Positions 1 to 64,000 of a stretch of 64,000 nucleotides of DNA are shown here, piece by piece. A program made the translations under genes and the position numbers. The first letter of the stretch is position 1; every line of letters begins with the position of its first letter. The DNA is taken from the NCBI RefSeq assembly GCF_009914755.1, contig NC_060942.1; one strand, 5' to 3'. The DNA comes from the human T2T-CHM13v2.0 reference genome, Homo sapiens. The notes under the pieces were generated by a model, which was not told where the DNA came from, searched no databases, and saw nothing but the letters and a program-made list of their open reading frames with translations.

Positions 1-810
1 ACTTCACAACAGTCATCAGATTTAAAGACTGATGCATGTTAGATACTAACTCCTTGAAGTGAGCGTAGACTTTTGATCGTCCTTTTGCCAAGGAGAAAAT
101 GTAAAGAGATTTGTTCAAGTTCACAACAGTTCACTTACCTTGAATTTATTTACTTGAACGCTACAATGGGAGTGCTGATTTTCCTCTGCCAAGCATCCCT
201 TCCTTTGAAAGGTTTCTCTCTTTACTCAGTGCGATGATTCTGGGGGTGCCTCGATCGCAGCACCAGACGCTTCCCAGTTGACCCCAGGGGTGGTAGCTGC
301 TCCAGTCAGGGTGCCCACCCATCAATAATAGTGACTGTAAAGGGTGGGCATGAGACCTTGTCATATTGGAACTGGGCATAGACGTAGCTGGACTGAGTTT
401 TTATGTTTGTTTCTAGTACTTGCCTCTTGCTGTGTTTTAAATCCACGTTTCTCTGGTTACCATGAAGCTGAGTTTTTTTGGCACAATTCATTGTTATTAA
501 TATAAAATAAATATTTATTCTAGCTTCAAAGTTGTTATACCTGAAGCTGCTAATTTTAAAAATGAATTTAAAATAACCACTTAATAATTCTGCTTTTACT
601 AAGACAATGAAATGTGACTTTAAGAAGCCATATTTAAATTCAGCACCATTTGCTCATAGGTCTTTCAGAATTTGTTCTTAAACTTTCTGGAACTCTCCTG
701 TTTGTAAACTACAGGAATTACTGAGCTACATGAGAAAGCCTCTCTGGGACAGGCAATGGGAAGTTAAACAAGGATATTAACTCCCGAAAGTGAAGGTAGA
801 CTTTTTTTTA

Positions 811-1029
<219 letters not shown>

Positions 1030-1442
1030 TTATATGCATCCTTAGCCTTCAGGAAGGAGCTACAGTAAAGAGACACACTTAGCTGAAGGAAAAGAAGGAA
1101 GAAAACATAGCTTTCCTTAGAGGTCTCTTTTTTTATCCCAGAAGGAAATCCAAAAGTGTTGCATATCTGGTTGTCTGAAGCCAACCAGAATTTGAAAAGC
1201 TATATTATTTGTCAAACTAGGAATAGTATCAGTTGAGGAAGGAAAATGAAGGATTCAGCAGAAGATAAAATTGGAACTCAAGAACTCAAACCATCTTCCT
1301 GCCCATCCTCTTCCCTCTCCTTAGGATTGGCCACTCACTCACCACCTCCCACGGGAGTGGCCATGCTCACTTTAAAGACTCAGTTGAGATGCAGCCTAGA
1401 AGCAGGCAGTAAATTTTTGGTACCTTCCCACCCAAGATTATT

Positions 1443-2192
1443 GCATTAGTTTTCTATTGCTACTGCGACCAATTACTGTAGATCTTCTGACTTAAAACAA
1501 CACAAATTGCCTGCTTGTTGTGGTTTACACCTGAAATCTCGATATTTTGGGAGGCTGAGGAGCGAGGATCACTTGAGCCCAGGAGTTCAAGACCAGCCTG
1601 GGCAACATAGTGAGACCTCATTTCTACAAAAATAAAAAGATTAGCTGGGTATAGTGGTGTGTGCCTGCAGTCCTAGATACTCGGAGGATGAGGTGGGAGG
1701 ATCGCTTGAGCCCGGGAGATCGAAGCTGCAGTGAGCAGAGATCACACCAATGCATTCCAGCCTGGGCCACAGAGCTAGACTTTGCCAACACAAATTTAAT
1801 ATGTGACAGTTCTGGAGGTCATCAAGAGGCTGGCAGAGCTGTGTTCCTTTCCAAATGCTCCAGGAAGAATCTGCTTCCTCACCTTTTGCAGGTTCTAGAG
1901 GCTGCCCAGACTCCTTGGCTTATGGTCCCTTCCTCCATCTTCACAGCTAGCCTTGGCTGATCAAGTCTTCTCCCAGTGCATCACCCAATACTGGTTCTCT
2001 GCCTCTCTCTTTTACATTAAAGGCCCTTGTAATTACATCGGCCCCATCCCAGTAATCCAGGATAATCCCCCTATTTTAAGGTCTGCTCATCAGCAGCCTT
2101 AACTACCCCCTTGCCACATAACCTGAAATAGTCACAGGTTCTGGGGATCAGGACATGGCTGTCTTCAGGAGGACACTCATCTGCCTGCTACA
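1443..2192 (-). mobile_element. MaLR LTR (MLT1C-like) interrupted by an AluJ at ~1510-1785
   Basis: Has typical MLT1 motifs (CAGTTCTGGAGG, GGCTGCCCAGACTCCTTGGCTTATGG, TAATCCAGGATAATC, CACAGGTTCTGGGGATCAGG). The Alu is flanked by the duplicated target CAACACAAATT. Confidence 0.75.
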
Positions 2193-2205
2193 ATTATTAT
2201 TTTGA

Positions 2206-2367
<162 letters not shown>

Positions 2368-2370
2368 TGA

Positions 2371-2556
<186 letters not shown>

Positions 2557-2788
2557 TAAGTAGCTACATCATACGTTATTTAAAATTTTCTTGTTGATAC
2601 ATACCTTGCATCTGTTTTTCTTTTCCTGTAATAAGTGATATTACAACAGACACCTTTTAGATAGAATTTTGTATTTTGGTTTTTTTTCTAGGATTGTTGC
2701 AATAAATCATGTAATATTTTATGGCAATACCTATAGCTATATTGTTTTCTAAAATAACTACAGTAACTTCTTTTTTTTTTTCTTTTGA

Positions 2789-2947
<159 letters not shown>

Positions 2948-3223
2948 TAGTAGAGACGGGGTTTCTCCATGTTGGTCAGGCTGGTCTTGAACTCTAAACC
3001 TCAGGTGATCCACCCACCTCAGCCTCCCAAAGTGCTGGGATTACAGGCGTCAGCCACTGTGCCCAGCTTAGCTACAGTAATTTCATACTCATTTCCTGTA
3101 TATTAGAATATCACTTCAGTAAACCTATGTTGACACTGCCTTTTAACATTTAACACCGTTTTCATTTTTTTGAATACCACTGAGGCTGAACAATTTCCAT
3201 GTTATAAGTCTTAGTGGCGGAGA

Positions 3224-3645
<422 letters not shown>

Positions 3646-4059
3646 CTGTTTTTGGCTTTCTTCATCACTATTGCATCTCAGCACCTAGCATGGTGCCTAG
3701 CATGTCAGTAAATCACCAGTGAATATTTGGGGAATGAATGGATGACTGGAAGAGCATACTAAAGTGAGTAAAAGCTGTATTTTTTTCCTGATTTTTTTTT
3801 TTCCCAGAGACAAGGCCTCCCTCTGCCTCTCAGGCTAGAATGCAGCAGTGTCATCATACCTCTCTGCAGACTCGAACTCCCAGGCTCAAGCCATCCTCCA
3901 TCCTTGGCCTCCCAAAGTGCTGGGATTATAGGTGTGAGCCACTGAGCCTGGCCAGGAGCTTTAAAGTCAAATGTATCTGGCTCCCTGTAATCCCAGCACT
4001 TTGGGAGGCTGAGGAGGTGGGAGGATCACAAGGTCAGGAGATCGAGACCATCCTGGCTA

Positions 4060-4251
<192 letters not shown>

Positions 4252-5821
4252 TCAAAAAAAAAAAAAAAAAAGTATCTGGCTCAAGTTTCCAAATGTTTTC
4301 CACACAGTGATTTCTTTAATCTTCACAACAATCTTATAAGGTAGGTACTATTTTTGGCATAGTCTCCATCTTTCAGATAAGAAAACTGAAGTATAGAGAA
4401 ATTAAGTAACTCTCCCAAAGCCACACAGCAAGTGGAAGACCAGGACTAAAGACCAGGACTTAAGCCCAGGTGATGAACTGTGGCTGCAGTAGCTAGGTTA
4501 TTTTTATTTTTATTTTTATTTTTGAGACAGAATCTAGCTCCGTCGCCCAGGCTGGAGTGCAGTGACGTGATTTCAGCTCACTGCACCTCCGCCTCCCCAG
4601 TTCAAGCTATTCTCCTGCCTCAGCCATGCGAGCAGCTGGGACTACAGGCACGGGCCACCATGCCTGGTTAATTTTTGTATTTTTAGTAGAGACAGGGTTT
4701 CCTGATGTTGGCCAGGCTGGTCTCAAACTCCTGACCTCAAGTGATCTGCCTGCCTCAGCCTCCCAAAGTGCTGGGATTACAGGCGTGCGGCCCCATGCCC
4801 GGCCAGTAACTATGTGCTTAACACTGCACAGCTTCTCCAATGTACCAGCGTCTACCTAATAGGATTGTTACCGGGATTAAGTAACAGAATAGAATCAAAT
4901 GCTTCTATGCCAAAACAGCACTTGACCTATAATAAAGCATAATACATTTTTGCTCTTTTGTCATCCATAGTACTATCTTTTTATTATTGTTACATTTTGT
5001 GGCTTGTCTATAGCATTTGCCCTCTGTATATTAGTTTCAAAAGGCTTTAGTTGTCTATTTTTAAGTGGGTTTATGTAATAAAAAGTTATTTCTCCTTAAA
5101 GCATTCTTATTTTACATATGAAGTATTTGTCCTCACTAGATGAAATGTTATATACCTTGACTCCTGTTTCCATTCCATATGGACTTTAATAAAACAATAT
5201 TCTGAGAGATTTCCCCTTGTGATTGACATAACTCAAAATAGACCTCCATAGGGAAATACCTGCCACTTACAACCATGCCTTTTTCCTTGCGTAACAATGT
5301 GAATGTGCTTATTGCAACTGAACTGTCACACCTAAAAATGGTTAAAATGATATTTTACCGCACTAAAGCAATAACAGCAACAAAACAAAAACACATATTT
5401 TTCAAGTTTAAGTGGGCCTTAAAAGAGCAGGACTCTAGATCTATAAACATCTCTAGCAGAGATAAATTTTCCAAAGAGCTTAAAATGTTTTCGTACTGAA
5501 AAGATGCCAATATTATGTATATCCAGCAATTGTGTCCACTGATATTCTCTTGATAATACTTTATCTTTTCCTCATTTTTTCTTGCATTAAGAAATCAATA
5601 ACCCTCCCCCACCACACACACACAAAAGAAAAATGGGTAAAGGGCAAATTTCTGAAATATTATTAAATGTTTAAATATTTAGAAGTATTAAAATATGTGC
5701 AAGACTTTGCACAACTGTTCTTGTGAATTCAGCAAAGAAGAATTTCTTGGCCAGGCGCTGTGGCTCACGCCTGTAACCCCAGCACTTTGGGAGGCTGAGG
5801 TGGGCGGATCACTTGAGGTCA

Positions 5822-6103
<282 letters not shown>

Positions 6104-6413
6104 TCATAGTCAATGAATCATTCAATTAAATAAGCAATTACATGATCATTTCCTGTAGAGGCCGCTGCCATTCATTTCAAAATCATATCATATTGCTTTA
6201 GAAGAAAACTTTAAGATGATGTACTAAAATTATTCATTCAGAAACCAAAAATTGTTAAACACTTCCCCTCTATCTCATCACTTTTTTTTTTTTTTTTTTT
6301 TTTTGAGAAAGTGTCTTGCTCTGTTACTCCGGCTGGAATGCATTGGCATCATCATGTCTCACTATAAACTCAAACTCCTGGGCTCAAGCGATCCTCCCAC
6401 CTCAGGTTCCTGA

Positions 6414-6602
<189 letters not shown>

Positions 6603-8393
6603 TAATACATTTTAAATCTGTGAACCATTATTTTATAAAGTTATACAGACTGCTGTAGGGAAAACTAAATACTATTCCTACTTTAAGGAAAACCATTGTC
6701 TAATGATAAACATTTTTTTAAAAAATTATAATTAGCCAGGCATGATGACATAGCCCTGTAGTCCCAGCTACTCAGGAGGCTGAGGCAAGAGAATTGTTTG
6801 AACCCAGGAGGCAGAGGTTGCAGTGAGCCGGGATGGTGCTACTGTACTCCAGGCTGGGTGATGAGTGAGGCTGTCTAAAAAAAGAAAAAAGAAAGAAAAT
6901 TCTCAGAAATTATTTCCATAATTAGCAAGTACATAGAATTGATGTATGATGGAAGAGATAGATTCTAAAGTAAATTATCATAATTCTGCAAACTATCCAA
7001 ACATAATATTTTACAACATAAAAGTATTATATATTAAAGCTCATTAATCTAAATAGCATTCCCACTAAAAGGAACCAGGGCTGTCTGGAAAAATGGCTAA
7101 TTTCAGTTTGGGGGCAGGGAAAGTACAACAAGTTAGGCCTGGATCATTTTTGTTCCAGAAGATAAGAAAGTGTTCAAAAACACACAAAGACGGTAGAAGC
7201 GGCACAGAAGCCAAGTACAGTGGCTCACGCCTGTATTCCCAACACTTTAAGTGGTCCAAGTGGGAGGATCCCTTGAGGCCAAGAGTTCAAAAGCAGCCTG
7301 GGCAACATAGTGAGACTGTATTTGTATACAATTTTTTTAGAAATTGGCTGGGCATGGTGGTCCACACCTGTTGTCCTAGCTACTTGCGAGCCTGGGATGG
7401 GAGGATCCCTTGATACCAGGAGTTGGAGGCTGCAGTGAGTGAGCCAGCGCACTCTAGCCTGGGTGACAGAGCAAGACTTTGTGTCCATTTAATTAAAAAA
7501 AAAAAAAAAAGACACAGGAGTCTACTAGAAGAGGCTTCTGCTGGCCAAATTTGGAAAACTTTGAGGATCCAAAGAAAAAAAAAATAGTGTTGGCAATAGA
7601 TTAAGCAAATTGAATTAAAACAGGAGTCCAGGATTCTTCAACAAAAGGTGAGGTAAGGAGAGGCTCTTATTTACAGAAGAATCTCAGCTAAGAAATATAG
7701 AAGGAATAACTGATTTCAAAATCACTATTACTTCACCAATTTGATGACTGATTCCAGCAAGTATCAACAATGGATGCTAAACCTATAGGTAAAAATTGCT
7801 GGGACCCAGTGGATATACACTAATCCAAATATCACAGGTTATTGATTAATTGCAAAGAGGAGAGGAAGATATCTGGCACATAATACCTTAACCAAATGAT
7901 CAAATATGACATCCCTGATGTTAGGGCAAACTGACTTGACACACCTGCTGGTATGAGAAGAGCACACTACCACCTGGGCAGGCCAAAGTGAATAATCTGA
8001 ATTTAATTCCGAGACAGTCTACAAAACAATTGGCCTGGACACTTCACAGGTTGTATCTCAAAAGAAAAAAAAAAAAAGGCAGCAGAACCGCTTGAAATTA
8101 AAGGAGATGAAAGCTATATGACGTTAAAAGCAATACTTGATCCTAGACTGAATCCCTGATTTTTTAAAAAAGAAGAGTTTATGAACAGCATTATTGGGAC
8201 AACTGGTGAAACTTGATTATTGGTGGTTATTTTAAATATTTCAATAGTAAGTAAATTTTTGATAATAGTATATCAAAGTCAATTTCTTGAATATGATCAA
8301 GGTGAAGCGGTTATATAGGAAAAGATCCTTTTTCTTAGGATTTAGGAATTAAATAGGAATATAGCATAATGAGGGAAGTTCTTTGTGCAATTC

Positions 8394-8546
8394 TTTTTTT
8401 TTTTATACTTTAAGTTTTACGGTACATGTGCACAACGCGCATGTTTGTTACATATGTATACATGTGCCATGTTGGTATGCTGCACCCATTAACTCGTCAT
8501 TTAACATTAGGTATATCTCCTAATGCTATCCCTCCCCCTTCCCCAC
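8394..8546 (-). mobile_element. Short 5'-truncated L1PA 3' end
   Basis: TTTTATACTTTAAGTTTTACGGTACATGTGCACAACG...CATTAGGTATATCTCCTAATGCTATCCCTCCCCC is the L1PA 3' terminus. It is flanked by TGTGCAATTCTTTT / TGTGCTATTCTTTT (TSD-like). Confidence 0.88.
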
Positions 8547-8693
8547 TGTGCTATTCTTTTAACATGTCTATAGGTTCAAAATTTTTCAAAAGAAAACGGG
8601 AAAAATTACATTAAGAAAACTCTAGTAAAAGGTTATTTACTATGCATGTTTAATTTATCCATATTTTTGCTTAACATTGTCTTTGTCTTACGT

Positions 8694-9135
8694 TGTCGAC
8701 ATAAAATGAAGAGGCTGTGGCACAAAATAAGATTTAAAGAGTTTACCTGAGCCAAAGTGTAGACAGCTGCCCGGAAGATTTAGACCCAAGAAACGTTGAA
8801 TGTGAGCTCCGCCCAGCCTTTGTTACAAGCAAGTTTTTAAAGGCAAAAAAGAGGGATGGGAAGTGAGCTCATACAAAGTTGTTGTAAGGAATTCTCTTTG
8901 GTTTACAGAAATAACAGGGATTAGTGACTGGCTATACACTGCTAAACTATAGGGTGTGGCTTATAGTGTCCAGGGTGGCATTATTAGGGTAATTTATAGC
9001 TACTTGTGACAACAGCAAACAGTTTCAAGAGATAAATACATAGCTTAAGGGGGACGTGATTGCTGTCTCATTTCAATGGCTCTCTGGTCCTGATAATTTA
9101 AAAGGACTCGCATTCCTTAGATAATAGATGTTTTC
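8694..9135 (-). mobile_element. ERV1-class solo LTR (subfamily not resolved)
   Basis: Contains GAGTTTACCTGAGCCAAAGTGTAGACAGCTGCCCGGAAG and downstream motifs typical of MER4-group LTRs in reverse orientation. Confidence 0.55.
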
Positions 9136-9366
9136 TAAGCCAGGCATTGTGGCTCAATCCTATAATCCCAGTGACAAGCAGGAGGCTGAGGTGGAAGGAT
9201 CACTTGTGTTCAACAGCAGCCTGGGCAATATAGGGAGGGCTTGTTCCCCATAACCCCAAAATGTAAAGAATTAGCCAGGCATGGTGGTTCACACCTGTAG
9301 TCCCAAGCTACTCAGGAAGCTGAGGCAGGAGGACCCCTTGAATCCAGGAGTTTGAGGCTGCAGTGA

Positions 9367-9678
<312 letters not shown>

Positions 9679-10029
9679 TGATCCACTCGCCTAAGCCTCC
9701 CAAAGTGCTGAGATTACAGGCGTGAGCCACCGAGCCCAGCTTTTCTTTTCTCAACCTTGTCTTGTGAAATTTTATGTTGAGGCTTGTAAGTTATTTTCTA
9801 GTACTTTAAACACAGTAATTATTTTGGACCACATGTAATAGACAATTAATGCAGTTAAATTCCACTGGCCTGAAGTTTATGCTTTTGGTAAATTAAGGAA
9901 ATTGTAAAGAGCAAACATTCTACCTTGTTGGAATTTGGCTATGATGGGCCATCATGTTGCATGGCTGGATGGTGAATGAGAAGATGAAATTGGGGTCAGG
10001 AAATTTTAAAGCTGGAAGAGATCTTAAAT

Positions 10030-10411
10030 CTTGGCCAAATTAAATTTACCAGACTTTAATTGAGAAAAGAACAATTCGTGAACTGGACAGCCTTCCGGGC
10101 CAGAGGAGGCTCAGAGACTCCAGCTCAGCCACGTGTTGGAAAGACGTAAATAGAGAAAGGAAAGTGACGAACAGAAAATGGAAGTGAGGTACAGAAACAG
10201 TCAGATTGGTTACAGCTCCGTGTTTGCCTTATCTGAACACGGTTTGAACAGTTGGCCCCCTTTAAGTTGCCAAAACTTGGTGATTGGCACAAGAGTAGGT
10301 TACAGTCTGTTTACTCTTCCATTTAGGTTATGGTTCACTAGGTACAAAGAAACCTTTAGGCCAAAGTTAAAATATGTAAGCAAGCTGCTTTGGGCTAAAC
10401 CCGATTTAATA
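10030..10411 (-). mobile_element. MER57-like ERV1 solo LTR
   Basis: The reverse complement begins TATTAAATCGGGTTTAGCCCAAAGCAGCTTGCTTACATATTTTAACTTTGGCCTAAAGGTTTC...CAGACTGTAACCTACTCTTGTGCCAATCACC, matching the recalled MER57 consensus. Confidence 0.75.
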
Positions 10412-11950
10412 CTTATGAATGCAGCATGGTTTTGCTCTTACGTGGCTCAGTTTCTGCTGGGTCATTCTGACACATGTGCCACCTGGTAATGACCTTTGAT
10501 CTGAGGGGATTGGGAGATACTTGATAAATAGTATCCTCTTCTGTCCTGCCAGGGGACAATTCTAGGGTGAATTATACATGGCTTCTCAGAGACTTTCCAG
10601 CAGGATTATACTCCAGTTACCTAAAGCAATGAACAGTTTGAAAATGCACCCTTCCCCTATTTCATCCTGTCCAGTCCTTCCCACCATTAGAACCACTTCC
10701 CAACATCAACGATCTGCATGGGAGCACATTTCTCAGGCTCTGTTTGAAGACACCCACATTCCATACAGCCTTTCCTGGTGCCTCTGAGTCCTGGGCTTCT
10801 CAGTTTCTCTAGATAATTGTCTTACTTCTCATGGTGCCCTGCTCTGCCAGGGTTAGGAGCGCATCCAAATTCCCTGCCAAGGTAGTGGAAATTCCATCAT
10901 AAGTTTACCACCTTGCAAATATCTGTGGATATTTGCTGTCTCCTTTTCCCATTCTCTTTGCTCTTGTAAGTTTCAATATTTTAATTTTGTATTGTTATTT
11001 TAGCTGGGGAGCACTGCAATATACAATAATCAAACTTTTTTTAAAACTCACAGATGGACTCAATAGCAGAATGGAAGTGACAAAGTGAAGATTTAGTGAA
11101 CTTGAAGACAGAACAAAAGAAATGACTAACCTAATGACAGAGAAAGAAAAAAAAAGCAGAGCTTCAGATTTCAGGTATTATTGGGACTATAACAAACGAT
11201 CAATCATTCATATCATTTGCCATTTTTTGGCACCTTTTGAAATATCCTTATGGTATTTCTCCTTTTTGTGTTGTTACGTTGTTGCTAATACGGTGAATTG
11301 CATTGATTGATTTTTTAAAAAACAGTAGGCCAAGCTTGCATTATCTTAGTGAGGATATATTACCCTTTTTGTTTATTAGTTGGATTTTATTTGTTAATAT
11401 TTTGTTAATATTTACAGCTGTATTCATGGAGATATTGAAGGAAATGACATATAATAGAAAAATATGAAAGTAACAATGATCTGGATTTAAACGCATGTGT
11501 TATAGTAACAAAGACCAAGGAACACTTGGCTGTTAAGAAATGCAGACATGTATTATGTTTCTTATCTTAAATGGGGGTAGAGAGTTGGGCATAGCACCAT
11601 GTCACTTTTGGTTTTGTCGTTTAGAGAAATGCTGATTTATTTGAAAAACTTAAAGGTGCTCACTGGCAGAATTTAAAAATCAGTTATGAGACAAAATAAC
11701 ACAAGAAAGATCAGCTATCAGTTATAACAATGAGTATAAATAAATTAAATTCCTTATGAAAAGACAAAAATTCTCAGACTGACTTGAAAAAAACAGCGTC
11801 CAACTCCAAATGTATGGTATTTTATAGGGTTACCATTAAAAACAAGTATCAGAGGCCAGATGCGGTGGTCCAAGCCTGTAATCTCAGCACTTTGGGAGGC
11901 CAAGGCAGACAAGGCATTTTTGTACAAAAAATACAAAAACTAGCTAGTTA

Positions 11951-12101
<151 letters not shown>

Positions 12102-12229
12102 TTAAAAGTGCTTTCTTTCCTAGTTTTCTAACAACTTAAAAGTGCAGATGCTGAATTTTTTTATGCTTTCTTAAATATGCTGCTTTAAAAAAAACTGTAT
12201 TGGACTATTAATATAACACATTATAGTAA

Positions 12230-12397
<168 letters not shown>

Positions 12398-13776
12398 TAA
12401 TTTTTGTATTTTTAGTAGAGATGGGGTTTTGCCATATTGCCCAGGCTGGTCTCAAACTCCTGATCTCAAGTGATCCTCCCACCTCGGCCTCCCAACGTGC
12501 TAGGATTACAGGCGTGAGTACCACACCATGCCAGTAATACATTTTTTACTATTGAATTATCCTGTAGTTTCTGATATAAATAAGAAAAGAAAAGATGGCC
12601 AAAGGTTTATCAAACATGCCTAAACAAAAAGCAAATACATAAAGCAATGATAACAATACTAATATACAGAGAAGAAATCAAGGCAAAAGCCTCAAATGAG
12701 ATACAAATGGCTATTTTATTTCACTGTATTTTTTGCTTATTTATCTTTGAGAGAGAGAAACCATACTCTAGGAAGCAGAGATAATACAGAACCTTATAAA
12801 ATTTAAAGTTTAATTTTACTTTTGTCACACCCATGAACCCAGCTGTTCCTGAAAGGAAACCACTGTCCCATATGTTAATAAAGGTTACACTTCATGTACT
12901 TGGAAACTGTGAATACTATTGTGTCCAAATATAAATGCGGAAGAAGAAATGAATAGCATGCTACAGGATTTATTTATTTTTAGAGTGGGGGGGTCTCACT
13001 ATGTTGCCCAGAGTGAAGTCCAGTGGCTATTCACAGGCCCAATCTCCTGGGTTCAAGCAATCCTCCCACCTCAGCCTCCCAAGTAGCTGGGACTATAGTA
13101 TGGGATATTTTAATATATCATTCTCAGTCTCTGACAAACTTCACAAGCAACAGATAAACTAGACTATGGATGTTATAGTAAAATCAACAAGCTTACTTTA
13201 ATAGCTGCATGTTATGTTGTACAATGGAGAATATACTTTTTTCCCGATGTAAATGAAATGTATTAGTCAACAAAGAAAATACTGATAAAATTTAAAAGCA
13301 GAAAACATATAGCACACATTATCTGACCACAATGTGCTAAAACAAAAAACTAGTAATGAAATTTTAAATTCTAAAGAATCAAGATACTTGGAATTTTAAC
13401 TATAAATGTATTTAAACATTAATATGCATTACATAGAGGAAGAACTTCTAGATTCTAGAATCAATTTCCTTCAAATATTTTTTTCTCGTAGACTTATGTA
13501 CATAAAAAATTATGAATTGAGCTTCAGTTTTACAATGATACAAGAAAAACATTGATTTTTATCCCGTGAAAAAAGGCATATAGATTTTGTTTGTTAACCT
13601 TATGAAGTTATAGACCACATGAAGTTGTGTATAAAAGTACAGTGGGCATGCTACTCATGGAAGAAAGTGGCATTTTCCTTGAATGGATTTGTTTTTTGCT
13701 GATCTTTGTCATCATGGCCATTGAAATCAGTAAGAGAAAAAAGAAAAAAATGAAATAGCAAACACTTCAACAATTA

Positions 13777-13941
<165 letters not shown>

Positions 13942-16260
13942 TTAAAAAAACAAAAAAAAACAAATTAACCTTTAAAACAGAAAAAAAAAAAGAAGAAGAA
14001 GAAATAGAAGAGATGAGAGACTCAATAAAAGAAAAACTTGTCAAGATGTGGCTAAATTAAATAATATTTTCCCAACATGATAATATTATTTTGACATCAT
14101 ATTCTACAGTAAGAAGTGGCAGGGTTTTTGGTTTTGAGTCAACACCTCTTGTTACCATGAGATCACATCAACTGTGGCTTCCACATCCATTTTCAATGGT
14201 GCCTGCAAGGGTGTTTGATCAGTGGCAAATCAAATGAGGATTTGCTCTTTCCCCATGACAAAGCCTGTTGCTCTAAGTGAACTTTCATTAGTTTACAGCT
14301 GTGTGAATTTCAATCTTTTTCTTTATTTTAATTAATTTATTTTTTATTTTTGTAAAGATGGGGTCTTGCTATGTTACCCAGGCTGGTCTGGAATTCGTGG
14401 ACTCAAGCAATCCTCCCACCTTGACCTCCCAAAGTGCTGAGATTACAGAAGCGAGCCACCATGCCCGGCTGTGTCTCTCAATCTTAAACTGCACCAGAGA
14501 AACACTCTGCCCTGAGGACTTCACATTAATATGATTGTTGTTTTAGTGGTTGACTCACTTCTCAGAATTTACCTCTGTCTGAGTTGATGCCAGAGTCTCC
14601 TGGGTTGTGACTTCACAAATGAGACACCTGAAGACATGGTGCTCTCACCAGGAGTCACAGACTAATGAAGTGGAATGGAGGGGTCCATTTGGGTTTTCTC
14701 CTTTGCGGTTCTTTGTATATTTAGGCTTTCTACAATGTTCCCCATGGCTAGTCTACATTTATTCTGTTTTATAGGATAGGTTTTGTTTTTGTTGTGTTTC
14801 AAGAACTTATTTAATGAGTTATTTAATGAGTCTTCTAATTCGTTATTTGGTTTGTTGCTATTCATTCTTTTTTTTAAAAAAAGAATATTGCTGTCATCCT
14901 TTAAACATTTTTTTATTTGCTTATTGAATTTTCAAAAAACTCTAGGATCCCACTTTTAGTGTAATAACCATTTCAACATTTTCTGCAGAATCAGAGGAGG
15001 TCTGTGGGGAGGAAATTGTCATTCTATGACACTAAAGCCCTCCCTACCACTCAAAGGAAACTGTCTCCAGCACCACAGTTCTTTAGATTCTCCTGTCTCT
15101 GCTTTTTTCCTGGAGCTCCTTAAATCTGTCACTGCATTAAAAGATTTCATATTGTTCTCATTTGAAAATTTTTTTTCCTTTTCCTTTTACAGGAGTAAAG
15201 TTCTTATTACGAGTTGCATAGTTTTTAAATTCCTACACGTCAGGAGAAACCTTTTTGCCTTCTCCCACTTTGATGCTAATAAGACTAAAAATAGAAATCT
15301 AGCTTCAAAAGCTCCATAGAAGGGAAGAGAGAAGGAAAGGGAAAGGAGAAAGGAGGGGAAAAAAAAGGGGATAGAGTTAAACTGGCCCAAAAATTCCATG
15401 ACATTCTTGAATAACTTATGATTGCCCCAGGGCCCTTGTTTTGGTTGTGTATACTACGTAGTAATCCTAAAACTTAGTGGCATAAAGCAAAGCCCATTTA
15501 TTTTTACTATCTCCAATGATTCTGTGGGTTAACTGGGCTCAGTTGGGCCGGTTTTCTGTCCCCAGTGATGTGGGCTGCTCCTGAACTCATTGGGGCTTTC
15601 CACCGGTTGACACTATTCTGATAGCTCCCTCCAGTGCTGGCAGGGATGCTGGCTGTTGGCTGGAGGACCCTCACTTGGCCCTTCTATGTGGCTTCTGCTT
15701 TCCACAGCATGACAACTGGGGCTGAGAGTTTCCAGAGGAAGGAAGTGGAAGCTGTCCATCCTCTTCAAGGCCAGGGCTGGAACTGGGGTGCTGCCCCTCC
15801 CTCTCCAGTGCTTTGAATTTGTTGGCTGTAGAGCTTCTCCAGAGGCGTCTTCAGGAAAATTCTCTCTTCCATCTGATATTTTGGGCTGTGGTATTTTCCC
15901 TCTTTTTGGTCCTGAAAACTTGTCTATATCTATCTTGCATATTTACTTGTAGCTTTGTAGTCTGCTCTCTTTCTTTGCTTTCCAGCACTCTGCCATTTTA
16001 TTGCTTTGGCATCTTTTTTAAAATTTATCTTTCTTTGAGACAGGGTCTCACTCAGTTTTCCAGGCTTGAGTGCAGTGGCCCAATTACGGCTCACTGCAGC
16101 CTCAACCTCCCAGGCCCAAGTGAAGTGATCCTCCCGCCTCAGCCTCCTGAATAGCTGGGACCATAGGCATGTACTGCCACACTTGGCTAATGTTTTGATT
16201 TTTCATATAAACGGGGTCTCCCTATGTTGTCCAGGCTGGGTTTGAACTCCTGGGTTCTAG

Positions 16261-16745
<485 letters not shown>

Positions 16746-18813
16746 TGAGCCACCGCGCCCGGCCAGTTCTTGCATATTTAGGAATGTATTTCCCATGCTT
16801 TTAAAATTGAAAGATATCCTGGCCAAGTAAGAATTCTTGTGTTCTATTTCTTCTTCTCAACATTTCCCATTATCTTGTTCAGCTAGTGTTGCTGTGGATG
16901 GGAGTCTAAAGCCTGCCTGACATATATTCTTTCCCCTTAAAGTTGACAAGTTTCTTCCGCCTGGATGCTTGCAAGACTTTTCCTTATCCTTGAAATTAAT
17001 TCATCAGGATATGTCTTAATCTTGTTAGAACTCATCAGCCTTTCCTGCATACATTGTTTCAACCTGAAGATTTAGATCTTTTCTTTCAGGAGAATTGCCT
17101 ATGAAATCTTTGAATACTTTTCTGTTCCATTTTTGTTGGTTTTTCCCTGGGAATGCGTATTATGTGTGTGCTGAATCTTCCTTGCTTCTTTTCACATCTG
17201 TGACTCAGATGTTAGCTAAAGTCACTTGGCCCTTTGAGAACTAGATAACTGGTTAAGTCCCAGCCAGCTCCAAGACCTATAAAAACCATAGACCTCACAA
17301 TGTCAACTAAATCCTGTCTCTGTTTCTCTTCATATTCCCACAGCTATAAAACACATACCTTTTTTTTAAATTGGTTTTCCCAAGAAAGCAACTAACACCA
17401 GCGTCCTTAAGCTTTGAGGGTTTGTGACCTTCTGTTCCTTGTTTCCTCTCTCATAGACGGTGGCCCCAGTCCCAAATTCTACCCCCATGTGGGTGCAGAG
17501 TAACTTCTCTCTTTCCTTAAAACCTTCTTACCAACTTAGCAAGCCTGGAGTTGGGAGTGGGGTGGGCTTGGGGAACTTAGAACTCACTTCTACCCTTACA
17601 ATCTGCTCAACTGAAGGCTTTAGTTACAGGTGCATTCAGGGGTTCAAATGACGTCATCAAGCTTCTATTTCCCACTCTTCCTCTCAGGTTATGTTTGTCT
17701 CTGCCTCTTTTTGCATTTGGCCTCACTCTGTCCTGACACAAATATGTTCATTACATGTGGCAGGAGAGATGGCTGCTGGTAGTCCCAATCCTGTGTATAA
17801 ACTTACAATTCATGGTATGAAAGCGAGACACTCCCTCCCTTTCCCAGTATTTCCTATATTAAATTTCTTGAAAGAAATATAACTGGACTTGATTGGGTCA
17901 ATGCCCAATTGTATTGTGTAAACACGGCTGGGGTGGTGTGGTTGGACGGGGGTGGATTGTATACCCACCCCATAGCCAGGCCCATGGGAATCATATGGGA
18001 TCTGTGAAGACCAATTCTCCAGTGTAAAGAGGAGTGTTTTGTTGAGAGGACAAAAGCAACAGATGTCTACCACACCTCACACTCTTTGGTATGGAAATGT
18101 GCCCTAGCTGTATTCTCTTTCCTTCCCCTGGATCATCCTGCCTCTAGTTAAGAGTTATTTTCAGGGCCTTTCAGAGCCTTTCACATATATATATATATAT
18201 ATATATCCTGTTAAAGATTTGGGGAACTTGCATGGGCTTGCATTTTCATCTCTCTTGTGATTCTTTTTTTCTTCTTCTGTCTTCCCAGTAGATTTCAGGG
18301 AGAGGAGTTAACGGTGGGAAGTTACTTTTATGAAAGGTCTTATGTTTGGTTTTGTTTTGCTTGCCTGTGAAATATGGTGGAATAAATAAGAATGGGGGAA
18401 AAGACTGAAGGGAAAATGACCTCATAAATGCCAATCTTTCAGAGAGAAATTGGGGTTGCTGCAGTGGTTTCACATACGAGGGGCTCAGTGAATTACGACA
18501 GAGCAATTCCATGGGTAAGAATGCCCAATCAGCTAGATACCTGAGTCAAAGAAAAATCTTGCCTTGAAGCTATTCATTGAAAGCAATACATACGTGTTGA
18601 GCACTTGAAGATTTGCTAGGCACTAAGCTAAGTACTGAGTATAAACATGGGTGATTAAAACAGACTATGTCTTAAGAGCTTGAAACCTTGCTTTTGTGTT
18701 GTATAAATCTTTTACTTCCTCCGTGCACTCCATTCTTTATTATAAATGATGCTTTTAGAAGATTTCACAGTATTTCTTTTCTTTTTTAAAAAATACTTTT
18801 ATGTGTAATATAG

Positions 18814-19088
<275 letters not shown>

Positions 19089-19269
19089 TAGTAGAGATGG
19101 GGTTTCTCCATGTTCGTCAGGCTGGCCTCTAACTCCAGACCTCAGGTGATCCACCCGCCTCCGCCTCCCAAAGTGCTGGGATTACAGGTGTGAGCCACTG
19201 CGCCCAGCTGAGAACAGAGGTTTAAGGAGTTATGTTGATTCCTCAAGATCAAGTGGCAGAATTTGAATG

Positions 19270-19905
19270 AAATGAAAGCAGTTTCGCAGAGATATCTGCA
19301 CTCCCATGTTTATTGCAGCATAAGTCACAATAGCCAAGATACAGAAACAACCTATACAAATGTGGATGAATAAATGGATGAAGAAAATGTGGTATATATG
19401 TGTACTGGAAACACATATATACTTTTAAGAAGGAAAGAAATCCCGTCGTTTGTGACAATCTGGAGGATATTATGCTAAGTAGAGTAGGCCAGACACAGAA
19501 ATGTCCCATGATCTCCTTTACATGAGGAATCTAACAGAGTCAAGCTCCTAGGAGCCGGGGAAGTAGAACAGTGGTTACCGGGGGCTGGGGAGTGGGAAAA
19601 ATGGGAGATATTGGTCAAGAGGTGTGAAGTTTCACTTAGAAAATGAGTAAGTTCTGGAGATCTAATGTACAGTCTGCTGACTATGGTTGACAATACTGTA
19701 TTGTCTACTTGAAATTTGCAAAGAGAGTGGATCTTAAATGTTCTCATCACACCACACAAATGGTAGCTATGTGAGGTAAGATTGTATTGTTAATCAGCTT
19801 GATTACGGCAATCATTTCATGATGTATTTCATGATGTGTATCAAAACATCGCATTATACCTTAAACACATACAACTTTTCTTTGTCAATTACAGCTCAAG
19901 AAAGC
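19270..19905 (+). mobile_element. Old L1 3' UTR fragment (L1MA/L1MB type)
   Basis: GATATCTGCACTCCCATGTTTATTGCAGCA...GGATGAATAAATGGATGAAGAAAATGTGG...TGAAATTTGCAAAGAGAGTGGATCTTAAATGTTCTCA. Confidence 0.8.
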
Positions 19906-20197
19906 TGAGGGACAAAACCAGCTGGCAGAGCCAGGTTGGGAGCTGTAATCTCCAGTCTTTCTCCAACTGTGATTTCTCCCTCAAAGCTTTTCTTTGCATG
20001 TTCTCATCTCTGGCTCCCTAGGGTAGCTGCCTCCTACTCTCATGGTTCCTCTTTGTGACCCAGTTTACCTTTCCTACTGGCCGACACCACAGTATCTGGC
20101 CTGTCTTGGGTCAGGTGTCCATCCTTGGTCCAATCAGCTGTGAGTGGTGTGGGAGAGCTTATTAGAGGCAGAAGTCTCCTTAGAAGAGGATGTGAAT

Positions 20198-20260
20198 GCT
20201 CATTCTCTCTCCTGCTGCCATGTGAAGAAGGACATGTTTGTTTCCCCTTCCACCATGATT
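20198..20260 (+). mobile_element. THE1-type (MaLR) LTR fragment forming the 5' leader of the retrocopy
   Basis: CCTGCTGCCATGTGAAGAAGGACATGTTTGTTTCCCCTTCCACCATGATT matches the recalled THE1D-like LTR up to its internal donor (CATGATT|GTAAG). It lies inside the TSD. Confidence 0.8.
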
Positions 20261-20851
20261 GTTTCTGCTGCAGCCCAGCTCCTGGACTGGCCCCAGGTTC
20301 TGGCCCTAAGGGTTTCGATCCAAGCATCATTCACTGTCGCACATGTTTGGCAGCAAGACCCAGCCCACTGTCTTAGGTAAGCCCAAGGCTCCCCGTTTGG
20401 TCACTCTGTTCCCGCCCTCCTCTGAGGAGTTCCAAGCTAACAAGGCCACCCTAGTGTGTCTCATGAATGACTTCTACCTGGGCACCGTGACAGTGGCCTG
20501 GAAGGCAGACGGCATCATCATCACCCAGGACGTGGAGACCACTAAGCCTCCCAAACAGAGCAAGAAACAGGCCAGCAGCTACCTGAGCCTGATGCCTGAA
20601 CAGTGGAGATCCCGCAGCAGCTACAACTGCTGGGCCATGCATAAAAGGAGCACCCTGGAGAAGACAATGGCCCATACAGAATGTTCTTAGGTCCCTGGCC
20701 CTCACCCCACCCATGGAGGCCTGGAGCTGGAGGATCCCAGGGGAGGTGTCTCTCCTCCCATCCCAAGTCATCCAGCCCTTCTCCCTGTACCCAATAAACC
20801 CTCAATAAGTATCCTCATTGTCAAACAGAAAAACAAAAACAAAACAAAAAA
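20198..20851 (+). pseudogene. IGLJCOR18: Processed immunoglobulin lambda-like pseudogene (IGLL1/lambda5-type exon 2 plus constant exon, with an LTR-derived leader)
   Basis: From 20262 it reads [38 protein letters not shown], fused without an intron to [33 protein letters not shown]...TECS* (stop ends 20690). AATAAA is at 20793-20798 and an A-rich tail at 20828-20853. The target-site duplication is AAGA(G/A)GATGTGAAT at 20184-20197 and 20852-20865. The symbol is from recall of the known dispersed processed lambda gene on chr18. Confidence 0.93.
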
Positions 20852-21302
20852 AAGAAGATGTGAATATTAGTGAAGACCACTGGCCTTCAACACAGATACA
20901 CCTGAATGCATGATTTCATTAACTTGTTAATATGACTTTATTGGATTTTGTGTCATAGCCAGCAGAGGACTTGCCAAGAGTCATCTCATGCAGATGACAA
21001 AGCTAGCCAACATCTGAATGAGATCAATATCAAAAAGTGACAGGTCAGGCTTGGCAGCACGCACCTGCAGTCCCAGCTACTCAGGAAGCTAGATAGGTGG
21101 ATTGCTTGAGCCCAGGAGTTGGAGTCCAGCCTGGGCAACGTAGTGAGACCTGACTCTATTTTTTTATTTTTATTTTTAATTTTTGGGGGTAAATGTAGGT
21201 ATATATATTTAATGGAGTACATGAAATGTTTTGATACAGGCAGGCAAAGACTTCAACTCTTAAAAAAATGACAATCTAAATGTCAAAAAACAGAGTGGTT
21301 AA

Positions 21303-21815
<513 letters not shown>

Positions 21816-23998
21816 TAATGATTAGAAGGTAATATGAAGTTAAAAAGCGGATAAAGGTCAGGGCACAGTGGCTCACACGTGTAATCCCAACACTGTGGGA
21901 AGCCAAGGCAGGAGGATGGCTTGAGCCCAGAAGTTCGAGACCAGCCTGGGCAACATGGCGAAACCTCATGTCTATCAAATAATACAAAATTAGCTGGGTG
22001 TGTGGCACGTGTCTATAGTCCCAGCTGCTCAGGAGGCTGAGGTAGGAGGATGGCTAGAGCCTGGGAGGTTGAGGCTGCAGTAAGCCAAGATTGTGCCACT
22101 GCACTCCAGCCTGGGTAACAGGGCGAGACCTTATCTAAAAAGAAAAAAGGAAAAAGGGAAATCGAGATAATCAAAAGAATTCCAGAAACAGGAAAGAAAG
22201 GCAAGAAAACATAGGCTTCTTGGCATCGGTGTCAAGAACCAGAGGTAGAGAGATCCCAGAGCAGATAGACACATGATAGATTTTTATATTTTGGTAAAAA
22301 TATTTGGTAGCAGAGTTAGCTGCCTCTGTTGGGTTTATGATTTTTAAGCTTACTAAGTATGTTGGCATAGGGAAGGTAATGCTTTCCCAAGTATCTCTGA
22401 TTTTTGGAGAACTTTCCTCTCTCGGCTGGAATGCTAGGCTGATCGTCTGGCTTACAAAGTAGCCCCCTGTTTAGACAAAGTGAAATGTCGATCTCAGTTA
22501 CCTCGTTCACTTCCAAGTTCACCATGGAAGCTCTGAAACTTCAGAGCAGAGAAAGCAAACCCTAAACTGTGCTCACCTTGCTCTAGCAAAAAGAAACCAA
22601 ACAGGTTCAACCTGTAACTGCCTATAGACCTTTCCCATTTCCTCACCCCAGAGAGTTTTGAGATCATTCCACAAAGATACCAGCTTTTCATATTTGGGCC
22701 TAAATGAAATGCTCAGGTCCCAGGACCTCCTACGCTTATAAATTGGCTCCAAGACACAACACATCTACTGTTTGCTTCTGTCACACCCACATACATTTTG
22801 AGGTTGTGGAGGCAGATTTTTGTGGATAAGGAAGGAATACATTCCATAAACACAAACTGGAAAACCATTGATTAGATGGAACAGGGAAGAAAGTCTAGGA
22901 AAGAAGGCAGGGCCACAAGCTGGACATGAGTCAACAAAGCAACAGAAACAGGCACACACACAGTGTTTGAGGATGTTCAATGAAAGCATTGTCTGTAAGA
23001 CAATTCTATTTCTTTCTCTGGCCCTCTCTAGTGAAGACACAAGTCGAGTATTGTTGCAGACAGAACCACAATGATAGCAGAGAGTCGGGAAAACAAACTG
23101 TGAGGACAGAGTGAATAAAAACTAAGATGTTTATACAAGTGCAATAGTAATCAATAAATATATGAGTGCTTGCATTTAAAGAAATAGCAAGGTAGTGAGA
23201 AGGGAATAATTGTGGGGATTAATTCCCACCATTTGCTGGCAGAAGCATAAGGTCCAATGATCAAATTCAAAGGTTTAAGTCAAGCATTCTGAGCTTAAGG
23301 GGAAGGGAAAAGTCTCCCCCAGTCTGGGATAAGCTCTACCTTCAAGCTGTTCGGATAAAATAGCGGCTAACATTTGTTGCATTATGCCATTGTCATGCAC
23401 CCTCCCAAAGCCTTAGATGTATTAGCTTATTGACTCCTCACAGAAACACTATGAAACAGGTGTGATTGGATGCACATTTGACAAATTATGAGACTGAGAT
23501 AAATAAAGTTTAAGTAGCTTAGCCAAGGTCTTGCTGCTATTGTCAGGACAAGATTTTTAATCGAGGAACCCAGCTGTTACCCAGGAGGCTGGAGCTCCAG
23601 TTTTCTTTCTTTCATATATATATATATATATAATTTTTTTTTTCTTAGACAGGGTCTTGCTCTGTCACCCAGGCTGGACTGCACTGGTGAGATCTTAGCA
23701 TACTGCAGCCTCCAGCTCCTGGGTTCAAGCAATTCTCATGCTTCAGCCTCCTGAGTAGCTGGGATTACATGTGTGTGCCACCATGCCCAGCTAGTTTTTT
23801 CTATTTTTAGTAGAGACGGATTTCACTGTGTTACCCAGGCTGATCCTGAACTCCTGGCCTCAAAGTGATCCACCCACCTCGGCCTCCCAAAGTGCTGGGA
23901 TCGCGGGCGTAAGCCACCGCGCCCAGTTGGAGCTCCAGTTTTCATACAATGCACACATTTGAAAGCTTGCTATTTGGCCTCCCCTTTTAGTTTATTAT

Positions 23999-24831
23999 TG
24001 TGATAGTTAATTTCACATGTCTTAAAGTTACTTAATTGTGCCAGGGGTGCTCAGATTAAATATTGTTCTGGGGGGGCTGGGCATGGTGCCTCACACCTGT
24101 AATCCTAGCACTTTAGGAGGCCCAGTTGGGCAGGTCCCCTGAGGTCAGGAGTTCGAGACCAGCCTGGCCAACATGGTGAAACTCTGTCTCTACAAAACAC
24201 AAAAATTAGCCAGGCATGGTTGTGGGTGCCTGTAATCCCAGCTACTTGGGAGGCTGAGTGAGGCAGGAGAATCGCTTGAACCCAGGAGGCGGAGGTTGTG
24301 GTGAGCTGAGATCGCACATTGCACTGCAGCATGGACAACAAGAACAAAATTCCATCTCAAAAAAAAAATAAAACATAAATAAATAAATATTGTTCTGGGT
24401 GTGCCTGTGAGGGTGTTTCTGTCTGAGATCAACATCGGGATCAGTGGACTTGGTAAAGTAGATTACTCTCTCCAATGTGGGTTGGCACCATCCAATTCAT
24501 TTCCAGCCTGAAAAGAACAAAAGGTGGAGGAAGGAAGAATTTGCCCCCTTTTGCTTCCAGCCTGGCTACTTGAGTTAGGGGAGGTCTTCTCCTGCCCTTG
24601 GACTGGGATTTACAACGTGGGCTTCCCTGGATCTCAGGCCTTCAGACTAAGACTGGACTTTCCTGGGTCTCCAGCTTACAGATGGCAAGACCTTGGGACT
24701 TCTCAGCTTCCTAATCATGTGAGCCAATTTCTTATAATAAATCTCTGTATCCTATCTATATCTATAGCTGCATCTTTATCTGCATCTACCTCCTATTGGT
24801 TCTGTTTCTCTGGAGAATCCTGACTAATACA
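23999..24831 (+). mobile_element. MLT2 (ERVL) LTR interrupted by an Alu at ~24074-24388
   Basis: Starts TGTGATAGTTAATTT and ends CCTATTGGTTCTGTTTCTCTGGAGAATCCTGACTAATACA. The Alu TSD is AAATATTGTTCTGGG. Confidence 0.85.
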
Positions 24832-25478
24832 ATTATAGTACCCCAATCTGCTCAGGAGTCTGACATAACTTTGGGGAACTGGGCAGAGATATTATGAGTG
24901 ACTCTGCCTTCAAAAAGTCCCCCTTTCTTCTTTCCAGCTTCTAATCAGCTTCAAGAAACATCCTGGAATCCATAAAAAATACTTTTCACGATGTCTGCTC
25001 ATCACAAGAACTTCTTAGAATAAACCAAGATTTAGTTCTTGTAACAGTGTATATTTGCACACAGTTGTGTAAGTCCTTACTTTTTTTTAACAATTGTTCT
25101 CACTTATTTCTTACAAAACCCCAAAAGCACTTTGAGGCTGGTATTATTCTCCTCCTTCTACAGGTGAGATAACTAAAGTTCTGAGAGCTTAGGTGACTTG
25201 TCAAAGGTCACTTAGCCAACACGTAACACAGCCAGCACTAGAATCCAAATTCAATGAGTGGTCTTATGTCATGGAACCTCTGGAGGCCAGAAAAAGTCCC
25301 TATTCTTTGGGATCTCTCATGTCACTAATATGGTAATACAGAATCCATAAGAGATCTTAAATAGATATTGTTGAAAGATTTCAGTAACAGAGACTGGGCA
25401 CAGTGGCTCACGCCTGTAATCCCAGCACTTTGGGAGGCTGAGGCAGGTGTATCAACTGATGTCAGAAGTTTGAGATCA

Positions 25479-25716
<238 letters not shown>

Positions 25717-25944
25717 CTAGTTTAAAACTGGAGTGGTGCCTGTATTCTGAAGTAGAAGCTTGGAAGATATTTTTATTTTGTTCTAGAAGGGAACTTTTCT
25801 GAGCCCTTTCAGTTCATCTTTCTTAAGGATAGCTAGCGGTTGAATAATCTGAATGCACATATTTCAGACTGAGATGGTAGGTGTTGTTTAATAATATAAT
25901 GCTGTCATTAATATAACTTTCAATAATGTAAAGGTACAGAATGT

Positions 25945-26312
25945 TGTGGTTTGAATGTGCCCCTCAAACTTCACATGTTGGAAATTTAATCCCCCAATTC
26001 AAATGCTGATTGGAGATGAGTCCTTTCAGAGGCAATTAGGATTAGAGGAGGTCATCAGGGTGGGGGACCCACAACAGGACTGGTGGCTACATGAGAAGAG
26101 GAAGAGAAGCCTCAGGTGACACTCACCCTCTTGCCCTCTCACCATGTGATGCTCTCTTTCATGTTATCATGTAGCAAGAAGGCCCTTAATCAGAGGCTGG
26201 TGCAATGCTCTTGGACTTTCCAGCCTCTAGAACTATAAGAAATAAGTTTCTTTTCTTTATAAATTACCAGTCTTAGGTATTCAGTTAAAGCAACAAAAAA
26301 TGGACTAAGGCA
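25945..26312 (+). mobile_element. MaLR LTR (MST/MLT1A type)
   Basis: TGTGGTTTGAATGTGCCCCTCAAAC...GGACTTTCCAGCCTCTAGAACTATAAGAAATAAG...AAATGGACTAAGGCA. Confidence 0.85.
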
Positions 26313-26650
26313 GGGAGTGTCTTTGTCTTGAGCAGAGATTTTCTTTATAATTTCTACAAGATTTTTGCTTCTTATACCTGAAAGTAGTAGAAGTGAGGGA
26401 GATGAAAAGGAGGAACTGAGCCTGAACAACAAAGTGGTAGGCTGAGGATGGAAAACAGATGGCCCAAGGGGATTTCAACTGAAGGAGTGTGGCCAACGGG
26501 TGGCACTAGCAGTGATAATAGATATCCAGATTTAAGGTTCCCTTTTCTGCAGAACAGTTCCTTTGTGTCCATCTCTACCCATGTAAAGTCTTAAACATGG
26601 CAGCCTTGCCTTCCATCCTTTGAAAAATAAGGCCCAGGGCTCTGCACCTA

Positions 26651-27103
<453 letters not shown>

Positions 27104-28350
27104 TCAAAAAGAGAAGCAACCCTCACCTACCTTGAAGGAGACTCAGAAACGGCTGTGGAGGAAATTGGACTTGCTGCAGACAAGTAGGGTGGGAGTTTCA
27201 GCTGCTTTGTATAGGCTTTAAATAGACGTGTTCCCTTGGCCACATACACACACCCAAGTTCATACATATGCCCACAAGCATGTTGAAAGCTGGAGGACCC
27301 GGGGAACATTCAGGTTACTTTTGTTAAATACATGAACTACCATATATCCTGAATCTTAGAAGAGAAATGTATATAACCAGAAAATGATATTACCTTATAC
27401 TCAGACTGTCTTTGTGGGTGATGGGGGACAGTGATTGATAGTAAGTGAAGGGAAATGAAACCATACAAGTAACAGAACTGCAACTAGAGGGAAAATTATT
27501 TATTCAAGCCATATGTAAATATGTGCCTTTTTGAAAGTACAGCTTTGTCACTCCTAATGGTTTTAGACATCTGAGAGGGGCCCTGTGCTATAGCCCAGAG
27601 AGATCACTGTTTCGACCCGGGGAATTCAGGTTCTATTGACATTCATTTTTATAAGGAATACAGTAGATATCTGAGTAACAAAAAACAGTCTGTAATTATT
27701 TACATACATGAAATAATCCTGTTTGTATATTTGAAATAACTGCTATCTATTAACAGAAAGAAAATATTAGTATACAGTAGGTACATCCAGTCATAATGGG
27801 CAGTTTGACATTTCTGGAAGAGCCATCTGCAATAAAACAATAGTATTGTAAATATTTGCAAGACAATAATTAAACTCAGCACTGAGGTGAACTCCACACT
27901 GATTTTAGTTATTGTTTTTCTTCAGATTCTACAAAGAGTGAAGTACTCCAAAGAAATCTTTACATTCTAAAAAGATCTAGTTTTTATCATGATGCATTGT
28001 TTTAATACTCTAAAACTACTTGTCTGTGAGACTATGCTTTTTAGGAATGAATGTGATTCTGTTACTTCTAATGTGATGACAGTAACTCCTGGGTACATTT
28101 TAATCTTTGCAATATTTTAACTCAAAATAAAAACCATCCACTAGTGTGAAATATTTCAATGACATGATTCCAATACAGATTCAAGATGAAAACATCAGGT
28201 TTCCTTCAAAAGGAATTTTACTCTCCTTTTAGGAAATTGTGTAGGTATTTATATGAGTTAATTTTGAGAATTTTTAGCTAATCATACATTTATTCATCAG
28301 TAAGTGATTGAAATCGAGTCCTTTTAGACAAGGAAACCCAATTAAGATGG

Positions 28351-28803
28351 TGTGGTGGTTGAACTGGGTCCCCTCAAAAAACATATGTTGAAATCCTAAT
28401 CTCCAGAACCTCAGAATGTGACCTTATTTGGAAATAGGATCATTGAAGATCTAATTAGTTAACATGAGATCATACTGGAATGGGGAGGCCTCCTAATCCA
28501 CTATGATTGGTACAGGATGATAACCATGTGAAGACAGACACACACAGGAAGAATGTCATGTGACCATGTGACCACAGAGGTAGTGATTAGAGTTATGCAG
28601 CTACAAGCCAAGCACTGCTTGTGACACCAGAAACTAAGAGAAAGGCATGCACAGATTCTCCCTAGAGCTTTTGAGAGAGCATGGCCCTACCAACGCATTA
28701 ATTTCAGACTTCCAGCCTCCAGAAGTATGAGATGATAAATTCCTGTGTTCTGAAGCCACCCAGCTGTGATATTTTGCTATCACAACCCTGGGGAATAAAA
28801 ACA
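28351..28803 (+). mobile_element. MaLR LTR (MLT1B/C type)
   Basis: TGTGGTGGTTGAACTGGGTCCCC...CCTCAGAATGTGACCTTATTTGGAAATAGG...GACTTCCAGCCTCCAGAAGTATGAG. Confidence 0.85.
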
Positions 28804-29865
28804 GATGGGAACAGATGTACCCACCTGTCTTTGTGTCTATGACATAGTACAAAGGGCATAGGCTTTGGGGTCCAGCAGAAATGGAAATTAACCCCAACCC
28901 AGTCAATTCTTTCCTATGTGACTTTACACAGGGTAATTAGGGTAGCCGATTTCCTCAGCAACATGATAGAAATAAGATCTTCATAAGATACAGGCATGGT
29001 GGTGCATGCCTGTAATCCCAGCTATTCAGGAGGCTGAGGCAGGAGGATAATTTGAGCCCATGAGTTAGAGACCAACCTGAGCAACATAGCAAGACTCCAT
29101 CTCAAAAAAAAAAAAAAAAAAAAAAAAGATTGTTGAAGGCATCAATTGGTGATTGGTGAATATATGAAAGTTATGGGACACATAGTTTCTCAAAAAATAC
29201 TAATTTACAACCTGTATATATGAGCTCATTTAAGTAGTCCGTTAATATTATTTTATGTGGTCAAGGAAATTAAAAGCTTTTTTTTCTTTTCAATAATTAA
29301 AAAAAAAATAGTATCTATAAATCTGAACTTCTAGTGACCTGGATGTTCAGTAACATTTTTGTCAGTAATGATAAAAAAATGAATTATTCATAGTTAATGG
29401 GAAATAGACAACCATTTTATTTATGTGCTCTACAGTTCTGTTCAGTCAAAGAAACTCTAGTCCCCTGGTTTAAAGAACACTCTGGAAAGGAAGTGTCCCA
29501 CACAAGAGATGTGGTGGATGAAAACTCCCTATAAAAAGTTTATCCCTTTAATTATATGCTAAAAATATATATTTTTAGAAATAGTAAAATGATAGTCTTT
29601 CCAAGAGTACTGTAATGTGAATTATCCAACCTAATGACTCAGTTTAAAAGTCTGAATTATGTATTAGTCTCACTAGAAAGGGATAAAATTTGTCATTCAG
29701 TATGGGGGAATGACATATTATTTATGTGATCATCCTTCTGAGATCCCATTAAAATAATAGTAAAGAAATTAGGCTGGGCATGGTGGCTCATGCCTGTAAT
29801 CCCAGCACTTTGGGAGGCCTAGGCGGGTGGATCACGAGGTCAGGAGATCGAGACCATCCTGGCTA

Positions 29866-30108
<243 letters not shown>

Positions 30109-30227
30109 TCAATTAAGAGAAAAGAAAGATCTAATGATGATCACCGATCATCATCAGTGATCTAAATCTTTCAATAAACTTCTAGAAGACAGAGCAGGAA
30201 GTGATAACTAGAGAAACACAGTGGAGG

Positions 30228-31072
<845 letters not shown>

Positions 31073-31659
31073 AAGGGAATTTCAGCCAGAAGGATGCATG
31101 GAGAGACCATATCTGTGAAGGAAGCCAATCTGCCTGCAGGACCCAATGTGCAAGGGCTCAGAAAATTCACTTCCCGCATTATCTTTTCTTTGCAAATTAA
31201 TTGGCAATGTGCCTCAACAATACAAAAGAGTAAAGCAAGGAAAAGACACGAGGATCCAGGAAACAGTGGTTTCAAATGAGGTAAGTAATTAAGGGAAGTC
31301 CCTGGGTGATAGCTGTGTAGCAGATCAAGGCAGCAAGCAACAAAGGCCTTAGGAGGAAGTTATCTTGAGGAAAAAAGAGAGTTGAGTATTTTTCAAAATC
31401 TTACACTAACTTTGAGATTTTGTAATAATAGAAAGATACCAACAATACACAAATAAAAAGAAAGATAGGAGAACAAGTAGAAAGCCACCTTATTAGGATA
31501 ATTTGACTGCAAGCAGCAGGAAAACCAAACCCAAAACGCTTAAAAATAAGACATTTACTATCTGACATAACAAGAGCTTCATAGGCAGGGAAGCTTCAGT
31601 TGACTGGTTAATTCAGTATCTGATTCTTCAAGTGCATAGGTTCTTTACATTTCTCTTTT

Positions 31660-32235
<576 letters not shown>

Positions 32236-33231
32236 CTACATCTTTCTTTCTGCCATCTTCACTCATCCAAAGGCAGGCTCCCCTCACGGTGACAAGATGT
32301 ACATGCTCTTTTAGGGTTCATATCCAACATGGCAGAATCCCAAGAAAAATACTCTATCTCCCTTAGAGAAAGGAAAACTTTCCAGAAGCCCCTAGTAGGC
32401 ATTTTCTCCCATCTCATTGGCTAAAATTGTATCCTGTGCACATCTGAACAACTACTGGAAAAGAAAATGGAACCACTGCAGCAGGGATTGTTAATTGCCC
32501 CTCAATATCCATCTCCCCCTCCTTCCTTTCTATGATAGAACTTCTCTGAATTGTATCTCCACACGTAATCACCAAGCTAGAAGCAACTTTTCCCATCCTC
32601 CCTTGCACCTAGGTGTGGTCATGTTACTACGTTCTGGCCAATAGGATATGAGTGGAAATGATGTGGGCAATTTGTAAATTTTTCTTTAAAAGAAGTTGTG
32701 TGCTCTCCACTGGCTCAATTCCTCCATTCTGGCTAATATGAAGATTTGGTGGTAGTAGGTCAGCTTCAAACATGAAGATGAGGGCAGCTCCCAAGGAGAT
32801 GACAGAGCCATGGGTAGAAGGAGCCTGGGGACCCAGGACATTTTCTTGATGCTCAGCCTCTCTATCCTCTTACACTGTAGGCTAGCTAGGAATTCTATCT
32901 GACAGAGAGGTCCACTCTATTTATTTTGGTGACTATTAAAGTAGTGGCAGGGGCCAGGCGTGGGCTCATGCCTGTAATCTCAGCACTTTGGGAGGCTGAA
33001 GCAGGCAGATCACTTGAGGTCAGGAGTTTGAGACCAGCCTGGTCAACATGGTGAAACCCCATCTCTACTAAAAATACAAAAATTAGCCAGGTGTGGTGAC
33101 AGGCGCCTGTAATCCCAGCTCTCAAGAAGCTGAGACATGAGAATCGCTTGAACCTGAGAGATAAAGGTTGCAGTGAGCCAAGATTGTGCCATTGCACTCC
33201 ATCTTAGGTGACACAGTGAGACTCTGTCTCA

Positions 33232-33639
<408 letters not shown>

Positions 33640-33644
33640 TTAGA

Positions 33645-33782
33645 CCAATGGTTCTCAAAGTATGATTACCATACTGAGAGCACCAGCATCACCCAGGAAC
33701 TTGTTGGAAATGTACATTCTTGGGTCTTGCCCCAGACCTACTGAATTGGAATGTCTGTGAATGGATCCCAGCAACCTGTTTT
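33645..33782 (+). mobile_element. MER5-type (hAT-Charlie) MITE fragment
   Basis: CAATGGTTCTCAAAGT...CAGCATCACCCAGGAACTTGTTGGAAATG...CCCAGACCTACTGAAT. Confidence 0.7.
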
Positions 33783-34105
33783 TTGTTTTGTTTGTTTTGT
33801 TTGAAACAAAGTGAGACCCTGTCTCAAAATAAATAAATAAAAGAAAAGAAAAAAGAAACTTAAAAAGAGAAGAGATGTAAGAAAATGGGAAGAGATAAAG
33901 TCAATAGGCGACATCATGAGAAATGAAGGTGCTAATTTAAAATCATAAATGCAAGGAAAGAGGAATTCAAAATAAGAACATAATTCTATTATTAGAAGGG
34001 GCTGGGTAAATGTGCATTAAATCTTCATTTTGCATAAAAAGAAAGTCAATAGATAGTTCCCGAAAATACTATATTAAGGCCAAACAAGGTGGTGCATGCC
34101 TCTAA

Positions 34106-34363
<258 letters not shown>

Positions 34364-34590
34364 TAGAGATGGGGTTTCACCATGTTGGCCAAGTTGGTCT
34401 CGAACTCCTGACCTCAGGTTATCCGCCCACCTCAGCCTCCCAAAGTGCTGGGATTACAGGCGTGAGCCACCGGGCCCAGCCAAAAAAATTATTATTATTT
34501 TTTAAATTAACCAGGCGTGATGATGGACGCTTGTAACCTCTCATCAGGCTTAGGTGGGAAGATGGATTGAGCTCAAGAATCTCAAAGTCA

Positions 34591-35075
<485 letters not shown>

Positions 35076-35991
35076 CTAGTTAAAAAGAATTTTCCCTTTG
35101 GGATGGGGACTGTGAGAGGAGAGCTATTGATTTTCATTATAAATCCTTCTGTACTATTTAATTTTTTTTTAACCTAGGGCATATATGCTTATAATGAACC
35201 ATTGAAAAATTATGCTTTCAGAGGGGCTATACACAAGGTGGGACAGAGTCCTCCCGCTCTGAGAGTCTCTTTGTGAAGGTCTGCTTTGTCCAGGAGGGGG
35301 TCACCAGAATGTTTGCAGAGCCTCCGCCAGCCCTGTCTCATGAGGCAGCTTTACAAATGGTCGGATGGGACAGGGTCTCTGACAAAAGGCCCTCTCCTCA
35401 TTGGCATAATCCTTTAGACAGCTGTACCGGGTGAATGGGAACCGCTCAGAGCAGTCTGTTGGCAGGCTTGCTGCTGTCACCTCTTGTAGAATTTCCTCTC
35501 GACCACCCTGCTCTCTCGTTCAGATGTCCAACACACAGCCTTAATGGGTAATGGATGTTTTCACCTGGAGAATCCTCCTCATTAGCCTCTCAGTTCTGAC
35601 CAGGAGGCTGAATGTTCACAACATGGAAAGTCATAATATTTCAACAATCATTGGCCCCAAAGCACTTGTTCAAACAGTAATAGTAGTTAGTATGTTGTAA
35701 GAAGATCAGTTAAACCATGTCTATGTCTTTACATTTAGCTGGTATGTTTCCTCCTACCATACTGTCCTGTTTGTGATTTACTCTGTACCCAAAAGCTGAT
35801 GTCAGACTCTCTGCTTTCAACACCAAGTAATTATGGGTGGAAATGGGGGAGGTTGAAGTGGTTTGGGAGTGGAGTGACATGTAAGGTAATAGCTTTCAGA
35901 TCATTTCCGGTGGCGCTTTGGTGTGCTACAAAGATACTTTCATTGAAATGTCCCAGGGATTGGTCCGGACCCTGGATCTTACCTCACTTGA

Positions 35992-36198
<207 letters not shown>

Positions 36199-36320
36199 TA
36201 GTAGAGATGGGGTTTTGCCATGTTGGCCAGTCTGGTCTGGAACTCCTGACCTCAAGTGATCTGCCCACCTCGGCCTCCCAAATTGCTGGGATTACAGGTG
36301 TGAGCCTCCGTGCCTGGCCA

Positions 36321-36716
36321 GCCCACTTAATCTTAAATGCAGTCTTTCACTTCATACAACACACAGGAGATAGGATGCAGCAAGTTAGAAAAATTACTCA
36401 TACCACCTCCCAGATGTGCAAAGAATTTAGAGTGCATTTTCCCTATGCTTGCTCATTTAGAAGCACATCTGCTCCTCTTCACCTCCCAGGTAGCAGGGGA
36501 AAGGCTAGATTTAATCTTGTTACAATATTTCCATTTCTTCTCATTGATACAGGCTTGTTTCAGTGTAAACATTTGGTCCATTTGAAGTTCAACTTCCCAC
36601 TAGTGCTAATGAAAATCTTTACCTGGTTGAGTAAATGTTTTCAGGTAAAATACTCTATCTCTCAAATTTAGTCTCCTCTTCCTCTTCCTTGACCTGGTAG
36701 AAAGGGCAGGACTTAC
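36321..36716 (-). repeat. Left arm of an inverted duplication (396 bp)
   Basis: Reverse complement of 37632-38036, with about 7 substitutions and one 9-bp indel. ORFs 36207..36671(+) and 37677..38081(-) share a nearly identical translation. Confidence 0.97.
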
Positions 36717-37289
36717 TATATCCTTGTGATGCCTGTAGGATAAAAGGGTTCCTGAGTGGTATGTTGTCTCAGGCCTCCTCTGGTCTCAGAGGCAATGCCC
36801 CATGCCTGCCTGATTACTGTTTGCTCTGCTGCTGTTGGGGGGTGAAATTTGCTGCTGGGATCATTCGTGGCTTGGTCAGTGCCCAGTGGGCTGTCTTCAG
36901 TAAAGTCACTCCCTCTGAGCCTATGCCACAACCCCCACCAAAACTCTCCCCCGTTGGAGCCACACAAGCTCCTGCTGTCAAGCCCTCTCGCTCTTGCCCT
37001 CTGGGGACCCAAAAGGCCCCTGGTCCTCAAGTCAGCCACCTCTGTGTCTTCCTCCATCCAAAAGACCTGCAGGAGCTTCTGAGCCTGGTGACACTTGCTG
37101 GGGACCAAGACCATCCTACTCCGCCCCAGCCACGCTGCATGACCTCATCTCAGCCCAAAAACAGACATTGGGAACATCTGACCATCCATCCCGTTCCCCC
37201 GCTCTTTTTGGCTACCTGCAGTGACCCCAGCAGCAGGGGCGGGAGTTGCCTGCCCTCTTCCAGCCTGGAAGAGCATCTGTCCTACGCTC

Positions 37290-37631
37290 CTCCTTCCGGG
37301 AGTGACTCCCGCCCGCATCTCGGGGTGGGAAGGGTTCAGGAAACACAGACCAGCTTATCTTAAGGAAGCCTGGTCGGGAATCTTTCAAAAACACATCTGT
37401 TACAAGGGGGAAAGACACCTCCAGGACAACAGTGATTTGCCTCAGCGGGGCAAAGGCCAGGCCTGACGGAAGAGCCCAGCCTTCGCCGAGGGCCGCAGGG
37501 AGCCAGAGACTCGAGCCTGCGGTTCCAGCCCCGCCGCGGTTCCGGCCCCGCCGCGATCCCGAGGCCTGCGCATGCTCGGTGCTGCGCGGGGCTCCCTCCT
37601 TACCGCAGGAGCTCCTCATCGAGAAACCCAG
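37290..37631 (+). promoter_or_regulatory. TGIF1: Small CpG-rich promoter and non-coding first exon ending at a strong 5' splice site; probably the distal TGIF1 promoter
   Basis: The only CpG-dense non-Alu stretch in the window. It has a GC box (CCCGCCC ~37308), an ETS-like TTCCGG (~37540), an NRF1-like TGCGCATGCTCG (37567-37578) and a consensus donor CAG|GTAAGT at 37631/37632. The gene assignment rests on recalled locus order, not on coding sequence in this window. Confidence 0.65.
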
Positions 37632-38036
37632 GTAAGTCCTGCCCCTTCTACCAGGTCAAGGAAGAGGAAGAGGAGACTAAATTTGAGAGATAGAGTATTT
37701 TACCTGAAAACATTTACTCAACCAGGTAAAGATTTTCATTATTTTCATTAGCACTAGTGGGAAGCTGAACTTCAAATGGACCACATGTTTACACTGAAAC
37801 AAGCCTGTATCAATGAGAAGAAATGGAAATATTGTAACAAGATTAAATCTAGCCTTTCCCCTGCTACCTGGGAGGTGAAGAGGAGCAGGTGCGCTTCTAA
37901 ACGAGCACGCATAGGGAAAATGCACTCTAAATTCTTTGCACATCTGGGAGGTGGTATGAGTAATTTTTCTAACTTGCTGCATCCTATCTCCTGTGTGTTG
38001 TATGAAGTGAAAGACTGCATTTAAGATTAAGTGGGC
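37632..38036 (+). repeat. Right arm of the inverted duplication (405 bp); the first 405 nt of the putative intron
   Basis: Begins GTAAGTCCTGCCCCTTCTACCAGG and ends TTAAGATTAAGTGGGC. It contains an extra tandem ATTTTCATT at ~37732-37749. Confidence 0.97.
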
Positions 38037-40420
38037 CCCCAGGACCTGGCACAGGCTGTGGTTCCTTATATCGAGTGGCATGACTGCATTCCGGCCTTTG
38101 CCGTTGACTCATTCTTTGCCCTTGTCAAGTTTCCTAGCCTGAGTCGGTTTTTCCCCTTCTCGTTAGAGCTGATGATAAAACAGACTTACCTAGCCAGGGC
38201 AACACAGGGAGACCCTGTCTCTACAAAAAATAAGAAAATAAAATATTAGCCGAGTGTGGCGTCACACGCCTGTAGTCCTATCTACTTGGGAAGCTGAGAC
38301 AGGAGGATCTCTTGAGCTCAGGAGTTCAAGACTGCAGTGAGCTGTGATGGCGTCACTGCACTCCAGCCTGGGCGACAAAACGAGGCTCTGTCCCCAAACA
38401 CCAAAAACCTCACAAGGCTCTTCCAGGTATGAGATAATATATTGAATGTCCCTTGGTGAATTCAGAAATGCTGGGGATAAAATATATGTAAATCTCAAAT
38501 ACATCCGGATTATTAATAGTGTAATGTCTACAAAGAAATGCTCATTGTCTCGCTAGCATTCTTTTATTTAATAGAGTAAAAAAGAATGAGGATTTTTAAA
38601 AAATTAAATTCACGGAACTGTTTTTATGTTAAAGGATGGGAACATGGCTTATGAATATTTTTATTCTTCTTGGCCCTGCCCTTGTACAATAAAGTTTGCT
38701 AACTACCATTATCTCATTTGCCACTCATTAATCCAGAGAGATTTATTTAGAATCATTAAAGTTTCTCACCCCAAAATCAGGTTGAGATTTGATTCGAATT
38801 TTATTAAACCTGACATCTTTATAATATTGAAACTTTCAGGAAAATGATAGTTTCCTTTGCTTATTCGAGTTGTTATTTTTCTCTGAGTAGATTTTGGAGT
38901 TCTCTTCATAGAGTCTAGTATTCTTTATAAAGATTATTCTTGAGAATTTTATAAGGTTTTTTTTTGGCCTGGACGGTGGCCAACGCCTGTAATCCTAGCA
39001 CTTTGGGATGCCAAGGCGGGAGGATCACTTGAACTCGGGAGTTCAAGACCAGCGTGGGCAACACAGGGAGACCTCGTCTCTATAATTTTTTCAATTAAAA
39101 CAAATTTTTTTTCTGATTACAAATGAGACTTTTCTCTCCTTCATGGTTTTAACTGTTTATAGAAGATATATCGTCAAGGGAATTATTTTTACAAATTCAT
39201 TCTATGGCTGCCGTAATAAAAATAACAAGAGTGATACAAAAAGTACAGTTGTATCTTAAAGTATTGAGCAGTTGCCAAATGGCAGGCACTATGTCGTGGG
39301 TTTTAAATGTATTTTCTCAGCAAATCTTCACAATAATCCTATAAATTAATTATAGTTATTATCCTAATGTGTAGATGAAAAAACAAGCCCAGTGAGATGA
39401 CGTAATTTGCCTAAGGTCACAGAGTTCATTACTAAGCACTAATTAATTCTCTTAGGTTTTCTAGATACACAATCGTATCATTTATACAAAAGGACAGTTT
39501 TGTCTCCTCTTCCCAAGGCTGTGTGTCCAATTTTTGTTCTACACTTTACTGAACTGGTCATAATTATATTACAATGTTAAGTAATTATTCTCACTTAAAT
39601 ACTTCTAAACCCTTTTCCATTCAGTGGATATGAGTATATGATGCTGCAGTCAATGGAAATAATGATCACAATAATCCCTAACACTTACTGTGAACCCAGG
39701 CAGTCTGAGTCTAGAATTGATATTCTCATTTACACAACTAATTCAAGAGCTACTGCACCTTATTATAGCATGTTCCAGGCCACTCTAGCATGATCCACAT
39801 GTTTCAAACCTTCTCCACCACCTCCCTTCAGTTTTCTGGCTTTGTAGCCAGAGTTCATCTCTAAGTCTAGCCCCAGTTGGGTTGGTGATCCTGTTTACCG
39901 TGAATCTAATCTTGTACTTTCTTATGACATACTTCTAGTAACGGTCCCTTGGCTCTACCCAGTGAACTTAAAGAGGTGACCCATCTGTGTCCTCTCTAGA
40001 CCTCAGAACCCCATCCTATTTAAGTCCAGTTTCCTTTTACCAACAGATGAAGTCTCTCTCAACATTCCTTTCAAATATCTTTGAAAACAGAAAATAAGGA
40101 ATTTCAAGAATTTTTTTTCATCAAAACCCCATAATATTCTATGCCAGCATGGTGGTGCACAGCTGTAGTCCAAGCTACTCTGAGGCTGAGATCAGAGGAT
40201 CACTTGAACCAGGAGTTCAAGGCCAGCCTGGGAAAAGTAAAGAGACCTCTCCTCCCCATGTCTCTAAAAAATAAAAATATTGAAAGACCCAATGTCCAAT
40301 GTCAGAAAGATCAAGGAGAAAGTGATACTTTTCTACACTACACTTCTAAATTCTTTCTAAAGGGCAATTTGACAATGCATGTAAAAAATTTTGCATATTC
40401 CTTGACTCAGAAATCTTACT

Positions 40421-42377
<1,957 letters not shown>

Positions 42378-42486
42378 AGAAATCTCACTCGGAATTTATC
42401 ATAAGTAAATCATTATGGATAAGCAAAAATATATTTTTATAAAGATGTTTATTTAAATACTATTTATAGTGGTTAAAATTTTGTAG

Positions 42487-42843
<357 letters not shown>

Positions 42844-43189
42844 TAAATAAATTCTACTACATCCAGAGAAATATTTCATTACATGGAAACGTTCATGATA
42901 CACTGTTAGATTAAAAAAGTATATCACAACTCAACATGTAAAGTATAATCCCATTTGTATTTATATAACTATATCTATTTTTGTCTATATAACTGTTATT
43001 GTAAATTTAGCTACCTATTCGTGTATATATCTATCATTGAGATCACACAAAACAAAAATAGATATTTCCAAATATTCATTTCTTAAAAATGGAATTATTA
43101 AGAAATATGTTATATTTCTTCTTTCTGTTCACTGTTTTCTGAATTTTCTACAATTGACATATATCACTTTTGGAATAGTAAAACGGTTA

Positions 43190-43348
<159 letters not shown>

Positions 43349-43519
43349 TTAGTTAAGCTAAAAGCAGAGATACAAAAAATATAGGGCTTACATATGATCG
43401 AAGTTGGTTTTTTTTTTTCCTCTCCCCAAATTGTCTATCGGTGAAGGGCCCAGTGTTACAATGAAGCTGTACTCCACAAAGTTACTCAGGGGTCCTGATT
43501 TTGTGCTGCTGTTATCTAG

Positions 43520-43592
43520 GTTGGTGTCTTTTCCACGTGGTAGAAGCTGGCTAACCTCCACTTCCACATTCCAGCCCAAGGGAAAGTCCAAG
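43520..43592 (+). other. Candidate 73-nt internal non-coding (5' UTR) exon within MLT1-like LTR sequence
   Basis: Acceptor TTTTGTGCTGCTGTTATCTAG|G and consensus donor AAG|GTAAGT, with no ATG inside. It is on the same strand as the donor at 37631. Confidence 0.55.
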
Positions 43593-43733
43593 GTAAGTAG
43601 ATATTTCTTTAAGGGGGATGACCTGGAAGTTGCACACTTCATTTTCACTCACCATTGGCTTGAACCTAGTCATGTGACCACATCAGTCAAGAAGGCAGGC
43701 TGCGATCTATAGTCTCCAGCTGTCAGCCATGTA

Positions 43734-44039
43734 CAGTTGTCCCTTGGTATCCATGGGGGATTGGTTCCAGGATGCTACCTCAGAAATTAAAATGTGCAAA
43801 TGCTCAAGTTCATTATATAAAATGGCATAGTATTTGCATATAACCTGTGCATACCCACCTGCATACTTGTAATCATCTTTAGATTACTTATAATATCTAA
43901 TACAATGTGAATGCTATATAAATAGTTGTTATACTGTATTATTCAGTACAGATGCAACTATAGTAGGCCTAACTACATTTTCTATCCACAGTTGGTTGAA
44001 TCTGCACATACAGAACCCATGGAAACCCAGGGCCAACTG
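43734..44039. mobile_element. MER2 (TcMar-Tigger) MITE
   Basis: Terminal inverted repeats CAGTTGTCCCTTGGTATCCATGGG ... CCCATGGAAACCCAGGGCCAACTG, preceded by TA. Confidence 0.88.
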
Positions 44040-44133
44040 TGTGTGTGTGTGTGTATTCAGCTAAAATTTAGGGGGAAAGGATTATTACTAAAGATGAGTA
44101 GGAATAGTGAGAGATGGACTCATTGGACTCTTA

Positions 44134-44325
<192 letters not shown>

Positions 44326-44328
44326 TCA

Positions 44329-44433
<105 letters not shown>

Positions 44434-45272
44434 TCAAAAAAAATTTAAAAATAAATAAAAATGTACAATAGTTATAATACTGTGATTCTGGCACAGGAAT
44501 AAATAAAAAGATTAGGACAACCATAAATACACTGGAATTCATATAAGATTAAAGCATATAAGTTAAGATGGAGGAAAATAAACTCAATAATGTTGAGAGA
44601 ATTGGAAAACCATTTGGAAAAAACAAAGTTAGATTAAATGACAAAATTCATTCCACATAAAAACTTAACTTTCTGTAGGGAAATATAGATGAAAATGGCA
44701 ACCAGATTATGACCCCTGCTTTAGTTGGTCCCCCATTCGACAGATTTCTGGACCTTATTGAGAATAATTATCTTTTCCTTGACCTTCAGCAACCAGAACT
44801 GCAAACCATACACCACATATAGAAGACACCACGCTTGTATTGGGTCAGGAGAATGCTTTTTATTTTTGTGTGTTTGTTGGTTAGTTGGTTGGTTAGTTGG
44901 TTTTTTCTATCCTTTCTTTTGAAGCAGTCTTTTTTATGTTGATCTTCTTTTTGTTGATCTTCTTTATTGATAGATAAAATGTACAAAACTAATAATCCAC
45001 ATAATGACTTCTAATTTCCATCACTGGACTACCCTTGGTGTGTATCTGATTCTATATGCTCCATATAAAAATTAGTCTCCAACTCAACAAGAAAAAAGCA
45101 GGCTGGGCACGGTGGCTCACGCCTGTAATCCCAGCACTGTGGGAGGCCAAGGCGAGTGGATCACCTGAGGTCAGGTGTTCAAGACCAGCCTGGCCAACAT
45201 AGCAAAACCCCTCCTCTACTAAAAATACAAAAATTAGCTGGGCATGGTGGTGCCTGCCTGTAATCCCAGCTA

Positions 45273-45380
<108 letters not shown>

Positions 45381-45464
45381 TCAAAAAAAAAAGGAAAAAG
45401 AAAAAAGGAAAATAACCTGATTTAAACACGGGTTTGTAATCATGTAAATGCTCAATTAAAATCA

Positions 45465-45611
<147 letters not shown>

Positions 45612-45859
45612 TCATGCTTGATGGTGGGTGCCTGTCATCCCAGCTACTCAGAGGAGGCTGAGGCAGAAGAATCACTTGAATCCAGGAGGTGGAGTTTGCA
45701 GTGAGCCAAGATCGCGCCACTGCACTCCAGCCTGGGCAACAGAGTGAGACTCCCTCTCAAAAAAAAAATAATATTAATAAAACCAAACAAGAAAGAAAAA
45801 GAGTGGAAAACAAAAAGGAAACAAAGAATAAGAGCAATGAAATAAAATAAACTACAATT

Positions 45860-46100
45860 AAGGTACATGTTAATCCAACTATATCAATGATCACTTTAAA
45901 TGTGAATGATCTAAATACATTAATTAAAAGACAGAGACTATCAGAGTGGATAAAATAACATCACCCAACTATACGTTGTTTACAAGAAACTCACTTTAAA
46001 TATGCAGGCACAGGTGAAAAGTAAAAGGATGAATACAGAGATGCCACACTAACACTAATCAAAAGAAAGCTATGGTAGCTATGTTAATTTCAGACAAATT
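45860..46100 (+). mobile_element. L1 fragment, start of ORF2 (endonuclease region)
   Basis: TATCAATGATCACTTTAAATGTGAATGATCTAAA...CAGAGTGGATAAAA...CCCAACTATACGTTGTTTACAAGAAACTCAC translates as SMITLNVN..L..IKR..W...CLQETH. Confidence 0.8.
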
Positions 46101-46357
46101 ATCTCCTGCAATATCTTGGAAGACAGTTCACATGTCAGGCCCTTAGCCCTTAGTTCTAGGAGGGGTGTTTAAGAAATATCAATGTTTATGTATTTTGACT
46201 GCTTTTTGCTGCTTTTAGCCAAGTTCTGTAAGACTGATGAACCAAAGCAAGAATTAGCCAGTTAGAAAGCAGACTAGAATGGAATACATTTCCTCACAGG
46301 AGGAGTTTGACAGTGTGACTTGGTTCTAATCAATGGGATGTGAGGAGAAATTATATA

Positions 46358-48680
<2,323 letters not shown>

Positions 48681-49710
48681 TATATCACATATTGTACTAT
48701 TGAAAAAATAGGCATGGCTGGGCGTGGTGGCTCAGGCCTCTAATCCCAACACTTTGGGAAGCTGTGGCAGGAGGGTCCCTTGAGCCCAGAGTTCTCAACC
48801 AGCCTGGGCAACATAGTGAGACCCCGTCTCTACAAAAAAAAGTTTTAAGGCTGAGCGCAGTGGCTCACGCTTGTAATCCCAGCACTTTGGGAGGCCAGGG
48901 CGGGCAGATCACGAGGTCAGGACATCGAGACCTTCCTGGCTAACACGGCGAAACCCCGTCTCTACTAAAAAAATACAAAAAATTAGCCGGGCTTGGTGTC
49001 GGGCGCCTGTGATCCCAGCTACTCAGGAGCTACTGAGGCAGGAGAATGTCGTGAACCCAGGAGGCGGAGCTTGCAGTGAGCAGAGATCGCGCCACTGCCC
49101 TCCAGCCTGCACAACAGAGCGAGACTCCCATCTCAAAAAAAAAAGAGTTTTAAAAATTAGCCGGGTGTGGTGGTGCACACTTGCAATCCCAGCTACTCGG
49201 GAGACTAAGGCAGGAGGATCATTGGAGCCCAGGAGGTCAAGGCTGCAGTGAGCTATGATCACACCACTGCACTCCAGCCTGGGTGACAGAGCAGTGCTCT
49301 GTCTCAAAAACAACAAAACAAAAAAAGGCACACCTGCCCTCGTTTCTTCCTCTCTTTCCAGTGGCCTAAATGTTGAGAGGTAGAGAGAATTAAAGCAGCT
49401 ATCTTAAACTAAAGAGGGCAGCCACGATGGAGTGACAATACAGAAGGGGTCTGCGTCACCAACATTGTGGCGCTTCCGCAGCCCTGGAGTGCTTATGTTC
49501 ACACTGTGACACAGAGACAAGTCAAATTCTTTCATGTTTATTTGGGTCTATGTGAGAGCAACTCAAGCTGCGACCTAATTAATGTAGGTTTATGATCAAG
49601 TACATATCTCATTGTATTGTAGCTATTTCTCTAATTATGATTATTTTATTATAAGTAATCATCAGTAATAATATCAGCAAAGTAAGTTTTTTTTGTTGTT
49701 TTTTTTTAAT

Positions 49711-49800
49711 GTCAGATGGGTAATGTGCCAAGATTTGAGGGAGGCATATCTCACACGAGAGTGTGAAAACACAATCATCATGTTATTAACTACAAAGGAT
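49711..49800 (-). pseudogene. U13 snoRNA (SNORD13) retropseudogene with A-tail
   Basis: The reverse complement ATCCTTTGTAGTTAATAACATGATGATTGTGTTTTCACAC...GTGTGAGATATGCC...GGCACATTACCCATCTGAC matches U13 with boxes C and D. It has an internal deletion and a T-run at 49687-49707. Confidence 0.88.
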
Positions 49801-49938
49801 CACATGCAGTTAAGTTTTTACTGTAATCCATGGGTGGGAAGTTCAGCCACACCTTGCAGGATCTGAAACAGGAAATAGAGAAGCCATCAGTAACTGAGGT
49901 CATTCTCATATCAGCTTCTGCAAACCAGATTTCTCTCC

Positions 49939-51572
49939 TGTGATATTGTGAAATACTACTTGGTCTTCTACCCATTTCCTGGCAAGCAACTTCTAAAATC
50001 CTTGGAATCTCCTTGTGTGCTAATGAATTGACCTTTGGGTGGGTGGGTAGGGGCTACTGGATAGCCCCAGGATAGTGGTTGCCACTGGATTAGAGGGTAG
50101 GAACTTTCAGCCCCACCCCCAGCCTCGGGGAGGAGAGAGTAGCTGAAGTTTGAGTTATTCACCAATGGCCAATGATGTAATCAATCATGCCTACTTAATG
50201 ACCCCTCCATAAAACCCCCAAAGGATAGAAGTTGGAGAGCTTCTGAGTTGCTTAACCCTTGGAGGTGCTGGGAGGGTGATATGCCTGGAGCGGGCACAGA
50301 AGCTCTGCACCCCTTCCCCATACCTTGCCCTATGCATCTCTTCCATCTGGCTGTTCATCTGTATCCTTTCTAATATCCTTTATAATAAACAGGTAAACAT
50401 AAGTAAGTGTTTCCCAAAGGTCTGTGAGCTGCTCTAGCAAATTAATCAAACCTGTGGAAGGGCCATGGGAACCCTGATGTATAGCCAGTTGGTCAGAAGT
50501 ATTGGTGACAACCTACTACTTATGATGTCTAAAGTGGGGCAGTCTTGTGGGACTGAACTCTCAACCCGTGAGGTTTGATGCTACCTTCAGGTAGATAGTG
50601 TCAGAATTGAACTGAATTCTAGAGGATGAAACTGCCTTTGCAAAATTATGACAGCAAGAGAAATGTGACATGGCTAACTCCATCTTGCTTCTATCCTCAC
50701 AGACTGGCTGTCCTTGCTCATACCTGGGCATAGGCCAAGCTAACCACGGGAGAAATTTAGTTTATAGTTTACGTGATGATAGCCCTTTCCAAAAACTAAA
50801 CTACCCTTGTAAAACTGATGAACATCATGAAGTTAGGAGGATGAGAGGGGCCTGAATTCTACTAAGATGTGGGTGTAGTTAAATAATTACCAGCCATTAT
50901 TCCGAAAGTCATAAGATTTGCAACTTCCCCAATTAATCCTGTAAATAACATCACTATTGTAGAGTTTAAGATTGGCCTTTTGGGACGTCTTTTCAGGCTT
51001 TTGCATTTCTAAGTACTGGATGGCCCCACCCAGACCAGTGACTCCTCTGGTGGGCCCCACCCAGAAGCCAACTCAGCATACAAGGACTGTTTTCCACACC
51101 CCTATGATTGCATCCCCAGCCAATCCGCATGGCCCCGTCCCTAGCCTCCTGCCTACCAAACTATCCTTGAAAAACCCCTAACCTCCAGGCATGCTGGGAT
51201 ATTGATTTGGGTGATGACTGTCTCCTGCGTGGTGCCAGCATCGTGTCAACTGAACTCTTTCTTGACTGCAATGCCATGGGCTCAGTGGATTGGGCCTGTG
51301 CGGGAAGAACCCATCAGGCAGTTACGAGGACATCCAACTGGTGTGTGCTGGAGAATCTCTTGCGGAATTGATTGCTTGCTTGGTGTGTCAGGAAACCCGC
51401 ACCATCCCCCTGCCCTGCCCTGCCCCCGCCCCATATTTGGTCACAGCAGCATCCTACGTTGTGAGAGTATAGTAGGAGAAAGTGTTTTTACATGTATCCT
51501 TTTATCTATTTTGTTTGGTATATGGCCATGTATAAGTGAGCAGTCCCCCAACTTCGAATTTCCTGAGACACA
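49939..51572. mobile_element. MER21-type LTR (host of a nested LTR8A-like element)
   Basis: Starts TGTGATATTGTGAAATA...CTAAAATCCTTGGAATCTC. The sequence resumes after the nested LTR with CATCCAACTGGTGTGTGCTGGAGAAT. Confidence 0.72.
50627..51326 (+). mobile_element. LTR8A-like ERV1 solo LTR nested in MER21
   Basis: Starts TGAAACTGCCTTTGCAAAATTATGACAG and ends GAAGAACCCATCAGGCAGTTACG, with a 4-bp TSD AGGA on both sides. Confidence 0.8.
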
Positions 51573-51590
51573 CTAAGACTTTAGCCCTAA

Positions 51591-51779
<189 letters not shown>

Positions 51780-53039
51780 TAGCTGATTTTTGTGTTTTGT
51801 ATAGAGACAGGGTTTCACTGTGTTGTCTAGGCTGGTCTCAAACTCCTGACCTCCAGCGATCCGCCTGCCTCTGCCTCCCAAAGTGCTGGCATTACAGGCA
51901 TGAGTCACTGCCCCTGGCCCAGCTAGGGTCCACTTATTCAGTCAACCCATAGACTGATAATGGAGAATGTTCTCAGAAAAGACTGGTGTTAGCTGTACAG
52001 ATAACCTATGGGCCTAATATATGTCTGTCTTCCATATTTGTATTTTGTTTGCTAATACTGTGGAGAAAGAAGCAGGAATTCCCATTCATTGCTAGTGGAA
52101 ATGCAAATTGGTACAACCCTTGTGAAGTAGAATTTGGCAATATCTAACAAAGCCACACGTTTATTTTTTGACATAAGAATCACACTTTTAGGAAGTTGTT
52201 CTGAGGATATAGCTTCAATAATATGAAAATACATGTGAACAAGATTGTTCTTTGCAGCACTATTTAGAATTGCAGTCCAAATGCCAAACATGAGAAAGTA
52301 ATTAAACCATGGTACAGCCAAGCAGTGGGGTACTATGCAGCGGTAAAAAATTAATAAGGATGATCTCTTTTTTTTTTTTTTTTTTTTTTTGGAGACGGAG
52401 TTTCACTCTTGTAGCCTAGGCTGGAGTGCAATGGCATGATCTCGGCTCACTGCAACCTCCGCCTCCCGGGTTCAACCTCCACCTCCCGGGTTCAAGCGAT
52501 TCTCCTGCCTCAGCCTCCCAAATAGCTGGGATTACAGGCTTGCGCCACCATGCCCGGCTAATTTTTGTATTTTTAGTACAGACGGGGTTTCACCATGTTG
52601 GCCAGGCTAGCCTCGAACTCCTGACCTCAGGCAATCCACCCGCCTCGGCCTCTCAAAGTGCTGGGATTACAGGCGTGAGCCACCGCGCCCAGCCAATGAT
52701 CTCTATAAACTGATACGGAGTGATTTCCAGAATACATTCTCCCTTTTTTTTTTTTTCTTTGAGATGAAGCCTCACTCTGTTGCCCAGGCTAGAGTGCAGA
52801 GGCACAATTTCGGGACACTGCAACCTCCACCCCACTAGGTTCAAGTGATTCTCTTCCTCAGCCTCCCGAGTAGCTGGGACTACAGGTGTGCGCCACCACA
52901 CGTGGCTAATTTTTGTATTTTTAGTAGAGACGGGGTTTCCCAGGTTGGCTAGGCTGGTCTCCAACTCTTGATCTCAAGTGATCCGCCTGCCTCAGCCTCC
53001 CAGAGTGCTAGGATTACAGGCGTGAGCCACTGTGCCTGA

Positions 53040-53372
<333 letters not shown>

Positions 53373-53402
53373 TAAAGGAAAATGCCAAAAACAATCTATG
53401 GC

Positions 53403-56388
<2,986 letters not shown>

Positions 56389-57418
56389 TATTGTATAATA
56401 ACAAATATACACATGTCTGTATGATCTGAAATGACCGATTCCAGGGCTGGGGCAGGGAGAATACGATATGAACCTGGAACATTTTGTTATGCCAGAAAAT
56501 AAAAAAACCCTGAAGGAGTGATGGAGGTAAGTCGAAAGGATAAGGCACCCAATTTGAGGAGCTCCCACTGGCCAAATCCAAGATAATCTGAGCACAGAAA
56601 TAAATAATAATAGCAGGTCTGGCGTGGTGGCTCGCACCTTTAATCCCAGCACTTCGGGAGGCCGAGGCAGGCGGATAACCTGAGGTCAGGAGTTCAAGAC
56701 CAGCCTGACCAACATAGTGAAACTCCGTCTCTAGTAAAAATATAAGAATTAGTCGGGTGTAGTGGTGGGTGCCGGTGATCCCAACTGTTCATGAGGCTAA
56801 GGCTTGAACCCGGGAGGTGGAGGTCGTAGTGAGCAGAGATTGTGCCATTGCACTCCAGTCTGGGCGACAGGAGCGAGACTGTGTCTCAAAAAAAATAAAA
56901 ACTAAAACTAAAATAAAATAATTAAATCATAAATAAATAAATAAATAATAGTAATGGATTTTTAACCTAGTGAATAAAGTAGGGCTCCACAAATCCATAC
57001 TGATACAAATAAGCAAACAAACAAATGGAGAAGGAAAAGCTTTTCCACAGAGTAGAAAACCAACAAATAAATGTAGAAGAAACGATGGATGATAAAACTA
57101 AAGGGTAAAAGTTTGAGGAATAGGACACCTATCTTGTTTCAAAATAGGGAGAAATATTAACTTTATTATTATTTCAGATGGAGAGGCCTGGCTGACACCA
57201 CCCTAACCAAGTCATCAAAGTTAATCATCAAAGTTAACATTACCAGTAAGGGGACAAGCCCACATTAAAATCACGTGCCACCTAATAAAATGTACTAAGG
57301 GCCGGGTGCTGTGGCTCACGCCTGTAATCCCAGCTCTTTGGGAGGCTGAGGCAGGCAGATGATGAGGTCAAGAGATCGAGACTATCCTGGCCAACCTGGT
57401 GAAACCCCATCTCTACTA

Positions 57419-57595
<177 letters not shown>

Positions 57596-58172
57596 CTAAG
57601 AAAGCTAAGGAAGGCGAAATATCAATTTTGTGATATATCTGTCAAAAATGCACAGCCTCAATCTAATCATGAGGAAACATGGGACTGCCAAAGTGAGGGA
57701 TGTGCTATAAACTAACAGGACTTTACTTTCAAAAATGCCAAGGTCCTGAACGACAAATACAGACCATTCTACATTAAAGGAGACTAAAGAGATATGCTTA
57801 CTCAATACAGTGCGTGATCCTACATCGGATCTTAATCTGAAAATTTTTGCTTTCTTATAAAGGACATTATTTGACAACAAAAAATATGAATATGGTCAGT
57901 ATACTAGGTAATAGCATTATATCAATGTTAATTTCCTAATTTTGATAATTGTAATACATTCTCTGGTGTATAAGAGAATGACCTTGTTCTCAGGAAGTAC
58001 ACACTGAAGTATTTAGGGCACAAAGGGCAACATATCTGCAGTTTACTCTCAAATGATTCAGGAATAAAAGACATATATGGGAAACGATTATATGTAGTGT
58101 GTGCGCCTGTGTTTGTCTATATGGAAAATAATGGATCAAATCTGGGGAATCTGGATGGTGAAGAGTATATGA

Positions 58173-58826
<654 letters not shown>

Positions 58827-58869
58827 TGAATTTTCTATAAGGCTAAAATCACTTTAAGATTAAAAATTA

Positions 58870-59360
58870 CAAGATGAAAGTAATACAATTCTGATATATT
58901 CTATAACATGGCCGAAGGTTGAAGACACTATGCTAAGTGAAATAAGCCAGACACAGAAGGACAAATATTGTGATTCTACTTTTATGAAAAACCTAGAATA
59001 GTCAAATTCATGGAGGTTAAGACGGAAAGCCTCCATTTTAGAATGAACTAGAATACAGAAGAGAAGTTACTAGGGACTGTGGGGAGGAGAGAACGATGAC
59101 TTAGTGTTTAATGGGTAAAGAGGTTATTTTTTATTTTAGAGACAGGGTCTTGCTCCATCACCCAGTCTGGAGTGCTCTGGTTTAATAATAGCTCAATGTA
59201 ACCTTGAAGAATTTAAGTTTTGCCAGATGAAAAGAGTTCTGAAAATGGATAGTCATGATGGTTGCACAGCCAAGTGAATATACTTAATGCCACTGAACTG
59301 TATATTTAAAATTGGTCAAAATGGTATATTTTACGTTGTGTAGTATATTGTACCACATAT
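58870..59360 (+). mobile_element. Old L1 3' UTR fragment (L1MB type)
   Basis: CTATGCTAAGTGAAATAAGCCAGACACAGAAGGACAAATATTG...GTGAATATACTTAATGCCACTGAACTGTA. Confidence 0.8.
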
Positions 59361-59543
59361 ACAAAAAAAGTAAATGAGGGTTCACAGTCCCAGGTTTATA
59401 CTTTAACTACAATATCAGCATGTCTTCCCCAGAACTGATTACAAAATGCAGTTTCATTCTATAAAAACATTTAAGGAACAGCCTCCTTCCCTACCAGAGA
59501 TCTTGTACCATCTTGCCAGTCGAAGTGAGAAACAGCCCATTTA

Positions 59544-60190
<647 letters not shown>

Positions 60191-60627
60191 TTATGAGCAG
60201 GCTCAGGAGGTAAACACTACAGTAATTAGACAACATCGAAGACTTCATGATAACACTTCCCAAGCATGTTTGGTGACCCGTGACCCTCAGGAACCAAGCA
60301 TTTTGCAAGTTCTTCCCTTTCACACCCTTTGACCTCTGCAATGTGAACAGGAAAAATAAAGCCAAGTAAAATAGCTGACTTATACAGTCTTCATTCTGGC
60401 ATGGACCTGGCCTGAAGTGGGTTCACTTCTCATTAAGGTTACTCATTGCTTTTTTACAGTATAAGCAATGGTAAAGTGTCTTTCATGCTTTAAGTGTCTG
60501 TAGTAATTTGTATGTAAGTGTCAAATACCAAGGCACAGTCAATCTTGTCTTATTTTTAAAAACTTAAAGTACCAAGTGAAAAACTCATTTCCATTTTCAA
60601 AGGCACAATTAAATTTCAGGCTTTTAA

Positions 60628-60873
<246 letters not shown>

Positions 60874-61898
60874 TGAGCTCAGGCAATCCGCCTGCCTCGG
60901 CCTCCCAAAGTGCTAAGATTACAGGTGTGAGCCACCGCTCCCGGCCTTAAAACCCTATTAACCAGACTCTGTCTCTAATTGATTCTGGAGAAAATTGCAA
61001 ACTTCATCTTCCTCAACTGTTGCCACATAGTCATCATTTCTTATAGAATAAGGCACTGATCCCATCTCAATCTAGTAACTTGACCTCAGTGTATCTTTTG
61101 AGGTTTCCCTTTTGCTATTCCTTCTGTAGCTGTCAAGTTAGACTCCCAAACTTTAGAATAAATCCCCAATAATTGCTCGGCCACAGAATGTACGCATTTT
61201 CAAAACTTTGCATATGCATTGATGAGTTGCTCTCTCACTAGCTGTGAACAAAAGGTCTCCTTTTCCCCAAACTAGTTGGTAAGGGTTTGTGATAAAGGAG
61301 GACTAAATATATATGTATATATATTTAGGGACAAGGTCTCACTCTGTCACCCAGGCTGGAGTGCAGTGGCATGATCATAGTTCATAACAGTCTCGAACTC
61401 CTGGGCTCAAACGATCTTCCTGTCTCTGCCACCTGAGTTTCTGGGATTACAGGCGTGAGCCAGTGCACCTGGCCTTCCTTCGATTTTTGAAATTCCCAAG
61501 CTACTCATTTTTTCTCTTCCTCTGAACGCCTGAGCACGTTCCTCTTTTATTCTTTGTTTACTTATTTTCACACCAGCAAGGTTAATACTTCACACATAGT
61601 GAGCCCTCAGGAATATTTGTCAATATTTGTCAAGTGAGAATATCACTATTTCAGCAACTTTTTTTATTAACTTAAAAAATAATGCCTATTGCTTTTTATG
61701 ATGATAAAAGTAAGACAGTACCAGCTAATTGCAGAAAACTTGCAAAAGGCTAAAAACAGTGAAGAGCCATAATCCCACAACTTGGGCATAAGCATTATTT
61801 ACATTTTGGCTGACAAATAGTCAAACTTTATCCAGCAGATGAAGCTGAATCCCAGAAGAGAGGCACAAAATTTTAATTTGTGTTTTGCTTTGTTTCTA

Positions 61899-62595
<697 letters not shown>

Positions 62596-63076
62596 TTACC
62601 CAGAAAAAAGAGTGCCAACTCTTTTTGCACATCCTCCAAACCTTCTCAACTGTATTTTTCAAGAACAATCGATAGTTGACATGACTTCTCTGTGTGTGGA
62701 GGTGTGCGAGCATGGGGGATCTGCATTCTTATCCTGCAGATAATCAATGAGGAATGAGTGTAAACGTTCCATTCCTGTATACGTTTTCTTGTTTCTAGCT
62801 TAGGCCACCTGTTACCAGATAAGGATTTCCTAGCAGTAAATTAATTAAACCTTTACCTATCTTGAAGTCCAACAATACATAATTTATATTATTTTTCTCC
62901 TGGACTAAAATTTATTTTGCATTTTTAATGATTACCATTTGCAAAATAATAAGTGATGTATTTTGGGAGTGGGTGAGGGAGAAATGGGAACAGAAAGTGT
63001 ATATTGAAGTTATATTAGAGAGAAAGCTTTTTTCTAAACAGCAATTTTCGTATGAAAAACAGAGGTTATTTGTTAA

Positions 63077-63557
<481 letters not shown>

Positions 63558-64000
63558 TTAAATAGAAGTTAGTGTAGGTTGTTGTTGTATTTTTTTTCCA
63601 TAAAGAAGCTGATAGAATCAATATATCATTTTATTAGTTGAAAGCGCAGTGAACCTAAGTCAAGCAATCTAGACCCTGCTTTTGAAAAAGTTGGTTTAGT
63701 TTTTAAAACCAAATGGGATTCTCGTGAAGCAAAAAATATTTAGTCACAAATTACAGATGTGTGACTTGCAGTGAAGGGTCATGTGTGCAAGAGTTATGAG
63801 AGATGGGAGAAGAGAGAGAAGGTGAGGGAGGGAGGACAAGCATGCAGATAAGTTACCTGAAATTCTCCTACTTTTTTCAAACCTAAAGGTCAGAATGTTA
63901 TGTTTTAAAACTTTGTAATATGGCTGTTTGTGTTTCTATGTCACCATCTGGCTGTGCTGGCTAAAAACAGCTCCATGTTGGATGTATCAAGTCCTTCTAG

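What the first reader, a model, noticed from the sequence alone, without database searches (positions are those of the whole stretch)
20184..20865. Retrocopy preserves a chimeric mRNA: THE1 LTR first exon spliced to lambda5-like exons
Seen: within one TSD pair lie 63 nt of THE1-like LTR ending CCATGATT (20198-20260), joined directly to GTTTCTGCTGCAG..., then a 116-nt exon-2-like block, the constant exon, AATAAA and an A-tail. Established: THE1/MaLR LTRs are promoters with an internal donor after CATGATT, are active in germline and early embryo, and drive CSF1R in Hodgkin lymphoma; IGLL1 exon 2 begins at the R|FLLQ junction. Inference: an IGLL-family gene was once transcribed from a THE1 LTR in germline or early embryonic cells, replacing its signal-peptide exon 1. 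That would explain how a pre-B-cell-restricted gene left a heritable retrocopy.
Basis: partly seen in the sequence, partly recalled or inferred. Interest (0 to 1): 0.8.

Follow-up and report, generated by a model that had tools for sequence, protein, structure and literature searches.

The report
LTR-led lambda5-like retrocopy on chr18
The known chromosome-18 immunoglobulin lambda processed pseudogene is a copy of a lambda5-type (IGLL) messenger whose first exon came from a retrotransposon LTR promoter, so it records an ancient LTR-driven transcript of a gene normally restricted to pre-B cells.

Summary
A 13-of-14 target-site duplication (20184-20197 / 20852-20865) encloses four parts:
- a 63-nt leader (20198-20260);
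- a 116-nt IGLL exon-2 block (20261-20376);
- the lambda constant exon with its 3'UTR;
- an A-rich tail.

The leader is a dispersed MaLR-type LTR piece. In 11 genomic copies a TATA-like box starts 25-35 nt before the point where the leader begins. The leader ends exactly where those copies carry a GTAAG-type splice donor.

Homology to three chr22 IGLL loci begins at 20261, directly after their intron's ...cag acceptor. Both sides of one junction therefore sit on splice sites. The template was an LTR-initiated, spliced IGLL transcript lacking the signal-peptide exon, copied by L1.

Caveats:
- The best-matching copies look MST-like rather than THE1-like, by my recall. No Dfam was available.
- No convincing source LTR was found within 60 kb upstream of the three loci.
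- Germline or embryonic expression is inferred, not shown.
- No outgroup genome was available.

The pseudogene itself has been known since 1982 (IGLJ-C/OR18). I found no paper linking IGLL genes to a MaLR LTR. This is a neat transcript fossil of modest interest.

The parts
20184..20197 (+). 5' target-site duplication, AAGAGGATGTGAAT
   Evidence: 13 of 14 identical to 20852-20865, and the only two matches in the window at one mismatch or fewer.
20198..20260 (+). 63-nt leader: MaLR-type LTR segment running from the predicted LTR start site to the LTR splice donor
   Evidence: dispersed repeat, 40 of 215 candidates scored, 89-100% identical; in 11 copies a TATA-like box starts 25-35 nt before the equivalent of 20198, and GTAAG-type donor remnants follow the equivalent of 20260.
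20261..20376 (+). IGLL (lambda5-type) exon 2: unique region plus J-like segment, 116 nt
   Evidence: 82-83% identical to exon 2 of three chr22 loci, starting right after their ...cag acceptor. Only 69% to the J-lambda-1 upstream region. Premature TAA at 20307-20309.
20377..20690 (+). Lambda-type constant exon coding part with its stop codon (TAG at 20688-20690)
   Evidence: The reading frame is kept to the natural stop. The J-C part matches PDB chain 2h32_B (Ig omega / lambda5) at 1.1e-48 and lambda light chains.
20691..20828 (+). 3'UTR with hexamers AATAAA (20793-20798) and AATAAG (20804-20809)
   Evidence: homology to the genomic 3'UTRs of four chr22 loci runs to about 20831.
20829..20851 (+). 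Degenerate poly(A) tail
   Evidence: an A-rich run begins where genomic homology stops and abuts the 3' TSD.
20852..20865 (+). 3' target-site duplication, AAGAAGATGTGAAT

Best explanation
This is an L1-made processed pseudogene, the annotated IGLJCOR18 / IMGT IGLJ-C/OR18. Its template was a chimeric messenger. Transcription began at the promoter of a MaLR-class LTR of the THE1/MST group that lay upstream of exon 2 of an ancestral IGLL (lambda5-type) gene. The LTR's own 5' splice site was joined to the normal acceptor of IGLL exon 2. Exon 2 was spliced to the constant exon, and the RNA was polyadenylated at the normal site.

The RNA lacked exon 1, which carries the signal peptide. The LTR's ATGs are either followed at once by a stop or are out of frame, so the RNA could not make lambda5.

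L1 reverse-transcribed it into chr18, which produced the tail and the TSD. Because the copy is inherited, this happened in germline or early-embryo cells.

Shown here: the anatomy, both splice-site coincidences, and the start-site position. Inferred: where the source LTR lay, the cell type, and L1 as the agent.
For: TSD and its rarity.

Leader is an LTR piece: 215 candidates, 40 scored, all 89-100% identical.

Leader ends at the donor: in the 11 copies fetched it ends exactly before GTAAG-type sequence. GT is intact in 6 of 11; the other 5 read AT, CT, AT, GC and GG. All 11 keep a recognisable copy of the adjoining ..AAGTTTCC.. motif, with 1-2 changes in four of them.

Leader starts at the predicted start site: in the 11 copies a TATA-like box (two weakened) starts 45-55 nt before CCATGTGAAG. 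The retrocopy's first base lies 20 nt before that motif, so it is 25-35 nt after the box.

No LTR U3 sequence upstream.

IGLL homology starts at 20261, right after ...cccagcag in 3 of 3 chr22 loci. Identities are 100/121, 98/119 and 97/119.

The exon 2 to constant-exon join is exact, and 3'UTR homology ends at the tail.

Exon 2 is IGLL-type rather than J-lambda-1-type: 82-83% against 69%.

LTR ATGs: 20220 is in frame but followed at once by a stop codon (1-aa ORF). 20234 and 20255 are out of frame and give 48-aa and 41-aa ORFs.

Published support, from passages read: MaLR LTRs carry a promoter, a start site and a splice donor of ...gtaag form but no acceptor (PMC5538554). Human oocytes hold LTR-initiated transcripts, including THE1 MaLR, and 639 genes have LTR-initiated isoforms spliced into genic exons (PMC6102241).

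Age fits: the retrocopy's terminal branch is 0.128 substitutions per site. The LTR copies are about 0.12-0.15 each from their common ancestor.
Against: No source LTR was identified. Within 60 kb upstream of exon 2 of each of the three chr22 loci, the only same-strand hit is 27 kb upstream of the IGLL3P-like locus. It matches the leader at just 50 of 66 alignment columns, 11 of them gaps, and is of the other subtype, with GTGACG after the donor. None of the 39 scored genome-wide hits other than the window's own copy is on chr22. The wider upstream scan could not be run.

No IGLL1, IGLL3P or IGLL5 entry occurs in the held supplements of the two oocyte LTR papers: 4 files of PMC6102241, and 10 files of PMC5538554 with one further file not searched.

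The junction has a 2-nt GT overlap, which would also fit a microhomology join.

The subfamily name rests on recall. No outgroup genome or RNA data were available.
Confidence: 0.85

Rival explanations
1. Two-template chimera. While copying an IGLL mRNA, L1 reverse transcriptase switched at the RNA's 5' end to an unrelated MaLR LTR transcript, so the two pieces were never one RNA.
For: A 2-nt GT overlap at the junction could serve as microhomology. Template-switch chimeric retrocopies are a known class (recalled, not checked here).
Against: The IGLL part would have to end exactly at the first base of exon 2, and the LTR part exactly at its splice donor. A double coincidence with splice sites is what splicing predicts, not random switching. 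An IGLL RNA beginning at exon 2's first base is not expected without splicing.
Confidence: 0.04
2. The 63 nt are a pre-existing LTR fragment of the chr18 target. A retrocopy starting at exon 2 happened to land beside it.
For: Published cases exist of pseudogenes integrating next to an LTR (PMC5538554, passage read).
Against: The TSD encloses the leader. There is no LTR homology upstream of 20198 or after 20865 (its two weak antisense hits lie at 21099-21183, more than 230 nt beyond the TSD). Immediate flanks are single-copy. A fragment bounded exactly by start site and donor is not how LTR debris normally looks.
Confidence: 0.03
3. The LTR piece was an internal or read-through exon of a transcript that began further upstream, and the retrocopy is 5'-truncated. 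The LTR supplied the donor but not the promoter.
For: 5' truncation of L1-made copies is common (recalled). The start site was not mapped experimentally.
Against: The 5' end falls 25-35 nt after the TATA-like box in the 11 copies. MaLR LTRs are reported to carry no splice acceptor (PMC5538554). Base 1 (G) mismatches the T found in the 4 of 11 copies that share the CTCATTC motif. That would fit a cap-derived extra G on a full-length copy; this last point is my speculation, based on recall.
Confidence: 0.07

Closest known systems
IGLJ-C/OR18 (RefSeq IGLJCOR18), the processed lambda gene of Hollis et al. 1982, Nature 296:321
   Same: It is the same locus. [quoted passage not shown]
   Different: The RefSeq span 20260-20691 omits the leader, the 3'UTR, the tail and the TSDs. 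The name says J-C, yet the 5' block is IGLL (lambda5-type) exon 2, not a bare J segment. I could not read Hollis 1982 because it is not held. Whether it noted the 5' repeat-derived piece is unknown to me.
LTR-initiated chimeric transcripts (LITs) from MaLR LTRs in oocytes and early embryos
   Same: An LTR supplies the promoter, start site and splice donor, and splices into a downstream genic acceptor (PMC5538554 and PMC6102241, passages).
   Different: Here the transcript is known only from its DNA fossil. The driving LTR was not found in the present human IGLL loci, and no IGLL entry appears in those papers' held supplements.
THE1B LTR-driven CSF1R in Hodgkin lymphoma
   Same: [quoted passage not shown]
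   Different: That case is a somatic, pathological activation seen as RNA. This one is an ancient heritable event seen as a retrocopy, and the LTR here appears to be of another subtype.
Processed pseudogenes used as fossils of past transcript isoforms (concept recalled; PMC7692494 seen only as a search listing and abstract start)
   Same: A retrocopy preserves exon structure and the ends of an ancestral transcript.
   Different: The preserved feature here is an LTR-derived first exon on a tissue-restricted immune gene.

Membership tests
L1-mediated processed pseudogene | Introns removed precisely | tested here: met
   The exon 2 to constant-exon join is exact. The roughly 1.4-kb intron of the chr22 loci is absent.
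L1-mediated processed pseudogene | Poly(A) tail at the mRNA's 3' end | tested here: met
   Genomic 3'UTR homology stops at about 20831. An A-rich run follows to 20851.
L1-mediated processed pseudogene | Target-site duplication flanking the whole insert | tested here: met
   13 of 14 identical. Only two matches in 64 kb, against 0.07 expected.
L1-mediated processed pseudogene | Endonuclease target resembling TTTT/AA (recalled consensus) | tested here: inconclusive
   If the TSD is read as 16 nt (20182-20197 against 20850-20865, 14 of 16), the bottom-strand nick is TTCT/AA. With the 14-nt TSD it is TCTT/CT. This is my own reading.
IGLL (lambda5-type surrogate light chain gene) rather than a classical J-C lambda transcript | Exon 2 with the unique region upstream of the J-like part | tested here: met
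   20261-20376 aligns full length at 82-83% to three chr22 loci whose exon 2 translates [14 protein letters not shown].... It is only 69% identical to the region upstream of J-lambda-1.
IGLL (lambda5-type surrogate light chain gene) rather than a classical J-C lambda transcript | Constant exon groups with IGLL genes | tested here: inconclusive
   The constant exon plus 3'UTR is equidistant from IGLL-like loci (K2P 0.19-0.21) and IGLC loci (0.18-0.24). In the tree the three IGLL-like loci form a clade (100% support) that excludes the retrocopy.
MaLR LTR (THE1/MST group) | Dispersed LTR with a TATA-like box, and a GTAAG-type donor near the 3' end | tested here: met
   The published donor form ...gtaag is from a PMC5538554 passage.
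MaLR LTR (THE1/MST group) | Subfamily assignment (THE1 or MST) by Dfam/RepeatMasker | not testable with these tools
   No repeat library is on hand. The best copies carry GTAAGTTTCCTGAGG after the donor. Copies carrying GTGAGG/GTGACG match at only about 75-76%. Calling the first MST-like and the second THE1-like rests on my recall.
LTR-initiated chimeric transcript | 5' end at the LTR start site and use of the LTR donor into a genic acceptor | tested here: met
   The start site is inferred from the TATA distance, not mapped.
LTR-initiated chimeric transcript | Driving LTR present on the same strand upstream of the parent gene | tested here: not met
   Nothing convincing within 60 kb upstream of each of the three loci. 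Further sequence could not be obtained. Absence after tens of millions of years in a rearranging region is weak evidence.
LTR-initiated chimeric transcript | RNA evidence for the LTR-to-exon-2 junction | not testable with these tools
   No RNA data here. There are 0 occurrences of IGLL1, IGLL3P or IGLL5 in the held supplements of two oocyte LTR studies.

The most novel reading that the evidence does not exclude
An ancestral primate IGLL gene had a non-coding isoform driven by a then-young MaLR LTR in germline or early-embryo cells. That promoter has since been lost from, or is unrecognisable in, the human chr22 loci, and this retrocopy is its only surviving record. If so, retrocopies whose 5' ends are LTR start-site-to-donor leaders could be mined genome-wide as fossils of extinct germline LTR promoters. 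They would also help explain how tissue-restricted genes came to leave heritable retrocopies.
Probability: 0.6. Interest if true: 0.5.

Novelty: new member of a known kind. Interest (0 to 1): 0.4.

Why it matters
It gives a concrete mechanism for an old puzzle about one of the earliest processed pseudogenes to be described: how a gene confined to pre-B cells was reverse-copied in cells that contribute to the germline. The answer offered is that an LTR promoter drove it there.

It also corrects the common description of the locus. The locus is an IGLL exon-2 plus constant-exon copy with an LTR leader, not simply J-C.

It suggests a simple genome-wide screen: look for orphan LTR start-site-to-donor leaders at retrocopy 5' ends, as a record of past LTR-driven germline transcription.

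It changes nothing about lambda5 function. The copy was non-coding on arrival, since it had no signal peptide and the LTR ATGs are unproductive.

Tried and rejected
- Source LTR search. I fetched 60 kb upstream of exon 2 of each of the three chr22 IGLL-like loci and searched with the 63 nt. Three MaLR copies lie upstream of the IGLL3P-like locus. One is on the same strand, 27 kb away, and is of the other subtype. Two are antisense. None was found for the two minus-strand loci. Wider fetches were not possible.
- IGLL5 / J-lambda-1 as the parent. Rejected: 69% identity against 82-83%.
- Paralogous empty sites. The flanks next to the insert are single-copy, and only 19800-19917 is an old dispersed repeat, so no internal empty-site test was possible.
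- Literature. Hollis 1982 and Hollis 1989 are not held. For the 1986 and 1990 J Exp Med papers, the only passages returned for my search terms were in their reference lists. Searches for IGLL1 with LTR / chimeric transcript / THE1, and for the pseudogene's names, found nothing linking IGLL genes to a MaLR LTR. One paper correlates IGLL1 with a nearby HERV-K provirus in breast cancer, which is unrelated to this mechanism (passages read). A gorilla IMGT paper does not mention the chr18 orphon.
- No consensus of the LTR copies was built. Only pairwise distances were used.

Full report
**What is there**

The window is human chr18 (hub annotation), and the human assembly could be searched as G000. 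Between 20184 and 20865 lies a classic retrocopy.

- A 14-nt direct repeat, AAGAGGATGTGAAT / AAGAAGATGTGAAT, sits at 20184-20197 and 20852-20865.
- At one mismatch or fewer this word occurs nowhere else in the 64-kb window. Expected by chance is 0.07, and 1 of 100 shuffles reached two matches.
- The second copy directly abuts an A-rich run at about 20829-20851.

**The gene-derived part**

Searching the genome with 20261-20810 gave 18 matches: the window's own copy on chr18 and 17 on chr22.

Three chr22 loci hold both an exon-2-like block and a constant exon:
- C22:24022181-24022301 with 24020367-24020806 (minus strand). I call this IGLL1-like from its position, strand and translation; that name is by recall.
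- C22:25779300-25779418 with 25780805-25781244 (plus strand; IGLL3P-like, by recall).
- A third copy at C22:24087451-24087569 with 24085653-24086090 (minus strand).

Key points on the alignment:
- It starts exactly at 20261, with identities of 100/121, 98/119 and 97/119.
- In 3 of 3 loci the genomic sequence just upstream is intron ending ...cccagcag.
- Exon 2 is 116 nt (20261-20376). It joins the constant exon precisely, with the roughly 1.4-kb intron gone.
- Exon 2 of the IGLL1-like locus translates [38 protein letters not shown]. The retrocopy reads [37 protein letters not shown]... and stays in frame to ...TECS and the natural stop, with one premature TAA at 20307-20309.
- The region upstream of J-lambda-1 (the IGLL5-type arrangement, by recall) is only 79/115 (69%) identical to the retrocopy's exon 2. 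The parent was therefore of the IGLL1/IGLL3P lineage.
- The J-C part matches PDB chain 2h32_B ('Immunoglobulin omega chain') at 1.1e-48, alongside many lambda light chains.
- Homology to the genomic 3'UTRs runs to about 20831, and then the tail begins.
- AATAAA is at 20793-20798. A second hexamer at 20804-20809 reads AATAAG here and AATAAA in 3 of the 4 genomic loci aligned.

**The 63-nt leader**

The stretch 20198-20260 is a dispersed repeat. There were 215 first-look candidates. The 40 that were scored are all 89-100% identical, and none of the 39 besides the window's own copy is on chr22.

I examined the 11 best other copies (L002-L012).

- Downstream of the leader: all 11 continue with a GTAAG-type sequence (GTAAGTTTCCTGAGG...) and then typical LTR 3' sequence. 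GT is intact in 6 of 11; the other 5 read AT, CT, AT, GC and GG.
- Upstream of the leader: they carry a TATA-like box, TTTTATAAGGGG or a near variant (two are weakened: TCTATACGGGG and TTTTGTGAGGGG). It starts 45-55 nt before the motif CCATGTGAAG. The retrocopy's first base lies 20 nt before that motif, so it is 25-35 nt downstream of the box start. That is where a TATA-directed start site is expected.
- None of the LTR's upstream (U3) sequence is present in the window. The 498 nt before 20198 give no hit to the LTR copies. The 495 nt after 20865 give only two weak antisense hits, at 21099-21183, far from the insert.
- The immediate flanks are single-copy in the genome. Only 19800-19917 belongs to an old dispersed repeat.

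The leader is thus an isolated LTR segment bounded by the predicted start site and the splice donor, and it lies inside the TSD.

**Why splicing is the best reading**

One junction (20260 | 20261) coincides on its left with the LTR's 5' splice site and on its right with the first base of IGLL exon 2. Published work states that MaLR LTRs carry a promoter, a start site and a conserved donor (...gtaag) but no acceptor. It also states that such LTRs supply first exons to host genes in oocytes and zygotes (PMC5538554, passages read).

Human oocytes hold LTR-initiated transcripts, including from THE1 MaLRs, and 639 human genes have LTR-initiated isoforms spliced into genic exons (PMC6102241, passages read).

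The only blemish is that GT at 20261-20262 could belong to either partner. This leaves formal room for a microhomology join during template switching. That rival needs two independent coincidences with splice sites, so I rate it low.

**Coding consequence**

The leader holds three ATGs:
- 20220 is in the IGLL frame but is followed at once by a stop codon.
- 20234 is out of frame and gives a 48-aa ORF.
- 20255 is out of frame and gives a 41-aa ORF.

The chimeric RNA lacked the signal-peptide exon and could not encode lambda5. The retrocopy was non-coding on arrival.

**Age and parentage**

- The constant exon plus 3'UTR (455 nt) differs from the IGLL-like loci by K2P 0.188-0.205 and from the IGLC loci and orphons by 0.18-0.24. 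The three IGLL-like loci differ from each other by only 0.043-0.062.
- In a maximum-likelihood tree those three form a clade (100% ultrafast bootstrap) that excludes the retrocopy. The retrocopy's terminal branch is 0.128 substitutions per site.
- The retrocopy therefore predates the duplications that produced the present IGLL-like copies. Its parent was their ancestor or a lost paralogue.
- With recalled neutral rates of roughly 1-2 x 10^-9 per site per year, this means several tens of millions of years. CpG-rich exons inflate the figure.
- LTR copies of this subtype differ pairwise by K2P 0.24-0.30 outside the 63 nt, or about 0.12-0.15 each (55 and 45 pairs, with L009 dropped from the downstream set because of an internal deletion). 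The LTR subfamily was therefore young when the transcript was made, when promoters and donors are most often intact.

**What I could not show**

*The source LTR.* I scanned 60 kb upstream of exon 2 of each of the three loci.
- The two minus-strand loci gave nothing on the gene's strand.
- The IGLL3P-like locus has one same-strand copy 27 kb upstream. It matches the leader at 50 of 66 alignment columns, 11 of them gaps. It carries GTGACG after the donor, so it is another subtype.
- Two antisense copies match about as well (81% and 75%), so the same-strand copy has no special claim.
- Further chr22 sequence could not be fetched.

*The subfamily name.* No repeat library was available.

*The cell type and the outgroup state of the site* remain untested.

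*Present-day RNA.* IGLL1, IGLL3P and IGLL5 do not occur in the held supplements of PMC6102241 (4 files) or PMC5538554 (10 files searched, one not searchable).

**What is known**

[quoted passage not shown] 1982 (PMC7555362, passages read). That 1982 paper and Hollis 1989 are not held, so I cannot say what they noted about the 5' segment.

The RefSeq span (20260-20691) leaves out the leader, the 3'UTR and the tail.

Full-text searches found no paper tying an IGLL gene to a MaLR LTR:
- IGLL1 + LTR + chimeric transcript: 0 papers.
- IGLL1 + THE1: 2 papers, unrelated by title and abstract start.
- IGLL1 + LTR: 15 papers, 13 listed, none on this by title. I read passages of the HERV-K paper only.
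- The pseudogene's names: 12 papers, 9 listed.

Subscription journals are largely outside this library.

**Verdict**

This is a new instance of two known phenomena combined: an LTR-initiated chimeric transcript, preserved as a processed pseudogene. It sits in a historically well-known locus. Interest is modest, at 0.4.

Noticed in passing
window 20281-20502: RefSeq lists a 'silencer' functional element lying wholly inside the retrocopy (exon-2 and constant-exon part). This comes from the hub's annotation table. I looked for no evidence on what it silences.
   Followed up: no
G000 C22:24085653-24087569 (loci L021, L030): A third IGLL-like exon-2 plus constant-exon copy lies about 65 kb upstream of the IGLL1-like locus on the same strand. 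Its K2P to the other two is about 0.06. I could not name it.
   Followed up: partly
L046 3130-3188 and 5113-5180; L048 4463-4511 (chr22, upstream of the IGLL3P-like locus): Three MaLR LTR copies lie within 27 kb upstream of the IGLL3P-like exon 2: one same-strand and two antisense, of at least two subtypes.
   Followed up: partly
window 19800-19917: An old dispersed repeat: 97 candidates, 40 scored, the 39 besides the window's own copy 74-85% identical. It ends about 270 nt before the retrocopy. Family not determined.
   Followed up: no
window about 21040-21190: Alu-like sequence by eye (recall), beginning about 180 nt after the 3' TSD. It explains the two weak antisense hits.
   Followed up: no
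window 3310-3645, 31687-32235, 40501-41640: The hub table lists three more processed pseudogenes in the same 64 kb (RPL31P59, RPL21P127, BOD1P1). Not examined.
   Followed up: no
window 20198: The first base of the insert (G) mismatches the T found at that position in the 4 of 11 LTR copies that share the following CTCATTC motif. It may be a cap-derived extra G on a full-length cDNA. This is speculative.
   Followed up: partly

What the first reader, a model, noticed from the sequence alone, without database searches (positions are those of the whole stretch)
36321..38036. Promoter/first-exon cassette bracketed by ~400-bp inverted repeats: a potentially invertible promoter
Seen: 36321-36716 and 37632-38036 are ~98% identical reverse complements of apparently non-repetitive DNA. 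They enclose a 915-bp spacer holding the only CpG-rich promoter and first exon in the window. Established: inverted repeats of a few hundred bp at high identity can mediate NAHR inversions and inter-arm gene conversion. Inference: flipping the spacer would point the promoter and exon away from the downstream gene (probably TGIF1) while leaving both flanks essentially unchanged. This would be a switch-like regulatory allele that short reads would largely miss.
Basis: partly seen in the sequence, partly recalled or inferred. Interest (0 to 1): 0.82.

Follow-up and report, generated by a model that had tools for sequence, protein, structure and literature searches.

The report
Inverted duplication bracketing distal TGIF1 promoter
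A roughly 400-base piece of the first intron of a distal TGIF1 transcript was copied backwards to just upstream of that transcript's promoter, so the promoter and first exon sit between mirror-image repeats that could in principle flip them, though nothing here shows that they do.

Summary
Arms 36321-36716 (396 bp) and 37632-38036 (405 bp) are reverse complements that differ by 7 substitutions and one 9-bp tandem duplication. They enclose exactly 915 bp. The arm sequence occurs only twice in the whole CHM13 assembly, so it is not an interspersed repeat.

New here: an old copy on chr12 is colinear with window 37387-37631 | 39375-39399 | 40423-43107. Its homology starts at the annotated TSS and breaks exactly at the annotated exon end (CAG|GTAAGT...AG|). 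It therefore looks like a processed copy of a transcript from this promoter. That makes the exon/right-arm junction ancient (K about 0.10-0.19), the right arm ancestral and the left arm a young inverted copy (K about 0.018).

The layout matches the F8 int1h inversion at small scale: one repeat in intron 1, one upstream of the promoter. The GTAAGT donor lies inside the arm, so the exon would keep a perfect donor in either orientation.

Whether the cassette flips is untested. Only one haplotype was available. The longest perfect identity tract is 128 bp. Five inversion catalogues (held text only) listed nothing at the locus.

Most likely this is a fixed, neutral young micro-duplication and a weak NAHR substrate.

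The parts
36007..36320 (-). Alu element whose head abuts the outer end of the left arm; no target-site duplication found
   Evidence: SRP/Alu-like Rfam matches at 36026-36173 and 36202-36318 on the minus strand. Alu-Alu BLAST matches. Poly-T at 36007-36027 read. The 31 nt left of the poly-T share no word longer than 7 nt with 36301-38300 on either strand.
36321..36716 (-). Left arm (396 bp): inferred derived, inverted copy of the first 396 bp of the intron after the distal TGIF1 exon; 0 CpG
   Evidence: CpG count. Derived status inferred from the chr12 copy.
36711..36716 (-). Mirror-image 5' splice-site hexamer GTAAGT on the minus strand (context ATA|GTAAGTCCT), facing away from the spacer
   Evidence: on the minus strand of 36000-38500, GTRAGT occurs only at 36716 and 38189.
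36717..37631 (+). 915-bp spacer, the cassette that an inter-arm crossover would flip; unique in the assembly apart from the exon part
   Evidence: GC 0.59, 35 CpG. No AATAAA/ATTAAA on either strand; GC boxes at 37121, 37237, 37309; GCGCATGC at 37568.
37351..37700 (.). CpG-rich stretch (GC 0.60, o/e 0.71, 22 CpG), the largest in the window; overlaps the first 69 bp of the right arm
   Evidence: composition profile (GC 0.70 at 37400-37599).
37386..37631 (+). Annotated distal first exon of TGIF1 transcripts (GC 0.66, CpG o/e 0.78); contains a 17-bp tandem repeat at 37519-37555
   Evidence: Hub annotation table.. The chr12 homology spans 37387-37631.
37632..38036 (+). Right arm (405 bp): the start of the intron and the inferred ancestral copy; begins with the donor GTAAGT (context CAG|GTAAGTCCT); 3 CpG
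   Evidence: Ancestral status inferred.
37732..37750 (+). 9-bp unit present twice in the right arm and once in the left arm; the only indel between the arms
39375..39399 (+). 25-nt segment preceded by AG that is joined directly to the exon end in the chr12 copy (old splice acceptor)
   Evidence: 27-nt match, 96%. One further genomic match (79%, 69 bp) runs across 39399/39400.
40423..43107 (+). Rest of the stretch colinear with the chr12 copy (BOD1P1 and its 3' flank), interrupted here by three Alus that chr12 lacks

Best explanation
This is a young, local inverted duplication and not a repeat family.

Origin: the first ~396 bp of the intron that follows the distal TGIF1 first exon (now the right arm) was copied in reverse orientation to a site 915 bp upstream. 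There it lies between the head of an older Alu and the promoter region (now the left arm). The most likely route is a replication template switch or break repair (inferred, not shown).

Consequence: the distal CpG promoter and first exon lie between a repeat in intron 1 and its mirror copy upstream of the promoter. This is the topology of the F8 int1h inversion at about 1/150 of the scale.

Most likely state today: the duplication is fixed, sits in the TGIF1-directed orientation, and has no selected function. It is a possible but inefficient substrate for homologous recombination that would flip the cassette. Because the donor GTAAGT is part of the repeat, the exon keeps a consensus donor in either orientation, and the promoter's antisense side now also faces a GTAAGT.

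Shown: the repeat, its copy number, the exact boundaries, and the chr12 colinearity. Inferred: which arm is derived, the age, the mechanism of origin, and the absence of flipping.
For: (1) The arms are 389 of 396 identical plus one 9-bp indel, and the spacer is 915 bp.

(2) Only two copies exist in the 3.1-Gb assembly, both here. The outer right flank is unique. The spacer is unique except for its exon part.

(3) The chr12 locus (G000:C12:48489907 onward) is colinear with window 37387-37631 (74%), 39373/5-39399 (96%), 40419/23-41640 (80%), 41901-42013 (88%), 42332-42491 (83%) and 42839-43107 (82%).
- Its homology begins 1 nt from the annotated exon start.
- Its first gap runs from exactly the annotated exon end (CAG|GTAAGT) to an AG at 39373-39374.
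- It contains no arm sequence.
- This is what a processed copy of a spliced transcript from this promoter would look like. The exon|right-arm junction is therefore as old as that copy.

(4) K2P distance is 0.10-0.19 for chr12 against chr18 and 0.018 between the arms (0.010 without CpG sites). Three Alus in chr18 and one Alu with an 11-nt target duplication in chr12 are private to each copy. The arm duplication is thus roughly tenfold younger than the junction.

(5) All 7 substitutions are A/T in the left arm and G/C in the right. All three CpGs of the right arm are lost in the left, which has 0 CpG. This fits decay or error-prone synthesis in a derived left copy that lies further from the CpG-rich stretch.

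(6) The Alu next to the left arm has no detectable target-site duplication on that side, as expected if a rearrangement breakpoint lies at its head.

(7) The longest perfect tract between the arms is 128 bp. The arms are shorter than the 654 bp-24.2 kb IRs of validated NAHR inversions.
Against: The processed-copy reading is not clean.
- The second gap (39400-40422) has no GT-AG at its ends.
- No target-site duplication flanks the chr12 copy: 1828 of 2000 shuffles reach the best flank alignment score.
- Its 3' end is only an A-rich stretch, not a clear poly(A) tail.
- A DNA-level duplication with two deletions cannot be excluded. It would need two boundaries to coincide with the annotated exon ends by chance.

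The polarity of the 7 differences was not tested against an outgroup. With n=7 the asymmetry is suggestive only, and 4 of the 7 lie within 20 bp (P about 0.011 under uniform placement), so they may not be independent events.

Ages assume no inter-arm gene conversion.

'Fixed and not flipping' rests on one haplotype plus negative, incomplete catalogue searches. A high ratio of IR length to inverted length (about 0.44 here) correlates positively with the frequency of NAHR inversions (Giner-Delgado 2019, passage), which argues for flipping, not against it.
Confidence: 0.6

Rival explanations
1. One reading: the cassette actually toggles. Homologous recombination between the arms has produced both orientations in human (or ape) populations. 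The result would be a switch-like allele in which the distal promoter and exon either feed TGIF1 or point upstream.
For: The geometry is right. The arms are 98.2% identical and only 915 bp apart, and a high ratio of IR length to inverted length goes with higher inversion frequency among NAHR inversions. A 1041-bp IR pair in the same topology (intron 1 and upstream of the gene) recurrently inverts F8 exon 1 (passages read in PMC8776779). The donor hexamer lies inside the arm, so a flipped exon would still be spliceable. IR-flanked inversions are poorly detected by short reads (Giner-Delgado 2019, passages).
Against: No second haplotype could be examined. CHM13 carries the TGIF1-directed orientation, and the hub table places the annotated exon there on the + strand. 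There is no entry at chr18:3.410-3.412 Mb and none under TGIF1 in the held supplement text of:
- PMC12229492 (lists only inversions overlapping genes);
- PMC6748972 (12 of 18 files searched);
- PMC13721702;
- PMC12350169 (2 of 3 files searched; file 1 is an unreadable PDF, and file 2 was cut when stored);
- PMC6467913.
The main text of the Porubsky preprint has 0 mentions of chr18 or TGIF1, and its supplements are closed. The arms are shorter than any IR in the validated NAHR set (654 bp minimum), and the maximum perfect tract is 128 bp.
Confidence: 0.15
2. The duplication is much older than 1.8% divergence suggests, and the arms have been kept alike by repeated inter-arm gene conversion (concerted evolution). 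This is compatible with either the fixed or the toggling reading.
For: The differences are unevenly spread: identical tracts of 128, 104 and 96 bp, with 4 of 7 substitutions inside 20 bp (P about 0.011). Closely spaced inverted repeats are known to convert each other (general knowledge, recalled).
Against: The cluster coincides with the three CpG sites, so mutation hotspots explain it without conversion. All 7 differences have the same W/S polarity, whereas patchy conversion in both directions would tend to mix it. There are no outgroup data.
Confidence: 0.15
3. The duplication has a transcript-level effect instead of, or besides, a DNA-level one. It places a copy of the strong donor GTAAGT and the first ~400 nt of intron on the antisense side of a CpG promoter, which could stabilise and splice upstream antisense transcripts. 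Any read-through RNA spanning both arms would form a ~390-bp double-stranded stem.
For: GTRAGT occurs at 37632 (+) and its mirror at 36716 (-), and at only one other place in 36000-38500, 38189 on the minus strand. Neither strand of the spacer has AATAAA/ATTAAA. In a fold of 36321-38036 as RNA, 390 of 396 left-arm bases pair with the right arm, and the stem contributes about -730 kcal/mol. The role of U1 sites in promoter directionality is recalled knowledge.
Against: The hub table lists no minus-strand or upstream transcript in this stretch; TGIF1 starts at 37386, so no annotated RNA contains both arms. The antisense donor context ATA|GTAAGT is weaker than CAG|GTAAGT. No expression data were available.
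Confidence: 0.1
4. The arms are two independent copies of a known interspersed repeat (or the terminal inverted repeats of an old DNA transposon), or the structure is an assembly artefact.
For: No repeat-family library (Dfam/RepeatMasker) could be run, and the genome search states that it is not exhaustive for repeats.
Against: Only 2 candidates were found genome-wide, and both are the arms themselves. Neighbouring Alu fragments, by contrast, return dozens of hits with the same tool. 98.2% identity is far higher than old human DNA transposons retain (recalled). The right arm sits at an intron start that the chr12 copy shows to be ancient. The arms differ at 7 sites and one indel, so they are distinguishable sequences and not a collapsed or mirrored assembly of one copy.
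Confidence: 0.03

Closest known systems
F8 intron-1 inversion (int1h-1 / int1h-2) causing severe haemophilia A
   Same: The topology is the same: one repeat copy in intron 1, its inverted partner upstream of the gene. Recombination between them turns the promoter and exon 1 away from the rest of the gene (PMC8776779, passages read). Here the right arm starts at the first base of the intron and the left arm lies upstream of the promoter.
   Different: The int1h repeats are 1041 bp with one mismatch and lie 140 kb apart. Here the arms are 396/405 bp with 7 mismatches and one indel, 915 bp apart. The F8 inversion is observed in patients, whereas no inverted haplotype is known here. The F8 promoter is the gene's only one; according to the hub table this exon belongs to non-selected TGIF1 transcripts.
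Validated human polymorphic inversions mediated by inverted repeats (InvFEST HsInv set; Aguado 2014, Giner-Delgado 2019)
   Same: A unique segment is flanked by >90% identical inverted repeats. Some of these inversions exchange first exons; for example HsInv0241 exchanges exon 1 of AQP12A and AQP12B (PMC3961182, passage). The ratio of IR length to inverted length predicts frequency (PMC6748972).
   Different: Their IRs range from 654 bp to 24.2 kb, and the IR-mediated inversions in Aguado 2014 span 5.1-226 kb. Here the arms are shorter and the inverted segment is under 1 kb. Both orientations were demonstrated for that set and not for this one. 'chr18' has 0 occurrences in the 12 of 18 Giner-Delgado supplement files searched and in the main text of Aguado 2014.
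Bacterial invertible promoters (e.g. the fim switch, Bacteroides invertons); recalled, not tested
   Same: A promoter lies between inverted repeats, and its orientation decides which flanking gene is transcribed.
   Different: Those use short repeats and a dedicated site-specific recombinase, and they switch at high frequency within a clone. Here any flip would depend on general homologous recombination between ~400-bp repeats, in the germline, at a far lower expected rate.
Local inverted duplications made by replication template switching (FoSTeS/MMBIR)
   Same: A nearby segment is copied in reverse orientation with no other copy in the genome. The breakpoint lies at a repeat edge, and the substitutions cluster in one copy. 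Giner-Delgado 2019 invokes FoSTeS/MMBIR for complex non-homologous inversions.
   Different: The mechanism is therefore assigned by exclusion.

Membership tests
NAHR-mediated polymorphic inversion | A pair of inverted, highly identical non-allelic repeats flanking the segment | tested here: met
   396/405-bp arms, 389 of 396 identical, 915-bp spacer.
NAHR-mediated polymorphic inversion | Both orientations observed among haplotypes or species | not testable with these tools
   Only CHM13 is held (no relatives). Catalogue text searches were negative but incomplete. Scans of genome contigs and viral contigs for a spacer 23-mer gave 0 hits.
NAHR-mediated polymorphic inversion | Repeat length and uninterrupted identity in the range known to support NAHR | tested here: not met
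   Arms are 396-405 bp and the longest perfect tract is 128 bp. The validated set has IRs of 654 bp-24.2 kb. This lowers the expected rate but does not exclude it.
Segmental duplication (UCSC definition) | At least 90% identity and at least 1 kb, not made only of interspersed repeats | tested here: not met
   The identity criterion is met (98.2%) and the length is not (396-405 bp). The definition is given partly in PMC13629690 (minimum 90% identity, inverted SDs of 1-50 kb selected); the 1-kb floor is otherwise recalled. The pair would therefore be absent from SD tracks.
Interspersed repeat / DNA transposon with terminal inverted repeats | Many dispersed copies in the genome | tested here: not met
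   2 of 2 candidates are the arms themselves, and the right flank finds 1 of 1, itself. No repeat-family library was available, so very old diverged copies could be missed.
Processed (retro)copy of a spliced transcript (the chr12 locus used as evidence) | Copy starts at the transcription start and lacks introns at GT-AG boundaries | tested here: inconclusive
   The start lies 1 nt from the annotated exon start. Gap 1 runs exactly from the annotated exon end to an AG, with GT...AG. Gap 2 (39400-40422) has no GT-AG.
Processed (retro)copy of a spliced transcript (the chr12 locus used as evidence) | Poly(A) tail and target-site duplication | tested here: not met
   Only an A-rich stretch follows the end of homology. 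The best flank alignment is 5 nt, reached by 1828 of 2000 shuffles. At 15-20% divergence, loss of these marks is expected.

The most novel reading that the evidence does not exclude
The 915-bp cassette is a recurrently toggling micro-inversion in humans and/or African apes. The distal TGIF1 CpG promoter and first exon would exist in two germline orientations. Each keeps a consensus CAG|GTAAGT donor because the donor is part of the repeat. One orientation feeds TGIF1, and the other drives a spliced upstream transcript and silences distal-promoter TGIF1 isoforms. Short-read and SD-based catalogues would not see this allele.
Probability: 0.12. Interest if true: 0.7.

Novelty: new member of a known kind. 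Interest (0 to 1): 0.4.

Why it matters
TGIF1 is a dosage-sensitive developmental regulator (its role as a holoprosencephaly gene is recalled, not checked here). A promoter and first-exon cassette between near-identical inverted repeats is the same architecture that breaks F8 in haemophilia A.

If the cassette flips, it would be a sub-kilobase regulatory inversion. That class falls below the size and repeat-length thresholds of current inversion catalogues: SD tracks start at 1 kb, and the validated IRs start at 654 bp.

Even if it is fixed, the locus is a tidy natural experiment. A datable inverted duplication has given a CpG promoter the same strong 5' splice site and the same first 400 nt of intron on both sides.

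The chr12 copy independently shows that this distal exon and its donor have been in use for a long time.

Tried and rejected
- **Extension of the repeat beyond the arms.** None exists; all other matches are Alu-Alu.
- **Target-site duplication of the Alu next to the left arm.** None found.
- **Rfam families in 35500-39500.** Only sub-threshold Alu/SRP-like matches and Alu-derived miRNA look-alikes outside the arms, plus one weak sub-threshold match in the spacer.
- **Repeat-family origin of the gaps missing from chr12.** Only Alu-like fragments at about 38947-39113 and 40131-40280 are multi-copy. My impression that 39375-39450 is a MIR element is recalled. The genome search gave a single extra match (79%, 69 bp) that spans 39399/39400.
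- **Coding capacity of the BOD1-like copies.** Neither chr12 nor chr18 has an intact BOD1-length frame.
- **Target-site duplication of the chr12 copy.** Not found.
- **Literature searches.** 'TGIF1' + 'inversion' + 'inverted repeats' gave 0 papers. 'TGIF1' + 'polymorphic inversion' gave 1 paper that I judged irrelevant from its title and abstract only. 'BOD1P1' gave 0 papers. The TGIF1 alternative-promoter search listed 15 papers, none of which contains TGIF1.
- **Inversion catalogues.** See the rival explanation on toggling. The Porubsky Cell paper and Ebert 2021 are not held, bioRxiv supplements are closed, and one supplement file was cut when stored. An entry could therefore exist unseen.
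- **Stray human contigs.** Scans of genome contigs and viral contigs for a contig carrying the spacer gave 0 and 0.
Full report
**1. The observation**

The inverted repeat is real and sits at the stated coordinates.
- The repeat finder returns it as two collinear pieces: 36321-36616 with 37741-38036 (296 nt, 98%) and 36607-36716 with 37632-37741 (110 nt, 99%).
- A global alignment of 36321-36716 against the reverse complement of 37632-38036 shows 389 of 396 aligned positions identical. There are 7 substitutions (5 transitions, 2 transversions) and a single 9-bp insertion in the right arm.
- TRF identifies that insertion as a second tandem copy of a 9-mer at 37732-37750.
- The spacer is 36717-37631, 915 bp.
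- A sensitive BLAST of 28000-37631 against 36717-46000 finds no continuation of the repeat beyond the arms. Everything else is Alu against Alu.

**2. Not a repeat family, not an artefact**

- Searched against the whole 3.1-Gb assembly that the window comes from, the left arm has two candidates, both scored: itself and the right arm.
- The 164 bp outside the right arm match only themselves.
- With the same tool, neighbouring Alu fragments return dozens of matches. The tool does see repeats, although it warns that its counts are lower bounds.
- No Rfam family matches in the arms at E<=1. The spacer has one weak sub-threshold match (HOTAIRM1_3, 37324-37351, E 0.51), and the flanking matches are Alu/SRP-like.
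- The arms differ at 7 sites and one indel, so they are two distinguishable sequences.
- I could not run a repeat-family library.

**3. What lies inside and beside the repeat**

- The spacer is GC-rich (0.59). Its right-hand third is the largest CpG-rich stretch of the window: 37351-37700, GC 0.60, CpG o/e 0.71, 22 CpG.
- Five smaller windows elsewhere also pass the thresholds. 'The only CpG-rich stretch' is therefore slightly too strong.
- According to the hub's annotation table, 37386-37631 is an exon of non-selected TGIF1 transcripts and marks the start of the gene span.
- The exon ends CAG and the right arm begins GTAAGT. The exon/intron boundary and the spacer/arm boundary are thus the same base.
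- Consequently the left arm ends, on the minus strand, with the same GTAAGT in the context ATA|GTAAGTCCT.
- Within 36000-38500, GTRAGT occurs on the plus strand only at 37632, and on the minus strand only at 36716 and 38189.
- Neither strand of the spacer contains AATAAA or ATTAAA.
- The left arm's outer end abuts the head of a minus-strand Alu (36007-36320). I found no target-site duplication for that Alu.

**4. An unexpected witness on chr12**

The spacer's only other match in the genome is on contig 12, at 77% identity, and it covers just the exon part. Following it up shows that the chr12 locus is colinear with these window segments:

| Window segment | Identity |
|---|---|
| 37387-37631 | 74% |
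| 39373/5-39399 | 96% over 27 nt |
| 40419/23-41640 (the BOD1P1 pseudogene) | 80% |
| 41901-42013 | 88% |
| 42332-42491 | 83% |
| 42839-43107 | 82% |

- Homology starts one base from the annotated exon start.
- The first gap runs from exactly the annotated exon end (followed by GTAAGT) to an AG at 39373-39374. chr12 reads ...GAGAAACCCAG|ATGAAAA....
- chr12 contains no arm sequence.
- Three Alus interrupt the chr18 side and one Alu (with an 11-nt target duplication) interrupts the chr12 side. All four are private to their copy.
- After the end of homology, chr12 has an A-rich stretch.

The simplest reading is that chr12 carries an old processed copy of a transcript. That transcript started at this promoter, was spliced at this donor, and ran through BOD1P1.

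Points against this reading:
- The second gap (39400-40422) has no GT-AG ends.
- There is no detectable target-site duplication.
- There is no clean poly(A) tail.

One other genomic match (79%, 69 bp) runs across 39399/39400. This suggests that the chr18 arrangement is the original and that the chr12 junction is derived. Both BOD1-like copies lack an intact frame.

**5. What this says about the arms**

- If the exon already ended at 37631 and used a donor there when the chr12 copy was made, the junction between the spacer and the right arm is ancient.
- The K2P distance between chr12 and chr18 is 0.10-0.19 across the five segments. Between the two arms it is 0.018, or 0.010 without CpG sites.
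- The arm duplication is therefore roughly ten times younger than the junction. The right arm is the source and the left arm is the inverted copy.
- With human-chimpanzee divergence at about 1.2% (recalled), 1.0-1.8% between the arms places the event near or somewhat before the human-chimpanzee split, if no gene conversion has acted.
- All 7 differences are A/T in the left arm and G/C in the right. The three CpGs of the right arm are all lost in the left, which has no CpG at all.
- Four of the seven differences lie within 20 bp (P about 0.011 under uniform placement).
- This pattern fits CpG decay, or error-prone synthesis, in a derived left copy that lies about 640 bp from the CpG-rich stretch. 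The right arm overlaps that stretch.
- Without an outgroup this polarity is an inference.

**6. How it most likely arose and what it does**

- A single nearby segment was copied in reverse, there is no other copy in the genome, and one breakpoint lies at an Alu edge. This points to a local template switch or break-repair event (inferred). I saw no junction microhomology in the sequence.
- The product has the topology of the F8 int1h pair: one repeat in intron 1 and its inverted partner upstream of the promoter. Recombination between the F8 repeats displaces exon 1. Those repeats are 1041 bp with one mismatch and lie 140 kb apart (PMC8776779, passages read).
- Here the arms are 396/405 bp and the perfect-identity tracts are 128, 104 and 96 bp and shorter.
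- In the best-genotyped human set, the 24 NAHR inversions have IRs of 654 bp-24.2 kb (PMC6748972, passage read). By that measure this pair is a weak substrate.
- The same paper reports that a high ratio of IR length to inverted length goes with higher inversion frequency. That ratio is high here (about 0.44).
- I therefore regard flipping as possible but probably rare. I put about 0.15 on both orientations existing in present-day humans.

**7. Transcript-level consequences (inferred)**

- The exon would keep CAG|GTAAGT in either orientation.
- In the present orientation, any antisense transcription from the CpG promoter meets ATA|GTAAGT followed by the same ~400 nt that follow the sense exon.
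- An RNA spanning both arms would pair 390 of 396 left-arm bases with the right arm. The hub table lists no such transcript.

**8. Search for prior knowledge**

- No paper in the held library combines TGIF1 with 'inversion' and 'inverted repeats'.
- TGIF1 with 'polymorphic inversion' gave one paper, judged irrelevant from its title and abstract only.
- 'BOD1P1' gave 0 papers.
- I searched the held supplement text of five inversion or SV papers for coordinates beginning 3410, 3411 or 3412, for TGIF1, and in four of the five also for 'chr18-341...' IDs. PMC6748972 was searched instead for 'chr18', 'TGIF1' and '18p11'. No inversion at the locus was found in any of them:
  - PMC12229492 (lists only gene-overlapping inversions);
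  - PMC6748972 (12 of 18 files searched);
  - PMC13721702;
  - PMC12350169 (2 of 3 files searched; one file cut when stored);
  - PMC6467913.
- The main texts of the Porubsky preprint and of PMC13629690 do not mention chr18 or TGIF1.
- The Porubsky Cell paper and Ebert 2021 are not held, and bioRxiv supplements are closed. The largest long-read inversion lists were therefore not seen.
- SD-based candidate sets start at 1 kb and would not include this pair.

**9. Verdict**

No evidence of inversion exists, and the arms are short.
- The best explanation is a young, probably fixed, probably neutral inverted micro-duplication of the intron start, placed upstream of the distal TGIF1 promoter.
- It is a new member of a known kind: an IR-flanked promoter/exon-1 cassette, like F8 int1h.
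- A look at existing long-read human and ape assemblies would settle the open question in minutes.

Noticed in passing
L005 (G000:C12:48486000-48495900) 3908-6245; window 37387-43107: chr12 carries an old, colinear copy of the TGIF1 distal exon joined to a 25-nt segment and to the BOD1P1 pseudogene with its 3' flank. It appears to be a processed copy of a chimeric TGIF1-distal-exon/BOD1P1 transcript. Neither BOD1-like copy has an intact reading frame.
   Followed up: yes
window 38231-38426: The second annotated TGIF1 exon in the window lies almost wholly inside a plus-strand Alu fragment (SRP/Alu-like match 38249-38396; direct-repeat families D1 and D2). It is therefore an Alu-derived exon.
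   Followed up: partly
window 37519-37555: A 17-bp GC-rich unit (GCGGTTCCAGCCCCGCC) is present in 2.2 tandem copies inside the distal first exon. The chr12 copy aligns poorly across this stretch.
   Followed up: no
window 36007-36320: Minus-strand Alu with a 21-nt poly-T but no recognisable target-site duplication. Its head coincides with the outer breakpoint of the left arm.
   Followed up: partly
window 39400-40422: A 1023-bp stretch is present in chr18 and absent from the chr12 copy, with no GT-AG at its ends. Only an Alu-like fragment at about 40131-40280 within it is multi-copy. Whether this is a non-canonical intron or a later deletion in chr12 is unexplained.
   Followed up: partly
G000:C18:57350295-57351448, C18:5293472-5295362, C3:114856689-114857147, C5:174147587-174148356: Further BOD1-like matches (76-83%) appeared when the chr12 locus was searched against the assembly. 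I presume these are the parent gene on contig 5 and other retrocopies, two of them also on chr18.
   Followed up: no

What the first reader, a model, noticed from the sequence alone, without database searches (positions are those of the whole stretch)
37625..37660. Inner breakpoint of the duplication coincides to the base with the splice-donor GT
Seen: homology between the arms stops exactly at intron position +1. The right copy reads CCCAG|GTAAGTCCTGCCC; the left copy on the minus strand reads GATATA|GTAAGTCCTGCCC. No exonic base was copied. Inference: this may be chance, but it is what an RNA-templated event using an excised intron or splicing intermediate would leave (cDNA of the intron 5' end inserted ~1 kb upstream in reverse). 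It could also reflect a break or template switch at the U1-bound donor. No poly(A) or clear TSD is visible; the outer end abuts the 5' end of an Alu at 36319.
Basis: partly seen in the sequence, partly recalled or inferred. Interest (0 to 1): 0.7.

Follow-up and report, generated by a model that had tools for sequence, protein, structure and literature searches.

The report
Inverted copy ending at ancient donor
A 400-base stretch upstream of the human TGIF1 gene is present twice, back to back, and the match ends exactly at a splice site that a processed copy on chromosome 12 shows to be old; it is likely an ordinary local DNA-copying accident, though an RNA-templated origin is not excluded.

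Summary
The arms are 36321-36716 (-) and 37632-38036 (+), with 7 substitutions and one 9-nt indel, and the genome search found only these two copies. Homology stops at intron +1 of RefSeq exon 37386-37631.

The donor is real and old. A processed copy on chr12 joins this exon at exactly 37631 to a micro-exon at 39375 and then to BOD1P1. It is about 15% diverged (non-CpG, 3' UTR) against 1-2% between the arms. So the exon once led a BOD1P1 transcript.

RNA templating is not shown. There is no poly(A) or TSD around the left arm, the copy is local, and size and distance fit the known class of proximal inverted duplications. The outer junction has imperfect microhomology with the Alu start.

Best reading: DNA template switch, with the +1 end a coincidence (0.55). 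Rivals: right arm is the copy (0.17); reverse-transcription run-off at the intron 5' end (0.13); old donor-creating insertion (0.06). Ape outgroups would decide; none were reachable.

The parts
36321..36716 (-). Left arm, 396 nt; likely the derived inverted copy
   Evidence: polarity inferred
37632..38036 (+). Right arm, 405 nt; start of the intron behind exon 37386-37631; likely the native copy
   Evidence: RefSeq table of the hub
36717..37631 (.). 915-nt spacer holding the CpG-rich promoter and first exon
   Evidence: CpG obs/exp 0.78 at 37400-37599
37386..37631 (+). Far-upstream first exon of TGIF1 (RefSeq); also the first exon of an old BOD1P1 transcript
   Evidence: chr12 copy L004 1501-1743 aligns to 37387-37631, 74%, 42 mismatches in 235 columns
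37629..37637 (+). Splice donor CAG|GTAAGT; 9 of 11 match to the U1-pairing consensus (consensus recalled); the only exact such 9-mer in the window
   Evidence: used in the chr12 copy
37613..37725 (-). Decayed MIR-like trace (profile positions 92-198) that carries the donor and runs weakly into the exon
   Evidence: 19.7 bits, p 0.0008 vs shuffled null; arm side 0 of 200 shuffles; nhmmer did not report it
37627..37632 (+). CCCAG(G), first copy of the short direct repeat flanking the right arm
38038..38043 (+). CCCAG(G), second copy; also the part resembling the Alu 5' end
36005..36319 (-). Full-length Alu, 5.7% non-CpG from the window's Alu consensus, without a clean TSD
36320..36328 (+). 9-mer matching the Alu tail-side flank (36000-36008) at 7 of 9: native TSD, or the imperfect microhomology that set the outer junction
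   Evidence: (background 0.0022)
37889..37908 (+). Cluster of 4 of the 7 arm differences, with all 3 CpGs of the right arm
   Evidence: p 0.011
37732..37749 (+). 9-nt tandem duplication present only in the right arm
39375..39399 (+). Unannotated micro-exon in an antisense MIR (39262-39425), preceded by AG; second exon of the old BOD1P1 transcript; its 3' end not exactly resolved
40419..42454 (+). BOD1P1 retrocopy and 3' extension shared with the chr12 copy, which lacks the Alus at 41620-41890 and 42026-42304

Best explanation
The two arms are a 396-nt local inverted duplication whose inner end lies at the first base of an intron that a chr12 processed copy shows was already spliced long before the arms diverged; the left arm is likely the copy, likely made by a DNA template switch, and the exact +1 end is likely a coincidence. 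Steps. (1) Shown: exon 37386-37631 was spliced at this donor to a micro-exon and BOD1P1. (2) Weakly shown: the donor descends from an antisense MIR that spans the exon-intron border. (3) Inferred: a broken or stalled end at the Alu 5' end annealed to the opposite strand 1.7 kb downstream through imperfect microhomology, copied about 396 nt back towards the promoter, and rejoined at 36717. This replaced native sequence, including the Alu's own 5' TSD. (4) Inferred and untested: the stop at +1 is chance, perhaps raised by breaks at promoter-proximal splice sites or by microhomology in sequence that the event removed. (5) Inferred: age around the great-ape splits, if there was no gene conversion.
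For: Size 396 nt and distance 915 nt fit the class of duplicated stretches under 1 kb within 5 kb (PMC4617611 passages). No TSD or poly(A) at the left arm. Outer junction: Alu end plus inferred TSD vs template, 11 identities in 19 columns; 26 of 7166 local sites score as well. MIR continuity at the inner junction, anchored pairwise: right flank 61-88 of 1318 background and 0-8 of 300 own shuffles, left flank 242-595 of 1318 and 59-132 of 300 (repeated). Outer junction, profile forward score: right flank 22-41 of 600 background, left flanks 75-398 of 600. The Alu beside the left arm lacks the clean TSD that most of the 48 window Alus show. Sharp edges and 1.8% divergence (CI 0.7-3.6%) fit a young event. 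Breaks are reported at promoters and splice sites (PMC7463922 passage citing Dellino 2019; PMC9645720 passages), at kb scale only.
Against: It does not explain the +1 coincidence (about 4e-4 by donor density). It needs an unseen deletion at the left site. The MIR polarity tests are post hoc and weak: with the profile forward score the two inner flanks are nearly equal (right 48-166 of 600, left 51-122 of 600), a lenient global alignment fits both (96/165 vs 101/169), nhmmer reports neither, the outer pairwise gain had p 0.045-0.13, and the chr12 exon end extends the MIR poorly. Half of the outer microhomology rests on an inferred TSD; the visible half alone is not significant (675 of 7166). 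The CCCAG(G) repeat round the right arm and the 7/9 TSD-like match fit the opposite polarity. All 7 substitutions have G/C in the right arm and A/T in the left, with 3 of 3 CpGs differing; this is unexplained.
Confidence: 0.55

Rival explanations
1. The right arm is the copy. A break at the old donor was repaired by annealing through the GTAAG(T) motif to the native left sequence, copying to the Alu border and rejoining downstream, which replaced the old intron start but kept the donor.
For: The left arm's end matches the Alu tail-side flank at 7 of 9 (background 0.0022), as a native TSD would. The 9-nt tandem duplication is in the right arm. GTAAGT occurs 22 times on both strands of the window, so a nearby partner is not rare. 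It gives the +1 edge a mechanism if breaks favour donors.
Against: The MIR-like trace continues better across the right arm's junctions. A 7/9 TSD is poorer than most neighbours. It also needs an unseen deletion.
Confidence: 0.17
2. First reader's model, sharpened. The broken end at the Alu primed reverse transcription on nascent or excised intron RNA through the imperfect microhomology. Synthesis ran off at the RNA's 5' end, intron +1, and the cDNA was joined bluntly at 36717.
For: It predicts the exact +1 end, and the strand is right: the left arm on + is the complement of the sense RNA, read from the Alu side. The donor is genuinely used. No microhomology is visible at the inner junction. 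RNA-templated patching of breaks without TSD or poly(A) is described for cell lines (PMC5110952 parts 1-2).
Against: In that review the inserts came from distant regions, not nearby ones. Local inverted copies are a common class described as not typically tied to retrotransposition. The copy is not a whole intron: the AG at 38041-2 has 41% pyrimidines and 74% of 2182 YAG sites do as well or better. The native left site is lost, so absence of microhomology cannot be shown.
Confidence: 0.13
3. The right arm is an old insertion with a CCCAG target duplication that created the donor before the chr12 copy arose, and gene conversion has kept the arms 98% alike since.
For: CCCAG(G) on both sides of the right arm (background 0.005/0.002), and removing the arm leaves CAG|GA, no donor. 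It would make the coincidence causal.
Against: The donor was in use at about 15% divergence, so conversion would have had to keep both edges clean: about 0.01 in a toy model that assumes the outer 15 nt cannot be converted. There is no left-over homology beyond either edge. The MIR trace runs into the exon. CAG|G is expected of any donor.
Confidence: 0.06

Closest known systems
Proximal inverted duplications ('Inverted Dup', 54% of sequenced inversions; Sudmant 2015, PMC4617611, passages read)
   Same: Copy under 1 kb, within 5 kb of its twin, inverted, no retrotransposition marks.
   Different: Those segregate in people; whether this one is fixed was not testable. One end lies at a splice donor.
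Class 2 templated sequence insertions / endonuclease-independent RNA patching (PMC5110952, parts 1-2 of 4 read)
   Same: No TSD, no poly(A), size in the reported 73-414 bp range, microhomology-like junction.
   Different: Reported templates are distant; here the template is 915 nt away. No RNA mark is shown.
Processed retrocopy of a transcribed retrogene that had gained 5' exons (general knowledge)
   Same: The chr12 copy joins exon 1, a micro-exon and BOD1P1 without introns, starts at the annotated exon start, and groups with BOD1P1 (support 94).
   Different: No poly(A) or TSD was identified for it. The same first exon is now annotated to TGIF1.
MIR exonization (Sela 2007, PMC2394776, passages read)
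   Same: An antisense MIR supplies a strong donor.
   Different: The donor is not at the major MIR site of that paper (CTA/gtaagt); it fits profile position 177 instead, and the trace is faint.

Membership tests
Proximal inverted duplication | Copy under 1 kb, inverted, within 5 kb | tested here: met
   396 nt, 915 nt apart
Proximal inverted duplication | No retrotransposition hallmarks | tested here: met
   left arm flanks share 0-1 nt, no poly(A)
Proximal inverted duplication | An allele or outgroup with one copy | not testable with these tools
   no primate genomes; supplement look-ups empty
Microhomology-mediated template switch | Microhomology at the junctions | tested here: inconclusive
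   outer: 11 of 19 with inferred TSD, 26 of 7166 sites as good, visible part not significant; inner: native sequence unknown
L1-mediated insertion (class 1 TSIP) | TSD of 5 nt or more around the insert | tested here: not met
   left arm 0-1 nt; the right arm has 5-6 nt but is likely native
L1-mediated insertion (class 1 TSIP) | Poly(A) tail | tested here: not met
   junction sequences
RNA-templated patch (class 2 TSIP) | No TSD or poly(A), end-joining junctions | tested here: met
RNA-templated patch (class 2 TSIP) | Distant template | tested here: not met
   template 915 nt away; only two copies found
RNA-templated patch (class 2 TSIP) | A mark of RNA processing in the insert | tested here: inconclusive
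   only the +1 start; no exon junction inside
Intron transposition / intron gain | Complete GT...AG intron with a usable acceptor | tested here: not met
   copy stops 6 nt before an AG with 41% pyrimidines
Processed retrocopy (chr12 locus) | Introns removed at splice sites | tested here: met
   first junction exact, 37631 to 39375 with AG before it; second junction not resolved to the base
Processed retrocopy (chr12 locus) | Poly(A) and TSD | tested here: inconclusive
   none clear by eye
MIR-derived donor | Donor lies in register within a MIR | tested here: inconclusive
   arm side 0 of 200 shuffles, forward p 0.0008, but no nhmmer hit and the test was post hoc

The most novel reading that the evidence does not exclude
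A germline double-strand break 1 kb upstream of a promoter-proximal intron was patched with a cDNA of that gene's own spliced-out intron, primed by microhomology and ended by run-off at the intron's 5' G. This would be a fossil of cis RNA-templated repair from an excised intron, recognisable genome-wide as local inverted copies that begin at intron +1.
Probability: 0.13. Interest if true: 0.7.

Novelty: new member of a known kind. Interest (0 to 1): 0.32.

Why it matters
As a DNA template switch it is one more member of a common class and matters little. If the RNA reading held, it would give a simple genome-wide signature (inverted local copies starting at intron +1) for repair templated by a locus's own excised intron in the germline, which is testable with ape assemblies. 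The firmer by-product is historical: the far-upstream first exon of TGIF1, with the same start and donor, once led a BOD1P1 transcript, as recorded by a second-generation copy on chr12. The inverted pair also brackets this promoter, so the 915-nt spacer could in principle invert (untested).

Tried and rejected
Homology beyond the arms: none (73, 20 and 6 of 200 shuffles as good; flank vs flank 181 of 1000). Paralogs spanning a junction: none for 38037-38190, 36717-37100, 35500-36005; only Alu hits among the 40 of 3886 candidates scored for 38410-39380. A recent insertion of the right arm that created the donor, my first idea: rejected by the chr12 copy. An L2 end across a junction: a 15-copy profile gave no hit at E up to 10. 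nhmmer on arm-plus-flank constructs reported nothing usable, so I wrote a forward scorer. The major MIR donor register of Sela 2007: not supported on either flank. A hairpin behind the mutation cluster: z -0.02. Rfam: nothing near the arms. Literature: no paper with TGIF1 + inverted duplication + chimpanzee; no occurrence of BOD1P1 or BOD1P2; empty; searches gave nothing on this locus in their listings. Supplements: no row in PMC4419785 (2 files searched, file 1 not searchable), PMC10150506 (3 files) or PMC1270012 (8 files). The hg38 and hg17 coordinates for searches came from a recalled offset, so these blanks are weak. The ape T2T tables were too large to read and two papers were not held; they may bear on presence in apes.

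Full report
Observation. The window holds one unique inverted pair near the finding: 36321-36716 (minus) and 37632-38036 (plus), 96% over 405 columns. The arms differ by 7 substitutions and a 9-nt tandem duplication in the right arm. A genome search found only these two copies. Homology stops at 37632, the first intron base behind the RefSeq exon 37386-37631, and one base from an Alu 5' end at the other side. With 3 annotated donors in 64 kb, the chance that one of four ends hits one is about 4e-4, before any correction for the many features scanned.

The donor is old. Searching the genome with 37000-37631 gave one paralog, on chr12. Locus L004 aligns in order to 37387-37631, 39373-39399, 40419-41640, 41901-42013 and 42332-42454. 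The exon ends at the same base and is joined without an intron to a micro-exon at 39375 that has AG before it and lies in an antisense MIR. The second junction is not resolved to the base. The chr12 copy lacks two Alus by alignment and a third by eye; these Alus are 5.3-5.8% from the window's Alu consensus. The 3' UTRs differ by 0.148 (K2P, non-CpG). In a six-sequence tree the chr12 copy pairs with BOD1P1 (support 94, unrooted). The arms differ by 1.8% (CI 0.7-3.6%), or 1.0% without CpG sites. So the donor was spliced long before the arms diverged, and this exon once led a BOD1P1 transcript. Turning these distances into years rests on recalled rates: roughly tens of millions of years for the chr12 copy and the great-ape range for the arms.

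Which arm is the copy? For the right arm as copy: CCCAG(G) on both sides (background 0.005 for 5 nt, 0.002 for 6 nt) and a 7/9 match between the left arm's end and the Alu tail-side flank (0.0022). Both have another reading. CAG|G is expected of a donor, and the Alu end plus its inferred TSD resembles the template around the right arm's outer end (11 of 19; 26 of 7166 sites as good; the visible half alone 675 of 7166). For the left arm as copy: a MIR profile from 93 genomic hits fits the first 80-90 nt of the arm in antisense, with the donor at profile position 177 (0 of 200 shuffles; 19.7 bits with the exon, p 0.0008). Anchored extension into the exon scores better than into the spacer (61-88 vs 242-595 of 1318 background windows; 0-8 vs 59-132 of 300 shuffles). 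At the outer end the right flank extends a second faint MIR trace (22-41 of 600) and the left flanks do not (75-398 of 600). Against this, the forward score rates the two inner flanks nearly alike, a lenient alignment fits both, and nhmmer reports neither. All these tests were devised after seeing the sequence. I put the left arm as copy at about 0.7.

Mechanism. The left arm has no TSD and no poly(A), so L1 insertion is out. Sudmant 2015 (PMC4617611, passages) found 54% of sequenced inversions to be inverted duplications, nearly all under 1 kb and within 5 kb, not typically tied to retrotransposition. This fits. I infer a template switch from the Alu end onto the opposite strand, about 396 nt of copying, and rejoining at 36717 with loss of native sequence. 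The +1 end is then chance. Breaks are reported at promoters and splice sites (PMC7463922 passage citing Dellino 2019, which I did not read; PMC9645720 passages), but not to the base. If the left flank is also a MIR remnant in register, shared blocks could have set the end; the evidence for that is marginal.

Priming from the Alu side on sense RNA would copy towards the intron's 5' end and run off at +1. RNA patching of breaks is described, but with distant templates (PMC5110952 parts 1-2 of 4). PMC13174262 (passages) describes exon ends at donors in L1 chimeras, a different case. The copy is not a whole intron: the AG 6 nt further on is a poor acceptor, and CAGG begins within 5 nt of 4% of random points. 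Weighing a low prior for local RNA templates against the 4e-4 coincidence gives about 0.13; this is judgement, not a computed value.

An old insertion of the right arm that created the donor, kept alike by conversion, needs clean edges after about 15% divergence (about 0.01 in a toy model). I give it 0.06.

Unexplained. All 7 substitutions have G/C in the right arm and A/T in the left. Four lie within 20 nt (p 0.011) and include all three CpGs of the right arm. CpG decay in the left arm, biased conversion in the right arm and error-prone copying remain possible.

Novelty. A new member of a known kind. My searches found nothing in print on this locus (supplements, partly with recalled coordinates). 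The ape tables could not be read, so presence in apes is open. Interest 0.32: a real and exact coincidence with a probably ordinary cause, a testable RNA alternative, and a solid side result on the history of the TGIF1 upstream exon.

Noticed in passing
L004 1501-3197 / L007 (G000:C12:48489907 onward): Second-generation processed copy of a BOD1P1 transcript. It starts at the annotated start of the TGIF1 upstream exon and by eye runs on to about window 43095. It lies just behind what looks by eye like the end of an olfactory-receptor-like sequence (not checked).
   Followed up: partly
39375-39399: Unannotated micro-exon in an antisense MIR, starting ATG with an in-frame stop after six codons; proven spliced at its 5' end by the chr12 copy.
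   Followed up: partly
37645-37908 vs 36703-36449: All 7 arm substitutions are G/C right and A/T left; 6 of 7 are C on the right arm's plus strand; 4 cluster in 20 nt.
   Followed up: partly
36855-36922 (+), 38088-38191 and 38407-38453 (+): Further faint MIR traces; the downstream one is split by the Alu at about 38192-38407.
   Followed up: partly
38231-38426: The annotated exon starts inside an Alu and is not preceded by AG, so it is probably a transcript start rather than an internal exon.
   Followed up: no
36717-37631: The promoter and first exon sit between 98%-identical inverted arms, a possible substrate for inversion; the left arm would then offer GTAAGT behind the flipped exon.
   Followed up: no
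37597-37608 (minus strand): A donor-like GCG|GTAAGG on the minus strand inside the CpG-rich exon; it might serve an antisense transcript.
   Followed up: no
49710-49800 (-): LOC124904374 is a snoU13 match in Rfam (71.2 bits).
   Followed up: yes
L012, L013, L015 (G000:C18:5.29 Mb), L010, L014: Other BOD1 copies; none carries the upstream exon or micro-exon in the flank held.
   Followed up: partly
52768-53350: Two adjacent Alus share one TSD-like 14-mer, suggesting one inserted at or into the other's site.
   Followed up: no
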